This document shows, one piece after another, positions 1-64,000 of a stretch of DNA of 64,000 bases. Below the pieces are notes generated by a model. That model saw nothing but the letters and a program-made list of their open reading frames with translations, ran no database searches and was not told the origin of the DNA. Source of the stretch: an uncultured Chloroflexia bacterium (lineage in GTDB: Bacteria; Chloroflexota; Limnocylindria; Limnocylindrales; CSP1-4). Within the stretch, counting starts at the first letter, position 1; each line of letters opens with the position of its first letter. The DNA is taken from positions 13,064 through 77,063 of the forward strand of contig CAWFJD010000017.1 in assembly GCA_963816135.1 (NCBI GenBank), read 5' to 3'. Both the position numbers and the translations under genes were made by a program.

Positions 1-47
1 ACGACATCCTCGAAGGTCTCGTCCGTTACTGCTTTGACTTCGGCCAT
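1..47 (-). CDS. thioredoxin, N-terminal 15 codons only (gene runs off the left edge)
   Basis: The reverse complement of 3-47 reads ATG GCC GAA GTC AAA GCA GTA ACG GAC GAG ACC TTC GAG GAT GTC = MAEVKAVTDETFEDV, the usual thioredoxin N-terminus. GGAGAAAGGA (59-68, - strand) is a Shine-Dalgarno 11 nt upstream. The fragment is too short for certainty. Confidence 0.45.
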   Translation of the reverse strand, partial: MAEVKAVTDETFEDV

Positions 48-103
48 CTGATTGATGGTCCTTTCTCCGTGGTTCGGTTCTGTGGGACGTCGCGAGGATA
101 CGG

Positions 104-397
104 TCAGCCCGCGATGGACTCCAGCAATCGACACGCCTCGAGGATCCGCTGGTCCGCGAGTCGATAGAAGATAGCGTTGCCGTCTCTCCTCGTCAGGACG
201 AGTCCGGAGTTCCGCAGGACGGCAAGGTGTTGGCTCATGTTCGGCACGTGGCACCCGACGGTGTCGGACAGCTCATGCACCGAAAGCTCGCCGTTGGCGA
301 GCGACTGGAGGACGCAGAGCCGCTTCGGATCGGACAGGGCCTTCGCCACAGCCGCCGATCGTTGCCTGATCGCTTCCAGATCTCCAACTTCGAGCAT
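104..397 (-). CDS. ArsR/SmtB-family winged-HTH transcriptional regulator
   Basis: Intact 97-aa ORF. CVLQSLANGELSVHELSDTVGCHVPNMSQHLAVLRNSGLVLTRRDGNAIFYRL is the ArsR HTH signature. It lies directly upstream of, and co-oriented with, the thioredoxin fragment. Confidence 0.9.
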   Translation of the reverse strand: MLEVGDLEAIRQRSAAVAKALSDPKRLCVLQSLANGELSVHELSDTVGCHVPNMSQHLAVLRNSGLVLTRRDGNAIFYRLADQRILEACRLLESIAG

Positions 398-476
398 GCG
401 GCAACTCTACACCAGCTTGCGCAAAGACGCAACTAGATTTCGCCGCCGGAGGCGCCCCGGACTCGCGGCGCCCGTG

Positions 477-1151
477 TCACCCAGCACGAGGAACCGAATA
501 GACGGCCGAGTCCTTGACCTCGGACTCCTCGAGCTCCCGGGTCGTGTGGATTCGATAGGTAGCCAGCCGCGTGAGGTCGTCGGGCAGGTAGTTGCGCCCG
601 GGATCGCCGAGGAGGACGCGCACGCCGCCCGCGGCCGCCGATCGAAGCCATTCGATCGTTCGGGAGGCCATCGTTTCCTCGTAGCAGACGTCGCCGGCAA
701 GGATGACGTCGACGTCGTCGCGGCCGGGCGGGGGACCGTCGAGCGGGTCCGTCAGGCTGAAGGCGACCCGGACGTCGTTGGCGCGGGCGTTGAGAACGAC
801 TGCCGCCGCGGACAGGGGATCGACGTCGAAGGCATGGACCGATGCCGCGCCGAGTCTCGCCGCGACGATGCCGCACAATCCCGACCCCGACGCGATGTCC
901 ACGACTCGCCGGCCCTCCACTACTTCCGGATGCTCGGTCAGATAGCGACACAGGGCCAGACCGCCGGCCCAGGCGAAGGCCCAGAACGGGAGCGGCGGAT
1001 CGGATTGGCCCAGTTCCGCGGCGGCCAGGTGCCAGACGACCGTAACGTCCGGAGCTGTGTGGAGCTCCATGCCGGGCAGGTCCGGGACGGGCCGCAGCTC
1101 GGTGTTGCGCCGGACGAACGCCCGAAGGTTCGCCGGGGAAGGCTTGCTCAC
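477..1151 (-). CDS. class I SAM-dependent methyltransferase
   Basis: Intact 224-aa ORF. Motif I/post-I is VVDIASGSGLCGIVAARLGAASVHAFDVDP, followed by DVILAGDVCYE, typical of small protein/N-methyltransferase-like Rossmann MTases. Confidence 0.85.
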   Translation of the reverse strand: MSKPSPANLRAFVRRNTELRPVPDLPGMELHTAPDVTVVWHLAAAELGQSDPPLPFWAFAWAGGLALCRYLTEHPEVVEGRRVVDIASGSGLCGIVAARLGAASVHAFDVDPLSAAAVVLNARANDVRVAFSLTDPLDGPPPGRDDVDVILAGDVCYEETMASRTIEWLRSAAAGGVRVLLGDPGRNYLPDDLTRLATYRIHTTRELEESEVKDSAVYSVPRAG

Positions 1152-1160
1152 CTCCGAAGG

Positions 1161-1649
1161 CTAACGCGGACCTGTCGCCGTGCCACTCCGACTCGCGGGC
1201 TGGGCCGGCCGTAGGCGCCAGGCCAGTCCGGCGGCGACCGCGATGAGCGCCGCGGCGGCCAGCAGGCCGGCCGCCGTCAGCTCGACGCCGCCCAGGCCCA
1301 GTCGCCCGAAGTCGATCTCGGGGATCACGGCCAGGACGACGCCGGCCGCCACGAGCGCCACGATCGTCGCCGCTCGACGGGCGTAGATCCGGCGGGCGTC
1401 TCCGCCGCCAACCTTGAAGTCGACGGACCAGTACGCGAGCTCCGCGACCGCGAGGAGCCAGCCGCCGGCGAGTGGGGTCAGTGGACGCCACGGGCCGGAC
1501 GATGGCAGCGCCACCAGGAATGCGGCTCCGAGTAACCCCAGCGCCAGCAGAATGGGACTGGGATGCGGGATCGCCAGGGCGAGCGCGAGGACTGCCAGGC
1601 CGCCGCCGCCAAGAACGCCCGGGATGAGCCAGCCCGAGTGGCTGGCCAT
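1161..1649 (-). CDS. hypothetical polytopic membrane protein
   Basis: 162-aa ORF with 4-5 hydrophobic helices (LAVLALALAIP..., ILLALGLLGAAFLVAL..., IVALVAAGVVLAVI..., LLAAAALIAVAAGLA). It is tightly packed between the DUF58 and methyltransferase genes. No family recognised. Confidence 0.55.
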   Translation of the reverse strand: MASHSGWLIPGVLGGGGLAVLALALAIPHPSPILLALGLLGAAFLVALPSSGPWRPLTPLAGGWLLAVAELAYWSVDFKVGGGDARRIYARRAATIVALVAAGVVLAVIPEIDFGRLGLGGVELTAAGLLAAAALIAVAAGLAWRLRPAQPASRSGTATGPR

Positions 1650-1769
1650 GGAGACCGGCGAGGTGGCGTCCGTTCCGGCGACGGTCGAGACGATGGCGAA
1701 GGCCCCGGCGCCGGCGAGGGCAGAGTGGCGGTCGACAGAGCCGTGGTGTGGCCGTTGGCCGCCTCGCGA

Positions 1770-3113
1770 TCAGGCGTGGAGCCATTGGTCCCGCCTTCCG
1801 AATTGCCGCGCCTCGGCCATCGGCCCGGCCAGAGGCTCGCCGGGACTCCATTGGACGAGCGGCACTCCGAGACTCCGGTAGCGAAGCCGGGTTGCGTTCC
1901 TCTCGAGCTGCCAGAGGCGTCGGGCGAGTTGAGCGGCCTCGTGGGCGCCCGGAACGGCGAATCTCTCGGCCATGACCTCCACGACGACGAGATCGAAGCC
2001 ACGGGCCCGCAGATCGATGAGTGAATCCACGACGCGCGAGTCGACGAGGGGCGTGAGGGCGACGATCAGCGACTTGGGCGGCAACGTTCGAGGCGGGATC
2101 ACGTCGATGCCGCGCCAGACATGGCTGACGATGACCTCCGAATTGATCAGGGAATCCACGATCTTGTAGATCTGGCGCGTGCCCATGGCCGGCAGCAGCC
2201 AGCGCAGCATGCCGCCAAAGCCGATCACGCCGACGCGATCGCGGCGGCCAAGGTAGTACTCGGCGAGCGAGGTCGCGGCCCGGACGGCGTAGTCCAGGGT
2301 TCCTTCGCCGGTCCCTTCGCCGCCGTCGCGGATGTCGGTGAACAGGTCCAGGAAGATCACGACGTCGATGTTCCGCTCGGGATGCATCTCGTTGATATGG
2401 AGCGTCCCCGTCCGAGTGCTCAGCCGCCAGTTGATCCGGCGGGGACGATCGCCGGCGATGTAGGGCCGGATGTCCGCGAACTCGGTGCCGTCGCCGGCCG
2501 CGCGGGACAGTTCGTTGCCGCCGAACATCTGGGTCTCCGCCGCGGACGTGCCTTTTTGCAGCGTCTCGGGCCGGGGGTAGACGCGCAGCATCTGCTGCGA
2601 TTCGACGGCGCCTTCGAAGCGGAAGAAACCGAGCTCGTCGTGAGCACGAATCAGAAGGCGCGGCATGGGGATGACGCCCCATCTCGACGGGGTCAGGGTT
2701 GTGCGCACCGTTGTCGGCGAGCCCGCCGCCAGGGCTATGCCGACGACATCGCCGTGCGCGGCCGTGGAGGCGACGGCGCCGGTCGGCTCGGCGCCTGCGG
2801 AATCGGCGGCGCCCGCGGCCACGGCGAGGTTGGCGGGAAGCGGCCAGGCAAGCTGGAGCCACGGCACGGCCGCGTCGGAGTCGAGCGTCACCGAGACCTC
2901 GACGTTCTCGCCTTCGAGAAGCCGGTCCCGATCGACTTCCACGGTCGCCTCGATCCGAGGCGGCTCGACGAGCGCCAGACCGACGAGCACGGCCACGATG
3001 AACGGCAGGCCCAAGACGGCGGCCTCGGGATATCCCCAGATCAAGGCCACGAGGACGCCGGCCGATCCGAGCCCGGCGTAGGCGGCGAGCTTTGGCGACG
3101 CGGTGAGGGTCAC
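1770..3113 (-). CDS. DUF58 domain-containing protein (MoxR partner)
   Basis: Intact 447-aa ORF with an N-terminal TM pair. The core is FADIRPYIAGDRPRRINWRLSTRTGTLHINEMHPERNIDVVIFLDL, characteristic of DUF58. It lies 25 nt downstream of the MoxR gene. Confidence 0.9.
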   Translation of the reverse strand: MTLTASPKLAAYAGLGSAGVLVALIWGYPEAAVLGLPFIVAVLVGLALVEPPRIEATVEVDRDRLLEGENVEVSVTLDSDAAVPWLQLAWPLPANLAVAAGAADSAGAEPTGAVASTAAHGDVVGIALAAGSPTTVRTTLTPSRWGVIPMPRLLIRAHDELGFFRFEGAVESQQMLRVYPRPETLQKGTSAAETQMFGGNELSRAAGDGTEFADIRPYIAGDRPRRINWRLSTRTGTLHINEMHPERNIDVVIFLDLFTDIRDGGEGTGEGTLDYAVRAATSLAEYYLGRRDRVGVIGFGGMLRWLLPAMGTRQIYKIVDSLINSEVIVSHVWRGIDVIPPRTLPPKSLIVALTPLVDSRVVDSLIDLRARGFDLVVVEVMAERFAVPGAHEAAQLARRLWQLERNATRLRYRSLGVPLVQWSPGEPLAGPMAEARQFGRRDQWLHA

Positions 3114-3137
3114 GGGCGGGAGATGCCTTCGTGCCGA

Positions 3138-4349
3138 TCACTTCGTCGGTTGTCCCTGGCGCGGCCGGACCGCGTCCTCGGCGCGAGGCGTCGGCACCGA
3201 CTCGAGGACGCGCCGGACCAGGTCTTCGGTCCTGATGCGCTGGACCCAGACCTCGGGCTTGAGCATGATCCGGTGCGATAGCGCCGGGATCGCGACGGCC
3301 TTGATGTCCTCGGGCACGACGAAGTCGCGGCCGGCCATGACGGCCCGGGACCGCGCCAGCTTGAAGAGGGCGAGCGAGCCGCGCGGGCTTGCGCCCACCT
3401 GGACGAGAGAACTGGATCGCGTGGCCGCGACCAGGTCCACGATGTAGGCCGAGATGCTCGGCGAGACGAAGACGCTCTCCGTCACGCCCTGCATCCAGCG
3501 CAGCGTGTCGGCGTCGACGATCTGGTCGAGGGCGAGGTCGTCGCTGCGCCGGTCGGCCCGCCGCTGGAGCATCTCGATCTCGTGGTCGCGCTCTGGGTGG
3601 CCGACGGAGATCCGGATCAGGAAGCGGTCGAGCTGGGCCTCGGGGAGGGGATACGTCCCCTCGGCCTCGATCGGGTTCTGGGTGGCGATCACCAGGAACG
3701 GCGGCTCGAGCGGGCGGGTCGTTCCTTCGACGGTAACCTGGCGCTCCTGCATCGCCTCGAGCAGGGCGGCCTGGGTCTTGGCCGGAGCTCGGTTGATCTC
3801 GTCGCCGAGCAGCAGGTTCGCGAAGACCGGGCCCGGCCGGAACGTGAAGTCGCCGGTCCGCTGGTCGTAGATGCCCGCGCCCGTGACGTCGGAGGGCATC
3901 AGGTCCGGGGTGAACTGGATGCGGGCGAACCGGAGCCCCACGGCCTGGGCGAAGGAGCGGGCCATCAGCGTCTTGGCCAGGCCCGGCAGATCCTCGATGA
4001 GGACGTGGCCGTCGGACAGGAGGGCCAGCAGCACGAGCTCGACCACCGGCCGCTTGCCGACGACGACGCGGCCGATCTCGTCCACGACCTTGCCGCCGAG
4101 CTCGGCCACTCGCCGGACGTCCGCGGGCGCCGGCAGCGGATTGGTGACGGCGAGGGCAGGCTCGACCACCGGCGCCGCAGACCGGGCAGCCGCGATCGAC
4201 GACGGCGCGGCGCCGCTCGAACCGGGGCGTTCCTCGGCCGTCGCGGGCCGTCGGTAGCGGTCGTTGCCGGCCTCGACGGCGGCTCGCACGTCCTCGTCTT
4301 CCGTGCCGATCTGATTCGAGGCCTCCCCCAGGCCGTCCTTGTCGTTCAC
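3138..4349 (-). CDS. MoxR-family AAA+ ATPase
   Basis: Intact 403-aa ORF with a GTG start. HVLIEDLPGLAKTLMARSFAQAVGLRFARIQFTPDLMPSDVTG and FLVIATQNPIEAEGTYPLPEAQLDRF match the AAA_3/MoxR core. Confidence 0.95.
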   Translation of the reverse strand: MNDKDGLGEASNQIGTEDEDVRAAVEAGNDRYRRPATAEERPGSSGAAPSSIAAARSAAPVVEPALAVTNPLPAPADVRRVAELGGKVVDEIGRVVVGKRPVVELVLLALLSDGHVLIEDLPGLAKTLMARSFAQAVGLRFARIQFTPDLMPSDVTGAGIYDQRTGDFTFRPGPVFANLLLGDEINRAPAKTQAALLEAMQERQVTVEGTTRPLEPPFLVIATQNPIEAEGTYPLPEAQLDRFLIRISVGHPERDHEIEMLQRRADRRSDDLALDQIVDADTLRWMQGVTESVFVSPSISAYIVDLVAATRSSSLVQVGASPRGSLALFKLARSRAVMAGRDFVVPEDIKAVAIPALSHRIMLKPEVWVQRIRTEDLVRRVLESVPTPRAEDAVRPRQGQPTK

Positions 4350-5012
4350 AGTGCCTCCAGCAGCTCGATCGCGTGTTCGATGGTCGTGCGCGGGATCCCG
4401 CGGCGGTGACTGCCGCGGCCCCGTTGAGGATTGGGTGTAGTAGCGCTCGGCGGTGCTCCGGTGCTCGGCGCCACATCGGCCGGCTGCGACCCGGTGCGGG
4501 ATCTGCCGGACCGTAGGCCCCCGGCCCGACGAGCGCCCACAGCTCCTCGCCGAGGATTCGACGAGCCGCCTCCGGCTGCGACTCCATGTCCACCTGGTGG
4601 CGTTCGAGGAGTCGCGCCGACGCGATCAGCCGCAGGAGGGGTCGAAGCCGATGCTCCACGCCGCTCCAGCTCCACTCGGCGTCGAGGATGATCGACTCCT
4701 TCTCGATGACGTCGGCGATGCGGGACGGTGGTTCGAGCGGCCTGTCGCGCACCGAGTCGAAAGCGGATCGGACCGGGCGTCGGGAGGGCCGAGGCGAGCA
4801 CCCGCCAGCAAAACCACAGCGCGAGCCCGCCGACGGCCAGCAGCCAGGCGTTGACCGCGAGGCTTCGGCTGCCTTCGAAGGCCGCGAGTGCGATGCCGAG
4901 GCCCATGCTGGCGAGGACGCGCAAAGAACACCGGCGGCGCGGCCAGCCGAAGGATCAGGCCCGCTGTCGAATGGCCTTCCTGGTGCGAGCGCCGGCGTGG
5001 TGAACGCCGCAT
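4346..5012 (-). pseudogene. hypothetical membrane protein, frame disrupted as assembled (3 or more shifts)
   Basis: Fragments in three - strand frames join sensibly. They are MRRSPRRRSHQEGHSTAGLILRLAAPPVFF, then RVLASMGLGIALAAFEGSRSLAVNAWLLAVGGLALWFCW (TM helices), then IADVIEKESIILDAEWSWSGVEHRLRPLLRLIASARLLERHQVDMESQPEAARRILGEELWAL, then ...TTIEHAIELLEAL. The stop overlaps the MoxR GTG (GTGA). No family recognised. Confidence 0.35.
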
Positions 5013-5073
5013 CACCGCCCCGTGTCGGGCGTGGGGCGGCCGGCACTTCGATGCTGGAACGACGGCATCGCGC

Positions 5074-5950
5074 TCATGCCTGCAGATCCGCGCGGAGGCG
5101 CTGGACCGACTCGACCGCCACTCCTCGCATCTCCGGAGTGACGGGATGCTCGCTGAACCGGGCGACCTGGTAGAGGCCCGACGAGCCGGTCGAGGTCGCC
5201 GGCCCGCGCCGGGGCGATGCGCAACACGCGAGTCAGGTATTCCGTGGGCGCCTCGGCCGGCCTGCGGGCCCAGCCCTGGCGCGCCATCGCTCGCTCCATG
5301 GCCACATACGCGGCGATGACGGCGCGGCGTGGATCGCTCTCGCCGAGCAGCGCCCCGAGCCCCTCGTCGAGGATCGTGGCCGCGCCCTCGGCAGCCACGG
5401 GCGGCAGCGCCGGCGCGATGCGCTTGCGGAAGAAGGCCCTCGCGACCAGAGCCGCCACGACGGCGACGACGACGCAGGCGATCATCAGACCGAGGTCGCC
5501 GCCGTCTGTCGGCGCCGACGAGGGATCGATCGGCGAGGTGTTCGGCAGGTTCGGCGTGAAGGGCGTGGCGTCCCGGCCGTTGGCCCACATTCGGATCATC
5601 ACCACTATGGCCAGGACGAAGATGGGAAGCAGGACGCGCACGACCGCGGGAACCCGTGTCTTCTTCTGATTCGGATCCTCGATCGCGGCTCCCCTGGCCC
5701 AGGCGCCGATGAAGTTGCGGCCTACGAGGAGGCCGATGCCGCCGGCGACCACGAGCAGGAGCAGGACGGACAGGCCCCCGATCTCGGGCGCCGAGAGCGA
5801 AACGTCGGCAGCATGGGGCCGGCTCGCCGAACCGATCGCCAGGGCCGCGACGGCAACGAGGCCGCCGATGGCCGCCAGCCGGAGGAACCGCGGCGACTTC
5901 GACTCGCGCGGGACCGCGTCGCCATCAGGCAGGCCATTCCGACCGGGCAA
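5074..5950 (-). pseudogene. DUF4129 domain-containing membrane protein, one frameshift near 5177
   Basis: The 5012..5950 ORF carries TM helices and DPRRAVIAAYVAMERAMARQGWARRPAEAPTEYLTRVL (DUF4129 core). After DLDRLVG the family C-terminus LYQVARFSEHPVTPEMRGVAVESVQRLRADLQA-stop (stop at 5074-5076) continues in another frame. Removing one base of a 3-nt G/C run restores it. Confidence 0.75.
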
Positions 5951-6138
5951 GCGAACCCTCCGTCCGAGGATCGGGCTGATGTTCCGGCCTTCCCCGAAGC
6001 CAAAACATGGAAGCCAAGGGCAAAGGCAAGCATAACAAGGCGGCTCCGAGAGAAGCCGCCACCTTCGTCACGCTCCGCCACGTCCGGAGCCGGCGGAAGC
6101 GGCATCCAAAGCGTGCCCGAGGCGGCTACGATGCGTCG

Positions 6139-7942
6139 ATGGACGACGACGGCGGCTTCGGCGGAACTGGCGACGGCGGGTCTAGAGGAGGGTCCGGGCA
6201 GGTCCGAGGGGCCGGACTCGGAGGCTCGCGCGACGCACGCGACCCACGGCTCGCAGGATTGGGCGGGGCGGGCGGCATTGGCGCAGGGGCCATGGGCCCC
6301 GCCCAGCTCGCGGGCCTGGCCGGCCTGCTGGGGCTCGAAGGGACGCAAGGCGACGCTCGCGACAAGCGAGGCCCGAGGATCGGCGGAGTCGACGCTCGCG
6401 ACGTCCGGTCCATTACCGGCCGGGACGCGACGGCCCGCGACGGCGCCGCCGCCAAGACTGAGGCGATCGAGCTTCGCGGCGAAGCCCGACTCGCCGGGCC
6501 GGACACGGTCGTCCGAACCTGCCACGCTCGTCATCGATGGGACCGGCCTGACCCTCGAAATCGGCTCGGGACGACCGATCCGAGCCGGCTTTCGCGACGT
6601 CAGCCTGATCGCGATCCAGCAATCGACCGTCCTGCTCGTGCTTGGCGAAGGCGCGGACTCCATGCGCTTCCTGCTCGAGCGCTTCGGCGACAAGCTGGGG
6701 CCGATGGTCCGCCTGCTGCGCGAGTTGCGCCTCAAGCAGCGCCTTACCGATGGCCTCGTGGAAGTGCCCGATGCCCCGGCCGAGCTGATGGAGTTCGCCT
6801 GGCAGCCCACCGGCAGCCCGCTCGGCCCCGGCCCGGACGGTCCCTCGGCGCTCGCCTCGGGTGTCGGCCAGTTCGTGGTCCAGCCGTGGGGCTTCGTCGT
6901 CTGCCCTCTCGACGAGCGTCTGCCCTGGATCCATTACCGGCGGGCGTCCATTTCGACGGTGAAGGTCCCGCAGCCGGGCGAAGTGATCGTCGACGGAACG
7001 CCCGGCACGCTGACGTTGCGAGGCCTGGGCTCCGCGTCGACACGCCTTCGCGACCGGCTGCAGAAACTCCGAGACGGTGCCTTCGCCGACGCGTCGGGTT
7101 TCGTGGAGCAGCTCATGCCCGACGCGCCGTTCGGAGTTCGCCAGAAGGCCGCGGATTCGCTCGTCGACGGACGCCCGGTCCGGCCGGAGGTCTTCGGCGA
7201 CGCGGGTTGGCCCATCATCGAGACGGCCGTTCTCGGGGAGCCAACTTTCGCCGAGAGCTATCAGTCTTTGTGCGCGACGGGCGGTCCCGCGGCACCGCGC
7301 TGGGTGGCCATGTCGCCGGAGCAGCCGGGCGGGACCACTCCCAAGATCTGGTTCCTGGTCGCCATGCCGGGCAATCTCGTTGCCCTGGAATTGGTGACGG
7401 CGGGGGCTCACGCCACGTACTTCTACCGCGTGATGCCGCGCGCCCAGTACCGGGGCGAGCCGCCGGAAAAGCTCGGCATCGCGGCCGAACAGGCGGTCCG
7501 GGACATCTCCGAGGCGCTGGTGGACTGCCGCTTCCTGCGCGAGCCCATGGCTCTCCCGGACGAGCAATTGCGGCTGCCGAAGTACCTGCGCTACCGGCTC
7601 GCTCTGGCGGTCCTGCCGAGTCTGGCCTGGGCCCGAGGCCGCTTCGTCGCCCGAGTCGTGCACAAGGATCCGGCAAGCTGGTCCGGAGCCGTCGCCGATC
7701 TCATCCGCTGGCATTCGACTGCCACCGACGAAGCGGCGGTCTGGCCCGGCCGGGCGGCCCAGGAGAAGGCCGTGCTGGTCGCCGGCGGTGAAGCTCCCGA
7801 CGACGGCGACACCGAATTCCGGGGCCGAAGCCGAGTGAGGCGGCCGACGCGGCAGTCGGCCAGGACGCCTCGTCCGGCCGGCGGACTTCACCCAGACTCG
7901 GCATCCGACACAAGTTCGAAGCCTTCAGGCAGCCTCGGCTGA
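6139..7942 (+). pseudogene. hypothetical protein (about 600 aa); probable frameshift near 6515, start uncertain
   Basis: From about 6520 the 5813..7942 frame is convincingly coding (TLVIDGTGLTLEIGSGRPIRAGFRDVSLIAIQQSTVLLVLGEG...FLVAMPGNLVALELVTAGAHATYFYRVMPRAQYRGEPPEKLGIAAEQAVRDISEAL). Upstream of that point the 6007 frame has the better codon usage and sequence (MDDDGGFGG...VDARDVRSITGRDATARDGAAAKTEAIELRGEARLAGPDTVVRT). An unshifted alternative start is the ATG at 6131. No family recognised. Confidence 0.45.
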
Positions 7943-7954
7943 CAGGAGAGAACC

Positions 7955-8380
7955 GTGCCCACCTTCAAGCACCCGTGTCCCTACTGCGGCAAGTTCATCG
8001 ACCGTGCGGCCGCGGCTTGCCCCTACTGCGGACAGGCGGACCCGTTCGCTCCCAAGCGGTGCCAGAACTGCCGCAAGATCGTCGAGGACCCGGATTGGGT
8101 CACCTGCCCTTCGTGCGGGCAATCGCTCGTGACACCGCCGCCGGCGACCGCCGCAACTCCAGGCACGGCTGCCAAACCGGCTCCGACCGCGGCCGCCGGA
8201 TCGGCTCCCGCTTCGGCCTCCGCTGCCGTTGAGGCCGCGCCTCAGCCACGGCCGCCACTCTATAAAGATCCCGACGTTCCGGCATCTGGCCCCGTGGCTG
8301 CGGGCAAGTGCTCCGGCTGCGGAGCGCCGATGCCCGCCGGCGCTCGTTTCTGCACCGTCTGCGGAACCATGGCGGGGTAG
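7955..8380 (+). CDS. zinc-ribbon domain-containing protein
   Basis: Intact 141-aa ORF with a GTG start 5 nt after AGGAGAG. It has three CxxC...CxxC ribbons (CPYCGKF...CPYCGQ; CQNCRKI...CPSCGQ; CSGCGAP...CTVCGT) separated by an Ala/Pro linker. Confidence 0.8.
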   Translation: MPTFKHPCPYCGKFIDRAAAACPYCGQADPFAPKRCQNCRKIVEDPDWVTCPSCGQSLVTPPPATAATPGTAAKPAPTAAAGSAPASASAAVEAAPQPRPPLYKDPDVPASGPVAAGKCSGCGAPMPAGARFCTVCGTMAG

Positions 8381-8382
8381 TT

Positions 8383-8773
8383 CGGGGTTTCGAGCCGGCT
8401 CCTGCGCCTGCCGTTTTCCGACGTCTGACGTCGATCTCGAGCCGGCCGGTCGCAAGGCGACGTCCAACGTCGCTATGGGCCCCGACGCCCGCCGTTCTCC
8501 GACGCCTGACGTCGATTTCGTGCCGGCCGCTCGCATTAGCGACGTCCAACGTCGCTATCGGCCCCGCCGCCCGCCGTTCTCCGACGCCTGGACGTCGCTT
8601 TCGAGCCGGCCGGTCGCATGGCAACGTCCAACGTCGCTATGGGCCCCGACGCCCGCCGTTCTCCGACGCCTGACGTCGCTATCGGCCACGGCGCCTGCCG
8701 TTCTCCGACGCCTGACGTCGATTTCGAGCCGGCCGGTCGCAAGGCGACGTCCAACGTCGCTATCGTCCCCGCC
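8383..8773. repeat. tandem array of an 81-82-bp hairpin-rich unit (3 full and 1 internally deleted copies, a 5th full copy, and a partial lead-in)
   Basis: Units lie at 8406-8486, 8487-8568, 8569-8650, 8651-8692 (42 bp, deleted between two GACGTCG repeats) and 8693-8773. The consensus is GCCCGCCGTTCTCCGACGCCTGACGTCGATTTCGAGCCGGCCGGTCGCAAGGCGACGTCCAACGTCGCTATSGSCCCCGMC. Unit lengths are not multiples of 3, and the array sits between convergent genes. Confidence 0.9.
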
Positions 8774-8993
8774 GCGCCCGAAGGCAATGCCTGGACGCGC
8801 TCACGCTCAAGGCATGGGAGGCCAAGCGGGTCGAGAATCAAGACGCCGAGCGCGCCGCCTACGGTTTTGCCACCGATCAAACGAAAGGTGCCTACGGACC
8901 ACGCAAAGCCCAAGGCCCTGACTCCTGCGGAGCCCGATCCCGCCCGGGGAACTGGATCACCCGAGCGAGGACTTATGACGCTCGAACCGATCG

Positions 8994-9491
8994 CTAGATC
9001 GGCAACCAGGACGGCCACCACGGTGGCACCGTTCCAGGGCAGATGCCGGGCTCATCACGGTGGAAGGGCGACGAGTCGGTCTGCGGCAGTAGCCAGACAA
9101 ACCAGAGATAGGCCACGACCAGCGCGGCGAGGAAAGCGACAACTGGACCAAGGTTGGGCCAGCGGCGTCGCAACGATATGTCGAGCAGGGCGAAGATGAT
9201 CCAGCTCGAGGCCAATACCGCCGGCGAGGTAATCCCCAGTCGGAGGCCCTGAACCAGGGAAGCGCCCGCCTGGCAGTCGGCCCAGGCTTTCGACAGCAAC
9301 TGCCACCACAAGAACGTCAAGCACGCCGCAACTACCAGTCCGCCCAGGCAGCCGCGTGCGACGGGGTGGCTTGACGGAGAGGCCGACGGGCGACTTGGGT
9401 CCGTCAGGTTGTCGTCCGCATCAGAGCCTTCTGGACCATCGCCCAGGTCGGTCGCTGTCTTGAGTTGATCGCGCTTGCCTGCGTGGTCCAT
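8994..9491 (-). CDS. hypothetical membrane protein
   Basis: 165-aa ORF with an acidic N-terminus followed by four hydrophobic segments (LGGLVVAACLTFLWWQLL, VLASSWIIFALLDI, LGPVVAFLAALVVAYLWFVWLL). No family recognised. Confidence 0.5.
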   Translation of the reverse strand: MDHAGKRDQLKTATDLGDGPEGSDADDNLTDPSRPSASPSSHPVARGCLGGLVVAACLTFLWWQLLSKAWADCQAGASLVQGLRLGITSPAVLASSWIIFALLDISLRRRWPNLGPVVAFLAALVVAYLWFVWLLPQTDSSPFHRDEPGICPGTVPPWWPSWLPI

Positions 9492-9562
9492 GTCCCCTCA
9501 GCAGCCCTGGTCGAGCACAGGCTAGCAAGGGTGTCTGACTGGGGCAGTCGGTTATCCGACAG

Positions 9563-9604
9563 GCAAATCAAAAGCAAGACCCACCCAACGAGTGGGTGGG
9601 TCTT
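9563..9604 (-). terminator. Rho-independent terminator downstream of the 9694..10314 gene
   Basis: A 12-bp perfect stem, AAGACCCACCCA (9576-9587) pairing with TGGGTGGGTCTT (9593-9604), with a 5-nt loop. On the - strand it is followed by GCTTTTGATTTG. Confidence 0.7.
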
Positions 9605-9693
9605 ACGGTTGCCATCTGGCTTCCGGGCAAGTTCACGGTCCTTACGATCGGGCGTTTGCCGGGGCCGCAGAGCTTCGACGATGAACCCGAGCG

Positions 9694-10314
9694 CTAGGCG
9701 ACCTTGTTGCCGCAGTTGCCGCAGAAACGGGTTCCTTCGGCCAGGTCGGCGCCGCATTTGGAGCACTTCGCCACGCCCAGAGGCGTTCCGCAGTTGCCGC
9801 AGAACTTCTCGGAGCCGGTGGGCTTGCCGCAGCTGGGGCATTCGGTAGCCTTGGCGGTCGTGTCGCCGGAGAAGACGGTCGTGGCCCGGACGGCGTCGCG
9901 CATCTGGCTGATCTCGACCGAGGAACGCTCGGCTTCCATCTCGGCCGCGAGGTTCGGGGCGCAGTTGACGCACAGGCCGCGAGCGGCGTTGAAGCACGTT
10001 TCGTCGACCCAGTTGTTGCACCGCACACAGCGGTGGAACATGGGCATGATCTCGTTGCAGGCCTTCTGGAGGGCCTTGTCGCGGGCGTCCTTGTCGACGA
10101 TGTCCTGGGCGCTATTGGCCGCGTTGCGAGCTCCCCACAGGCCGCCGATGAGATTGCTGGCCCCGCCCAGAAGGGTCGCGCCCGTGGCGATGACGCTGCG
10201 TTGGAATTGGCTCCGGTAGCCGCTGCCGCAAACGTCGCAGCGGAACTCGAACTGGTAGCCCTGGTTGGTCGAGAGGTCCTGGTAGTTGCTCGTGAACGGG
10301 GTAAAGCCCGGCAT
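9694..10314 (-). CDS. zinc-ribbon domain-containing protein (multi-CxxC)
   Basis: I start it at ATG 10314 (MPGFTPFTSNYQDL...); the upstream part of ORF 9694..10587 is Arg/Pro junk. It has CDVCGS, CVRCNNW...CVNC, and a C-terminal double ribbon CPSCGKPTGSEKFCGNCGTPLGVAKCSKCGADLAEGTRFCGNCG. Confidence 0.8.
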   Translation of the reverse strand: MPGFTPFTSNYQDLSTNQGYQFEFRCDVCGSGYRSQFQRSVIATGATLLGGASNLIGGLWGARNAANSAQDIVDKDARDKALQKACNEIMPMFHRCVRCNNWVDETCFNAARGLCVNCAPNLAAEMEAERSSVEISQMRDAVRATTVFSGDTTAKATECPSCGKPTGSEKFCGNCGTPLGVAKCSKCGADLAEGTRFCGNCGNKVA

Positions 10315-10432
10315 TCGACCGACTCCTGGTTGCGGCCCCCTACGGGCCTCTGGTGACGGCCCCCGAAACGGGCCCTGTGACGATGGCCGAATGTTAGCGC
10401 GGCGGGCAGGGCCTCGACACCCCACATCCGTC

Positions 10433-13400
10433 CTAAGGGTTGGTGCTACCTGCCGTCTCGAGCCGGGCGATTGTCGTCCAGGGCGAGTTTCCCTCACCGA
10501 CGCGCACGAGATAGATACCCCTGACGTTTCCGCTGTGGGCCGGAGAAGCGGACCCGAAGCGGGCATAGTCGCCCTCCGAGACCTCAATGGACGACCGGAT
10601 GTTGCCGTCGGGCCGAACTATCCAGGTCGGACTGCAGCCGCCAACCCTCTGGATGTCGCAGAAGTTGAGCCAGTACTCCAGCAGCCCGTCCACCGCGACG
10701 ATGTCGCCGGGCTTCAGGGCCGAACTCGCCTTCACCCCATCGATTGTCGAGACGAAGGTAGAACCGGTGGAACTCAACTGTCCGAGCACGCTCGGCTTGC
10801 CCGTCGAGTCGAACTGGATGATCCAGTTGCCCTCACCGGCAACGAGCGGGGAACATGGGCTCCCTTCATAGATGGCGCCAGTGCAGGTTCTCACGGGTCC
10901 CTTAGTCACGACCACCCGACCATCGAGCTTGCCGGTGTCCCACAGGCTCATGAGCTCCGATGTGGTCAGCGGACGATTTCCCGAGGCCCACAGGCCAAAG
11001 GGCTTCGTTCCAGCGACGACCATGGCGCTCGAAGCAGGCGACGCGGCGGATGCCGGCACCGGAATGGGTTCGACTTGCGCCAGGACCTCGGCCTCGAGCG
11101 CGGGAACCGTGATCCGGATCAGGAACAGGCCATAAACGGGTGGGCCGTCTTGTACCGGATCGCTCGCCTTGCCCGTCAGCCGATCGATACGCGCCCGCCT
11201 GCAGCTTGAGACGGTAATACGACTGATCTTCAGGCAGTGAGCCCACGATCCTCGGGTAACACCCGGCGCCAAGAGGCGTCGAACTGCAGCTGGGATCGAG
11301 CGATTCGACCAGATACCCGTCGACAACCATAAGGCTGCCGGCCGGCACAGCCCCGCCGCTCGAGATCTGAGCCAGCGTCGACACGAACCGGCCACCCGGC
11401 GATGAGAGCTCGCCCACGAGGGATATCTTGCCGGCCGAGTCGAATGTGACGGCCCAGTAGCCCTCGCCCGCGATGGCGTAGTCGCATTGGGTCAAACCGT
11501 CAGGGGTCAGGCAGGCGGCGCTCGCCGGAACCGGCCCCTTGGCGATCACCGTTCTGCCGGCGAGATGGAAGATATCGGCCTTCCAGGCCGCGTAGAGCTC
11601 GGCGAGGGTGAGCGGACGGTTGCCCGAGGCCCACAGACCCGGTGTCGTGACGACGGGAGAGCTCGACGCCGTCGGCACGACCGGCGTGGCCGGCGTGGCC
11701 GGCGTGGCCGGCGGCTGGGGCGTGGGCGTTGGCGTTGGGACAGGAGTGGGCGACCCAACTGGCGGCAGAACGACGTCCGCGAGGCGCGCCAGGACGTAGT
11801 AGTCCTCGCAGTCGATCCCGAACTCGCTGCAGTGGTGCCCCACGGTCACCAGATAGGTTCCTTCCGTCGACCCGGTCGTCGGAGAAGTGCGTGGAACGTT
11901 AAACACTGGGCCGGCATCGACCGCTCGGCCATCCGCGGGGATGGCGAAGTCGACGATGCGCGGAGGCCCGGCCGGAATTGGATCCAACGTCATCGGATCG
12001 GGCGGCACGAATCGGGTTGTCGTCAATGCCGAGTGGCACATCGTGTCGTAGGCGGGGAACAACGGTTCAGGGCCACCAAAGGCAGGCAAACTCGATTGCC
12101 CGCAGTACCAGGAGCCGGTGTCGAGCCAGCCATGCACCAGGAAGTAGCCGTAGTCCTGGGGCCAGCCGCCGGTGGCGCCGTATGCGCGGGGCACGCCCGG
12201 AGCGGGTCCCGTGATCGTGCCCATATATCCGAGGGTCCGGTCGCCGAGAACGCGCAGGGCGAGACGGCCCGGCGTGATCCCGTTTGCGGATAGCGAGTAA
12301 ATGCACACCTGAGGATCGATGCCGACGAGGAACCCGGCGAACTCTCCTTTGGAGGTGGTGGGAGCCTGGCAGGCACCCGATGCTTCGAGGGTGACCTGCG
12401 CGTCCACGACCACGGTGTCGTACAGCTTCAGCGAGCCGGCGTCGAGTAGGAGAGCCAGCTCGGAGGTCGTGAGCGCGCGGTCGATCGGGTAGCCGGTCGG
12501 CTCCTGCGTCGGGGCCTTCGTCAGCACGGGCGTCGGCGTGGGCACCGGTACGTCGCCAAGCTTCGCGAGGACGAGCCAGAAGCCGCAGCCGACCGACGAG
12601 ACGGCGGAGGCGCCCTCGCACCCTCCTACCTGCGACTTGACGACGTAACTGCCGTGGACCGGAGCCGATGCGTCGATCGAGTCGTACTGACGAGCGGCGT
12701 TCGCGATCACGAACCGGGCATGGCCATGCAGGTCCATTGCCTGAGTCCCGGTATCGCGCGGAAGCTGACCGCTGATGCCGGGTGCGGAGTTGTCGTCGCT
12801 GAGCCAGTTGTCGGACGGGCAATCCTGGCTGGTCGGGTTGAGCGGATCGCCGGGGGCGATGCTGGCGCAGGGCAATGCCAGGCCCTGCGACCCGAGCCAG
12901 CCGTCGACGACGAACGTCTTGCCCGCGAGCGGCCAATCGTCGGCGACCTTGAAGGCCAGCTTTGACGGGGCCGTCGTGATCTGCCCGATCAGGCCCAGAA
13001 CTCCAGGTGCGAGATATCGGAACGCGAACACGCCGCGGCCCGGCCAGTCCGGTTTGAGGACGTAGGTGACCCCCGAGGCCATGACGCAGACCTGCGACTT
13101 CATGCCCTCGATCACGCCGACGGTGGGATAGCGGTTCATCGGGCAGACGTCCGGTCTCGCGGTGATGGTCACGTCGGCGACGAGCGCGGTATTGGCCGCG
13201 AGTTCCGGGCCCGCCATGACCGCGGCGAGCTCGGCGGTCGTGAGAGCCCGGTCGATTGGATAGCCAGTCGTAGCCGCCGGCCCCGTCTGGAGCGCCGGCA
13301 CTCCAACGAGCGCGGCCAGCAGAGCTAACGCGGCCGCGAGTCCAACGAGCGCACCCGGCCACTCGACGCCGTGGCGTGAATGAGAGAGATACTCGCGCTC

Positions 13401-13533
13401 TGCTCGACCGAACGGGGATCCGATCGAGCTCGGCCACCACGTCCTCGTACAGGTCGGCGGGGGCGCGCCCCGAAGAACGCCGTTCGAGCTGCTCGCGCAG
13501 GTCCGAGTCGACGGCGGGAAGCTGCTCGTTCAT
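10433..13533 (-). pseudogene. sigma-factor-coupled, membrane-anchored repeat protein (about 1030 aa), frame disrupted as assembled (about 2 shifts)
   Basis: ATG 13533 overlaps the sigma stop (ATGA). The cytoplasmic head is MNEQLPAVDSDLREQLERR...DLYEDVVAELDRIP. After a shift near 13380 comes a TM helix, WPGALVGLAAALALLAALVGV. Four extracytoplasmic modules in two pairs follow (2x GYPIDRALTT[AS]ELA..., 2x GLWASGNRPLT..EL...), separated by PT-rich linkers. A second shift lies near 11195, joining ORFs 10902..13301 and 10433..11395. Confidence 0.6.
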
Positions 13534-14078
13534 CTCGACTCCTTCGCGAGCGCCGACTCGAGCGCCGCCCGGGCGCGATGAAGGCGCGCCTTGATCGTCC
13601 CGACGGGAGCGTCCAGCGCGGCCGCAATCTCGACCACGGACCGCTCCTGGAGGTGATGGAGAACAAGAATCGCCCGCTCGTCGACGGAGAGGCGCCCGAA
13701 TGCCCGGTCGAATACGTCGGCCTCGGCCATTCGATCGTCCAGCGGCCGGCCGGGTTGGGGGAGATCGAGGGAGGGCTCGCCGTCCCGGTCGATCATCCGA
13801 ATCTCGCGGACCTTCGACCGCCCGCGCCGGCGGAGCTGCATGCGACAGGCGTTCACGTTGATCCGGCCCAGCCAGGCGTCGATTCGATCCGCGTCGCGCA
13901 GCGACCCGAAGCCGCGCCAGGCCGAGACGAAGGTCTCTTGCGTGGCGTCGGCGGCGTCGGCCGCGTCCCCGAGGATGGCGAGCGAGGTTCGGTACACGCT
14001 GTCGATCCGGCTCCGGACGAGGTCGTCGAAGGCAGCCCGATCACCCGTTCGCGTCTTCTCGACGAGCGAGCGCTCCAT
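13530..14078 (-). CDS. ECF (group 4) sigma-70 family RNA polymerase sigma factor
   Basis: 182 aa from ATG 14078, with a GAGGGAGG Shine-Dalgarno. Region 2 is FDDLVRSRIDSVYRTSLAILGDAADAADATQETFVSAWRG...IDAWLGRINVNAC. Region 4 is LSVDERAILVLHHLQERSVVEIAAALDAPVGTIKARLHRARAAL. Confidence 0.9.
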   Translation of the reverse strand: MERSLVEKTRTGDRAAFDDLVRSRIDSVYRTSLAILGDAADAADATQETFVSAWRGFGSLRDADRIDAWLGRINVNACRMQLRRRGRSKVREIRMIDRDGEPSLDLPQPGRPLDDRMAEADVFDRAFGRLSVDERAILVLHHLQERSVVEIAAALDAPVGTIKARLHRARAALESALAKESR

Positions 14079-14181
14079 CTGCCTCCCTCTTGGCCGGAGC
14101 TTCTCCCCGGTCCGGACCTCTGTTCCTATCGATGCCGGCCGGCGGCCCCAGGTTGCATCGAGTTTTCGAGCCTCGCGCCGG

Positions 14182-14592
14182 TCAGTCAACGCCGAGATCG
14201 TGGAGCCGGTCGTCGTCGATGCCGAGGTGATGCGCCAGCTCGTGGACGACCGTCGTTCGGACCTCCAGCTCCAGCTCGGCGGGATCGGGGAAGTCCTCTT
14301 CGAGGGCGAGTCGGAAGAGCGTGATCTTGTTGGGCGCGAAGGACCAGTCGGCGGCGTACTCGGTCCGCGGAACTCCTTCATAGAGCCCGTACAGGTCTTC
14401 GTCCGGGCGCAGGCCGGACTCGCGCCGCTGCTGCCGGCTCGGCTCGTCGTCGATGACGATCGCGACCTCGTCGAGCGCCCGGGCGAAGGGATCGGGGATC
14501 GCGTCGAGGGCCCGGCCCACGAGCTCTTCGAACCGATCCCCGCCGGGCCGGCGCCGGCGGACGCGAGAACTGCCACGGGGTCGTCTGGCCAT
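14182..14592 (-). CDS. zincin-like metallopeptidase family protein
   Basis: Intact 136-aa ORF. The layout DEVAIVIDDEP...LYGLYEGVP...VVHELAHHLGIDDDRLHDLG (HExxH) is typical of the small Zincin_1/DUF1025-type family. Confidence 0.8.
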   Translation of the reverse strand: MARRPRGSSRVRRRRPGGDRFEELVGRALDAIPDPFARALDEVAIVIDDEPSRQQRRESGLRPDEDLYGLYEGVPRTEYAADWSFAPNKITLFRLALEEDFPDPAELELEVRTTVVHELAHHLGIDDDRLHDLGVD

Positions 14593-14661
14593 GTGCGTAT
14601 GCTAAGGCCGAGGGCCGCCGGAATCGGGTGACCGGCGTACGATTCGGGCCAAGGAGGACAC

Positions 14662-15370
14662 ATGCCGATCGATCAGCCGCCGTCGGAGGACGATCTCGAC
14701 CTCGACGCCCGAGTCAGGCGCATCGTCGAGGACATCGAGCGCGGCGGAGACGACGACGGGGCGGCCGAAGCCGGGTCGGACGACGGCACCCGGCCACGGA
14801 CCGGGCCGCGGGATCGAGACCGCGGTCCGCGACATCCTGACCGAGATCGGCGAGGACCCCCAGCGCGAGGGCCTGCTCAGGACGCCCGAGCGAATGCACC
14901 GGATGTGGCTCGAGCTGACCTGCGGCTACCGCGTCGATCCCGAGCGTCTGATCAACGGCGCCATCTTCGACGTGGGCTACAGCGAGATGGTCGTGATCAA
15001 GGGGATCCCGTTCTACTCGCTGTGCGAGCACCACATGCTGCCGTTCCTCGGAACCGCGGCCGTGGGCTATCTGCCGCGCGGCCGGGTCATCGGCCTCTCC
15101 AAGATCCCGCGGGTCGTGGAGATGTACGCCCGGCGGCTGCAGGTCCAGGAGCGGATGACCCAGCAGGTCGCCGACTTCCTCCAGCAACGCCTGAACCCTT
15201 ACGGCGTAGGCGTGGTCATCGAGGCGGAGCACCTCTGCATGGCCATGCGCGGCGTGCAGAAGGGCGGCGCGACGATGGTCACCAGCTCCGTGCTCGGCAC
15301 GTTCCGCACCAGCAAGGAGACGCGCGACGAGTTCATGGCCCACCTGGAACGGGCCGTGCCCAGGGCATAG
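14662..15370 (+). pseudogene. folE: GTP cyclohydrolase I FolE, one frameshift about 14740-14810
   Basis: ORF 14894..15370 and its in-frame upstream extension give IETAVRDILTEIGEDPQREGLLRTPERMHRMW...YSLCEHHMLPFLG...[14 protein letters not shown] (FolE core). The only start with a Shine-Dalgarno (AAGGAGGA) is ATG 14662, which lies in a different frame. Confidence 0.85.
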
Positions 15371-15443
15371 CAGGCCTGGGCGATCGTGCTCGGCGCAGGC
15401 TCGTCCCAACATCGGTCGTGTTCGGCCCCGTTATCATTCGCCC

Positions 15444-15849
15444 ATGACCGACCGACCGATCAAGGTTCTCATCGCCAAGCCCGGGCTCGACGGGCACGAC
15501 CGTGGCGCCAAGGTTCTCGCTCGGGGGCTGCGCGACGAGGGCTTCGAGGTCGTCTACACGGGCCTCCGGCAGACGCCCGAGATGATCGTCACGGCCGCGC
15601 TCCAGGAGGACGTCGACGTCGTCGGGCTGTCTATCCTGTCCGGCGCCCATATGACCCTGGTGCCTCGCATCTGCTCGCTCCTGCGCGATCGAGGCATGGA
15701 CGACGTGCTCGTGGCCGCGGGCGGGATCATCCCGGACGAAGATGGGCCCGGCACTCCGCGAAGCGGGAGTGGCCGCGATATTCGGACCGGGCACCACGAT
15801 CGGCGAAGTCGCGGACTTCCTCCGGGCCAACGCAAGGCCGAGGGACTAG
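15444..15849 (+). pseudogene. methylmalonyl-CoA mutase-type B12-binding small subunit, one frameshift about 15744-15750
   Basis: [69 protein letters not shown] contains DxHxxG. After IIPDEDG the conserved end, [32 protein letters not shown]-stop (TAG 15847-15849), is in another frame, shifted at a GGGCCCGG run. Confidence 0.8.
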
Positions 15850-15859
15850 GTTCTTCGAG

Positions 15860-16920
15860 GTGGCCAACATCGAAAGCCACTGAAGCCCCGGCGGCGGAGG
15901 CCGCGGCCGATCAGCTCTGCGATGCCGCGCTTGCGGGGGATCGCCGCGCGCTCGCCCGCCTCCTGACCGCCGTGGAGAACCGGACGGCCCTGGCCGAGGC
16001 CGCCATCCGGCGCTTCTACCCGATGGCGGGCAAGGCCCAGCTGATCGGGATCACGGGGCCCGCCGGAGCGGGCAAGAGCACGCTCGTCGCGGCGCTGATC
16101 GCGGAACTGCGGCGGTGCGATAGACCGGTGGCGGTCGTGGCCGTGGACCCGTCGAGCCCCATCACGGGCGGCGCGGTCCTGGGCGACCGCGTTCGGATGC
16201 AGGCCTACGCGAGCGACGACGGCGTCTTCATCCGCTCGATGGCGTCGCGGGGCCACTCCGGCGGTCTGTCGGCGGCCACAACCGCGGCCGCGGCGCTCTT
16301 CGACGCGGCGGGCTTCGACACGGTTCTGATCGAGACGGTGGGCACGGGCCAGAGCGAGGTCGAGGTGGCCGCCACGGCCGACACGACCGTCGTCGTGGAG
16401 GCGCCCGAGATGGGTGACGAGATCCAGGCGATCAAGGCCGGCCTGCTCGAGGTCGCGGACATCATCGTCGTGAACAAGGGCGATAGACCGGGCGCGCAGC
16501 GGACCGCCGGGCAGCTACGGGCCATGCTCGCGGACATGCCCCGCCAGCCGCGGCCCGGCCGGCCCTCACCCAAGCATCCGGACGTCCTGCTCACCACCGC
16601 GCCCACCGCCGCGGGAGTGGCAGAGCTGCTCGCCGCCATCGACGCCCTTCGCCGCCCGGAGCCCAGCGTCGGCGACGGTTCGGTAAGGCTCAAGCGTGCT
16701 GAAGCGCAAGTCTGGGCAGTCCTGTCGGACCGGCTCCACGACCGAATCCGGACCCTCGCCGGGCCCATGGAGGAGTCGCCTGAAGCTCGGGAGGCATCGA
16801 AGGTCGATCCCGACGCCGGTCCACCGAATACTGGCGACCTGCTCCGTGCCGTCGCGGCGCACGAACTCGATCCCTACACGGCCGCAGACCGGCTCCTCGA
16901 AGCTGCTCACGGGCTCCTAG
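15860..16920 (+). pseudogene. meaB: methylmalonyl-CoA mutase-associated GTPase MeaB/ArgK; both ends uncertain
   Basis: It lies within ORF 15444..17126. G-motifs are present: [71 protein letters not shown]. There is no in-frame start after the upstream gene (a GTG at 15860 is in another frame) and no in-frame stop before it overlaps the convergent receiver gene, so I assume terminal indels. Confidence 0.8.
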
Positions 16921-17368
16921 GCGAGCCCGGCCCGCACCCGTGCCGGCCGCAGTTCTGCGCGGAGCGCCGCCAGGGTCTCGCGGACGGCGGCGACCGCCTC
17001 ATGCATGTCGAATGGCTTCGCGAGAAGCCTTATGCCTCGCGCGGTAGCGAAGCTGAGCAGTCCAGCGTCGAGGACGTCGCCGCTGATGAAGATCGCCCGC
17101 TTCGCCAGCTCCGGTCGCGTCTGTGACTGCCAGCTCGTAGAACTCCGTGCCGCTCATGTCCGGCCATCCGATATCGATGAGCATCACGTCGAAGGCCATC
17201 TCCTGGACGCCGTCGAGCGCCTGGGCGCCGTCCTGGAACGGGTGGCACTCCATGCCCGGCGTTCTTCAGGGCCCGGCGGAGCAGGTCGCGGATCGAGGGT
17301 TCGTCGTCGAGGACGAGGATGCGCGGCGAGGGAGCGTCGGGCACGTCAGTCGGCGGGACCGGCGGCAC
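16917..17368 (-). pseudogene. response-regulator receiver domain protein, 2 frameshifts (possibly a C-terminal domain of the upstream kinase)
   Basis: Three frames join. They read MPPVPPTDVPDAPSPRILVLDDEPSIRDLLRRALKNAG, then MECHPFQDGAQALDGVQEMAFDVMLIDIGWPDMSGTEFYELAV, then [49 protein letters not shown]...stop at 16917-16919. The phospho-acceptor D lies in MLID and the conserved K in AKPF. Confidence 0.75.
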
Positions 17369-20300
17369 GGACGCGCTTCGGCGACGGACTCTCGCACGCC
17401 GCGGCAGGCTTCGCTGCCGGCTCGGTCTTCGGGCTCGGCCACTCGGTGCCGCCGCGGTCGCGGCCGTCGGGCTCTCGCCGCCCGCCCAGCCGCTTCCGCT
17501 GCCTCGGCCTCGGCCGGGTCGCCGCTCGAGGGGCTGCCGCCGCGTCGCGCCTTTGCGGTCTTGCCGCCGTCCGCGCCACGCGGCGCGGAGCGCTCGGTGA
17601 GCGCGGTCATCGCGTCGATCTGGGTGAATGACGCAGGCTCTTCGGGCCCCGCTGCCGCCTTGACCGGCATCTCGATGACGAAGCAGGCGCCCACTCCACC
17701 GGGTCCCGACTCGTAGTAGAGCTGGCCGCCGTGAGCCGTCACGATGCCGAAGGAGACCGAGAGCCCAAGTCCGGTCCCCTCGCCGGGCTCTTTGGTGGTG
17801 AAGAACGGGACGAAGAGCCGGCCGCGGTTGGCCTCGGGGACGCCTGGTCCGTCGTCCCGGATGGTGATCCGAACCCGCTGGGCCTCGGTCGATCGCTCGG
17901 CCTTGGGTCCGTGCGCCTTCGAAGGCGATCCCAGAAGTTCAGCGGAGATCCACAGATGCGACGGCTTGCCGTGGGCATAGCTGCGCATGGCCTGGATGGA
18001 GTTGATGGTCAGGTTCAGGAAGACCTGCTGGAACTGGGCCCGGTCCAGATCCACTTCGGGAACGCTGTCCGGGATGCTCCACTTCCACCTTGATCTGGTT
18101 GGCGCCGATGGCGTACGACTGGAGGTCCAGAACGCTCTGCACCAGGGGGCCGAGAGGTGTCGGCCGGCGCTCGGGCTTTCGGGCGCGGGCGAAGTCCAGC
18201 AGGTTCTGGACGATCCGCTTGGTTCGGTCCGCTTCCTGGACGAGCAGGCCCGCGAGATTGCGCATGTCCTCGGGCAGCCGCGGATCGCTGTTGAGGAGGC
18301 CGCCGAACCCGATGACGCCCGTGAGCGGGTTGTTGAGCTCGTGGGCCACGCCCGAGACGAGGCTTCCGATCGCCTCCATCTTCTGAGCCTGGAGCAGTTC
18401 GCCCTGCGAGTCGCTCCTGGTCCGATACGTCGCGGATGAGGTGCAGGAAGCGCCGCTGGCCGTCCAGCTCGACGACCCGGATTTCGAGCTCCACCGGGAA
18501 TTCGGAGCCGTCGTGGCGCCGGCCGCGGTCCCTGAACATGCCCCGGCCCTGGGCCCACACGATCTGGCGGCGTCGCGCCATCTCGCGTTCGTCGGCGGAA
18601 ATCAGGAGGCCGATGTAGCGGCCGAGCATCTCGCCGCGGTTGACCCGGTACGTCCGGACGGCGGCTTCGTTGGCGTCGAGTACGGTGCCGTCGAGCGCGG
18701 TCACGAAGAGCGCGTCCGGGGTCTGGGCGAACAGCGTCCGATAGCGCTCCTCGGACGAGCTGAGGCTGTCGCGGAGGCGGTAGTTGGCGAGCGCGATGCC
18801 GGCGATCCTGGCGACGGAGTCGAGTGCGGGCTCGGTCAGCGGCAGTCGCTCGACGGGCTCCTCGAAGAAGCACAGCAGCGCGCCGACGAGCTCTTCGCCC
18901 GTCCTGATCGGGATCGCACCGAACGAGGCGAAGCCCGTGGCCCGGGCAAGCGGCAGGACCCTTTCGTTGACGTGGCCCGCGACGAAGTCCTCGAGGACGC
19001 TCGTGCTGCCGGAGAGGAGCAGGCTGCCTCCCGGCGCGTCGCGAGCGGGCACTCCCTTGAGCCAGAGCCTGAACGCCCCGGTTTCGCCGGCCACGGCGTG
19101 GGTCTCGAAATGGTGGCCGGGCTCGATCAGCAAGTAGCAGACGCCGGTCGCGCCGAGGACGTCGCGAACCAGGCTGACGGTCCTGTGGGCAAGCTCTTCG
19201 AACGAGCTCGCCTGCTCGCCGATACGTGTCAGCTCGTCGAGTGTCCTGAGGCGGTGGTTCAGTGACTGCTGCTCGGCCGCGCGGTGGACCAGCTCCGAGC
19301 GAAGCCGGAAGTTGGCCAGCGAGATGCTGCAGACGCGGGCGATCGGCTCGAGGAAGTGGACGTCGAACTCGTCCTCGCCCGGGAACGCTCGTCCACTCGA
19401 GGTGGAGGAAGCCCGCCAGCTGCTCCTCGACACGCAGGGGCAGCACCGCTTCGTAGTCGCAGCCCTTGTCGGGGCACGGCTCGTCCGCGAGGGAGTCGAT
19501 GGACAGCTCCTCGGCTTCTACCGGCGTCCGCTGAACCCCCGACAGCCAGGCGTCCTCGCCGGACTTGAGCTTCGCCAGGGCGGGCCAGCTCTCGGGAACC
19601 GCGGTGTCGCCGCCTTCGGGCCAGCGATGGCTCGGCTGGCCTACCCACTGGACCTGCTCGATTTCGCCGTCCGCGCCATCTACGAGGAAGTAGCCGCCTC
19701 CGGAGGCGCCCGAGGCGAGGACGACCATGTCGATCGTCTCCTTGGCCAGGCTTGCCAGATCGTCGGTGGAAGCCCCGAGGAGAGTCAGCTCCTGGAGAGC
19801 TCTGAGCTCGGCCGCCAGCCGGCGCTCGCGCTCGGCGGCTTCGGCCAGACCTTCGCTCATCCGGACGTTCGCGAAGGCGATCGAGATGATCCGGGCGATC
19901 GCTTCGAGATTGCGCTCGTCGAGGAGGGCCGTCCGTTCGGGGTTGGCGTAGAAGTGGCAGACGAAGGCGCCGAGCAGGCTGTCGGCCTGCCTGATCGGGA
20001 ATACCGCCTGCGAGGCGATGCCGCGCTCGGCCATCTGCGAGCACCTGCGGCTCGGTCCGGCCCATCTCCGCCAGCGACTCGTGGAACGCGCTGCCGCTCC
20101 GGTTCCCGCAATCGGCGCCAGAAGAAGAGCGAATCGCAAGGCGCTCCGTCGACGAGCTTGCGCATGGTCTCGGGGAAGGCGTGAGCGGCAAGGATGCCCA
20201 CGCGACCGCCATCGCTCCGGATCACGACGCCGCCGTCCGCGCCGAGCGCCTCGATGATGCGATCCAGCAGCAGCTGGGCGACGACGGCCTCGCTGATCTG

Positions 20301-22503
20301 CCCTTCCGGCAGCAGCATCAAGCCCATCATGGCCTCGAGCTGGGCCGTCAGACGCCGCTCCTCGTCGAGGTAGCGGGCGTTCTCGAGCGCGCTCGCGATC
20401 TGGGCCGCGACCTGGAGGATCACCACGTCGGGCGGCCGGTTCCAGGCTGCCCGTCTGGAGCCGACGATCAACGCCCCAACGATCTCGTCTCGCGCTCGGA
20501 GGTCCACGATGTAGCCGCCGCTGACCGATTCCCGGGCGATGATCGGCTCGACCGGCGTGTCGACCACGAGCTTCGCGATTTCGTCGAACGAGATGATCGA
20601 TGCCTGGCGAGCGCCTGACTTCGCTGCAACCGCCGGGAGATTTCGATGACGCGAAGCGCCTCGACCGTCAACTCGCTGATGCCGCGGCTGGCCTCCACGG
20701 ATTTCCGACGCGGGTCCGTCCAGGTGACGATCGCTCCCACCTCGGCGAGTGTTCCCTCGCACAGGCGCTCCAGGGAGGTCTCCGCCACTTCCTGCCGGCT
20801 CCGGGCCCGGCTCAAGGCGACGGCGAGAGAGCTGAGCAGCGCCGCGTCGGAGTCCAATTGGGCCGACGGCGAGACCGGGCGGACCATTCCGAAGTAGCCC
20901 GCGCTCTGCCCCGATTCATCCCGGATGGATGTCAGTGACAGGTCTACGACGATGTGGCGTCCGGCCAGGCTTCCGATCAACGGCCGATGGACCACCCGGC
21001 CCTGCCAGTGCTCGGAGCTCTGCTCCCTGAAGGCCTGCATATCGAAGGGGCTGCCGTCGAGCCGGAGCTGGTCGATGACCTCCCAGATGTGACGGCCGAT
21101 CGCGTCCTGGGCGCGAAAGCCGAAGATCCGTTCCGCGGCCGGGTTGAGGGCCGTGACCATGACGTCTTTGTCGACGGTCACGATCCCTTCGGGCATCTGG
21201 TCCATCACCAGGGTGCCGATCCTGGCCGAGCCTTCGAGGGTGGCTCTCTGGGCGGCATCTCGGTTCATGTCCCGCTGGAGCAGCACGTTGCCGACGGCCA
21301 GGCCGGTAAACCTGCCCGTTTGTTCGAGCCTGGTGGCGTCGACGGGCTCGAGTGGGTGAGCCGACCAGAGCAGGAGAACCGCTCCGATACGTTTGTCGGC
21401 GAACCACAGCGGCGTTGCCCACATGGTCGCCAATCCCTCGAAGCGACCGGCCTCTGTCAGCCCGGACGCGGCCGGGTCCTGGAGGTCAAGGCAGAACGGC
21501 TTCTCGGACTCGCGGAGCCGGTGGGTGAGGGGAGTCGCCGACGGAACCGAGCGCGGCCAGTTCCGAGCGCAGTTCCTCATCGGTGTCGCGACTGGCGAAG
21601 AGGCGCACGTCGTCGCCATCGAAGAGGACCATGAGGCCGCCCGCCGCGCCGAGGGTTGCGGTCACGATGTCGATCGCCTTCTGGGCGACGGACTGCGACC
21701 TCGGTCTCTTCGTCCTCGAGACGGGCGATTGCCGCGAGCTCGCGAAGCATCCGCTCGTTCTGCCGCAGGTTCGTTACATCTCGGAGCCGGACCATCGCGT
21801 ACCCGTCGTGGGTTGGAGAGGCCATCGTGCAGATGGCTTCGGCGACGAGCGTCTCATGCGCCTGGCTCTCCGAGTTGACCTGGATGCTCACGGTCCGGAC
21901 TATCGAGCCGGCCTCCGCCAGCTCCGCTCGGGCCGTTTCTCCATCGGCCTCCGTCCAGTCCTCCATCAGCGTTTCCATCTGGAGGCCTACCATCCGCTCG
22001 CGAGCTCGACCGAACATCCTCGCGGCAGCTTCGTTGGCGTCGACAACGAGGCCCTCCATGTCGGACAGGAGCAGGGCCTCGGGCGAATGCCGGAAGAGAT
22101 CGCGATAGGGCAGGGTTTCGACGGCTGGCGCGGCATCTTCGGCCGGCACGGCCCAGAAGATCGCGGCAATGCCCGGTCGATCGTCGTCGGGCGCCAGCTT
22201 CAGGCTCTGGACGTGGGCTTCGACACGAACGACCTTGCCGTCGAGCTGGAGGCTCGTGAGTCCATGCCAACCGCCCGGATGGAGGGCGGCCTTCCTGACC
22301 TCGCTGCCTGCGAGGCTGCCGCTGCCGAGGACGAGCAGCAGCTCACGCCACGGCTTGCCGACGGCGTCGGCGGCCTTGACGCCCAGGATCCGCTCGGCAT
22401 GGTCGTTCCAGCGGACCACAATGCCCGCGGCATCCATGACGGCGACGCCCGCGTCGACTCGACCGAGCAGCTGGATTTCCTCGTCAAACAACGTCTGAAC
22501 CAA
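17346..22503 (-). pseudogene. giant multi-PAS/GAF sensor histidine kinase (about 1650 aa), 6 or more frameshifts as assembled
   Basis: ORFs 21577..22503, 20468..21619, 19857..20762, 17266..20139, 18015..19433 and 17939..18379 tile one product. The order is PAS-PAS-GAF-PAS-GAF-GAF-GAF-GAF-PAS, then HisKA (MEAIGSLVSGVAHELNNPLTGVIGF), then HATPase (FLNLTINSIQAM...IRDDGPGVP...FFTTKEPGEGTGLGLSVSFGIV), which ends near 17662. The low-complexity tail makes the 3' end uncertain. Confidence 0.8.
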
Positions 22504-22717
22504 GGTCCCGATGGGCGCAGACCACGCCGACCCTCTGTCGGAGCTCGTTGCAGGTCGATATCGTAGTCTCCACGCGCCACCTTTCTTCCTTGGCCAAGAG
22601 TCCCCACCTTAGGTAGTGCATTCGCGGTACGGCCGGCCGGCGGCCGATTCCCATTCTCCCGTTCACCGGGTTCCCGCCAGCACGAGTAGAGGCTGTTGCT
22701 GTATCCTTCGCGGCCGT

Positions 22718-22792
22718 GGGCCGGTAGCTCAACGGCAGAGCAAATGACTCTTAATCATTAGGTTGAGGGTTCGAATCCCTCCCGGCTCACCA
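22718..22792 (+). tRNA. tRNA-Lys: tRNA-Lys (anticodon CTT), CCA encoded
   Basis: Hand-folded cloverleaf. The acceptor is GGGCCGG/CCGGCTC (one G-U). The D arm is GCTC-AACGGCA-GAGC. The anticodon arm is AATGA-CTCTTAA-TCATT with CTT at 34-36. The variable loop is AGGTT. The T arm is GAGGG-TTCGAAT-CCCTC. The discriminator is A, followed by CCA. Confidence 0.9.
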
Positions 22793-22881
22793 GAAATCGC
22801 ACGCGAAACGCCCCTCGCCGGAGACCGGGAGGGGCGTCGTTGTGTCCGGGTGAATGCGGGTCCCGACCCGCAATTCAGCCG

Positions 22882-24939
22882 TCAGGCGGCGCGGGTCTTG
22901 CTGGCTTGCCAGTCCGTGGACCGGCGGCGCGGGATCAACGACGACGTCGATGCCGGGTCCGAGGCCTCGACGCGGAACCTGGCGACCAGGGCGTCGAGCT
23001 GTGAGGCCATCCGGGCGAGGGCATCGGCGGAGTCGACGAGCTCCTCAGCCTGGGCGGACATCTCCTCGGTGGCCGCGGAGACTTCCTCCGCCGCGGCCGA
23101 GTTCTCCTCGGCAATCGCCGCGATCGAAGAGACGGCGCCGGACGTCTGGTCGGCAGTGCGAGTCATCGCCTGTCCAACCGCGGCGTTCTGACGGGCGACG
23201 GTCCCGATTTCCTCGATGCCGGCCAGGACCTTGTGGCTCGCGCCAGTGAGGGCGTTGACCGCGGCCGTGATGCTGTCCGCGGCGTTCTTCGTCGCGGCGA
23301 CGGAGTCCGCGATCTCGTCGAGCGATTGGCCGGCTCGATCGGCGAGGACGGTGCCCTGCTCGACTTCGGCGGCGCCCAACTGCATGGCCTGGACGGCTTC
23401 CTCGGTTCCCTTCTGAACCTCGGTGATGAGGGCGGCGATTTCCTTGGTGGCTCGAGATGAGCGCTCGGCGAGCTTTCGCACCTCGTCGGCGACGACGGCG
23501 AAACCCTTGCCTTGCTCGCCGGCACGGGCGGCTTCGATCGCCGCGTTGAGTGCCAGCAGGTTCGTCTGTTCGGCGATGTCGTCGATGGTCTCGACGATGG
23601 CGCCGATCTGCTCGCCCTTGGCCCCGAGTTCGGTGACCTTGACCGCGGCGCCTTCGACGGCGCTCTTGATCCGGCCCATGCCGGTCACGGTCTCTCTCAC
23701 GGACCGGGTTCCGTGGTCGGCGGCCTGCGCGGCGCGGGTGGCAACTTCGTCGACGCGGCTCGAGGCGTCGGCCGCGCTGTCGATCGACTGGCCCATTTCC
23801 TGGACGGTGGCGATGGTCTCGGCGAGCCGGGCGGCAGTCTGGTCCGCGCCGGATCCCATCCGGGTGACGTCGTTGAACAGTTCGTTCATGGCGGCCGAGG
23901 CGTCGGACGCGCTGCGAGCCTGATCGCCCGCTCCCGCGGCGACCTGACCCACGGTCCCCGCCACCTGGCTCGACGCGCTCGAAACCTGGGTCGCGATAGA
24001 GGTGAGCGTGTCGGAGGTAGCCGCGACCGAACCGGAGGCCGACTTCACCTCGGAGACGGCAACCACGAGGGCTTGCCGCGAGGCTTCGTACGACTCCATC
24101 GCCTTCGCCAGCCGATCGAGCATCTCGTTGGCGGCAGCGGCCGTCTCGCCGATCTCGTCGGAGCCGTAACGGGCAATTCGCTCCGTCGTCGTCGCCGCTT
24201 TGGCAGTCAGATCGTTCGAGGCCATCGCGCCCAGGGCCTGTTCCAGGCTGGCCACGTCGTTGTCAGCGATCGACCGCATCATCGTCTGGACCTGGCGGAC
24301 GTCGCGCGTGATCCGCTTGGCCAGGAAGAATGCCAGTCCGAGACCGATCAGCAATGCCGCGAGGATGACGATGGCAAGGAGCCGCAGACTTGCCCAGTAG
24401 GTGTCGTTGATGTTGCCGTTCAGGTTCTCCGCGAACGCGACCTTGGCGGCGATCAGTTCCGAGACACTCTTCATCAGGCCGCCCCGGGTGGCGATCGCGG
24501 TATTGACCAGGTCCTGTGGTGCCTTCTGTCCGGAGCGGTCGAGCGCTCGGGCGGTCACCATCACGGCCCGATAGTCGGAAACCGCCTTGGTGATCGCAGT
24601 CATCTTGGCCACGTCTGCGGCCGGCGGATCTGTGGCCAGGAACAGGGCGATGTTCTGGTCGATGCTCTTGTCGATGTTGGCCATGGAGGTGTCCACCGCG
24701 GTCTGCGCGGCCGCGTTTCCGATATTGGCGTCGCCCTGCTGCGCGGCGCGGGCGCGGTCGAGCAGGTTCGCGTTGAGCTGTTCGAGGTAGTGGAGAGGCA
24801 TGACCGCGCTGGAGAGCATCTGGTCGCCCTCCGCTCGGACTGAACCGATGTTCGCGATGGCCACGAAGCCCACGAGGCAGGTCATCGCCAGGAGCACCCC
24901 GGCGGTGGCGAACAGCTTCGTACGGACGGACAGACGCAT
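22882..24939 (-). CDS. methyl-accepting chemotaxis protein
   Basis: I start it at ATG 24939 ([10 protein letters not shown]...), 9 nt after GAGGA. It has an N-terminal TM, a periplasmic helical sensor, a second TM, a HAMP domain, and the invariant signalling hairpin [38 protein letters not shown]. It is unbroken over 2.06 kb. Confidence 0.9.
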
Positions 24940-25099
24940 GGGTTCCATTCCTCGGGTGACGGCGGTCGTTGGCGGGGCGGCACAGGGAGCCGTGAGGCTC
25001 TCATTAGGAGGGGAGTCGGCCGCCAATCGGGCAGGTAGATCCGCCGATTGCGTGAAAACACGCCATGTCCCCCGGCGACTGGTCGGCGCCGGTCGGGCC

Positions 25100-26142
25100 C
25101 TACTCGGGCGTGATCGAGACCCTGTTGCGTCCTGCCCGCTTGGCCTCGCGCATGGCCTCGTCGGCCCGGTTGAACAGCGACTCGGCTGAATCGAGGTGAG
25201 TGGCGAGCGTGCCGCCCACGGACACGTTGATCGTCTGGACGATCCGACCGCGACGGACCTCGGAGCGCTCGACCAGGACGCGGAGGCGTTCCGCCGCCTC
25301 CTCGAGGCGCGCACGATCCGACGCTTCGACGAGGACTCCGAATTCCTCGCCGCCCCAGCGGGCCAGGATGTCGCCGGCTCGGACCGCCCCGCGGAGTGTC
25401 CAGGCGACCACCTTGAGGACCTCGTCGCCGAAGGAGTGGCCGTGCAGGTCGTTGACCGCCTTGAAGTGGTCTATGTCCACGATCAGCAGACCGAAATTCC
25501 AGCCATAGCGGGCCATGTTCTCGATCCGGCTGGCGAGGGCGGCGTCGAAGAAGCGCCTGTTCGGCAGGCCCGTGAGCGCGTCCGTGACCGCTTCGTGCCT
25601 CGCCCGCTCCGCCTCTTCGTGGAGCTGGTTCTTCTCGGATTCGTCCGAGAAGATCTCCACGCCCCCGATGACGTTGCCCTCGGCGTCCTTGACCTGGGCC
25701 GTGTGCAGCCGGACCGGCTTCCGATGGCCGTCCTTGTGCCGTCAGCCAGACGAGAGCATCGCGGGCCTGGCCGTCCTCGATCGTGGCCGCCAGCGGGCAG
25801 GTCGTGTGGCAGAGAACCGTCCCGCTCTCGTCCACGTGGTTGAGGATGTTCTCGAAGCAGCGGTGGTTGACGACGTACTCGGAGCTGTAGCCGCTGATCT
25901 TCTCCGCCCCGCGATTCCAGTACGTGATGCGGCGACGTGGGATCGACGAAATAGACGCCGTCGTCGAGGTCCTCGACGATCGCCCGTGTCAGGGCCGGAT
26001 CCAACTCGCCATCCGGGGCCGCCAGCGCCGGAACCGCCTGAACGGCCGACCCCGAATCGGCCGCCCCCGATGGCGAATCGGGCGCTGGGTGCCGGGACGG
26101 CTCGGCATCCTCCCTGACGTTGACGGGGGACTTGCGTGGCAT
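25100..26142 (-). pseudogene. PAS-GGDEF diguanylate cyclase, 2 frameshifts (about 25930 and about 25740)
   Basis: ORF 25100..25660 holds the GGDEF domain ([22 protein letters not shown]-site RAGD and active site [11 protein letters not shown]). The PAS part is split over ORFs 25483..26418 (IVEDLDDGVYFVDP) and 24882..25835 (DESGTVLCHTTCPLAATIEDGQARDALVWL). The start is ATG 26142 (MPRKSPV). Confidence 0.8.
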
Positions 26143-26482
26143 TCGAGGATTCCGTGGCGGGCTGGTCGGCACATCATGCCCTAACTGGCCTGGCCCCTCG
26201 GTCTCAAAGGCGAGCCCCGACCTTGCGACTTCATACCAGGACCGGCTGGCGCAACCTCCAGGGTTCAGCGCGGGCGGACTGCCGGAATGGTAATGTCCGG
26301 TCGCGCACCGGGGGCCGGAGCGCGGCCGTGGCAGAGACCGCGGCGGAGAAAAGAAAGCGTCGAGGGGCCATCGCCCCGACCTCGCCGGTTGTCGCCGAGC
26401 GATTCGGCGGCCGCCCATGGGATTGGGCGTCAGGCCCCGGCGACTCCGTCAGGCCGAAATCGATGGCTGGTAGAGGAGAGCC

Positions 26483-28942
26483 GTGCGTTACGGTCATTTC
26501 GACGACGAGAACCGCGAGTACGTCATCACACGACCGGATACGCCGCTGCCCTGGATCAACTACCTGGGCAGCGAGGCCTACTTCGGGATCATCTCCAACA
26601 CCGCCGGCGGCTACTCGTTCTATCGCGACGCCCGGATGCGCCGCCTGACCCGCTACCGCTACAACAACGCGCCGCTGGACCTGGGCGGCCGCTACGTGTA
26701 CCTGCGAGACGACGAGTCGGGCGATTTCTGGAGCCCGAGCTGGCAGCCGACGCCAGCGCGATCTGGACGACTACACCTGCCGCCACGGCCTCGGCTACTC
26801 GATCATCGGCTCCACGTACAAGGGGATCCGGGGCGAGACGCTGTACTTCGTGCCGCTCGGCGAGAACCTCGAGGTCTGGCGGATCCGCGTCACGAACGAG
26901 CGGTCAGAGCCGGCCCACGTGTCGCTCTTCAGCTCGATCGAGTGGTGCCTGTGGGAGGCCCTGGAAGACAACTCGAACTTCCAGCGCAACTACTCCACCG
27001 GCCAGGTCGAGGTCGAGGACGGCGTCATCTACCACAAGACCGAGTACCGGGAGCGCCGCGACCACTTCGCGTACTTCGCCTGCTCGGCGCCGCTCGCCGG
27101 CTTCGACACGTCAGCGGGACGCGTTCCTCGGCGCGTACCGAGGCTGGGACCGGCCGATCGTCGTGGAGCAGGGCAAGGCAACTGATTCGATCGCCCACGG
27201 CTGGCAGCCGATGGGCTCGCACCACGTCAAGCTCGATCTCGCGCCCGGCGAGACCCGCGAGGTCGTCGTCCTGCTCGGCTACCAGGAGAACCCGCAGGAC
27301 GACAAGTTCGACCCGGCCGGCTCTCAGACGATCAACAAGAAGCGCGTCCGGCCGATCATCGAGCGCTACCTCAAGTCCGACGAGGTCGAGAAGGCGTTCG
27401 GCGCCCTGCGCGACTCCTGGACCGACCTGCTCGGCAAGCTGCAGGTCCAGACCGCCAACGAGCACGTGGACCGGATGGTCAACATCTGGAACGCCTACCA
27501 GTGCATGGTCACGTTCAACATGTCGCGCTCGGCTTCCGGCTTCGAGTCGGGCATCGGCCGGGGCATGGGCTTCCGCGACTCCAATCAGGACCTGCTGGGC
27601 TTCGTCCACATGGTTCCCGCGCGCGCCCGCGAGCGGATCATCGACATCGCCTCGACCCAGCTGCCGAGCGGCGGCGCCTATCACCAGTACCAGCCGCTGA
27701 CCAAGCGCGGCAACGACGCCGTCGGCTCCGGGTTCAACGACGATCCGGCCTGGCTCGTCCTCGGCGTGGCCGCGTACCTCAAGGAGACCGGCGATCTCTC
27801 GATCCTCGACGAGGCCGTGTCCCGTACGACAACGAGCCCGGCTCCGAGACGCCGCTCTACGAGCACCTCCAGCGCTCGCATCCAGTACACCCTGGACCGG
27901 CGTCGGGCCGCACGGGCTGCCGCTCATCGGTCGGGCCGACTGGAACGATTGCCTGAACCTCAACTGCTTCTCGGAGACTCCCGGCGAGATCGTTCCAGAC
28001 CACCGAGAACAAGGAAGGCGGCGTCGCCGAGTCCGTGTTCATCGGCGGCCTGTTCGTCCTGGCGGCCGACGAGATGGCGGCCATGGCCACGCTCCGCGGC
28101 GACGCGGCGGAGGCGGCGAGGTGCCAGGCCGCTTCCGCGGGCATGGTCAAGGTCGTCGAGACGGCCGGCTGGGACGGCGAGTGGTTCCGCCGCGCCTACG
28201 ACTTCTTCGGCCGCGTCGTCGGCTCCGACGAGAGCGCCGAGAGCAAGATCTTCATCGAGCCGCAGGGCATGTGCGTCGTCGGCCGGCATCGGCCTCGAGA
28301 ACGGCATGGCGGACAAGGCTCTGGCCTCGGTCGCGGAACGTCTGGCTACGCCCCACGGCATCGTCCTGAACAACCCGCCCTTCAGCCACTACTACGTGGA
28401 GTACGGCGAGATCTCCTCGTACCCGGAGGGATACAAGGAGAACGCGGGCATCTTCTGCCACACGAACCCGTGGGTCATGATCGGCGAGGCTCGGGTCGGG
28501 CATCCGGACAAGGCCCTCGACTACTACATGCGGATCAACCCCTCCGCGCGCGAGGAGCATCTCCGAGATCCACCGCTGCGAGCCGTACGTCTACGCCCAG
28601 ATGATCGCGGGCAAGGACGCCCCAACTCACGGCGAGGCCAAGAACTCGTGGCTGAGTGGCACGGCGGCGTGGAACTACGTGGCGATCAGCCAGTGGATCC
28701 TGGGCATCCGCCCCGAGCACGACGGCCTCCGGATCGACCCGGCGGTCCCCGGCGGAGTGGGCCACGTTCAAGGTCACGCGGCGGTTCCGCGGCGCCACGT
28801 ACAACATCACCATCCAGAAGGCAGCCGGCGCGGCCGGCAGCGTTCGGCGACTTACCGTGGACGGCCGCGCCGTCCGGGCAACCTCGCCCCGCTACCGAGC
28901 AAGGCGGGCCAGACGTTCGAGGTGGTCGCGTTCGTGGAGTGA
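26483..28942 (+). pseudogene. GH94 glycoside phosphorylase (cellobiose/chitobiose phosphorylase-like), copy 1, many frameshifts
   Basis: The N-terminus [62 protein letters not shown] is classic GH94. Later blocks are [15 protein letters not shown] and [19 protein letters not shown]. The C-terminal block [15 protein letters not shown]...[14 protein letters not shown]...GLRIDP is spread over three frames. The stop is at 28940-28942. Confidence 0.85.
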
Positions 28943-29041
28943 CGGTCGGGTAGCATTCGACCACGTCACAATGCGTCGCCCGTCCCCGGCGACCCGGACA
29001 AAGCAGCCTCGCCCGCGAAACGGGCGCGTGGGAGACGACCG

Positions 29042-31467
29042 ATGACCCAGTCCCCGACGCAAAAGCGCGCCTCGGCGGCGCACGTTGGCGCCAACGAGTA
29101 CGGCTACTTCGACGAAGCCGCGCGCGAGTACGTCATCACCCGTCCGGACACGCCGACTCCCTGGCTCAACTACATCGGCGAGGGCCGATACGGCGGCATC
29201 GTCTCCAACACGGGCGGCGGCTACTCCTTCGACCGCGATCCGCGCAACCGCCGCGTAACCCGCTACCGCTACAACTCGATCCCGGTGGATCAGCCCGGCC
29301 GCTACGTCTATCTGCGCGATCAGGAGACGGGCGAGTACTGGAGCCCGACCGCGTCGCCGGTCCAGCGCGACCTGGACTCCTACGAGTGCCGCCACGGCAC
29401 CGCTTACACGCGGATCTCGAGCACGTACCGCGGCATCGCCGCGGAGATGCTCTACTTCGTGCCGCTCAGCCCGGTTGACGAGCCGGCTCCGTGCGAGCTG
29501 TGGGTCCTGACGCTCCGGAACCTGGGTCCGGAGCCGCGCCGCCTGCGCAGCTTCAGCTACGCGGAGTTCAGCTTCGCCGACGCGTTCAACGACATGACCA
29601 ACCTGGACTGGGCGCAGCACATCGTCTTCAGCTCGTGCGAGGACGGGATCATTCGGGTCGGGACGAAGTTCAATCCGCTGCGCTACTTCTTCGCCAGCAG
29701 CGAGACGCCGGCCGGCTACACCTGCGACCGCGAGGATTTCGTCGGCCGGCGCCGCGACCTCGCCAACCCGATCGTCGTGGAGACGGGCAAGCCTTCCAAC
29801 GCGGCCTCGCCGCGCGGCAACAGCGTCGGCTCGCTCACCCACGACATCGAGCTCGGCCCGGGCGAGGAGCGCAAGCTCGTCTTCGTCATGGGCGCCACCG
29901 AGCGGCCGGCCGAGATCGAGCGCGTGGTCAAGCGCTACTCGGACCTCGACGAAGTGTCCGCGGCGTTCCAGGCGCTGCGCGACGACTGGGCGGCTTACCT
30001 CGGCCGCTTCACGGTCGAGACGCCGGACGCGGACACCAACGCGATGCTCAACTTCTGGAACCAGGTCCAGTGCCGCACGACGCTGTACTGGTCCCGGTTC
30101 GTCTCCGGCTACGAGAGCGGCCTGGGCCGCGGCATGGGCACCCGCGACAGCGGCCAGGACACCCTCGGCACCATGCACACGGTTCCGGACCACGCCCGCC
30201 GGATGCTGACCACGATCTGGCGGATGCAGTTCGCGGACGGCCACACCTACCACCAGTTCTTCCCGCTGACTCTCGAGGGCGGCCCGGGCCTGGCGGCCGA
30301 GTTCCCGACGTGGCCGCAGTGGTTCAGCGACGACCACCTCTGGCTGATCATCTCGGTCTGCGCCTACCTGCGCGAGACCGGCGACTTCGACTACCTCGAA
30401 CAGAAGGTCCCGTACGTGGACCACGCCGAGGAGACGCGTCTGGGAGCACATGCTCCGGGCGGTGGACTTCACCCTCGAGCACCTCGGGCCGCACAGGCTG
30501 CCGCGCGCCGGCTTCTCCGACTGGAACGACACGCTCAACGTCGACCACGGCTCGGGCAAGGCGGAGAGCGTCTGGACGGGCATGCAGTTCTGCCGGGCGA
30601 TGCTCGATCTGGCCGAGCTGTGCCGCGAGCTCGGCCGCGGCGAGGACGCGCGGCGCTTCGCCGGCTCTGCACGACGCGATGGCCGAGGCGATCAACGAGC
30701 ACGCCTGGGACGGCGAGTGGTATCTCGCGCTCCTTCGACGACGACGGCGAGCCGATCGGCATCGCCGGCGCGGCTCATCACGCCATCGACCTGATCGCCG
30801 CAGAGCTGGTCCGTCCTGGGCGGCGTCGCGCCGCCGGAGCGAGCCGAGCGGGCCATGGCCTCAGCGGACGAGAAGCTCAACACGCAAGTTCGGCCTGGCG
30901 CTTCTGTGGCCGCCCTACAACGGCGCCGACCCTCGCGTCGCGGGCACGTCCACGTACGTGCCCGGCGCCAAGGAGAACGGCGGCATCTTCTGCCACGCCA
31001 ACACCTGGTCCATCGTCGCGGCGGCGATGCTCGGCCACGGCGACCAGGCCTACCGCTACTACCGCCAGATCCTGCCGCTCGCCCGCACGGACTCGGACCT
31101 GTACAAGGTGGAGCCGTACACGTATCCGCAGAACATCTGCGGGCCCACGCATCCCTCCTTCGGGATGGCCCGCAACGCCTGGCTGACGGGCACGGCGTCG
31201 TGGACCTACGTCGCGGCGACGCAATGGATCCTGGGCATCCGGCCCACGTACGAGGGCTTGCGGGTCGCGCCGGCGATGCCGTCGGAGTGGTCCGGCTTCA
31301 ATGCCCATCGCGAGTTCCGCGGCGTCGCCTACGAGATCGCGGTCCAGCGCGAGGGCCCGGGCAACTCGGTCTCGCTCGTGGTCGACGACCTTGCGGTGGC
31401 CGGCGACGTCGTGCCGCTGCCGCCTCCCGGCACGGACTTCGTCCGCGTCGCGGTGACGGTGCGATGA
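29042..31467 (+). pseudogene. GH94 glycoside phosphorylase, copy 2, 5 or more frameshifts clustered at 30430-30900
   Basis: The first approximately 1400 nt are unbroken ([61 protein letters not shown]...RGMGTRDSGQDTLG...FADGHTYHQFFPLT). Then frames switch repeatedly (RAGFSDWNDTLN; AINEHAWDGEWY; KENGGIFCHANTWSIVA...ARNAWLTGTASWTY). The gene ends at TGA 31465-31467. Confidence 0.85.
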
Positions 31468-32365
31468 ACCCTGACGGTCACGGCGGTCCGGCGCGTGAGG
31501 CCGAGCCGGCTCCAGGAGTTCCGGGCGTTCCCGGATCGCTCCACGGCCGGCCCACTCGGCGGCTCGAGACGGCTCACTGCTGGCTCGAGTTCCTGACCAT
31601 GGGCGGCCCTCGGATCGTCGGTTTCGGCCTGGCCGGCGGGCCCGAACGTCTTCGCCGAGACGCCGGACAAGACCTGGGACTCCGGCTACGGGATGTTCGA
31701 GCTCGTCGGCGGCCATCGCCTCTGGTTCGCTCCCGAAAGCCCCGAATGCAGCTTTCCGGACTGCTTCCGGGCTGGAGATCGAACCGATCGACGGCGGGGT
31801 TCGGCTGATCGGCGCACTCCAGGCTCCGACGGGTTTGCGGATGTCGATCGAAGCCACTCCAGCGCTCGATGCGGCCAGGGTGCACCTCCACCATGTCATC
31901 CGAAACGAAGGGCCGCGAACCCTCGAGCTGGCTCCGTGGCCCGTGACCCAGCTTCGACTCGGCGGCGTGGCCCGGGTTGAGCTGCCCGGCCCAAGCAAGG
32001 TTTCGGGCCCCAGCCAGCTCGTGGTCATGTGGCCGTATTCGTCCTGGTCGGACCCCCGCCTCTCGATCCGAGATGGCGAGCTGTCAGTGGCCGCGCAAGC
32101 GGGCGAGCCGTTCAAAGTGGGCTGCTTCAGCTACACAGGTCGGGTTACCTACGAGCTCGACGATCTCCGGTTCGTGAAGACCTACGACCCGGCGCCCGGC
32201 AGCGCGCATGCGGACATGGGCGTGAACCTGGAGATCTACGTCGACCGCGGGACGATCGAGCTCGAATCGCTGGCTCCGCTGAGGCGCCTCGCGCCCGGCG
32301 AGTCGGTCGGCTGGGACGAAGACTGGGAGCTCACCGAGATTTCCTGCCGAAGCCGTCGCCGGAGC
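31464..32365 (+). pseudogene. hypothetical protein, possibly mutarotase/DUF4380-like; 2 or more frameshifts, both ends uncertain
   Basis: ATG 31464 overlaps the GH94 stop (ATGA). Coding-looking fragments lie in three frames. They are HCWLEFLTMGGPRIVGFGLAGGP, then MFELVGGHRLWFAPESPE, then RMSIEATPALDAARVHLHHVIRNEGPRTLELAPWPVTQL...GVNLEIYVDRGTIELESLAPLRRLAPGESVGWDEDWELTEI. The family call is only by resemblance. Confidence 0.4.
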
Positions 32366-32406
32366 GCAAAACCGGGCCGGTCGAAGGACCGGCCCGGTTC
32401 TTTTCT
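32366..32406. terminator. bidirectional Rho-independent terminator between convergent genes
   Basis: A 13-bp perfect stem, AACCGGGCCGGTC (32370-32382) pairing with GACCGGCCCGGTT (32387-32399), with loop GAAG. It is flanked by AAAA upstream and CTTTTCT downstream. Confidence 0.75.
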
Positions 32407-32414
32407 GCGAGTGT

Positions 32415-33571
32415 CTAGGGCGCCGCATCGAGGCGCGTCGGAGCGAGCCGGCCGCCAGGCCCAACAGTCCGAAGGCGAAGCAGATCGCGAGGCCGAAGGG
32501 AACGGTCTCGCCTTCCGTTGACGATCGCGACGTGCCAGTCGGCGGCAGCGTCGGCAGGCCCGGAGTGCCGGTCACGCCGCCGACAGACTCGACAGGCGTG
32601 GGCGTCGAGCCGGCGGTCGGGCTCGCGCTCGCTCCGCCGACCGCTTCCGTCGGCGTCGGAGTCGGCGTCGGGGTCGGCGTCGGCGTGGGAGTGGGAGTGG
32701 GAGTGGCGCCCGGACCCGTGACCGCGCACGCGGTTCCGAGGCAGGCGAGCGGGGCGTAGCCACTCCAGCCATCGATGTCGTCGCGAAGCGTGCCCGTTCC
32801 AGCGGCGCCGCCGTCGTTGTACATCGAGGCATTGGTGGTGTTCATGAACGCCGAACTCGGTTCGACGTCCGTGCCGTAGGCCGGCTGCCCGGGGAAGGTC
32901 TGAACGCCCAGGTTGAGCGAGTCCCACGGGCCCTCCACGCCAGTCGGAGAGAAGCCCCGATGCGAGGTGTTGAACGCGACCGTCCAGATGATCTCGTCAG
33001 TCAAAGTCACCCCGGCCGGCAGCGCGAAGGTCACGGGATGGGCCATTCCGGCGAAGCACGTGTCCGACGCGGCGTAGTACCAGCCGGTCGAGTCGCGCGT
33101 CGCGCAGATTCCGGATGGGTCGTACGAGGGGCGATAGGGGAGGGCGAAGGTCTGCGTGGTGCTAACCAGAACCGCGCCGGGAGCCGGCACCGCCGCGGAT
33201 CGGTCGACCGAGTAGATGCGCAGGGTGAGTGGCTGCGACCAGGTGTCGTCCGGTGTCGAGGTGCAGGTCGTTCCGCCGCCGCTCTCGCATGCCCAGATCG
33301 ACATCACGACGGTCAGCGGAAGGTTGCCGCTGGACCGCTCCGTGCCCGCGAGACGGACGAGGTCGCCGAACTCCCTGGTGCTCGTGGCTTCGTAGCCGAC
33401 ACTCGGGACGTTGCCCGGAAGGCTGGCCGGTATGTTGGAGTAGACGGGCGGCACCGCGGCGAGGGACGCGGCGGGGGCGAGGGCCAGAAGTCCTGCCACG
33501 GCAACGAGACCCGCGGCAAGACCGGTTCGGGGCAGACGGCGAAGGTAGGGGCGGGTGCGCGCGATGGTCAC
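32415..33571 (-). CDS. secreted, LPXTG-type cell-wall-anchored protein of unknown function (apparent indel in the last codons)
   Basis: GTG 33571 lies 8 nt after GGAG. The signal peptide is RTGLAAGLVAVAGLLALAPAASLAA. A (TP)n linker follows. The sorting signal is LPPTGTS...VPFGLAICFAFGLLGLAAGSL-RRASMRR. The expected stop (TAG 32415-32417, just before the terminator) is out of frame by one base, so the raw ORF runs on to 32084. Confidence 0.7.
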
Positions 33572-33734
33572 GTGGCAGTCTCCGAGGTCGAACGGCTGGT
33601 AGTCCCCCGGTGACGCGCCCCCTAGGCCAGCCATTCTTGCAAATCGCGGAACCCCATGTCGCGTACCAGGACCAAAGGCGGTGCGCCGGGGCAAACCAGC
33701 CGCTCAATTCCGTGCCTGCGCTAGGATCGAGCCG

Positions 33735-34613
33735 ATGAAGTACGGACTGATTCTGAGGAGCACCGGACCCGCTTCGAGCCCGGAGGCCATCGAAGCCGGC
33801 GCGGAGACGGCCGAACGCCTCGGCTGGGAGACCGTCTGGACCACGGACCACGTCCTGGTGCCGGAGGCGCTGTCTTCGGAGTACGGCCGGGTCTACGAAG
33901 CGATCTCGACTCTGGGCTGGGTTGGGGCGAGGCACCCGAAGCTCAAGCTCGGCATCAGCGTGGTGGTCGTGCCACAACGAAACGCCGTGTTGCTCGCCAA
34001 GGAGCTGGCCACGCTCGATGCCCTGAGCGGGGGCAGACTGCTTGCGGGCGTGGGGATCGGCTGGATGGAAGGCGAGTTCGCGAACCTCGGAATGTCCGAA
34101 CGGTTCCACAGGCGGGGCGCCTACCTCGACGAGACCATCCGTCTCTGGCGGCACCTCTGGTCCGGGTCGCGCGAGCCTTTCCAGGGCGCATTCCACCAAT
34201 TCCGCGACTACGTCTTCGAGCCGTTGCCCGTTCAGGCTGAGCGGCTGCCAATCGTGGTCGGCGGCACCTCCGACGCGGGCATGCGCCGGGCCGGTGCGAT
34301 GGGCGACGCCTATCAATCGACGGGCACGGATCCCACCGGCTACGAGCGACGAGTAGCGATCATTCGCGCGGCTGCCGAAACGGCCGGGCGGCCGATGCCA
34401 CGGCTGATGGCCCGGCTGTCGATCACCGCCACGCCGCCTGCGGGCCGGTTCGCACTCTCGGGGGATCCCGAGGCCATGCTGGCCGACATTCGGGCGTTCG
34501 CCGCGGTTGGAGTCGAAGAGCTAGCGCTCGCGTTCGAAGCCACCGATCCCGAACGGCTGGCCGCCGACATCGAGCGGTTCGACCGCGAGGTCGCCACAGC
34601 GCCGGTGCCGTAA
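33735..34613 (+). CDS. LLM-class (luciferase-like) flavin/F420-dependent oxidoreductase
   Basis: 292 aa from ATG 33735 (MKYGLILRS...). The blocks WTTDHVLVP, KLGISVVVVPQRNAVLLAKELATLDALSGGRLLAGVGIGW and LPIVVGGTSDAGMRRAGAMGD are typical of the LLM F420-dependent subfamilies. Confidence 0.8.
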   Translation: MKYGLILRSTGPASSPEAIEAGAETAERLGWETVWTTDHVLVPEALSSEYGRVYEAISTLGWVGARHPKLKLGISVVVVPQRNAVLLAKELATLDALSGGRLLAGVGIGWMEGEFANLGMSERFHRRGAYLDETIRLWRHLWSGSREPFQGAFHQFRDYVFEPLPVQAERLPIVVGGTSDAGMRRAGAMGDAYQSTGTDPTGYERRVAIIRAAAETAGRPMPRLMARLSITATPPAGRFALSGDPEAMLADIRAFAAVGVEELALAFEATDPERLAADIERFDREVATAPVP

Positions 34614-35080
34614 TGGCTGCCGTCGTCTCGTTGACCAGCCTCGAGCGCAGCCTTCTGTCCGAGGCTCGCCGAGCCGTGCTGGCGACGACTTCGGCGGACG
34701 GATCTCCCCGGGCCCTGCCGATCTGCTTCGTCACCGGGTCCGAAGACGTTTCCGATGGCCTGAACGTGTATTCGCCGATCGACGAGAAGCCCAAGTCGAA
34801 CGCCGACCCTCTGGCCCTGGCCAGAGTTCGGGACATCGCCGCCAGACCGGAAGTGGTCGTCCTGGTCGATCGCTGGGACGAGGAGTGGAGCCGTCTCGCC
34901 TGGGTCCAGCTTCGAGGCAGGGCGTCATTGCTGGATCCCGGTGCTGCCGAACATGACGCGGCGGTGGCGCGGCTGCGGGCCAAGTATCCGCAGTACGCGT
35001 GCCACGACCTGGAGTCGAGGCCGATCATCAAGGTCGAGGTGACCGCTCTGCGTTCGTGGTCGGCCGCGCCGGCGGACTGA
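34613..35080 (+). CDS. PPOX-class F420-dependent oxidoreductase (TIGR03668-like)
   Basis: Intact 155-aa ORF whose start overlaps the upstream stop. It contains RRAVLATTSADGSPRALPICF...SPIDEKPK...LARVRDIAARPEVVVLVDRWDEEWSRLAWVQLRGRA. Confidence 0.8.
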   Translation: MAAVVSLTSLERSLLSEARRAVLATTSADGSPRALPICFVTGSEDVSDGLNVYSPIDEKPKSNADPLALARVRDIAARPEVVVLVDRWDEEWSRLAWVQLRGRASLLDPGAAEHDAAVARLRAKYPQYACHDLESRPIIKVEVTALRSWSAAPAD

Positions 35081-35123
35081 TCGGGCCGATGGCGTGCCGG
35101 GTGGAGTGCTAACCTACGGCCGA

Positions 35124-35232
35124 CCTTTGAAGCCGGTCCAGTGAGGCCGGCATGCGGTCCGAGAGGCCGGGAAGGAGACGAGATCGTGCGCCAGCCGAAC
35201 CACCGTGCCCGTGAGGCCGGTGGCGTTTTTGT
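35124..35232 (+). promoter_or_regulatory. PyrR-type pyrimidine attenuator leader upstream of carA
   Basis: GGTCCGAGAGGCCGGGAAGGAGA (35156-35178) matches the PyrR-binding consensus (GUCCAGAGAGGCUGAGAAGGA type). A second GGTCCAGTGAGGCC hairpin lies upstream. A terminator follows: CCACCGTGCCC-GTGA-GGCCGGTGG then CGTTTTTGT (35200-35232). The leader is homologous base-for-base to 55024-55170. Confidence 0.7.
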
Positions 35233-35256
35233 ATGAACCGGAGACTCCTAGCCGAC

Positions 35257-36509
35257 ATGCCCGAAGCCCGCAAGTCGCCGCCGCTGCCGCGCTCGAGCGC
35301 CGTAGTCGATCCGCGTGTCGGCGATTTCGGGACGGCTCTGCTGGCCCTCGAGGATGGCCGCGTCTTTCCCGGCGTCGCCTTTGGGGCGCGCTGCGCCGGC
35401 CAGGGCGACCTCGTGGTGAACACGAGCCAGACCGGCTACCAGGAGATCGCCACGGATCCCTCGTACGCGGGTCAGCTCGTGGTCATGACCTATCCGCTCA
35501 TCGGCAACTATGGCCGGATCCGTTTCGACGACCAATCCGAGCGGCCCTGGCTGCGAGGTCTGATCGTCGCCAACGCCACGGCCGCCGTGCTCGACGATGC
35601 CCGGCAGCTGGCCACGATGCTCCGAGAGGCGGGCATTCCGGCGATCGCGGGCGTGGATACCCGGGCGCTGGCGCGGCATCTGCGTTCTCACGGCTCGCCT
35701 GCGCGCGGTCGTGACCGAACCGGGCGTCACGGATTTCGAAGAGGCTCGAGCGCTCGCGCGCGGGGTGCCTCGCTGGGAGGACCAGGATTTCGTGGCCCAG
35801 GTTTCGCCGGAAGCGGCGCGGGACGAAGGCGACGCGACGGAGGGCGGACCGCTCGTGGCGATCATCGACTTCGGGCTCAAGACGAACATCGTCCGGAGCC
35901 TGAGGCGGCGCGGGGCCAGGGTCCGGGTGCTGCCGCACACGGCCACGGCGGCGGAGGTGCTCGCACCGGACGTGGACGGCGTTGTCTTCTCGCCCGGGCC
36001 CGGGAGATCCGGCTCGATTGGCGGGCCCGGTGGCATTGGCCCGGCGGGTGATCGAGGACGGCCGGCCGATGTTGGGGATCTGCCTGGGCCACCAGATCAT
36101 CGGCCGGGCAGCCGGAGCCAGCACCCGGCGCCTGCCGTTCGGGCATCACGCCGCCAATCACCCGGTGAAGGATCTCGAGACGGGGCTGGTGCAGGTCACG
36201 GCCCAGAACCACGAGGTAACGGTCGTCGCCGACACCCTGGCGGCGGAAAGCGGCTTCGTGGTGAGCCAGATCGACCTCAACGACGGGTCGGTCGAGGGCC
36301 TGCGCCACCGGACGCTGCCGATCGAGACCGTCCAGTACCACCCCGAAGGCGGCCCCGGGCCGCTCGACGCCCTGGCGGTCTTCGACCGGTTCGTGGCCGC
36401 GGCTTCCGCTCGTCACGAGGGCACCGCGCCTGCGCCGACGCTGGGAGGCGCGGAGCCACTCCACCTCGACACGGCCGAACTCGCGCGCCGAATAGCCCGT
36501 TCGAAGTAA
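35257..36509 (+). pseudogene. carA: carbamoyl-phosphate synthase small (glutaminase) subunit CarA, 2 frameshifts
   Basis: Three frames tile CarA. They are ALLALEDGRVFPGVAFGA...NTSQTGYQEIATDPSYAGQLVVMTYPLIGNYG, then AVVTEPG...LVAIIDFGLKTNIVRSL...VVFSPGPG, then MLGICLGHQIIG...VQYHPEGGPGP (catalytic Cys-His). I prefer ATG 35257 (GGAGA 12 nt upstream) over ATG 35233, which sits in the terminator T-run. Confidence 0.85.
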
Positions 36510-36922
36510 GGGGTATCGCGGGCCCGATTCCGACGCTGCCGGAGGCGGCCTGATACCTGACAGGTTTCGGCAGGTTCCCGGACTACAGTCAGTCCTGACA
36601 AAGCGCTATCGCCGCGAGTGCTCGCGGAACTGGCCAGACAGAGCCAGCGCTGCCGAAAGGACCACCGAGTGTTGACCCCTCGAATCATCAAAGACGTCCA
36701 CGATCAGCAGGTCCGCGAGCTGGAGATGCGGCTCCGACCCTGCGAGAGCCAGGCGGATTGCACTGGCGGCATCCGCCAGACCGTGGGCAGGGCACTGATC
36801 CATCTCGGCTCGGGCATGGCGGCCGAGTGCCCGCCTCAGCTCGCCCGCCGCTGAGAAGCGTCGACGCGGATCTTCGGCCGCCGTCACGACCGCGGATCGG
36901 CGGAACACAGAAGTGGGATCAC

Positions 36923-37544
36923 GTGGAAGTCACCGTCAATGGGGTTCCGGTCCACTGCGACGTCCGTGGCAGCGGAAGCCCCGTGCTCATGATCCACGGC
37001 TGGAGTCCGGACCACCGTCTGATGACGGGCTGCATGGAGCCGGTCTTCGAAGCGCTGGTTCGGCCGTGGAAGCGGATCTACTTCGACCTGCCGGGCATGG
37101 GCCGGACGCCGGGCACGACGAATCGCTGCTGGCGGCGCTGACCGACAAGGAGCGCGGCCAGTTCGAAGGCCTCACGGTCCAGCTGACCGAAAGGGTCTGG
37201 CGGCGTTTCCGCGATGACGTCATCCCGGGCCTGGACCTCGCCGACAACGACTTCCTCGAGAACACCCTCGGCCGGAACGTGCCATTCAGCTTCGCGATCG
37301 ATCGGGCGGACGAGCCATACGCCAAACCCTCGCTCATCCTCACCGGTCGCCAGGACTGCGCCACGGCTACCGTGACATCTGGAAGGTCCTGGAGTGCTAT
37401 CCGCGGGCCTCATTCGCGGTCCTGGACAAGGCCGGCCACAACCTCCAGTTCGAGCAGGACGTGCTGTTCGGCGCGCTGGTTCGGGAGTGGCTCGATCGCG
37501 TCGTCGCGGAGGCTTCCGCTACGAAACCCAGAAACCAAAGGTGA
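36923..37544 (+). pseudogene. alpha/beta-hydrolase remnant with an internal deletion of the nucleophile region
   Basis: The N-terminal block is VEVTVNGVPVHCDVRGSGSPVLMIHGWSPDHRLMTGCMEPVF...FDLPGMGRTPG. It jumps at about 37120 directly to the cap/C-terminal part LLAALTDKERGQFEGL...PSLILTGRQD...LDKAGHNLQFEQDVLFGALVREWLDRV-stop (37542-37544). The roughly 90 aa that normally carry GxSxG are absent, and there are additional frame changes. Confidence 0.55.
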
Positions 37545-37800
37545 AGAGCGTGACCAGCATGCCCATCAGCAGCGTGCTGGCCATGACCCAGACACGGTCG
37601 AAGATCGGGTGGCGGCCGAACCAGGCGAGCATGAGGAAGATCGCGGGCACGGCAAGGACGTAGCGAACGACGCCCTGTCCGCTCGAACTACCGGCGCTCA
37701 GGAGGATGACCATCCCTCCGAAAAGCGCAACGCCGCGCATTTCCTGGTGCTGACGCCACAGCCAGACGCAGGCGACCACGCCCAGGCCGAGAGCGAGCAA
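37519..37800 (-). CDS. hypothetical membrane protein (possibly a C-terminal fragment of a larger polytopic protein)
   Basis: 93-aa ORF with three hydrophobic helices (LALGLGVVACVWLW, VALFGGMVILLSAG, VLAVPAIFLMLAWF, LLMGMLVTLFTFGFWV). No recognisable upstream part. Confidence 0.35.
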   Translation of the reverse strand: MLALGLGVVACVWLWRQHQEMRGVALFGGMVILLSAGSSSGQGVVRYVLAVPAIFLMLAWFGRHPIFDRVWVMASTLLMGMLVTLFTFGFWVS

Positions 37801-37972
37801 CTCCAGCGAGAGAAACGGCAGAGGATGAGAACGTTTCGAAAAGCAAATACCTCGTTAAGGAGGCTCAATCCGCCGGGCCGCGTAGACCGCCCGAAGCGCC
37901 TCATTGCCCGCAGCCTTTCCGCGAAAGTGAGATCGTGGCTGTCGCAAACGCTGACGATCAAAGGACGAGCAC

Positions 37973-38410
37973 ATGCCCCTTACCGGCGAATACGAGCCAG
38001 GAACCGCCCAATGGGCCCTGGATCAGGTCGAGCTTTTCGAGCGGACAAATGGACAGGAAGGCGCGCTGCTTCGCGGACGGCCGATCATCGTCCTGACCTC
38101 GGTCGGGGCCAGGAGCGGCAAGCTCCGCAAGACGGCCCTGATGCGGGTCGAGCACGACGGTTGTTACGCCGTGGTCGCTTCGATGGGCGGCGCGCCCAAG
38201 CACCCGGTCTGGTACTACAACCTCAAGAAGAACCCTCACGTCGAGCTCCAGGACGGCGGCGCCAAGCTCGACTACACGGCTCGCGAACTAACTGGCGAGG
38301 AGAAGGCTCTCTGGTGGCAGCGGGCCGTCGAGGCCTGGCCCGACTACGCGAACTATCAGAAGAAGACCGAGCGCGAGATCCCCGTCTTCGTGCTCGAGCC
38401 GATGAGGTAG
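37973..38410 (+). CDS. nitroreductase-family deazaflavin (F420H2)-dependent oxidoreductase (Ddn-like)
   Basis: Intact 145-aa [63 protein letters not shown]...[30 protein letters not shown] is the family signature. Confidence 0.9.
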
Positions 38411-38412
38411 CG

Positions 38413-38841
38413 ATGAACGAGCATCTCAGTCTGGGCAGCGCCGAGGCACGGCTCGCGATCCAGGTCATCGAGTCCGAGCTGGGACGGCGGGGCAAGGCCG
38501 CGGTTATCGCCGTCGCCGACGATCACGGCGAGCTCCTGGGCCTGCTCCGAATCGACGGCGCGCCGCTGCCCTCGATCGTCATCGCCACGAACAAGGCCTT
38601 CACGGCCGCTCGAGAGCGAAAGCCGAGCATCGAACTTGGACGCGGGTCGCGCGATCCCGAGAAGGGCTTCGACATGGCCTACTACGGCGATCCGCGCTAC
38701 GTTGGCTGGGGTGGGGGAGTCCCGGTCATGGTCAACGGGACCGTGGTCGGAGCGGTCGCCGTGAGCGGCCTTTCGCAGGAAGAGGACATGGAGCTGGCCG
38801 AAATGGCGGTCCGGGCCATCGTGAAAGCCGCCGGCAGCTAG
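38413..38841 (+). CDS. GlcG/HbpS-like heme-binding protein (DUF336)
   Basis: 142 aa from ATG 38413, 2 nt after the previous stop. It contains KAAVIAVADDHGELLGLLRIDGAPLPSIVIATNKAFTAA...GGVPVMVNGTVVGAVAVSGLSQEEDMELAEMA. Confidence 0.85.
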   Translation: MNEHLSLGSAEARLAIQVIESELGRRGKAAVIAVADDHGELLGLLRIDGAPLPSIVIATNKAFTAARERKPSIELGRGSRDPEKGFDMAYYGDPRYVGWGGGVPVMVNGTVVGAVAVSGLSQEEDMELAEMAVRAIVKAAGS

Positions 38842-38978
38842 GCTGCCTCCACGGCCTCTTGAGTCGGCGGGTCCTGAGCGGGCCGGCCTAAGATGTGCGG
38901 AAATCGAGGGCCGGGGTTTTCGAGGACGGGGGAATCGCGGGCATCGGGGCCGGATCCTGCACGGGAGCGACGAGGACC

Positions 38979-39485
38979 ATGAGGCTGCACGGCAGCATGA
39001 CTGTGAACGGTCGCGCTTACGCAGCCGGCGACGAGATCCCGGGCGCGTTCGTCTATCCGTTCTTCCTGATCCACATGCTCGCGTTCGGGGCGGCCGGCTT
39101 TGCGCTGGCCTACAGCGGCGTGCCTCTGGAGATGGTCTACATGCACGGCGGTATCGCGATCGTCGTCTACGTGATCTTCTACCTGGCGATATTCGGCCGC
39201 GACGAAGTGAAATGGATGTTCATCAACGCCGGGCTCGGACTCTTCGGCATCGTCAGCCAGATCGACTGGATCCTGTCGCTCTTCGGCAAGCACGTGGCCG
39301 ACTTCCCCTGGTACGTGCATATCGTTCCGTTCCTGTACTTCGTGCTCTACACGTTCCTGATTCGCCACGCCATCCTCGACCTGCTCGGGGTCCGGGACGA
39401 CGAAACGAAGCGTCCGAAGGTCGAATACGGGTTTGTCGCGGTCTCGCTGGCCTTCTACGCGCTGGCGCACTTCCTGGAGGCGTGA
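38979..39485 (+). CDS. hypothetical polytopic membrane protein
   Basis: Five hydrophobic helices (FVYPFFLIHMLAFGAAGFALAY, GGIAIVVYVIFYLAIF, MFINAGLGLFGIVSQIDWILSLF, IVPFLYFVLYTFLI, FVAVSLAFYALAHFL). The raw ORF starts at 38895; I prefer ATG 38979 (MRLHGS...). Confidence 0.55.
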   Translation: MRLHGSMTVNGRAYAAGDEIPGAFVYPFFLIHMLAFGAAGFALAYSGVPLEMVYMHGGIAIVVYVIFYLAIFGRDEVKWMFINAGLGLFGIVSQIDWILSLFGKHVADFPWYVHIVPFLYFVLYTFLIRHAILDLLGVRDDETKRPKVEYGFVAVSLAFYALAHFLEA

Positions 39486-39614
39486 GGGCGGGCAAGGCGG
39501 CGCCGCCGCGTCGAGCTCAGCGCCGCGCTGAGCCCAGTGTCGAGCGGCACCGCGCCGCGTCGTGCCCCGTCGATCGCCGCCCCGGGAGCCGCCCCCGGGC
39601 CGGCTTTCTTGCCA

Positions 39615-39840
39615 ACTTGGCCATCTGCAAATCGGGGTAGCAGCTGGCCGCCTCCGAGGGCTGCCGACGGGCCTTCGCTTGTCGGAATCCGACCATTTCG
39701 GTCGCTCACCGCTCGGCTCTGGACGAAAGGCCGCTCGCCAAGACCAAATTCGGCGCCGATCGAGCCTCTCGCCCCGCACTCCCGGAAGCTGGACCCGGCC
39801 TCTTGCTACGGGGATTTGCAGATGGCCAGAATGCCATCCC
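39615..39840. mobile_element. MITE-like 226-bp repeat, copy 1
   Basis: About 90% identical over its full length to 40592-40817. The ends form an imperfect inverted repeat: GGCCATCTGCAAATCGGGGTAGCA (39619-39642) against the reverse complement of TGCTACGGGGATTTGCAGATGGCC (39804-39827). There is no ORF of its own, and it supplies the last approximately 45 codons of the 39706..40479 ORF. Confidence 0.6.
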
Positions 39841-40479
39841 GGACGTCGCGGCCGCAGGCCGGTCGAGGAACGGCCGAAGTTGCCGACCATCGAGCGGGAA
39901 CGCCGCCCGCAGCAGAGTCCGGTGTTCCGTCGCATGCCGCCGGTTCGTGTGCGTGTCCTCGACGATGAGCCAGGCACTGACCGCGCTCGGCCGCCAGCCT
40001 CGCTCGGCGGCAATCGCACAGGCCAGCCGGCGCTTTCGGTGCAAGGTCCCGAGCATTTCGTCGATGTCCACGAACTCGGTCTTGAGCTCGATCACGAGCA
40101 GATGGCCGGACGCGGCATGCCAGGCCAGCAGATCGACCACGCCTCGTTCGCCGTAGATCGAGAACGAGACCTCGGGCTCGAAGGCCCAGCCGGACCGCGC
40201 GAGCAGGAATCCGGCAAATCTCTCCCCGAGAGCGGAGTGCCGCCGGCTCAGGAGCCGTGCCAACTCTCCGCCGCGCCACCGAGCCTGCAGGTCCAGCCTG
40301 ACTTCCAGGACCGACGCGACGTGCCGGACTGTGCGGAGTGAGAGCGTGCCGCAATGCCCCCGCTCGATCAGCGACACGGTCCCGTGAGACACGCCCGCGA
40401 GCTCCGCGAGCGCGACCTGGCTCAAGTGGCGCCGCAGCCGAACCATCCGAATGGCCGAACCGAACTGAAGGTCGTTCAC
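39706..40479 (-). CDS. XRE-family HTH protein fused to a PD-(D/E)xK nuclease-like domain; C-terminus runs into the MITE
   Basis: The HTH is IRMVRLRRHLSQVALAELAGVSHGTVSLIERG. The core GERGVVDLLAWHAASGHLLVIELKTEF fits the D...E-x-K restriction-endonuclease-fold motif. The tail GMAFWPSANPRSKRPG... is encoded by repeat copy 1. Confidence 0.7.
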   Translation of the reverse strand: MNDLQFGSAIRMVRLRRHLSQVALAELAGVSHGTVSLIERGHCGTLSLRTVRHVASVLEVRLDLQARWRGGELARLLSRRHSALGERFAGFLLARSGWAFEPEVSFSIYGERGVVDLLAWHAASGHLLVIELKTEFVDIDEMLGTLHRKRRLACAIAAERGWRPSAVSAWLIVEDTHTNRRHATEHRTLLRAAFPLDGRQLRPFLDRPAAATSGMAFWPSANPRSKRPGPASGSAGREARSAPNLVLASGLSSRAER

Positions 40480-40591
40480 GCCCCGCAGCCTGCCAGCCTC
40501 GTCTTCGCCCCGGCTTATTCGAGGGTACCCAGCTGGGCCCCGTTCATTCGGCGGGCCGCCGCTCCACGGCCGGCGGCCGCCTTCGCCCGGG

Positions 40592-40817
40592 ACTTGGCCA
40601 TCTGCAAATCGGGGTAGCAGCTGGCCGCCTCCGAGGGCTGCTGAGGGGCCGCGCTTGTCGGAATCCGGCCATTTCGGCCGCTCATTCGCTCGGCTCTGGA
40701 CGAAAGGGCGCTCGCCAGGACCAGATTCGGCGCCGATCGAGCCTCGCGCCGCCCACTCCCGGGAGCTGGACCCGGCCTCCTGCTACGGGGATTTGCAGAT
40801 GGCCAGAATGCCATCCC
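40592..40817. mobile_element. MITE-like 226-bp repeat, copy 2
   Basis: It has the same orientation and length as copy 1 and the same terminal inverted repeats (40596-40619 / 40781-40804). It lies 112 bp upstream of the HTH-nuclease start codon. Confidence 0.6.
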
Positions 40818-40881
40818 AAGGTCGCCGGCTCGGTCTGGGCCAGGAAAGGCAAGCGCCACAGGAGGCCCGAGTGGCCGCGCC

Positions 40882-41925
40882 TCAGCTATCCCAGAGGACC
40901 CGGACGTCGTGGCGGATGCCGGGCAGGGGCATGGACGCGGCTTCGGCCTCTACGGCCTGGCGCTCCGTGGCTGAGAGCCGCCGCCACGACTCGACCGTGA
41001 CGTCGGTTTGGGAGCGCCGCCACGTGCCAGCGAGTTCGCCTTCCACCAGAACCGCGCCGGGCCAGACCCGAGGAGTCCACAGCCGGCGGCGGTTCTCGGC
41101 GTCCGGGACGAGCAGTTCGCGATCCACTCCCTGCAGGAGGGTGTAGGCGTCGCCGCTCGGGAGCAGTCGCGCCGGCGCCGGGGCTTGCGCCGGTCTGGCC
41201 GCGGCGAGGAATCCCGGCTCGTCCTCGGTGAGGATCCACGCATCGCCGGCCGGTGTCCGGACGGCCAACACTGCTCCCCCAAGAGCGTCGAACGCGGCCC
41301 GACCCGCCGACGGCGGCCTGATGCCTGCCCACGCGGCGAACGCGGCGGGCGTCGCGGGACCGAAGATGTGCAGATACCGGCGCGCGAGCTCGAGCCGAGC
41401 TTCCCGGGGATCTACCGCGGGCGCCGGGACGGTCCAGACGGTGGGTGAACGCGCCCCGTCCCAGCGGATCAGCACGGTGCCCGACGGCGCCGCGTACCGC
41501 AGGCTGTTTGGGTTCAGGCCGAGCGCGTGTCCTGCCTCGCCGTAGCTCATCCTCGAGCCGTTCAAGAAAGCATGTAGCCGGCCGGCGTACTCGTCGGCCC
41601 TGCGTCGCAACTCCCCGCCTTCCGCGAGCCGTCCCAGCGAGAACCAGGCCCGATCGCTCGCGGCGACGACGTAGACGCTCCAGCGCGGCCCCCAGAGCTG
41701 CACGAGTGAGGGGTCTTCCCAGGCCTGCGGCCCGGTCTCGCGGACTCGGGCGTGGATCGAAAGGACGGCGGCGCGCGGCACACTGTCCTGCAGGCCTGCC
41801 CAGGCGGCGCGCCGCAGAGACTCGGGGCCGGGCGGCAGCCGCTCGTCGAGCGCACCGACGGACCGGCGGTGGGCGAGGATCTGGTCCCGCGTCAACTCCA
41901 GACGAGTCACGGTCACGCCGCTCAT
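40882..41925 (-). CDS. winged-helix YcaQ-family protein (AlkZ-like DNA glycosylase family)
   Basis: Intact 347-aa ORF. ILAHRRSVGALDERL, AVLSIHARV, VQLWGPRWSVYVV, RYLHIFGPATPAAFAAWAGI and LLPSGDAYTL match the DUF1006/YcaQ pattern. Confidence 0.8.
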   Translation of the reverse strand: MSGVTVTRLELTRDQILAHRRSVGALDERLPPGPESLRRAAWAGLQDSVPRAAVLSIHARVRETGPQAWEDPSLVQLWGPRWSVYVVAASDRAWFSLGRLAEGGELRRRADEYAGRLHAFLNGSRMSYGEAGHALGLNPNSLRYAAPSGTVLIRWDGARSPTVWTVPAPAVDPREARLELARRYLHIFGPATPAAFAAWAGIRPPSAGRAAFDALGGAVLAVRTPAGDAWILTEDEPGFLAAARPAQAPAPARLLPSGDAYTLLQGVDRELLVPDAENRRRLWTPRVWPGAVLVEGELAGTWRRSQTDVTVESWRRLSATERQAVEAEAASMPLPGIRHDVRVLWDS

Positions 41926-42261
41926 TTCCGCCGTGCCGAACTAACCCGGGGCGATAGTTTCGGGCCTTCCACCGAACGTAATCGGTCCGTGGCCGGGTAT
42001 ACTACGCCTGCTCTGAATACGTCTATCATTCCGGTCGCTCAGTGGCCCCTGGCGGGGTCAAGGTCGCTTCCAAAGGCCCAGCAGGAGGCCGTCACACACC
42101 TCCGGGTCCCCGGGCGAAGATCGTAATCCGAGGTCATAAGCTCCGCCACCCCTCGACCACCCGACGCTTATCCGCGTGAGCCAGCGTGTTCTCGCGGATC
42201 CGGGCCGGCAGGCCGGGACACACACCCAGTTCCTTGCACGCAGCCCTTGAGGAGACCAGCG

Positions 42262-44110
42262 ATGTCGCAAGCACGAGACAGTTTCGTCGAAGCGAAGCTG
42301 TCGAAGATGAGCCTGGCTGAAAAGTGCGGCCAGGTCCTCACCTTCACCTGGCGCGGGGCTTACCTCACGCCATCCGGGATCGAGCAGATCACCAGTCTCC
42401 ACGCCGGCGGCCTGTGCCTCGAGCCCTACGCGCTCGAGACCTGCAAGAACCTGTACTGGGGCCGGTCGCAGGTCGATCCCAACTTCAAGAAGCCGAAGGA
42501 TTACTTCGACATCGCCCACACCTACTTCGACGATCGCAGCTTCGGCGTGAGCGTGACGCCCGAGGAGCTCACCGTCGCCCTCAACCGGCTGCAGGAAATC
42601 GCGATGAACCGGCCGTCGGGCATTCCGCTCCACGTCACGATCGACATGGAAGGCGATTTCAAGAACGACTACACCTCCGGCCACGTCGTCCAGTTCCCGC
42701 CCCCCATGGGCATGACCGCCATCGGCGACCTCGACCTCGCCTACAAGGTCGCCTTCACGCTCGGCAAGCAGATGGCCGCGATCGGCGTGACGCAGTTCTA
42801 TCACCCCGTCTGCGACGTCAACATCAACCCGCTGAACCCTGAGATCGGCGTCCGCTCCTTCGGCGACGATCCGCAGGTCTGCGCGCGATACGTCGCGGCG
42901 ACGGTCCGCGGCTATCAGGACGCGGGCATCGTCGCGACCGTCAAGCACTTCGCCGGCCGCGGCGATTCGGCGACCGACGCGCACGACACGCTGGACGTCT
43001 GCCGGGGCGACCTGAAGCGGATGAAGGAAGTCGAACTGGTCACCTTCCAGGCCGGCATCGATGCGGGCGCGAAGGCGCTCATGACGGCCCACACGATCTT
43101 CCCCGCCTACGACAAGGAATATCCGGCCACCCTGTCCACCAAGATCCTCACGGGTCTGCTCCGAGGCGAAATGGGATTCAACGGCGTCGTCGTTTCGGAC
43201 GCCATCGGCATGGCCGCCATCCTGAAGAAGTGGCCGCTGCCGCTGGCCTGCGCGATGGCCATCAAGGCCGGCGTGGACACCATCCTTCTCAAGGCGGACG
43301 ACGAGTCCCGCGCGCAGTGCTTCTTCGGCATCAAGAGCGCCGTCGAGCGCGGCGAGCTTTCCGAAGAGCGGCTCAACGGACGCCGTCCGGCGGCTCCTTC
43401 GCATGAAGTACGACCAGGGCCTGTTCGAGAAGGCCGGCAAGAATGGATCCGGCCGAGACCCGCGGCCAATGTCCAGAGCGCCGAGGTCCAGGGTTTCTCG
43501 CGGGAAGTCGCCGAGAAGGCCCTGCTCGTCGTGCGCGACGACAAGAAGCTGCTGCCGCTCAAGCAAGGACAAGAAGATCCTCGTCATCGAGCAGGTCATC
43601 CCGTACTCCTTCCTCGGCAAGGACCTGTACAGCCATCCGCACATGTTCTGCGAGCAGATGGCCAAGCACTCGATCAACCTCATCCTCGACGACACCGCCT
43701 TCTATGCCACCGACGAGGATGTGGAAGAGGCGCTGGAGCTGGCCAAGCAGGCGGATCTGGTCGTGATGACGAACTACTACGCCCGCATCGAGAAGCGCGG
43801 CAACAACCAGCACCTGGTCAGGGCGTTGAAGGAGGCCGGGCACAAGGTGGTCGTCGTGACCAACTTCCCGTACCGCCGAGGCACCACGAAGGAAGCGGAT
43901 GCGGTCGTCTGCAACTTCTCCGGCTCGCCGGACTCCATCCGGGCCGCGGCAGATCTGCTGTTCGGGGCGATCAAGGCTCACTCGACGACGAAGATGCCGA
44001 TGGACCTGAGCGCGGAAGAGAACCTCCCCGACGAGGTCGCGATGGCTGCCCCCAAGAAGCCCACGAAGAAGGCCGCCAAGGCCGGCAATCCGTGGGGAGG
44101 CAAGTGCTAG
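42262..44110 (+). pseudogene. glycoside hydrolase family 3 (beta-glucosidase/beta-hexosaminidase type), 3 or more frameshifts within 43380-43580
   Basis: ATG 42262 lies 7 nt after GAGGAG. The GH3 N-domain is present: MSLAEKCGQVL, IDMEGD, NPEIGVRSFGDDP, KHFAGRGDSATDAHD, GFNGVVVSDAIGM (nucleophile D). The C-terminal alpha/beta domain continues in ORF 43403..44110 (KKILVIEQVIP...VVVVTNFPY...). Confidence 0.85.
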
Positions 44111-44224
44111 GCTGCGCGCCTGTCGACGCGCCGTCGCCGGATCACTACTGGCGATAGAAAGGACAGCGCCTGCGGGATTCATGCCCGCAGGCGCTCCTTG
44201 ATAGACCGGGGAGCGAAAGCAAAG

Positions 44225-46773
44225 ATGCCGAAACCCGCCGCCTTCGACGTGCGTGACATCTACACCATCTCGGGGCCCAGGATCGCCGCCATCTACGAGC
44301 AGAACAAGATGGCGGTCCACTTCCAGGGCATGTCCAAGACCCTGCAGTTCCCGCAGACGGTGGCCCTGCAGGGCGCGCCCACGTGCTCGATCGGCATTTC
44401 CCCCTACGGCCTTTACAACCGCTTCAACGACGCCGGCCGGCTCATCATGCTGAACCAGAAGGCGGTTCAGTTCGGCTCCGCGCCGTTCGTCCGCATCGGC
44501 GACAAGTGCACGCTGCTGACCCAGAAGCAGCCGGCGGCGGACGAGGTCCCGGACGACATCCCGCGCGTCAAGAACTACTACCACCCCCCGATTGCGGAAC
44601 GAAATCTCTCGCTCACCATCGCCACGCCGTCCGCTGGAGATGGCCTTCAAGATCGGCAAGATCAAGATCGTCCGCCGGCTGATCTCGCCGCTGCTCTCGG
44701 GCAACGACCAGACGCTGATGCCGTTCGGCGTCGAGGAATTCGAGGTCGAGAACACCTCGGATTCGGCCAAGGAGGTCACGCTGGTCGTGCCGCGGCCGTC
44801 CCTGGTCAACCTCCAGGAGAAGGAGCTCAAGCCGACCGACCAGGACAGCGTCTACGTGTCCACGGCGGCGGTCAGCGGACAGGAGCATGAGGAGTTCTGG
44901 TCGGCGGGCGTCCGCGGCGTGGTCATGGGCAGCACGGAAACCCCCAACCGCATGGTGCTGGCGGTCCCGGTGATACCCGGCGTCGCGATTGACACGCAGC
45001 CGTATTTCTGCCTGAACCGATACACGGGCGACCTGCTGCTCAACGACGACGGGAGCTTCTACGAGAAGCGCCCCCCGATGCTGCGCAGCGATTACGGCTC
45101 CGCCGTCAGCCTGACCTTCACCGTGCCGCCGAAGGCGTCGAAGAAGATTCCCGTGGCCGTCGTGCTGGACTTCCCCGAGCAGGTCTACATCGACGGCACG
45201 ACGTTCGAGCGCAAGTACGTCAAGAATTTCGAGAACGCCGAGACGCGAGCGGTGGACATGGCCAAGCTCGCCCTGGAAAACTATCCGCAGTGGTGGGACC
45301 GGACGGTGGCGATCCAGAAGCGCATCTTCGATTCGATCACGTCCAGCGCCTCCTACCGAACGACCGAGCCGGCGCCCTGCGCCTGACCCGGCTGATCCTC
45401 AACGAACTCCATTTCCCGCTCTCCAACGCCATCGTCTGGGTCGAGGACGAAAAGGGCCATGAGCGCGCCCGGTTCCTGGAATGCTTCGACTACGCCTACA
45501 TCGATCCGTCGGACGTGGACTGGTATTCGATGGTGCTGCTGATGCTCTTCCCGAGGGTGGAAAAGGATCTGTGCCAGGGCTTCATCGATTCGATCCAGGC
45601 CGAGGATCCCACGCCGCGCTGGTACCACTTCCACGCCTCGTTCGTCGAAGCCAGGAAGCACTTCCAGGAGCATCCCGAGGAATACGAAGGCGTGTCGCTG
45701 ACCCAGATTCGCGACGCCTTCAAGACCAAGGGCAGCGTCGCCCACGACCTCGGCGCGATGCCCAAGGGCCATCCGCTGCGCAACGTGAGCGATTACGCCT
45801 GGTACAACAACAATTACTGGGTGGACCTGTTCCCGAAGCTGATGATGCGGGTCCTGCGCAACGTGAAGTTCACCGGCGACATCGAGTTCCTGAAGAAGAA
45901 CTGGGAGACGCTCAAGTTCGGCCTGGAGTCCCTGCTCAAGCTCGACTTCGACGACGACGGCATGCCCGAGGGCTATCCGGACGACGTGAAGAACACCTTC
46001 GACAACCTGGTGCTCTTCGGCGCCGACGCCTACGACGCCACGCAGTTCCTCGGCGGCTGCCAGGCCATGATCAAGATGGCGCAGATGCTCAAGGACAAGG
46101 CCGGCGAGGCGCGCATCCAGCGAGGTCTTCGACAAGGGCTGGAACAGCCTCGAGAAGCTGTGGCGCGACGAGAAGAACAAGAAGGGCGAGAAACTCCAGT
46201 ACTACATCACCTGCTTCGATCCCGAGACCGGAAAGACCAACACCGACGTCTGGACCAACCAGCTCGACGCCCTGTGGTACCTGATCTCCATCGGCGAAGA
46301 GCCGCTCATCCCCGAAGACCGCGCCAAGAAGATTCTCAAGACGATCTACCGGAACAACCGTTCCTTCATGGGCTGGGCCATGTGCAAGACCGAGAACGGC
46401 AGACGCGTGGAGTCGGACCAGGGCAAGGACGTCTATACGACCTCCAACTACGTCTTCGCCCAGTTGCTGGACTACTACGGCATGACGAAGGAGAGCAAGG
46501 AGGTCTACAAGCACATGGACCGGGTCGTCTTCGATTACGCCAATTCGATGATCACCCCGGACAACCTCCGGGCCGAATTGGAAAAGGAAGCGGGCGAGAC
46601 CAAGCCCGGCCCGCATTACATCGTCGCCGCCTATCCGCGGCCCGGGCGCCGTCTGGACGCATCTGGTCCTGAACCACGTCAAGGACCTGCAGGCGAAGAC
46701 CGAATCCAAGACCGTTGACTCGAGCAAGTTGATCCCGTTCTTCCCCGAGCTTCTGAACGGTCCGGGTAACTAG
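44225..46773 (+). pseudogene. GH116-type (GBA2-like) beta-glucosidase, 4 or more frameshifts
   Basis: The GBA2-type N-terminal beta-sandwich lies in ORFs 44198 and 44592 (FEVENTSDSAKEVTLVVPRPSLVN). The (alpha/alpha)6 catalytic part is ECFDYAYIDPSDVDWYSMVLLMLFP...SVAHDLGAMP...YAWYNNNYWVDL...DDDGMPEGYPDDVKNTFDNLVLFGADAYDATQFLGG...WTNQLDALWY. The stop is at 46771-46773. Confidence 0.75.
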
Positions 46774-46851
46774 GGCCGGCCGGCCGCCGTCCACAGCGCC
46801 GGCGGCACGCGGTTCATCGATGACCAACCCTCCAGCCAGCAATGGATTGAG

Positions 46852-47743
46852 ATGCCCAAGACATACGACATCACCTTCGTCGGGCACATGTGCTACGACG
46901 AGATCATCCCGTTCGGCGGAAAGCCGCACGTCGCTCCGGGCAGCGCCGTGCTGTGCGGCGCCATGGTCGCCGCCCGCGTCGGCAAGAAAGTCGCCGCCGT
47001 GGTGAAGATGGCCACGAAGGACGAGGACATCCTCCAGCCGATGAAGGATGTCGGCGTCGACACCTACCTCATTCCGAGCGACGAGACCACCTACTCCCGG
47101 GTGTTCCACGAGTCCGCCAACGTCGACGAACGCAAACTGACCCTCGTCAAATCCGCCGGCCTGATCTCCATCGACGACGTCCCGGCCCTCGAGACCCGCT
47201 GCGTCCACCTGGCCGGGATCTCGGACACCGAATTCGACATGGCGCTCATGAAGGGCCTGAAGGCCCGGGGCTACAGCCTGTCGGCCGACATGCAGAGCTT
47301 CGTCCGCCACGTGACGCCGGTACGCGACATCGAGTTCAGCGACGTGGCGAACAAGAAGGAAATCGCGGCCATGATGGACAAGCTCAAGCTGGACGTCGTG
47401 GAGGCCCGGATCCTGACCGGCACCGACGATCTGGAGAAGGCCGCCGTCATCGTCGAGACCTGGGGCTGCCCGGAGATCATGATCACGCACTCCCAGGCGT
47501 CCTGGCGCGGGTGAAGGGCAAGACGCTACTACGAGAAATTCTCGAACAACAGCAACGTTCGGGCCGGACCGGCCGCGGCGACACGACCTTCTCGGCGTAT
47601 CTGTCCTGGCGGCTGGACCACGAGCGCTCGAATCGCTGAAGTTCGCCGCCGCGCTGGTCTCGATCAAGATGGAAACCCCCGGCCCGTTCCAGGGAACCAT
47701 GGAAGACGTCGCCGTGCGACTGCGCGAGGCGCACGCGTCCTGA
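46852..47743 (+). pseudogene. PfkB-family carbohydrate kinase, 2 or more frameshifts near the 3' end
   Basis: YDITFVGHMCYDEI...VHLAGISDTEFD...LKLDVVEARILTG are PfkB blocks. The anion-hole block GRTGRGDTTFSAYL and the end KFAAALVSIKMETPGPF...stop at 47741-47743 are in other frames. Confidence 0.8.
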
Positions 47744-47787
47744 CCCTGGGTCCAGTGGCCGCCGTTGGTTCGGCCGCCGGCAGGAGT

Positions 47788-48685
47788 TTACGCCGATCCG
47801 CGCTGCCTGGCCGCGCCGGCGATGGCGGTGATGTGGAGCGGCGTCGTGCCGCAGCATCCGCCCACGATCGTCGCGCCGGCCTCGATCAGCTGCGCCACCC
47901 GCGACGACATGTACTCGGGCGTCTCCGCGTAGACCGTCAGGCCGTCCACGAGTTCCGGGATCCCCGCGTTCGCCTGGGCCAGGATGGGCCGGTCGGGTAC
48001 CGCGGCCCGCATCTGCCGGACGATCTCGATCATGTTGTCGATCCCGTTCCCGCAGTTCGTGCCGATGACGTCGGCGCCGGCCGCCGCCGTTTCGCGCGCG
48101 GCGACCTCCGGGCTGAGGCCCATCATCGTTCTGTAGCCGCGCCGGCCCGCGGCGAAGCTGAACGTGCACAGGATCGGCAGGCTGGTGTGCTCCCGTGGCC
48201 GCGCGGACCGCTTCGAGCGCTTCGGCGAGTGAGCTCATGGTCTCCACGCAGATCGCGTCGACGCCGCCGTCGGCGAGGGCCTCGACCTGGACCCGAAACG
48301 CCTCGTACAGCTCCGCCGGCGTGACGTCGCCACCCTCGTCGCGAAGGATCTGGCCGGTCGGACCGACGGAACCGGCGACCAGCTTGCCGCTGCCCGCCGC
48401 CTCGCGAGCGAGCACCGCCGCGGCCCGATTCAGCTCCCAGGCGCGGTCGGCCAGGCCGTGACGCGCCAGCTTGAGAGGCGAACCGCCGAACGAGTTGGTC
48501 AGAACCATGTCCGAGCCCGCGGCGAGATAGGCCTCGGCCACTCCTCGGACCACTTCGGGTCGCGACAGATTCCACGCCTCGGGGCTCGTGCCGGCGGGCA
48601 GGCCCTGCGACTGCAGGAGAGAGCCCATGGCACCGTCCGAGATCAGGATTCCGCCCGCGGAAAGGCGTTCGAGCAAGGCAGGCAT
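47788..48685 (-). pseudogene. stand-alone homocysteine S-methyltransferase domain protein, one frameshift about 48190
   Basis: ATG 48685 opens MPALLERLSAGGILISDGAMGSLLQSQGL...VLTNSFGG...DAICVETM. After the shift come ...LPILCTFSFAAG...VIGTNCGNG...IVGGCCGTTPLHI (zinc ligands). It covers the S-methyl_trans (MetH Hcy-module/MmuM/BHMT) fold only. Confidence 0.8.
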
Positions 48686-48793
48686 GGCGACCCTCAGTTT
48701 CGGCTGGACACGCGAAATGAAACAAGGACGGTCGTGTTTCACCTCTATGATCGTCCCCGGACCCCTTTAGTGTCGAGGAGGCGGACTCCGGTA

Positions 48794-49453
48794 ATGGACC
48801 AATTGTCGAGCCTGCGCGAAGCAATTCTGATAGGCGACGCAACCGCGGCCGGCAGCGCGGCGCAAATAGCCGTCGCGGCCGGCGTCCCCCCAGTTGACGT
48901 GATCGCCGACGGCATCAGCCCGGCGATGGCGGAGGTGGGCCGCCTCTTCGAAGAGGGCGAGTATTTCGTGCCCGAGCTCCTCATCGCGGCCCGGGCCACG
49001 AAGGAGGTCTTCGCCATCCTGCGGCCGCTCCTTGCCGAGACCGGGGCGAAGCCGGCCGGCCGCGTCCTCCTCGCCACCGTCGAGGGCGACCTGCACGACA
49101 TCGGCAAGAACCTCGTCGGGGCCATGCTCGAGGGCGCCGGGTTCGAGGTGACGGACCTTGGCGTTGACATCTCGGCGTCGCGCTTCGTCTCGGCCGTCAA
49201 GGAGGCTCAGCCGCAGATCGTCGGTCTGTCAGCGCTTCTCACCACGACGATGCCCGCGATGAAGACGACGCTCGAGGCTCTCGACGCCGCCGGGCTGCGA
49301 TCCGGCGTCAAGGTGATGGTCGGTGGCGCGCCGGTGACGCAGCGATACGCGGACTCGATCCGAGCCGACGGCTACGGCGAGACCGCCACGGCCGCCGTGG
49401 ACCTCGCCCGGCGGTTGATCCAGAGCCAGGACCTCGAAGCGAGCCGGGGATAG
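48794..49453 (+). CDS. corrinoid (B12-binding) protein of a methyltransferase system
   Basis: Intact 219 aa. The N-terminal cap is LREAILIGDA...GISPAMAEVGRLFEEGEYFVPELLIAA. The Rossmann domain carries VLLATVEGDLHDIGKNLVGAMLEGAGFEVTDLG (DxHxxG) and SALLTTTM...VKVMVGGAP. Confidence 0.9.
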   Translation: MDQLSSLREAILIGDATAAGSAAQIAVAAGVPPVDVIADGISPAMAEVGRLFEEGEYFVPELLIAARATKEVFAILRPLLAETGAKPAGRVLLATVEGDLHDIGKNLVGAMLEGAGFEVTDLGVDISASRFVSAVKEAQPQIVGLSALLTTTMPAMKTTLEALDAAGLRSGVKVMVGGAPVTQRYADSIRADGYGETATAAVDLARRLIQSQDLEASRG

Positions 49454-49457
49454 CGCC

Positions 49458-50494
49458 ATGCACGACGAGCACTGGAACCAGCTTCTGGCGGTCATCCGTG
49501 GCGAGGTGCTTCACCCGCTGCCGACCGGTTTCATCATCGACAGCCCCTGGCTGCCCAGATGGGCCGGGCACACGATCCTCGACTACTTCACCGACGAGCG
49601 GGTCTTTCTCGAGGACAACCTCAAGGCCATCGATACGTTTCCCGACACGATGTTCCTGCCCGGCTTCTGGTCCGAGTACGGAATGTGTACGGAGCCCTCC
49701 GCCTTCGGCTCGATCCCGGTCTGGGAGGAGAACGAGTTCCCGTTCACCAAGAAGGTCCTTCATTCGATCGCCGACGTGGACGCCCTGGAGCTGCCAAACC
49801 CCCGCAAGAACGGCTTGCTGCCCTTCGTGATCAAGCGACTCGAGCACCTCCAGCCGGAGATCGAGAAGCGCGGGCACAAGATTCGCTTCGCCGCCGCCCG
49901 AGGTCCGCTGAACATCGCCACATTCCTGATGGGCACGACGGAATTCCTGACGGCGATCAAGACCGACCCCGAAGCGATGCACCGGCTGCTGAACACGGTG
50001 ACGGACTACCTGGTCGACTGGATTGCCTACCAGCGGGAATGCTTCCCGACGATCGACGGGATCCTCCTTCTCGACGACATCGTCGGCTTCATCAGCCGCC
50101 GCGACTTCGAGATCTTCGGCCTGCCCTACCTCCGCCGGGCGTTCGACGCCGACGTTTCGGTCAAGTTCTTCCACAACGACGCGCCGTGCAAGGCGTCCGC
50201 GCCTCTCCTGGCCGACGCGGGTATCAACCTGCTCAACTTCGGCATCCAGCACTCCATCACCGACATGAGGACCTGGACGGGCGGCCGGATCGCGCTGCTC
50301 GGCAACATCCCGCCCCGCGACGTGCTCGCCGACGGCACGCCCGAGGACGTCGAGACGCGCGGTGACGGAGATGCTCGGCGTGCTCGATGACCGGTCGCGC
50401 CTCATCGTTTCGTGCGGCGGCGGCATGTCGCCCGGGACTCCCGACGGAGAACATCCGGGCGCTGATCTCCACCGTGGGGCGGCTGACCTCTTGA
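49458..50494 (+). pseudogene. uroporphyrinogen-decarboxylase-fold (MtaA/CmuA-like) methyltransferase 1, 2 frameshifts (about 50357, about 50448)
   Basis: It is continuous for 300 aa (SPWLPRWAGHTILDYF...GPLNIATFLMGTTEFLTAIKTDPE...ILLLDDIVGFISRRDFEIFGLPYLRRAF...FFHNDAPC...LLGNIPPRDVL). The end, AVTEMLGVLDDRSRLIVSCGGGMSPGTP...stop at 50492-50494, is in shifted frames. Confidence 0.8.
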
Positions 50495-51530
50495 CGAACC
50501 TGCGTGCCTTCGTGCAGTCGAGCCCGCGTCCTCTGGTGATGCCGATCGGCGCGTTCGCCGGCCTGGCACTGACCGGGGCGAGTGTTCGCGACGTCGTCTC
50601 CGACCCTCATGCGCAGGCGGCGGCAGCGCTGGCGCTCCGCGAGCGGCTCGGCACGCCGTTCTTGCTGACCGCGATGGATCTGAGCGCCGAGGCGGAAGCG
50701 TTCGGTTCTTCGGTGCGGCTCAGCGACGACGAGATGCCGGCGCTGACCGGCCGGCTCGTGACGACGGCCTCCGAGGTCGAGCGGCTGGCGGTGCCGGCGC
50801 CCGGCGATCGGCGGACGCGCGTCCATCTCGATGCCGCGGCGCTGCTGGTCGGCTCGGTCGCGGCCGCCGACTCGGTCGGCTCGGTCGACCGCGGCCGCGC
50901 CGGTCGCTCGGCGGGATGATCGGCCCGTTCTCGCTCGCGGCCCGGCTGTTCGGCGTCGCGGAGGCGCTCGAGGCGACCCTGGCCGAGCCGGCGGTGATCC
51001 TGGCCCTTCTCGAGCGGATCACGCCTTTCCTCGTCGACTACGCCCTCGAGTTCCGTCGAGTCGGCGCCGCCGGGGTCATCGTCGCCGAGCCGGCCGCGGG
51101 ACTCCTGTCGCCGGGCGGATTGAGCCGTTTCTCCACGCCGTTCGTGAAGCGGATCGTGGAGGCCGTCCAGGACCCGACGTTCGCCATCGTGCTGCACAAC
51201 TGCGGCGCGAAGCTCGTGCATCTGGACAAGATCCTGGAAGCCGGCGCCGAGATGTACCACTTCGGGGCGCCGATGGATCTGCCGGCCGCGCTCGCCCGGG
51301 TAGACGGCCGGGCGCTCATCGGCGGCAACGTGGATCCGGCCTTCATCCACGCCGGGCCGCCCGCCGCCGTTCGTGCCGAAGCGGTCCGGCTTCTCGAGCT
51401 GACTTCGGGAAATCGGAACTTCGTCCTCTCGTCGGGCTGTGACCTGGCACCGGGCACGCCGCTCGAGAACGTCGAGGCGCTCTGCGCGGCCGTAGCCTCG
51501 GACGAGCGGCCGTCGGAGCTGGCCCGGTGA
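50491..51530 (+). pseudogene. uroporphyrinogen-decarboxylase-fold (MtaA-like) methyltransferase 2, 1 or more frameshifts about 50840-50915
   Basis: A possible TTG start overlaps the upstream stop (TTGA). The N-part is PIGAFAGLALTGASVRDVVSDPHAQAAAALALRERLGTPFLLTAMDLSAEAEAFG. The C-part (ORF 50916..51530) is GPFSLAARLFG...VIVAEPAAGLLSP...VLHNCGAK...IGGNVDP...VLSSGCDLAPGTP. Confidence 0.75.
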
Positions 51531-51548
51531 CGGACCTGCGCGTCTCGA

Positions 51549-52241
51549 TTGTCCCGATCGCTGGCCGAGACTTGCGTCGATCTGGCGCTACCACGTCCTC
51601 CCGCCGACGAGATCCGCCGGCACCTCGGATACCCGGCCGGCGCCGTTGCCCCGGCTCGGATCGCCGAGCGGATCGAGGCCGTGACCGAGGTCGCCACGGC
51701 AGCCTTGCGGCCGCGAGGCGCATTCGCCATCCACGCCGTCGCCGGTCGAACCCCACATCGGCTGTACCTGGCGGGCGGCGCGACGATCAGGGGAGACGTG
51801 GCTCGGTTCGTCGGCACGGTCGACCGGATCGCCGTCGTCGTGGCGACGGCCGGGCCGGAGCTCTCCAAGCTGGCCGATGGCTATGCCGCGGAGGGCGACT
51901 CCCTCGGCGCCTGGATCGCGGACGCGGTGGGGTCATGGGCGGCGGAGGCCGCGGCGGACGCGGTCACCGAGCGAATCGGCGCTCACGCCGCGCCCGGCGA
52001 GGCGGTCACGCTCCGCTACAGCCCCGGGTACTGCGGCATGGCAATGACCCAGCAGGCCGTGTTGTTCGGTCTCGTCGATGCGGCCGCCGCCGGGATCACG
52101 CTCCTGCCGTCGATGCTGATGCAACCACTCAAGTCGGTATCCGGGATCGTCGGCATCGGCCCCACTGCCGGGCCGGGCGCTATTGCAGCCACGTCGCCGT
52201 GCGACGCCTGCGGCCGGGTCAACTGCCCCATGCGCCGCTGA
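51549..52241 (+). CDS. MetH activation-domain-like protein (B12 methyltransferase reactivation module)
   Basis: Intact 230 aa. RIAVVVATAGPEL..., GDSLGAWIADAVGSWAAEAAADAV and LRYSPGYCGM...LPSMLMQPLKSVSGIVGIG resemble the Met_synt_B12 fold. The C-terminal Cys cluster is CDACGRVNC. Confidence 0.65.
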   Translation: MSRSLAETCVDLALPRPPADEIRRHLGYPAGAVAPARIAERIEAVTEVATAALRPRGAFAIHAVAGRTPHRLYLAGGATIRGDVARFVGTVDRIAVVVATAGPELSKLADGYAAEGDSLGAWIADAVGSWAAEAAADAVTERIGAHAAPGEAVTLRYSPGYCGMAMTQQAVLFGLVDAAAAGITLLPSMLMQPLKSVSGIVGIGPTAGPGAIAATSPCDACGRVNCPMRR

Positions 52242-52433
52242 GGTCGTCCCGGCCGAGCTTCGAAGGATCTCCACTGGCATTGGCTCCCCTTGGCGTGACG
52301 GCCAAATCGGCACGAACCCATGATGAAGCGAGCCGCCGGCCATCGCACCGCGAGAAGTCGTCTCGCTCGCGAACGGCCTTGTATCGTACGTGCCGCCGGA
52401 TGCAAAGCCGCCCGGCTCAGGCACAGAGGACGC

Positions 52434-53127
52434 ATGACCACAATCGTTGTTACCGGCACAGCTCGAGGGCTGGGCTTCTGCCTCGCCGAGGAGTATCTCA
52501 GGCAGGGTGCGACCGTTTTCGGGCTCGATCGTGCCGAGCAGGTGTCGGACCTGGCCGCGACCTACGGCGGTCGTTTCCGGGCGATCCAGTGCGACATCAC
52601 CGACGAGGATCAGGTGCGACACGCCGCGGACGAAGTCGGTAGCGCCGCCGGTTTCGTCGACCTGCTGATCAACGATGCCGCGGTCTACCTCGAGAAGCCG
52701 TTCACCGAGGCGAACGAGTTCGACGCGGACCTCGCACGCCGGACATTCGAAGTCAACGCCGTCGGGCCGCTGCTCGTCACCAAGCATTTCCTGCCGCTCG
52801 TGCTGGCCGGTTCGGGCAAGAAGATCGTCAACATCTCGTCGGAGGCGGGGAGCATCTCGCAGTGCTGGCGATCGCGCGAGTACGCCTACTGCATGTCGAA
52901 GGCGGCCCTGAACATGCAGTCGGTGATCCTTCAGCACCGCGTCAAGGACGACGGCGTGAAGGTGCTCGCCATTCATCCGGGCTGGATGCGAACCGAGATG
53001 GGCGGCACCGACGCAGACATCGACCCGAGCGAGTCGGCGAGGCGGCATCGTCGAGACGATTGCCCGCAACTCCGCGATCGACGGCCCGATGTACCTGGAC
53101 TACACCGGCAAGGCCTGGGAGTGGTGA
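52434..53127 (+). pseudogene. short-chain dehydrogenase/reductase (SDR), one frameshift about 53040
   Basis: MTTIVVTGTARGLGFCLAEEYLRQGA (TGxxxGxG), LINDAAV, NISSEAGS and YCMSKAALN (YxxxK) are present. The last approximately 30 aa (GGIVETIARNSAIDGPMYLDYTGKAWEW-stop at 53125-53127) are in another frame. Confidence 0.85.
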
Positions 53128-53128
53128 C

Positions 53129-53776
53129 GTGACGGCCAAGCAGATCCTCATCTTTGGCGGGGAGGAGAACCCGTACCACGACTTCTCGGTCCAGGGCCCG
53201 CTGCTGGCGCGTCTGGCCGAGGAGGCGGGCTACGAGGCGGCGCTAACGACCAACCCAGCGGCATTCGAGCCCGCGCGGATCGCGCCTTTCGACGTTGTCG
53301 CGATCCTGGCTTCCGCCGGCAGCCTTGCGCCCGAACATGAAGAAGCGTTGCTCAACGCGGTGATCGGCAGCCCCTGGGGCGATACCGGCGCGCCGAAGGG
53401 GCTCCTGGGCATCCACGGCGCGACGGTCGTGGGGTCCGCGTCGGGGAAGTATCAGCGGATGCTCGGCGCTCGTTTCCTGGCGCACCCGCCGCTCGGGCCG
53501 TTCTCGGTGACCGTCGATGCGCCAGACCATCCGGTGATGCGCGGCGTGGGCGACTTCTCGATCTCCGACGAGCTGTATCTGATGGAAACGCTCGCCCCGT
53601 TCGACGTGCTGCTCAGCGCCGAGTTCGACGGCTTCCGGCGCCCACTCGCGTGGGTCCGCCCGTACGGCCTCGGCCGGGTCTGCTATTGCGCCCTGGGCCA
53701 CGGAACGGAGCAACTCGAGCACGAAAGCGTCCGCCGAATCCTCCGCAACGCGCTCGATTGGCTGGCTGCAAGGTAG
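53129..53776 (+). CDS. ThuA-domain protein (trehalose-utilisation-like, class I glutamine-amidotransferase fold)
   Basis: GTG 53129 lies 1 nt after the SDR stop. ILIFGGEENPYHDF, VMRGVGDFSISDELY and GLGRVCYCALGH follow the ThuA pattern. Confidence 0.75.
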   Translation: MTAKQILIFGGEENPYHDFSVQGPLLARLAEEAGYEAALTTNPAAFEPARIAPFDVVAILASAGSLAPEHEEALLNAVIGSPWGDTGAPKGLLGIHGATVVGSASGKYQRMLGARFLAHPPLGPFSVTVDAPDHPVMRGVGDFSISDELYLMETLAPFDVLLSAEFDGFRRPLAWVRPYGLGRVCYCALGHGTEQLEHESVRRILRNALDWLAAR

Positions 53777-53820
53777 AGCCCGTGACGATGGTGCTACCAT
53801 GTGCTACATGAGGCATAGTC

Positions 53821-54123
53821 GTGAGTGAAGGCGCACAGCGGCCACGCGTGGGCGTGCGCGAACTGCGTCAGAACCTTTCCGTCTACTTGCGTCGCGTGGA
53901 GCAGGGGGAGGCGTTCGACGTGACCGAACATGGTCGCCTGGTCGCCCGATTGGATCCGGCGCCGGCCCCTCAACTCGGCCCTCTGGATCGGTTGATCGCG
54001 GAAGGGCGCGCTCGCGCGGCGAGCCGGCCGATCGATGGCGTCGCGCCGAGGATCGAGCTCTCAGCCGGAATTGCCGGCGTCTCCGAGAGCCTTCGCCGGT
54101 CGCGCGAGGACGAGCGGTCGTGA
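53821..54123 (+). CDS. type II antitoxin, Phd/YefM family
   Basis: GTG start. VGVRELRQNLSVYLRRVEQGEAFDVTEHGRLVARLDP is the Phd/YefM N-domain. The stop overlaps the toxin start (GTGA). Confidence 0.8.
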   Translation: MSEGAQRPRVGVRELRQNLSVYLRRVEQGEAFDVTEHGRLVARLDPAPAPQLGPLDRLIAEGRARAASRPIDGVAPRIELSAGIAGVSESLRRSREDERS

Positions 54124-54513
54124 GCCCGGCCTATCTCGACTCGTCCGCCATCGTCAAACTCGTCGTCCGCGAGCCTGAAACGGACGCCCTTCAGCGGTAT
54201 CTGAGCGGTGCCGGTCCGCTCGCGACGAGCATCCTGTCGACGGTCGAAGTTGCGCGCGCCGTCGCCCGTGTGGCTCCCCGGTTGAGCGAAACGCTGGTGG
54301 CGCTGTTCGAGGCAGTGGCGATCGTCGCTCTCGACGCTCGCCTGGCGTCACGCGCGGCCGCCCTCGATCCGGCCAACCTGCGGACACTCGACGCGAATTC
54401 ACCTGGCCACTGCCCTGGAATTGGGCGACGAGCTGACCGCATTCGTCTGCTACGACGACCGGTTGTGCGCCGCCGCCCGAGACCGGGGACTGCCCGTGGT
54501 GGCGCCGCGGTAG
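54120..54513 (+). pseudogene. vapC: type II toxin VapC (PIN domain), one frameshift about 54395
   Basis: AYLDSSAIVKLVVREPE (first acidic D) and LATSILSTVEVARAV are in the starting frame. After the shift come RTLDAIHLATALELGDELTAFVCYDDRLCAAARDRGLPVVAPR-stop (54511-54513). Confidence 0.8.
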
Positions 54514-54529
54514 CGCCGGGACGAGCGGG

Positions 54530-54961
54530 GTGGAAGGAAGCGGACAGGACTTGGGAAGACAGATACCGATCTTCACGGCTCCCGAGGACGAGCGCGCCTT
54601 CCAGGCGTTCCTGCGCTCGACGGCGGATGGGCAAAGCATCACGCGAACCGGAGGAGCGAGGCTCGGGTACTTCAACGCGACGTGGCCGTTTGCGAACCTC
54701 ACGGCGTCGAGCGACGGGATACTTGTCAGCTGCTCGGGGTTGCCGTTCCTCTTTCCGCGAGTCCAGCACTTCTTCCCGCGAACGAGCATTCGGCGGTTGA
54801 GTCGCCACCGGCAACTGTTCTCCGTCGGCGTTCGAATCGAGCATACGGTGGAGTCGGCTCCAGATCTGGTCGTCTTCTGGGCATCGATATTCGTCTGGAC
54901 CTCTGGGTCTCGGCGACTCAAAGAAGACCTGGAGATGCTGGGCTACCAGATTGATGGCTGA
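54530..54961 (+). CDS. hypothetical protein
   Basis: 143-aa ORF in a locally less GC-rich stretch with a plausible composition (IPIFTAPEDERAFQAFL...GYFNATWPFANLTASSDGILVSCSGLPFLFPR...). No family recognised. Confidence 0.4.
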   Translation: MEGSGQDLGRQIPIFTAPEDERAFQAFLRSTADGQSITRTGGARLGYFNATWPFANLTASSDGILVSCSGLPFLFPRVQHFFPRTSIRRLSRHRQLFSVGVRIEHTVESAPDLVVFWASIFVWTSGSRRLKEDLEMLGYQIDG

Positions 54962-55023
54962 CGCCTCTGGCGCCGGGCAGGACCGAAGCTTCCGCGTTGC
55001 GCCTTCCTGCTATCCTTCGCCCA

Positions 55024-55170
55024 GCCCTTGAGGCCGGGTCTGTGAGCCCGGCGGTAGTCAGAGTGGCGGCTTGCTGGCGCTTTGACTCGCGGTCCTGAGA
55101 GGCCGGGGAGGAGAACGTTGAGCCCGTGTAAGCTGAACCACCGCGCCCGCTGGGCCGGTGGCTTTTTTGT
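55024..55170 (+). promoter_or_regulatory. PyrR-type pyrimidine attenuator leader upstream of carB
   Basis: It has the same architecture as 35124-35232. CCCTTGAGGCCGGGTCTGTGAGCCCGGC forms a hairpin. The PyrR box is GGTCCTGAGAGGCCGGGGAGGAGA (55091-55114). The terminator is CCACCGCGCCC-GCT-GGGCCGGTGG followed by CTTTTTTGTT (55138-55170). Confidence 0.7.
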
Positions 55171-58100
55171 TGGACGGACGAGCTTTTGACGCAGACAGCT
55201 CCTGGCGCCGCCAGCCTGACGGCGCCACGCCGCCGGGCGCGCGACGCCCCAAGCCCAAGAGCGCGCTCATCATCGGCAGCGGGCCGGTGGTCATCGGGCA
55301 GGCGGCCGAGTTCGACTACGCGGGCACGCAGGCGTGCCGCGCCCTTCGCGCCGAGGGCGTTCGGACGATCCTTGTCAACTCGAACCCGGCCACGATCATG
55401 ACCGACGCGGAGGTGGCGGACGCCGTCTACCTCGAGCCCCTGACGGTCGAGGCGATCGAACAGGTCATCGCCAAAGAGCGGCCGGAGGGGCTGCTCGCGG
55501 GGCTCGGCGGCCAGACCGGGCTCAACCTGGCCGTGGCGCTCGCCCGCGCCGGGGTCCTCGAGAAGTACAACGTCCGGCTCATCGGCACGCCGCTCGAAGC
55601 GATCGAGATGGCCGAGGATCGCGAGCTGTTCCGCGACCTGCTCGATCGGATCGGCCAGCCGTATGCCCCGAGCTGCATCGTCGGAGGCGAGACCGAGGAG
55701 GCGCGCGAGCACGCTGCCACGGAAGCGCTCGCCGAAATCGGCCTGCCGGCCATCGTCCGGCCCGCGTTCACGCTCGGCGGCACGGGCGGCGGCATCGTCG
55801 AGACCGAGGAGGCGTATTGGGAGCGCGCCCGGACCGGCCTCCGCCTGAGCCCGATCCACCAGGTCATGATCGAGCGCTGCCTCGTGGGCTGGCAGGAGAT
55901 CGAGTACGAGGTCATGCGCGACGCCGACGACACCTGCATCGCCGTCTGCTCGATGGAGAACGTCGATCCGCTCGGCGTCCACACCGGCGACTCGATCGTC
56001 GTCGCGCCCGTCCAGACGCTGCCCGACCCGGTCCACCAGCGGCTCCGAAGCGCGGCGCTCGCGATCATCCGGGCGCTCGGCGTGGAGGGCGGCTGCAACG
56101 TCCAGTTCGCGTTGAGCCCGGACTACACCGACTACGCGGTCATCGAGGTCAACCCGCGCGTCAGCCGATCTTCGGCGCTGGCGAGCAAGGCGACCGGCTA
56201 TCCGATCGCGCGCGTCGCCGCCCAGATCGCCGCGGGACGGACGCTCGCCGAGATCCCCAACGTCGTGACCGGAACCACGGTCGCCGCGTTCGAGCCGGCC
56301 CTGGACTACGTCGTGGTCAAGCTGCCGCGCTTCCCGTTCGACAAGTTCCCCAACGCCGACCGAACGCTCGGCAGCCAGATGAAGGCGACCGGCGAGGTCA
56401 TGGCGATCGACCGAACGTTCGGCTCGGCGCTGAACAAAGCGCTTCGCGGGCTCGAACAGGCGGGCGCGGGCTGGCTCGCCGAGAACCCGACCTGGGCGGC
56501 CACGGTCGAATACCTGATGGAGCCCGCGGTCGCCGAACCACTGGTCTACGTGGACTCAAGCGGGCTCGTTTGTGAGGGCCGGGCGTTTGCCGAGCGGTCC
56601 GCGTATCCGATCGTGCTGAAGCGCTTCCTCGCGCCGTCCGACTCGCGGCTCTGGCGCATCCTCGCGTTGCTCCGGCGCGGCATGCCCGCGGAGCGGATCC
56701 GCGGCGTCACCGGCATCAGCGCCTGGTTCCTCTCCGAGTTCGAGCGGGCAATCGCGCTCGAGCGTGACGTCCGCGCGATGGGCCGGCGCATCACCGATCC
56801 ACAGGACGAAGAGGCGGCCACTCTCCTCGCGACGGTCAAGCGGGAAGGGTTCGGCGACCGGGAGCTCGCCCAGATGGCCCGCGCCGGGGTGACTGCCGAG
56901 GAGATCCGACTCGCCCGGATGGAGCTCGGCCTCGTGCCCGGTTACGCGATGGTGGACACGTGCGCGGCCGAGTTCGCCGCGGAAACGCCGTACTTCTATG
57001 CCACGTACGCGGCCGCGGGCTCGGAGCCGGAGCTGCCGCCGGTCAAGCGGCCGGCTGCCCTCGTCATCGGCAGCGGGCCGGTTCGGATAGGGCAGGGGAT
57101 CGAGTTCGACTACTGCGCCGTCCAGGCGGCGGCGGAGCTGCGGGCGCTCGGCTGGCAGGCGGTGATGATCAACTCGAATCCGGAGACGGTCTCGACCGAC
57201 TTCGACGCGAGCAGCCGGCTCTACTTCGAACCGCTGGACCCGGAGAGCGTCCGGTCGGTCGTCGAGGCCGAGACGCCGCCGGGCGAGCCGCTGCTCGGTG
57301 CTTTCGTCCAATTCGGCGGCCAGACGCCGCTCAATCTCGCCGAACCGCTGTCGAAAGCCGGAATCCCTCTTCTCGGCGCCAACCTCGAAACCATCGACCA
57401 GGCCGAAGACCGCATCCGCTTCGCCAACCTCGTGGAGTCGCTCGGCATTCCGCAGCCCGAAGGCGGCATGGCTCGTTCGATCGAGGAGGCGCTGGCGCTG
57501 GCCGACCAGATCGGCTATCCGGTCATCGTTCGGCCGTCGTTCGTCATCGGCGGGCTCGCCATCGACTTCAGCTATTCGCCGTCCGATCTCGTGAACCAGC
57601 TTGCCCGCGCGACCGACGTCGACGTCGACAAGCCGGTCCGGATCGACCGCTATCTCGAAGGCGTCGAAGTCGACGTCGACGCGGTGGCCGACGGCGACAC
57701 GGTGCTCATTCCGGGTCTGCTCGAGCATGTGGAGAAGGCCGGGGTCCATTCGGGCGACTCGATCGGCATGTTTCCGCCACAGAACGTGTCGCCGGCGGAT
57801 CAAGAGCTCGTCGTCGAAGCGATGGAGCGGATCGTCCGCGCGCTCGACGTCCACGGCCTCGTCAACGCCCAGTTCATCGTCCGCGAAGACGGCGTCTATC
57901 TGATCGAGGTCAACCCTCGCGCCTCGCGCACGGTCCCGTTCATGAGCAAGGTCACGGGCGTGCCGATGGTCAAGCTCGCCGTCCGGATCGCGCTCGGCGA
58001 GAAGCTCGCGGACATGGGCTGGCCCAACGGCCTCCTGCCGGAGCCGCCGCTCGTCGCGGTCAAGGCGCCTGCCTTCTCCACGTCCAAGCTCCGTGGCGTG

Positions 58101-58685
58101 GACCCGAGCGTCGGTCCCGGGATGCAGTCCACGGGCGAGGTCATCGGCATCCACAGGGACCCGCGAGTGGCCCTTGCCAAAGCGATGCAGGGAGCGGCCC
58201 TCATCCCGCCGCGGCCTGGTGCCGAAGGCGCGCTGGCGCTCCTTTCCGTGGCGGACCGCGACCATCACGCGCTTCCGCGAGTGGCTGGGGCACTGGCCCT
58301 GGCCGGATACCGGTTCGCGGCTACTTCCGGCACCGCCGGGGAGCTCCGCGCTCTTGGCTACGAGGCCCAGGTCGTGGCCAAACTTGGCGAGAAGCCGTTG
58401 GACGGGCAGGTCGCGATCCTCGATCTCATCGCCGGCGGTTCCGTGCGGCTCGTCATCAACACGCCGTCGCCCAAGTCAGGTCCTGTTCGCGACGCCGCGG
58501 AGATCCGCCTCACCGCCACCGCGCAAGGGGTTCTCTGTCTGACCGCCATCGAGACCGCGATCGCCGCGGCGGAGGCGCTGGCCCCGGACCTGGTATCGGG
58601 CCTGTCGGAGGTCCGCTCTCTCGGCGAGTGGGTCCCGGATCCGGGCCGGCCCCGGACCGCGCAGTCGCTCGCCACGACGCCCTAA
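55158..58685 (+). CDS. carB: carbamoyl-phosphate synthase large subunit CarB (true start uncertain, somewhere in 55158-55260)
   Basis: The 1175-aa ORF is unbroken. It contains ALIIGSGPVVIGQAAEFDYAGTQACRALRAEG, two ATP-grasp halves, a second LVIGSGPVRIGQGIEFDYC, and the MGS-like C-terminal domain. The ORF-track GTG 55158 lies inside the terminator stem. TTG 55186, preceded by GGACGGACGAG, is in another frame. Confidence 0.95.
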   Translation: MAFLLDGRAFDADSSWRRQPDGATPPGARRPKPKSALIIGSGPVVIGQAAEFDYAGTQACRALRAEGVRTILVNSNPATIMTDAEVADAVYLEPLTVEAIEQVIAKERPEGLLAGLGGQTGLNLAVALARAGVLEKYNVRLIGTPLEAIEMAEDRELFRDLLDRIGQPYAPSCIVGGETEEAREHAATEALAEIGLPAIVRPAFTLGGTGGGIVETEEAYWERARTGLRLSPIHQVMIERCLVGWQEIEYEVMRDADDTCIAVCSMENVDPLGVHTGDSIVVAPVQTLPDPVHQRLRSAALAIIRALGVEGGCNVQFALSPDYTDYAVIEVNPRVSRSSALASKATGYPIARVAAQIAAGRTLAEIPNVVTGTTVAAFEPALDYVVVKLPRFPFDKFPNADRTLGSQMKATGEVMAIDRTFGSALNKALRGLEQAGAGWLAENPTWAATVEYLMEPAVAEPLVYVDSSGLVCEGRAFAERSAYPIVLKRFLAPSDSRLWRILALLRRGMPAERIRGVTGISAWFLSEFERAIALERDVRAMGRRITDPQDEEAATLLATVKREGFGDRELAQMARAGVTAEEIRLARMELGLVPGYAMVDTCAAEFAAETPYFYATYAAAGSEPELPPVKRPAALVIGSGPVRIGQGIEFDYCAVQAAAELRALGWQAVMINSNPETVSTDFDASSRLYFEPLDPESVRSVVEAETPPGEPLLGAFVQFGGQTPLNLAEPLSKAGIPLLGANLETIDQAEDRIRFANLVESLGIPQPEGGMARSIEEALALADQIGYPVIVRPSFVIGGLAIDFSYSPSDLVNQLARATDVDVDKPVRIDRYLEGVEVDVDAVADGDTVLIPGLLEHVEKAGVHSGDSIGMFPPQNVSPADQELVVEAMERIVRALDVHGLVNAQFIVREDGVYLIEVNPRASRTVPFMSKVTGVPMVKLAVRIALGEKLADMGWPNGLLPEPPLVAVKAPAFSTSKLRGVDPSVGPGMQSTGEVIGIHRDPRVALAKAMQGAALIPPRPGAEGALALLSVADRDHHALPRVAGALALAGYRFAATSGTAGELRALGYEAQVVAKLGEKPLDGQVAILDLIAGGSVRLVINTPSPKSGPVRDAAEIRLTATAQGVLCLTAIETAIAAAEALAPDLVSGLSEVRSLGEWVPDPGRPRTAQSLATTP

Positions 58686-58816
58686 TCGGGCGCCGAACCT
58701 TGGCAGACCCCGGGCGGGCGCTGCGGCGAGTCCCGCGAGAACCGCCCGTCGGGATAGCGGTTCCCCCTGTGCTCCCGGGCGGGCGAATGCGGTGGCGGTG
58801 CGATAGTCTGGCCGCG

Positions 58817-59440
58817 ATGATCGCCCGAAGCCGTCACTACCGGTCGCTCGCCGGAATCGTCGCGATAGCCCTGGTGGCCGCCGCCTGCGGAGTGACCGCG
58901 AGCGTGCATTCGGGCCCGAGCCTGGACATCGTCACCATCACGCCCTATCCGAGGGATGCCGCGGGGAGCGTCGTGCCTGGCGCCCAGCCAACCCTGCCGC
59001 CCTGGTTCTCCGTCCCGATGACCGACGTCAACACCGGCAAGCAGTTCAAGATCAGCGACTCTGTCGGCCAGGTCGTCCTGGTCGAGACAATGGCCACCTG
59101 GTGTCCAACCTGCCAGGGTGAGATGAGCCAGGTCAAAGAGCTGCTCGCGGGTTACGGCCTCGGCGGTGGTCTTGTCGCCGTCAGCCTGGACGTGGATCCG
59201 AACGAGGACGCTTCGCTGCTGCAGAAGTACGCGAAAACGAACGACTTCACGTGGCACGTCGCGATCGCCCCCGAGGAAGTCACTCGCTTCCTGGTGACTC
59301 ACTACGACGAGGCGTTCCTGAACCCTCCGCTCCAACCAATGCTGTTCATCGACCGCGAGGGTGGAGTCTGGAGCCTGCCGACCGGAGCGAAGACGGCGGC
59401 CGCATTGAAGGCCGTGCTCGACCCGTATATCAAGCAGTAA
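58817..59440 (+). CDS. TlpA/ResA-like thioredoxin-fold lipoprotein (thiol:disulfide oxidoreductase)
   Basis: ATG 58817. The signal and lipobox are IVAIALVAAACG. The redox motif is VLVETMATWCPTCQGE. The fold is redoxin-like through the C-terminus. Confidence 0.85.
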   Translation: MIARSRHYRSLAGIVAIALVAAACGVTASVHSGPSLDIVTITPYPRDAAGSVVPGAQPTLPPWFSVPMTDVNTGKQFKISDSVGQVVLVETMATWCPTCQGEMSQVKELLAGYGLGGGLVAVSLDVDPNEDASLLQKYAKTNDFTWHVAIAPEEVTRFLVTHYDEAFLNPPLQPMLFIDREGGVWSLPTGAKTAAALKAVLDPYIKQ

Positions 59441-59443
59441 GCG

Positions 59444-60112
59444 GTGGACGTCGCGCTGACGGCCTTTTCTCTCGGGTTGCTGTCTATCGCGAATCCGTGC
59501 GTTCTGCCGCTGTACCCAGGGTTCCTCGCCTATCTCAGCGGCCAGCCCGGGGCCGGGCAGGGGAGGAGCCGCTACTTCCTGGGCCTGTTCGTCCTGGCCG
59601 GGGTCCTGACGACGATGCTTGTTCTGGGCGGCCTCCTCGTCGTCCTCGCCGTCTCGCTGACGCGCGCCCTCGCGGTCCTGATTCCGCTCGCCGTCGCGGC
59701 CATGATCGGCCTCGGGGTGCTCATGCTCCTGGATCGCAACCCCTTCGCCCGACTTCCCCACGTCCAGCTGCTCGGACTTCGAAGTCCTTCGCTGAATGCC
59801 TTCGCCTACGGCGCCCTGTACGGCCCGATCGCCATGCAGTGCAATGGGCTCGCCGTCGTCGCGATATTCGCGTACTCGTTCACGCTGGGCGAAACGCTCA
59901 GCCAGCTGTGGGCCTTCGCCTGGTTCGGTCTCGGCCTCGGCGTGCCGCTTCTGGCCATCTCGCTCTTGTCCGGAGCGATGCAGCGTCAGCTGACTCGCTG
60001 GTTCGCGATCCACAGTCGAGCGTTCAACATCGCCGGCGGCTCGCTCCTCATCGCCGTCGGCGTGTATCTGCTTGCCGTCAACTGGGACAAGCTCACGCTC
60101 GTCTACGGCTGA
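59444..60112 (+). CDS. ccdA: cytochrome c biogenesis / thiol-disulfide electron transporter CcdA (DsbD_2 family)
   Basis: Intact 222 aa with six TM helices. It has the conserved Cys in LSIANPCVLPLYPGFLAY and a second one in GPIAMQCNG. It starts 3 nt after the TlpA-like gene. Confidence 0.9.
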   Translation: MDVALTAFSLGLLSIANPCVLPLYPGFLAYLSGQPGAGQGRSRYFLGLFVLAGVLTTMLVLGGLLVVLAVSLTRALAVLIPLAVAAMIGLGVLMLLDRNPFARLPHVQLLGLRSPSLNAFAYGALYGPIAMQCNGLAVVAIFAYSFTLGETLSQLWAFAWFGLGLGVPLLAISLLSGAMQRQLTRWFAIHSRAFNIAGGSLLIAVGVYLLAVNWDKLTLVYG

Positions 60113-60145
60113 GCCTGGCATTCGCAGGGCGGCGACGGCGAATCC

Positions 60146-60171
60146 GGGACGAAAGCCGCCTTCAGTTCGTC
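60146..60171 (+). promoter_or_regulatory. candidate ECF-type promoter (GGGAC-N17-CGTC) for the sigma-factor operon
   Basis: GGGAC lies at 60146-60150 and CGTC at 60168-60171 with a 17-nt spacer. The ATG follows 9 nt later with no Shine-Dalgarno, which would give a leaderless or nearly leaderless mRNA. This is a pattern match only. Confidence 0.3.
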
Positions 60172-60180
60172 AATCTGGTC

Positions 60181-60757
60181 ATGATGGAGTTGTTGACAGA
60201 CCAGAGAGGGGCTCCGGATTTGCTCGAGCGAGTGAGGCTCGGTCGCGACGACGCGGAGGACCTTGGCGAGACGTTCGAGGCGCTCTACCGCCGGCGCTAT
60301 CGGGACGTATTCCGCTACGCGCTGCTGATGCTGCGCCATGAGGCGGAGGCCGAAGACGCAACGGCGGAGGCGTTCGACCGCGCATATTCGGCCTGGCGCA
60401 CGGGCCATGGGCCATCGGGCCAGGCGCTGCCCTGGCTGCTGCTCATCACCCGGCGCATCGTGATCGACAAAGTCCGACGGCGAAGGCTGCTCTCGTGGCT
60501 GCCGATCGGCACGCTCCGCCCGGCGCAAGAGCCAGCGGCGGCCGGCGACACCGAACGATCCGACTTTTGGATTTGGTTCGACTCGCTTCGCCCGCGACCT
60601 GCCGGCCCGGCAGCGCGAGGTGCTGATCCTCCGCTATCAGCGGGATTTGGACGACCAATCGATAGGCGAGATTCTGGGGCTCTCGGCTTCCGGAGTCCGC
60701 TCGCTAGTGGCGAGGGCCTGCGAGACCCTGCGCCGCAACCCGGAGATCTGGCGATGA
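60181..60757 (+). pseudogene. ECF sigma-70 family sigma factor, one frameshift about 60590
   Basis: Region 2 is FEALYRRRYRDVFRYALLMLRHEAEAEDATAEAFDRAYSAW...PWLLLITRRIVIDKVRRRR. Region 4 (LPARQREVLILRYQRDLDDQSIGEILGLSASGVRSLVARACETLRR...stop at 60755-60757) is in another frame. Confidence 0.8.
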
Positions 60758-61947
60758 ACGACAACGACGCAAAGCGCACGACCGCCGCGCCGACCGATCT
60801 AAGAGACGATGAAATCCTCCAGGCGGTCCGCCAGCGGATGACCGCGGTCGAGCCCCTGATTCCCATACCCCCGGCGTGGGCTGGCGAAGGCGGTCAGGTC
60901 GGGCTGTCGCGGACCAGGATGCGCACGGGCTTGCGGTTCGCGGCCGCCCCGCTGGTGCTTGTCGCGGCCTTGATCGTCATCGTCGTGGGCGCGGGCCTCA
61001 GCGCCAGGACGGCGACCCTCGGCGTGTCGCCATCGCCATCGCCATCGCCATCGCCATCGCCGTCGCCGAGCTATACGACCCTCATCTACGGGCTCGTGCC
61101 AGATGCCGGGAAGACCGTGACGGCGGCCGACCTCGAATCGACAGTCGGCATCCTGAAATCCAGGATCGACGGCTCTGGCGTGGCAGGGGCTCTCGTCGGA
61201 ATGAGGGAGCCGGACATGGTGACGGTTTCGGTTCCGGGACATGCCAACCTCGACGCGATCGAGCAGCTGCTCAGCCAGCGGGGTCATCTCGAGTTCGTCC
61301 TGCTGCCGCCGGATGTGTACGGTTCGGCCTTGGCACCCGGTCCGAAGGCTGTCCCTGCCAACGGCTCGAGGCTCGACGCGTCGTTGCCGGCGGAGTTCAC
61401 CGACGCGGATCTCGACCCAAGCAAGACCGTGGCCAGAACGGACCCGACTATGCCTGGACTGTGGCAGGTCGACTTCGGCGTCAAAGACGCCAAGGTGAGG
61501 GACTTCGAAACCTGGTCTGGCGAGCACGTGAACGAGTACTTCGCAATCACGATGGATGGCGTAGTTCAGAACGCCCCGTACATCGCGGCGAAGTTCGACA
61601 GTGGGATGGGGATCGTTTCGGGCGACTTTACGATGGGCGAGGCAAAGAGGCTGGCGACCTTGCTTCAATCCGGCAGCCTCCCGTGTCCGCTCGAGTTGCT
61701 CGGCGTGGAGAGTCCGGACAGTTCGGTGGCGCCGGCCGGCAGGACTCTGGCGCCCTCGGCCGGCGTGACCGGGCCGACCGCAACGCCCAACCTCCCCGGA
61801 CCCGGCGGTACAGCGGTGACTCCGGCGGCCCAGCCCTCACCTGCATGCTCGATCGTGCCGTCTGCGACCGCCGATTCCGCGGCAACGTGCGGCGCGGCGC
61901 CGCTCGGGTCTGGCTCTGTGCCAAGTGCTGCCGCCACCGGAGGGTGA
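60754..61947 (+). CDS. single-pass membrane protein with a SecD/SecF P1-head-like extracytoplasmic domain, co-transcribed with the ECF sigma factor
   Basis: The ATGA overlaps the sigma stop. The TM is LRFAAAPLVLVAALIVIVVGAGL, followed by a (SP)7 linker. LESTVGILKSRIDGSGVAGALVGMREPDMVTVSVPGHANLDAIEQLLSQRGHLEFVLL and EYFAITMDGVVQNAPYIAAKFDSGMGIVSGDFTMGEAKRLATLLQSGSLPCPLELL parallel the SecD periplasmic head blocks. TM2-6 of SecD are absent. Confidence 0.6.
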   Translation: MNDNDAKRTTAAPTDLRDDEILQAVRQRMTAVEPLIPIPPAWAGEGGQVGLSRTRMRTGLRFAAAPLVLVAALIVIVVGAGLSARTATLGVSPSPSPSPSPSPSPSYTTLIYGLVPDAGKTVTAADLESTVGILKSRIDGSGVAGALVGMREPDMVTVSVPGHANLDAIEQLLSQRGHLEFVLLPPDVYGSALAPGPKAVPANGSRLDASLPAEFTDADLDPSKTVARTDPTMPGLWQVDFGVKDAKVRDFETWSGEHVNEYFAITMDGVVQNAPYIAAKFDSGMGIVSGDFTMGEAKRLATLLQSGSLPCPLELLGVESPDSSVAPAGRTLAPSAGVTGPTATPNLPGPGGTAVTPAAQPSPACSIVPSATADSAATCGAAPLGSGSVPSAAATGG

Positions 61948-62315
61948 CCCGGGGCCGTGAGGACCGCGTCGAAGGTCCCGAACCCGGACCGGCGGCAGGT
62001 TTCTCTCTGGCGTGAACACGTCTTGGCGCGGACTCGGCCGTCGACTCGCGCGGAGCACAAATTGACCGTTCGAGGGTCAGTTGCGCCTTTCGTAGAGCCG
62101 GAACCGCGCAACGGACGGGGCATGAGGCGAGGAGCCGCGTCGGGCGAGCCGTCCGAGGCCTGGATCGGCGCTTCCTGTTCACGAGGGAGAGAAAGTCGCG
62201 GGGGACGGGCGAGAACATGGCAAACCGGCTTGCGCGGCGGCCGCCGCGCCACGCTCCTCGGCCACATCACGCAACCGCGCGGCGCCACTGCCCGCGCCCC
62301 CCCGATTGCCGGTCT

Positions 62316-63620
62316 CTACCCCTCGCCCGGAATCAATCCCGTCCCGAGCGGCGTGGCGGGCCCCTCCCGCACTGTCATTCGGTCCGTGCCCCTGAACCAA
62401 TACCAGAGGAGGCTCGTGGCCATCGAATACAGCACGATGATCGTGATGAAGTCCACGGCATAGCCCATGGTGAAGCCGAGCGAGGCCTGGAGCGCGCTGT
62501 AGTAGATCGGGGCGATCGTCCAGCCCAGCGACCAGAGCATCGTCATGCCCGCGGCCAGGGTCGCTCGTTCCGCCGCGGAGACGCGGTCCATGGAGAAGGC
62601 GTCGAAGATCGGGCTGCCCGCGTTCATGAGCGAGTTGCGAACGGCCAGGGCCACGATCACCGTCCAGAGCATCGGCGAGAACCCCAGGACGATCAAGAAC
62701 GGGATGCTGGCGCCTTGTACCAGGACGATCGAGCCGATCCGGCCGAACCTCCGGGCGAGGGCAGGCTGGGCCATGATCGCAGCCGCCGTACCCAGGCTCG
62801 TGATCGCGAAGATGATGTTCACGGCGTTCAGGTCGAGGGCGAATTTCGTCTTGATGAAGACGTTCAGGAACGGAATCAGCTGCCCGGCGCCGAGCGAGGT
62901 GAGGAAGCCCGGGAGGAGCAGCCGGAAGAACAGCTTTCGGTCGAGGACGACGAGCCCGAACCTGCCGGGCCGAGCCTGCCGCTCCGCGTGATCGGCGGCC
63001 TTGGGCCGATCGCCCGCGAGCAGGAACACGGTCGCGAGGGACACGAGCCCGAGGACGGCGACACCCGCGATGAGGATCTGGTAGGGCGCCGCCGCGCTTC
63101 CCAGGCCGAGCGATCCTGCGAGCCAGGTGGCGATCTGCGCTCCCACGATCGTCGAGACGACTGAGGTGATGAAGCCGAAGGCCGACCAGAGCGAGAAGTA
63201 TTCGTTTCGCTGGTGGGGGAGCGTGTGCTCGGCGATGTATGGGATCTGGACCACGGCCACGATCTGGGTTCCCGCGCCAAGCGCCGCGACGCCGACGAAG
63301 ATCAGTCCCCGGTTGCCGGGAAGGAAGGCGAACAGCGCCACCGCGACCAGGCCCATGCCGACGGCCATCAGGATCCGCCGACCGAACCTGTCGGATAGGG
63401 CGCTCGCCGGCAGCGCGATCACGACTCCGGCGAGCTGCGACGTCGACATCACCCAGCCGATCGTCGGCCGGTCCAGGCCCAGTGATTCCAGGTAGAGGTT
63501 GAAGTCGACCCAGTAGAGGCTCAGCGCCGTGCCGTAGATGATCGTGATGAGCAGGAACAGCCGGGCATCTCTGGAGAAGCCGGTGAAGCTCCGGGCGTAA
63601 TGGCTAAGGGCGGCGGGCAC
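62316..63620 (-). CDS. MFS transporter
   Basis: Intact 434 aa with about 12 TM helices. The loop 2-3 motif is ALSDRFGRRILM, and a central cytoplasmic loop separates two 6-TM halves. Confidence 0.9.
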   Translation of the reverse strand: MPAALSHYARSFTGFSRDARLFLLITIIYGTALSLYWVDFNLYLESLGLDRPTIGWVMSTSQLAGVVIALPASALSDRFGRRILMAVGMGLVAVALFAFLPGNRGLIFVGVAALGAGTQIVAVVQIPYIAEHTLPHQRNEYFSLWSAFGFITSVVSTIVGAQIATWLAGSLGLGSAAAPYQILIAGVAVLGLVSLATVFLLAGDRPKAADHAERQARPGRFGLVVLDRKLFFRLLLPGFLTSLGAGQLIPFLNVFIKTKFALDLNAVNIIFAITSLGTAAAIMAQPALARRFGRIGSIVLVQGASIPFLIVLGFSPMLWTVIVALAVRNSLMNAGSPIFDAFSMDRVSAAERATLAAGMTMLWSLGWTIAPIYYSALQASLGFTMGYAVDFITIIVLYSMATSLLWYWFRGTDRMTVREGPATPLGTGLIPGEG

Positions 63621-64000
63621 TGACGATCCTGTTAGGGCGCCTCCGCGGGCGCGTCGAGTTCATTGTCGGCGGGCGTTCGAGCGGCATCAAAGCCCCGGGA
63701 CCAGGCCCTAGGACCTGGCGCCTTCCACGCAGTGGGCATCCTCATCGTGCAGCGTCCGTCCGAGGACGATGAGCACGGACCCAAAGTGCAACTTCAGGCC
63801 GGTGAAGCGGCGGCCATCCGAAAGGACGCCGTCGACGCACTCGCCCGTGTTCACTTTTCGTGCGACGGCCGCCTCGGTCCGTAGCTCTTCTCCGTAGGTT
63901 CTGGCAACCCTCAGCCGGTTCTCGGGCGAGTCAAGCGACCACATCGATAGTTTCTCCAGTGTTAGAAATCGACGGACCCCCGTTAGCTGACCATCTAACT

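Follow-up and report, generated by a model that had tools for sequence, protein, structure and literature searches.

A five-gene cluster resembling a methionine synthase divided among individual proteins, with URO-D-fold methyltransferases as the probable replacement of the folate module

[quoted passage not shown] The cluster lies in a 64-kb stretch of DNA (hereafter the window), part of a 1.43-Mb contig, from an uncultured Chloroflexia bacterium of soil. Its five-gene set looks like a B12-dependent methionine synthase divided into individual proteins, whose folate part has been replaced by two URO-D methyltransferases, and its product is probably methionine formed with a non-folate methyl donor. 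This composition had been proposed in a preliminary description of the sequence. Pfam profile searches place the domains at the coordinates given there, with the homocysteine, corrinoid and activation modules in separate open reading frames. The absence of a pterin module was confirmed by tblastn for the locus and the whole window, as neither the E. coli MetH pterin module nor an acidobacterial MeTr-like protein (best E = 1.5) retrieved a pterin-binding homologue there.

The homocysteine S-methyltransferase (HcyMT; minus strand, 47788–48685, 298 aa after frame repair) is covered by PF02574 in two frame pieces (profile positions 1–169 and 182–281; E = 1.7e-38 and 4.2e-23). Of 49 orthologues, 48 retain its zinc-ligand motifs NCG and GGCCG, found as described within GTNCG and GGCCGTTP. 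With the orthologue of a relative, L002 (80–87% identical), as query, the NCBIfam scores, all below the cut-offs of the models, were highest for the N-terminal part of a YitJ-type bifunctional model (268 bits), followed by BHMT (PRK07534, 239 bits), MetH (177 bits) and MmuM (PRK09485, 111 bits). HcyMT is thus nearer to the BHMT/MtgE-type and YitJ-type models than to MmuM. The corrinoid protein (CP; plus strand, 48794–49453, 219 aa, intact) combines a B12-binding cap (PF02607, E = 2.5e-20) with a Rossmann domain (PF02310, E = 2.7e-31) and carries the DxHxxG motif as GDLHDIG, within the expected GDLHDIGKN. Its best NCBIfam models are MtgC-type and TIGR02370 (methyltransferase cognate corrinoid protein; 201 bits against a cut-off of 215).

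HcyMT and CP are separated by a divergent intergenic control region (48686–48793). The palindrome TGAAACA-N10-TGTTTCA (48718–48741) occurs once in the window, with 0.01 occurrences expected. Downstream of it follow the conserved CTCTATGATCG, a GAGGAGG ribosome-binding site and the CP start, and in an alignment of nine loci with the Chloroflexi-type arrangement these three elements (palindrome, CTCTATGATCG and GAGGAGG) are the only conserved parts of the spacer. The minus strand carries a single sigma-70-like match (48776–48747). Conservation of the palindrome between divergent units fits joint control of HcyMT and the CP operon.

The first URO-D-fold protein, UROD1 (plus strand, 49458–50494, 344 aa after frame repair; PF01208 in 49458–50390), has H-N-D where MtaA carries H-x-C, within the previously quoted FFHNDAPC; Asp replaces the first Cys of the zinc site, and the second Cys varies in some members. 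No other component is as well conserved across phyla as UROD1 (67–78% identity between phyla). None of its best 120 database matches falls below 76% identity, and almost every one is exactly 344 aa long. Its AF2 model adopts the URO-D fold (TM 0.79–0.81 to MtaA 4AY7, 0.74–0.79 to HemE), with a weaker resemblance to the MetE barrel; against the MtaA/CmuA model it scores 68.6 bits (cut-off 235.4). The MtaA-like UROD2 (plus strand, 50491–51530, ~340 aa; PF01208 in two pieces, 50362–50919 and 50916–51530) keeps the His-Cys-Cys zinc ligands (VLHNCG, as quoted before, and SSGCD) in alignment with those of MtaA, and its L002 orthologue matches M. mazei MtaA 4AY7 (E = 6.8e-18) and shares the ligand positions. 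The pair had been described as paralogues joined by a TTGA overlap. The overlap is real (50491–50494, the TTG start of UROD2 at 50491 overlapping the UROD1 stop), but with an identity of only ~23–27% the proteins are remote members of the family rather than close paralogues. Apart from a single Vicinamibacteria locus, UROD2 was found in Chloroflexota alone and therefore does not belong to the core.

Act (plus strand, 51549–52241, 230 aa, intact) is a stand-alone protein similar to the MetH activation domain (PF02965, E = 3e-11). Its profile matches T. maritima TM0269 (1J6R; E = 2.2e-11) and MetH activation domains, and the best 19 PDB fold matches of its AF2 model (pLDDT 90.8) are all MetH activation domains. 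The expected motifs LRYSPGYCGM and CDACGRVNC are present, the former containing the SAM motif RxxxGY as RYSPGY. Act belongs to a large subfamily which keeps RxxxGY and adds four near-invariant cysteines (C162, C218, C221 and C226, conserved in 138–142 of 142 family representatives) that are missing from MetH and TM0269. These cysteines probably bind an Fe-S or Zn centre that has no counterpart in MetH. The loci of annotated relatives contain no RACE-type activator, in agreement with the earlier view of a MetH-like rather than RACE-like reactivation.

Wherever the genome representing a species extends 3.5 kb or more to either side of Act, CP, HcyMT and UROD1 lie beside it: this holds for 4/4 genomes of Chloroflexota, 13/13 of Acidobacteriota and 2/2 of Myxococcota, so that HcyMT adjoins the corrinoid genes in all 19. 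The order in the window is HcyMT(-)|CP-UROD1-UROD2-Act; others are CP-UROD1-Act-MtaB-HcyMT, Act-CP-HcyMT-UROD1 and CP-HcyMT-UROD1-UROD2, and the bordering genes are unrelated from locus to locus. Since the neighbours are kept while order, orientation and flanks differ between phyla, HcyMT is part of the system, which settles the earlier caveat that this divergent gene might be unrelated. The modules are also exchanged. PF00809 and MTHFR genes (with or without FTHFS) stand in place of HcyMT in L091/L092, L104 and L167, L123 has both types of sink in one cluster, and L020 also shows a PF00809-like match; MtrH adjoins Act in seven Planctomycete loci, and some relatives add MtaB. The relatives with PF00809 and MTHFR suggest that homocysteine may be one of two interchangeable sinks. 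No sugar-related family recurs among the neighbours of 37 UROD1 clusters, which weakens the suggestion of a methylated-sugar donor; no transporter or catabolic gene recurs around them, nor do sulfur or selenium genes among the cluster neighbours.

On balance, and with a confidence slightly above even, the cluster is read as a modular cobalamin-dependent methyl-transfer system with homocysteine as the methyl sink and a loader other than a MetH-type folate module. We infer URO-D loading in place of the folate module, with the methyl group ending on homocysteine, the basis for loader, donor and sink being homology and synteny. UROD1, which lacks the thiol-type zinc site, would move the donor methyl onto Co(I) of CP in an MT1 role; an O-methyl compound, for example a methoxylated aromatic, is our favoured guess for this donor. 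The zinc-dependent HcyMT would then use methyl-Co(III)-CP to methylate homocysteine, yielding methionine and Co(I), and after oxidation of Co(I) to Co(II), Act with SAM bound at RxxxGY would re-methylate the cofactor reductively, as in MetH. UROD2 may be a lineage-specific extra, a thiol, selenol or methylthio methyltransferase that feeds in methylthio or methylseleno methyls or methylates a second thiol. In relatives, the same CP/Act core would receive methyl groups from methanol through MtaB and deliver them to THF through PF00809 or MtrH proteins. UROD1 is favoured as MT1 because every UROD1 cluster is then complete (MT1, CP, MT2 and activator), whereas as a second acceptor-side enzyme it would leave most clusters without a loader. 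Against this reading stand the identity of UROD1 between phyla, unusually high for a substrate-specific loader; the 13 of 29 well-flanked metagenome loci in which UROD1-like genes have no corrinoid gene within 7 kb, which also weakens the tight pairing of UROD1 with the operon; the absence of a nearby HcyMT from several acidobacterial loci and from L008, a four-gene operon of the Chloroflexi type; and the Opitutaceae clusters (Act-CP-HcyMT), which have no loader gene.

Ordinary corrinoid methylotrophy or O-demethylation is an unlikely alternative in which CP, UROD1, UROD2 and Act pass methyl groups to THF via a pterin methyltransferase encoded elsewhere, while HcyMT is a separate MmuM/BHMT-like enzyme, located nearby since both serve the methionine/C1 cycle. 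Such a role would suit the L008 operon, the clusters with PF00809, MTHFR and FTHFS but no HcyMT, the Planctomycete MtrH genes and a report on peat Acidobacteriota in which mtaB and genes for methoxy demethylation are expressed and counted as methylotrophy genes (PMC10805028). It is at odds with the adjacency of HcyMT in 19/19 genomes, its place within a co-directional run in several lineages (Act-CP-HcyMT-UROD1, CP-HcyMT-UROD1), its lowest score for MmuM and the lack of a pterin methyltransferase in the window. Less probable again is a methyl-sulfur or methyl-selenium salvage of the type 1 mlp kind, whereby the URO-D proteins demethylate methylthio or methylseleno compounds and the methyl groups return to methionine through HcyMT; recycling of such methyl groups to methionine is what the mlp paper proposes. 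The His-Cys-Cys site of UROD2 is typical of S/Se-methyltransferases in this superfamily (PMC10418091), but UROD2 is not core, the core UROD1 has an altered site, and neither a RACE activator in annotated relatives nor recurrent sulfur or selenium neighbours were found. It is also quite improbable that UROD1 is a non-homologous substitute for the pterin module, which would make the cluster a four-protein methionine synthase using 5-methyl-THF. The MetE barrel is a URO-D-like fold that binds methyl-folate (PMC539065), and the weaker match of UROD1 to it, its slow evolution, as expected of a binder of a universal cofactor, and the self-contained clusters would agree. However, a PF00809 MeTr-like protein and MTHFR beside UROD1 in L091/L092, L104, L123 and L167 would make UROD1 redundant, and no member of the URO-D family with a known pterin substrate was found. 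MtoA was rejected as an example, being MtrH-like; the acetogen MtaA (29.7 kDa) is as large as pterin-type methyltransferases and unlike URO-D proteins in size, from which its family is deduced.

The state of this copy raises a further possibility. Frame repair indicates indels in three of the five genes: one in HcyMT (near 48196), two single-base insertions in UROD1 (near 50350 and 50447), both outside homopolymer runs, and at least one in UROD2 (50857–50906), enclosed by a 27-nt imperfect tandem repeat (50833–50911). The window's copy may thus be inactive, and these at least four indels and the repeat expansion would fit a decaying pseudogene array without function in this one genome. This is nevertheless considered very improbable. 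The neighbouring GH3, GH116 and PfkB genes, along with many others in the window, likewise appear as fragments, and split genes, carB among them, occur in the close relative L001. On both counts the indels may be errors of assembly. Moreover, the proteins are 80–90% identical to their intact L002 orthologues, no less than those of L001, and the only in-frame stops are those that the shifts create.

The preliminary description recognised no characterised system of this composition. None was found in the literature, but analogous clusters have already been proposed or shown genetically, and the novelty is smaller than was implied. A precedent for the reading favoured here is given by folate-independent methionine synthases for which corrinoid proteins are the direct methyl donors (PMC7857596). 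A cluster of an MttB homologue, HcyMT, a corrinoid protein and an activation protein has been hypothesised as a new methionine route (PMC9324843). In the genetically established split MetH of Ruegeria (MtgBCDE), the corrinoid protein is shared with a non-folate donor methyltransferase, a precedent for the place between a non-folate loader and the homocysteine module that is proposed for CP (PMC12478193).

All five genes named in the preliminary description of this locus were recovered by ORF listing and a Pfam scan. The homocysteine S-methyltransferase (HcyMT; 47788-48685, minus strand) matches PF02574 in two frame pieces, with one frameshift near 48196. Four genes follow on the plus strand: the corrinoid protein (CP; 48794-49453), intact at 219 aa with PF02607, PF02310 and the motif GDLHDIG; two proteins of the uroporphyrinogen decarboxylase (URO-D) fold matching PF01208, UROD1 (49458-50494) and UROD2 (50491-51530); and a stand-alone protein resembling the activation domain of the methionine synthase MetH (Act; 51549-52241), intact at 230 aa and matching PF02965. 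The UROD1 stop and the TTG start of UROD2 overlap as TTGA, and the two proteins share only about 23-27% identity. UROD1 carries two single-base insertions, at about 50350 and 50447, and the PF01208 match of UROD2 lies in two pieces, with at least one shift. Frames were repaired by three-frame translation and alignment against intact orthologues. The break in UROD2 falls exactly in a 27-nt imperfect tandem repeat (50833-50911; 2.9 copies, 72% matches), where the protein is about 10 residues longer than its orthologues.

Reading-frame damage is not confined to the cluster. Upstream of it (42247-47640), genes for GH3, GH116 and a PfkB-like kinase are each broken over two or three frames, in a segment whose G+C content (63-64%) is below that of the rest of the window (66-72%). 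A codon-position filter retained only 29 clean ORFs in the 64 kb, a figure that shows no more than that many genes are fragmentary; carB is intact (1175 aa). Because the GH3, GH116 and PfkB genes are also split and so few clean ORFs were recovered, assembly errors are likelier than decay of this gene copy as the origin of the indels. The window belongs to a 1.43-Mb contig deposited at NCBI and ENA, and the database protein P0022 has the sequence of Act from V84 onward, starting at a GTG codon. Directly downstream of Act lie a short-chain dehydrogenase gene and a ThuA (trehalose-utilization-like) gene (52320-53776), which are not conserved beside the cluster in other lineages, and a Phd/YefM-like antitoxin and PIN-domain toxin pair (53821-54500) separates the ThuA-like gene from carB.

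Act is related to the MetH activation domain. Its PF02965 match (E = 3e-11) is confined to the C-terminal half of the profile, and the S-adenosylmethionine (SAM) motif RxxxGY (R156-Y161) is invariant in alignment A1. A profile built on Act retrieved Thermotoga maritima TM0269 (PDB 1J6R) as the top match (E = 2.2e-11), along with MetH activation domains. The top 19 PDB fold matches of its AF2 model (pLDDT 90.8) were all MetH activation domains, and the Foldseek comparison with 1J6R gave E = 4.9e-10 and TM scores of 0.68/0.79. An exhaustive profile search placed 294 representative clusters of Act homologues at or below E = 1e-30, and 4208 at or below 1e-10. Among 142 full-length representatives, a cysteine directly follows RxxPGY in 138, and each cysteine of a C-terminal CxxCx4C is present in all. 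TM0269 ends before CxxCx4C and has glycine after the tyrosine where Act has cysteine. The four near-invariant cysteines point to a putative metal centre, either Fe-S or Zn.

The other MetH-like components are HcyMT and CP. The zinc motifs of HcyMT (NCG and GGCCG) are kept in 48 of 49 orthologues, and CP combines a MetH-like B12 cap with a B12-binding domain bearing DxHxxG. Model scores were obtained on the intact orthologue set of locus L002. The best NCBIfam model for HcyMT was the N-terminal half of the YitJ-type bifunctional enzyme (268 bits), followed by the betaine-homocysteine methyltransferase model PRK07534 (MtgE-type; 238.7 bits, cut-off 338), MetH (177 bits) and MmuM (111 bits), all four below cut-off. 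Against the metH equivalog TIGR02082 (cut-off 1010.85), HcyMT, CP and Act scored 177, 140 and 27.7 bits, respectively.

UROD1 is the component with the highest conservation between phyla, at 67-78% identity as compared with 60-68% for CP, 47-53% for Act and 44-57% for HcyMT. The family around it is environmental, very large and tightly conserved. Of 8000 candidates scored, 7963 matched; identity is 76% or higher in each of the top 120, nearly all of which are exactly 344 aa long, and 'uroporphyrinogen decarboxylase' is the sole annotation among them. UROD1 has H-N-D at the position of the MtaA zinc site, and the later cysteine is not invariant (glycine in L002). The AF2 model of UROD1 (pLDDT 84.7) shows the URO-D fold, with TM scores of 0.79-0.81 to MtaA and 0.74-0.79 to HemE; at the sequence level, HemE structures are slightly closer matches than MtaA. 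UROD2 aligns to Methanosarcina mazei MtaA (4AY7; E = 6.8e-18) and retains the His-x-Cys and distal Cys zinc-ligand positions, so that by alignment the His-Cys-Cys site belongs to UROD2 alone. Both proteins stay below the cut-off of the MtaA/CmuA model TIGR01463 (235.4 bits), with 68.6 bits for UROD1 and 110.1 bits for UROD2.

The proposal that the locus lacks a pterin module held up under both kinds of search. No ORF of the locus matched PF00809 in the Pfam scan, and tblastn found no match to the E. coli MetH pterin module in the 64-kb window. Nor were matches found there to a MeTr-like protein from the acidobacterial locus L091, MTHFR or FTHFS, for which the best E-values were 0.6-1.5. An acceptor-side methyltransferase (MT2) for THF or H4MPT (PF00809/MtrH) is thus absent from the window, although some relatives do carry one; within +/-8 kb of the annotated relatives L001, L002, L004, L005 and L008, no PF00809, MtrH or RACE-type gene was present. 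A wider check for ATP-dependent RACE/RamA activators covered the genes called within +/-6-8 kb in seven relatives, L090 and L091 being added to these five, and found none. Neither the window nor eight related loci gave a SAM or cobalamin riboswitch match that reached the Rfam gathering thresholds.

The 108-nt spacer between the divergent HcyMT and CP genes contains a perfect inverted repeat, TGAAACA-N10-TGTTTCA (48718-48741), followed by CTCTATGATCG (48742-48752). These are the sole conserved blocks across nine Chloroflexi-type spacers, the rest having diverged, and the palindrome occurs once in the window against 0.01 expected. A palindrome that is both conserved and unique fits a single regulator acting on the HcyMT and CP transcription units, with the repeat as candidate operator.

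The distribution of the system was surveyed by an Act-anchored scan with one genome per species, in which components were mapped with tblastn seeds. The 80 loci obtained, all from MAGs, belong to Chloroflexota (including 'Candidatus Limnocylindrales'), Acidobacteriota (mostly labelled Terracidiphilus), Opitutaceae, Myxococcota and Planctomycetota, and show five architectures. In Chloroflexota, a minus-strand HcyMT stands divergent to CP-UROD1-UROD2-Act, with variable flanks (VIT1, AadA_C and GlnS in L002; both the window and L001 have GH116, PfkB and carB instead). Acidobacteriota have either the divergent HcyMT with CP-UROD1-Act, with or without MtaB, or the order CP-UROD1-Act-MtaB-HcyMT. The order in Myxococcota and one Opitutia MAG is Act-CP-HcyMT-UROD1, and Opitutaceae carry RibD_C and an 84-aa membrane protein, then Act-CP-HcyMT without a URO-D gene. 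In Planctomycetota, Act occurs with CP, distant URO-D proteins and sometimes HcyMT or MtaB.

The preliminary description had allowed that HcyMT might be unrelated to its neighbours. Where at least 3.5 kb was available on both sides of Act, CP, HcyMT and UROD1 occur together in 4/4 loci of Chloroflexota, 13/13 of Acidobacteriota and 2/2 of Myxococcota; this retention across phyla answers the reservation, and HcyMT therefore belongs to the system. The corresponding Planctomycetota counts are 7/25 for HcyMT and 18/25 for CP. A look-up of UROD1 homologues also returned a Vicinamibacteria locus (L090) with CP-HcyMT-UROD1-UROD2. As for the Opitutaceae form (L005-L007, L025, L039, L045 and L048; e.g., L005:7218-10341), neither a URO-D nor any other gene for a donor-side methyltransferase (loader) is present, and Act-CP-HcyMT is directly preceded by the dihydrofolate-reductase-like RibD_C and the conserved predicted membrane protein.

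Other loci pair the same core with different partners. In the acidobacterial L091/L092 (5333-13035), CP-UROD1-Act is followed by FTHFS, a cNMP-binding protein, MTHFR (with DUF5981), a PF00809 protein and MtaB, an arrangement that resembles an entire corrinoid pathway leading from methanol, as well as from the UROD1 donor, via THF to formate. The L091 cluster adjoins a GH67 alpha-glucuronidase, GH3, LacI and a sugar-acid dehydratase, and the FTHFS/MTHFR/PF00809 form is also listed for L104, L167 and L020. In a UROD1-anchored metagenome scan, 29 loci had 3 kb or more of sequence on both sides; UROD1 was clustered with CP in 16 and solo in 13. HcyMT was present in 10 of the 16 clusters, and MeTr with MTHFR in 3, one locus (L123) being counted in both. 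On this 2.5-Mb metagenome contig, HcyMT, MTHFR, a PF00809 MeTr-like protein, CP and UROD1 lie together, so that all catalytic MetH modules are encoded as separate genes beside UROD1; no Act was detected in the 15 kb covered. Within 2.3 kb of Act, the planctomycete loci L049-L088 encode 12 GFO/IDH/MocA oxidoreductases, 11 further divergent URO-D proteins and 7 MtrH proteins. The picture is one of a CP/Act core with interchangeable loaders (UROD1, other URO-D proteins or MtaB) and interchangeable acceptor-side sinks (HcyMT, or PF00809/MtrH with folate-oxidation genes). A separate observation concerns L008 (9165-14609), where a four-gene CP-UROD1-UROD2-Act operon without HcyMT precedes a LarB/LarE/LarC-like set (AIRC, NAD-synthase-like and Ni_insertion proteins), accompanied by DUF362 and a multi-ferredoxin protein. 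This set is a nickel-pincer cofactor maturation cluster.

The most economical explanation of the homologies and gene context is a proposed four-step mechanism. UROD1 would act as the donor-side methyltransferase (MT1) that loads CP, CP would carry the methyl group, HcyMT would unload it onto homocysteine, and Act would restore the oxidized cofactor by SAM-dependent reductive methylation. UROD2 may serve as an accessory module of the S/Se type. The role of loader is assigned to UROD1 because every UROD1 cluster would then be complete (MT1, CP, MT2 and activator), and because most clusters would otherwise be without any loader. The opposite assignment, in which UROD1 would be a methyl-corrinoid:pterin methyltransferase of URO-D type like MtoA, has a low probability: MtoA is MtrH-like, the acetogen MtaA taken as pterin-type is a 29.7-kDa protein, and a separate PF00809 protein co-occurs with UROD1 in relatives. 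With UROD1 as the loader, its donor can be considered. A carboxylate in place of a thiol-type zinc ligand is the reported pattern of superfamily members that use O-methyl groups (PMC10418091), and peat Acidobacteriota reportedly express mtaB and methoxy-demethylase genes (PMC10805028). Since UROD1 shows the carboxylate pattern, an O-methyl compound is, together with this expression, the leading guess.

Methylated sugars had also been suggested as donors. Sugar-related genes do lie near several loci, namely GH3, GH116 and PfkB in the window, GH43 and an apiosidase in L001/L004, GH67 in L091, GH42 in L090 and UxaE in L008. Neighbour counts gave the idea no backing: by Pfam family, no sugar family recurred among the 117 genes immediately flanking 37 UROD1 clusters, the top families being GlnS-type tRNA synthetase and ABC transporters with five each, and the 13 solo UROD1 genes have mixed neighbours, with GFO/IDH/MocA first at 5/70. 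The link of GFO/IDH/MocA proteins to Act or to solo UROD1 may itself be due to chance, such families being common in genomes of this kind. Of the earlier interpretation, the composition, the missing pterin module and the HcyMT linkage are borne out by Pfam, tblastn and synteny, while the donor, the direction of transfer and the activation chemistry stay at the level of inference.

Taken as a whole, we put forward, as a tentative proposal that we hold to be rather improbable, that soil and peat Chloroflexota, Acidobacteriota, Myxococcota, Verrucomicrobiota and Planctomycetota share an uncharacterized corrinoid methyl-transfer hub, whose activator would be a metal-binding (four-cysteine), SAM-dependent relative of the MetH activation domain and not an ATP-driven RACE protein. 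In the present locus, the hub would constitute a new methionine synthase, drawing methyl groups straight from environmental donors such as methoxy compounds or methanol through the abundant and highly conserved UROD1 family. If true, a further type would be added to MetH, split MetH, MetE, split MetE and MesA-D, and methionine and SAM-dependent methylation would be tied directly to non-folate donors in abundant soil and peat bacteria. A role would also be given to the UROD1 family, so far annotated just as 'uroporphyrinogen decarboxylase', and a second, SAM-based class of activator would exist for stand-alone corrinoid proteins, which could explain activity outside strict anoxia. Some methylotrophy markers of peat metagenomes might then serve methionine supply and not energy metabolism.

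The claim that no characterized system has this composition agrees with our search of the open-access full-text literature, in which none was found. The arrangement is also not in a published list of the methionine synthase types then known (MetH, two- and three-part MetH, MetE, MesA, MesB and MesD), nor is it the split MetE or MesC that its authors add (PMC7857596). The module logic is known; not described are the combination of a homocysteine sink with URO-D loaders, an activator of SAM type with four cysteines and so large a UROD1 family.

Among alternative methionine synthases, MesA, MesB and MesC make methionine directly from the methyl group of a corrinoid protein, bypassing folate (PMC7857596). 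They are MetE-like (Meth_synt_2) half-barrels of strict anaerobes with MtrA or CoFeSP as methyl source, whereas a MetH-type homocysteine enzyme (PF02574) with a dedicated corrinoid protein and activator is found here. Type 1 mlp clusters resemble the locus in having several MtaA-like proteins of the UroD superfamily and a corrinoid protein without a THF methyltransferase, and a link to methionine has been proposed for them (PMC10418091). They encode Ram/RACE with neither PF02965 nor PF02574, and occur in obligate anaerobes, mostly Firmicutes (PMC10418091). The Mlps described by Kountz and Balskus almost always have the His-Cys-Cys site, whose ligand positions are kept here by UROD2 alone. The common logic of three-component systems (MtaABC for methanol; MtvABC, OdmABCD and MtoABCD for O-demethylation; CdmBCA) is transfer from MT1 to a corrinoid protein and on to MT2, with an activator; O-demethylase and chloromethane MT1s are UroD superfamily members (PMC13222342), and MtaB and PF00809 or MtrH also occur in relatives of this locus. 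Their acceptor is THF, H4MPT or CoM instead of homocysteine, and their activator is an ATP-dependent RACE/RamA protein instead of a SAM-binding MetH-type module.

MetH itself shares with the locus the Zn-Cys3 homocysteine module, the cap and Rossmann B12 module with DxHxxG, and the activation module with RxxxGY. In the two-gene form of T. maritima, TM0268 is accompanied by the stand-alone activation protein TM0269 (PDB 1J6R), the best sequence and fold match of Act, which is likewise a separate polypeptide of ~200-250 aa with the MetH activation-domain fold. Unlike in MetH, there is no PF00809 module here, each module is its own protein and two URO-D-fold proteins are added; the four conserved cysteines of Act are absent in both TM0269 and MetH. 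Clusters of Electryoneota and other bacteria with an MttB homologue, HcyMT, a corrinoid protein and an activation protein were hypothesized to perform corrinoid-dependent methionine synthesis (PMC9324843). Compared by their description, they likewise have three MetH-derived modules as separate genes and a non-folate methyltransferase replacing the pterin module, although that loader is of the MttB family and not of the URO-D fold. Separate homocysteine, corrinoid and loader proteins are also found in the split MetH/MtgBCDE of Rhodobacterales, a genetically proven hub in which, in Phaeobacter inhibens and Ruegeria pomeroyi, a single corrinoid protein is shared by a methyltransferase for a non-folate donor and by methionine synthesis (PMC5764234, PMC12478193). 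MtgBCDE relies on an MttB-family glycine betaine loader, the essential pterin protein MtgD and RamA-like and DUF1638 reactivation, with no PF02965 protein, whereas this locus pairs a URO-D-fold loader with a PF02965-type activator and has no pterin protein. The closest analogue to the roseobacter hub is L123.
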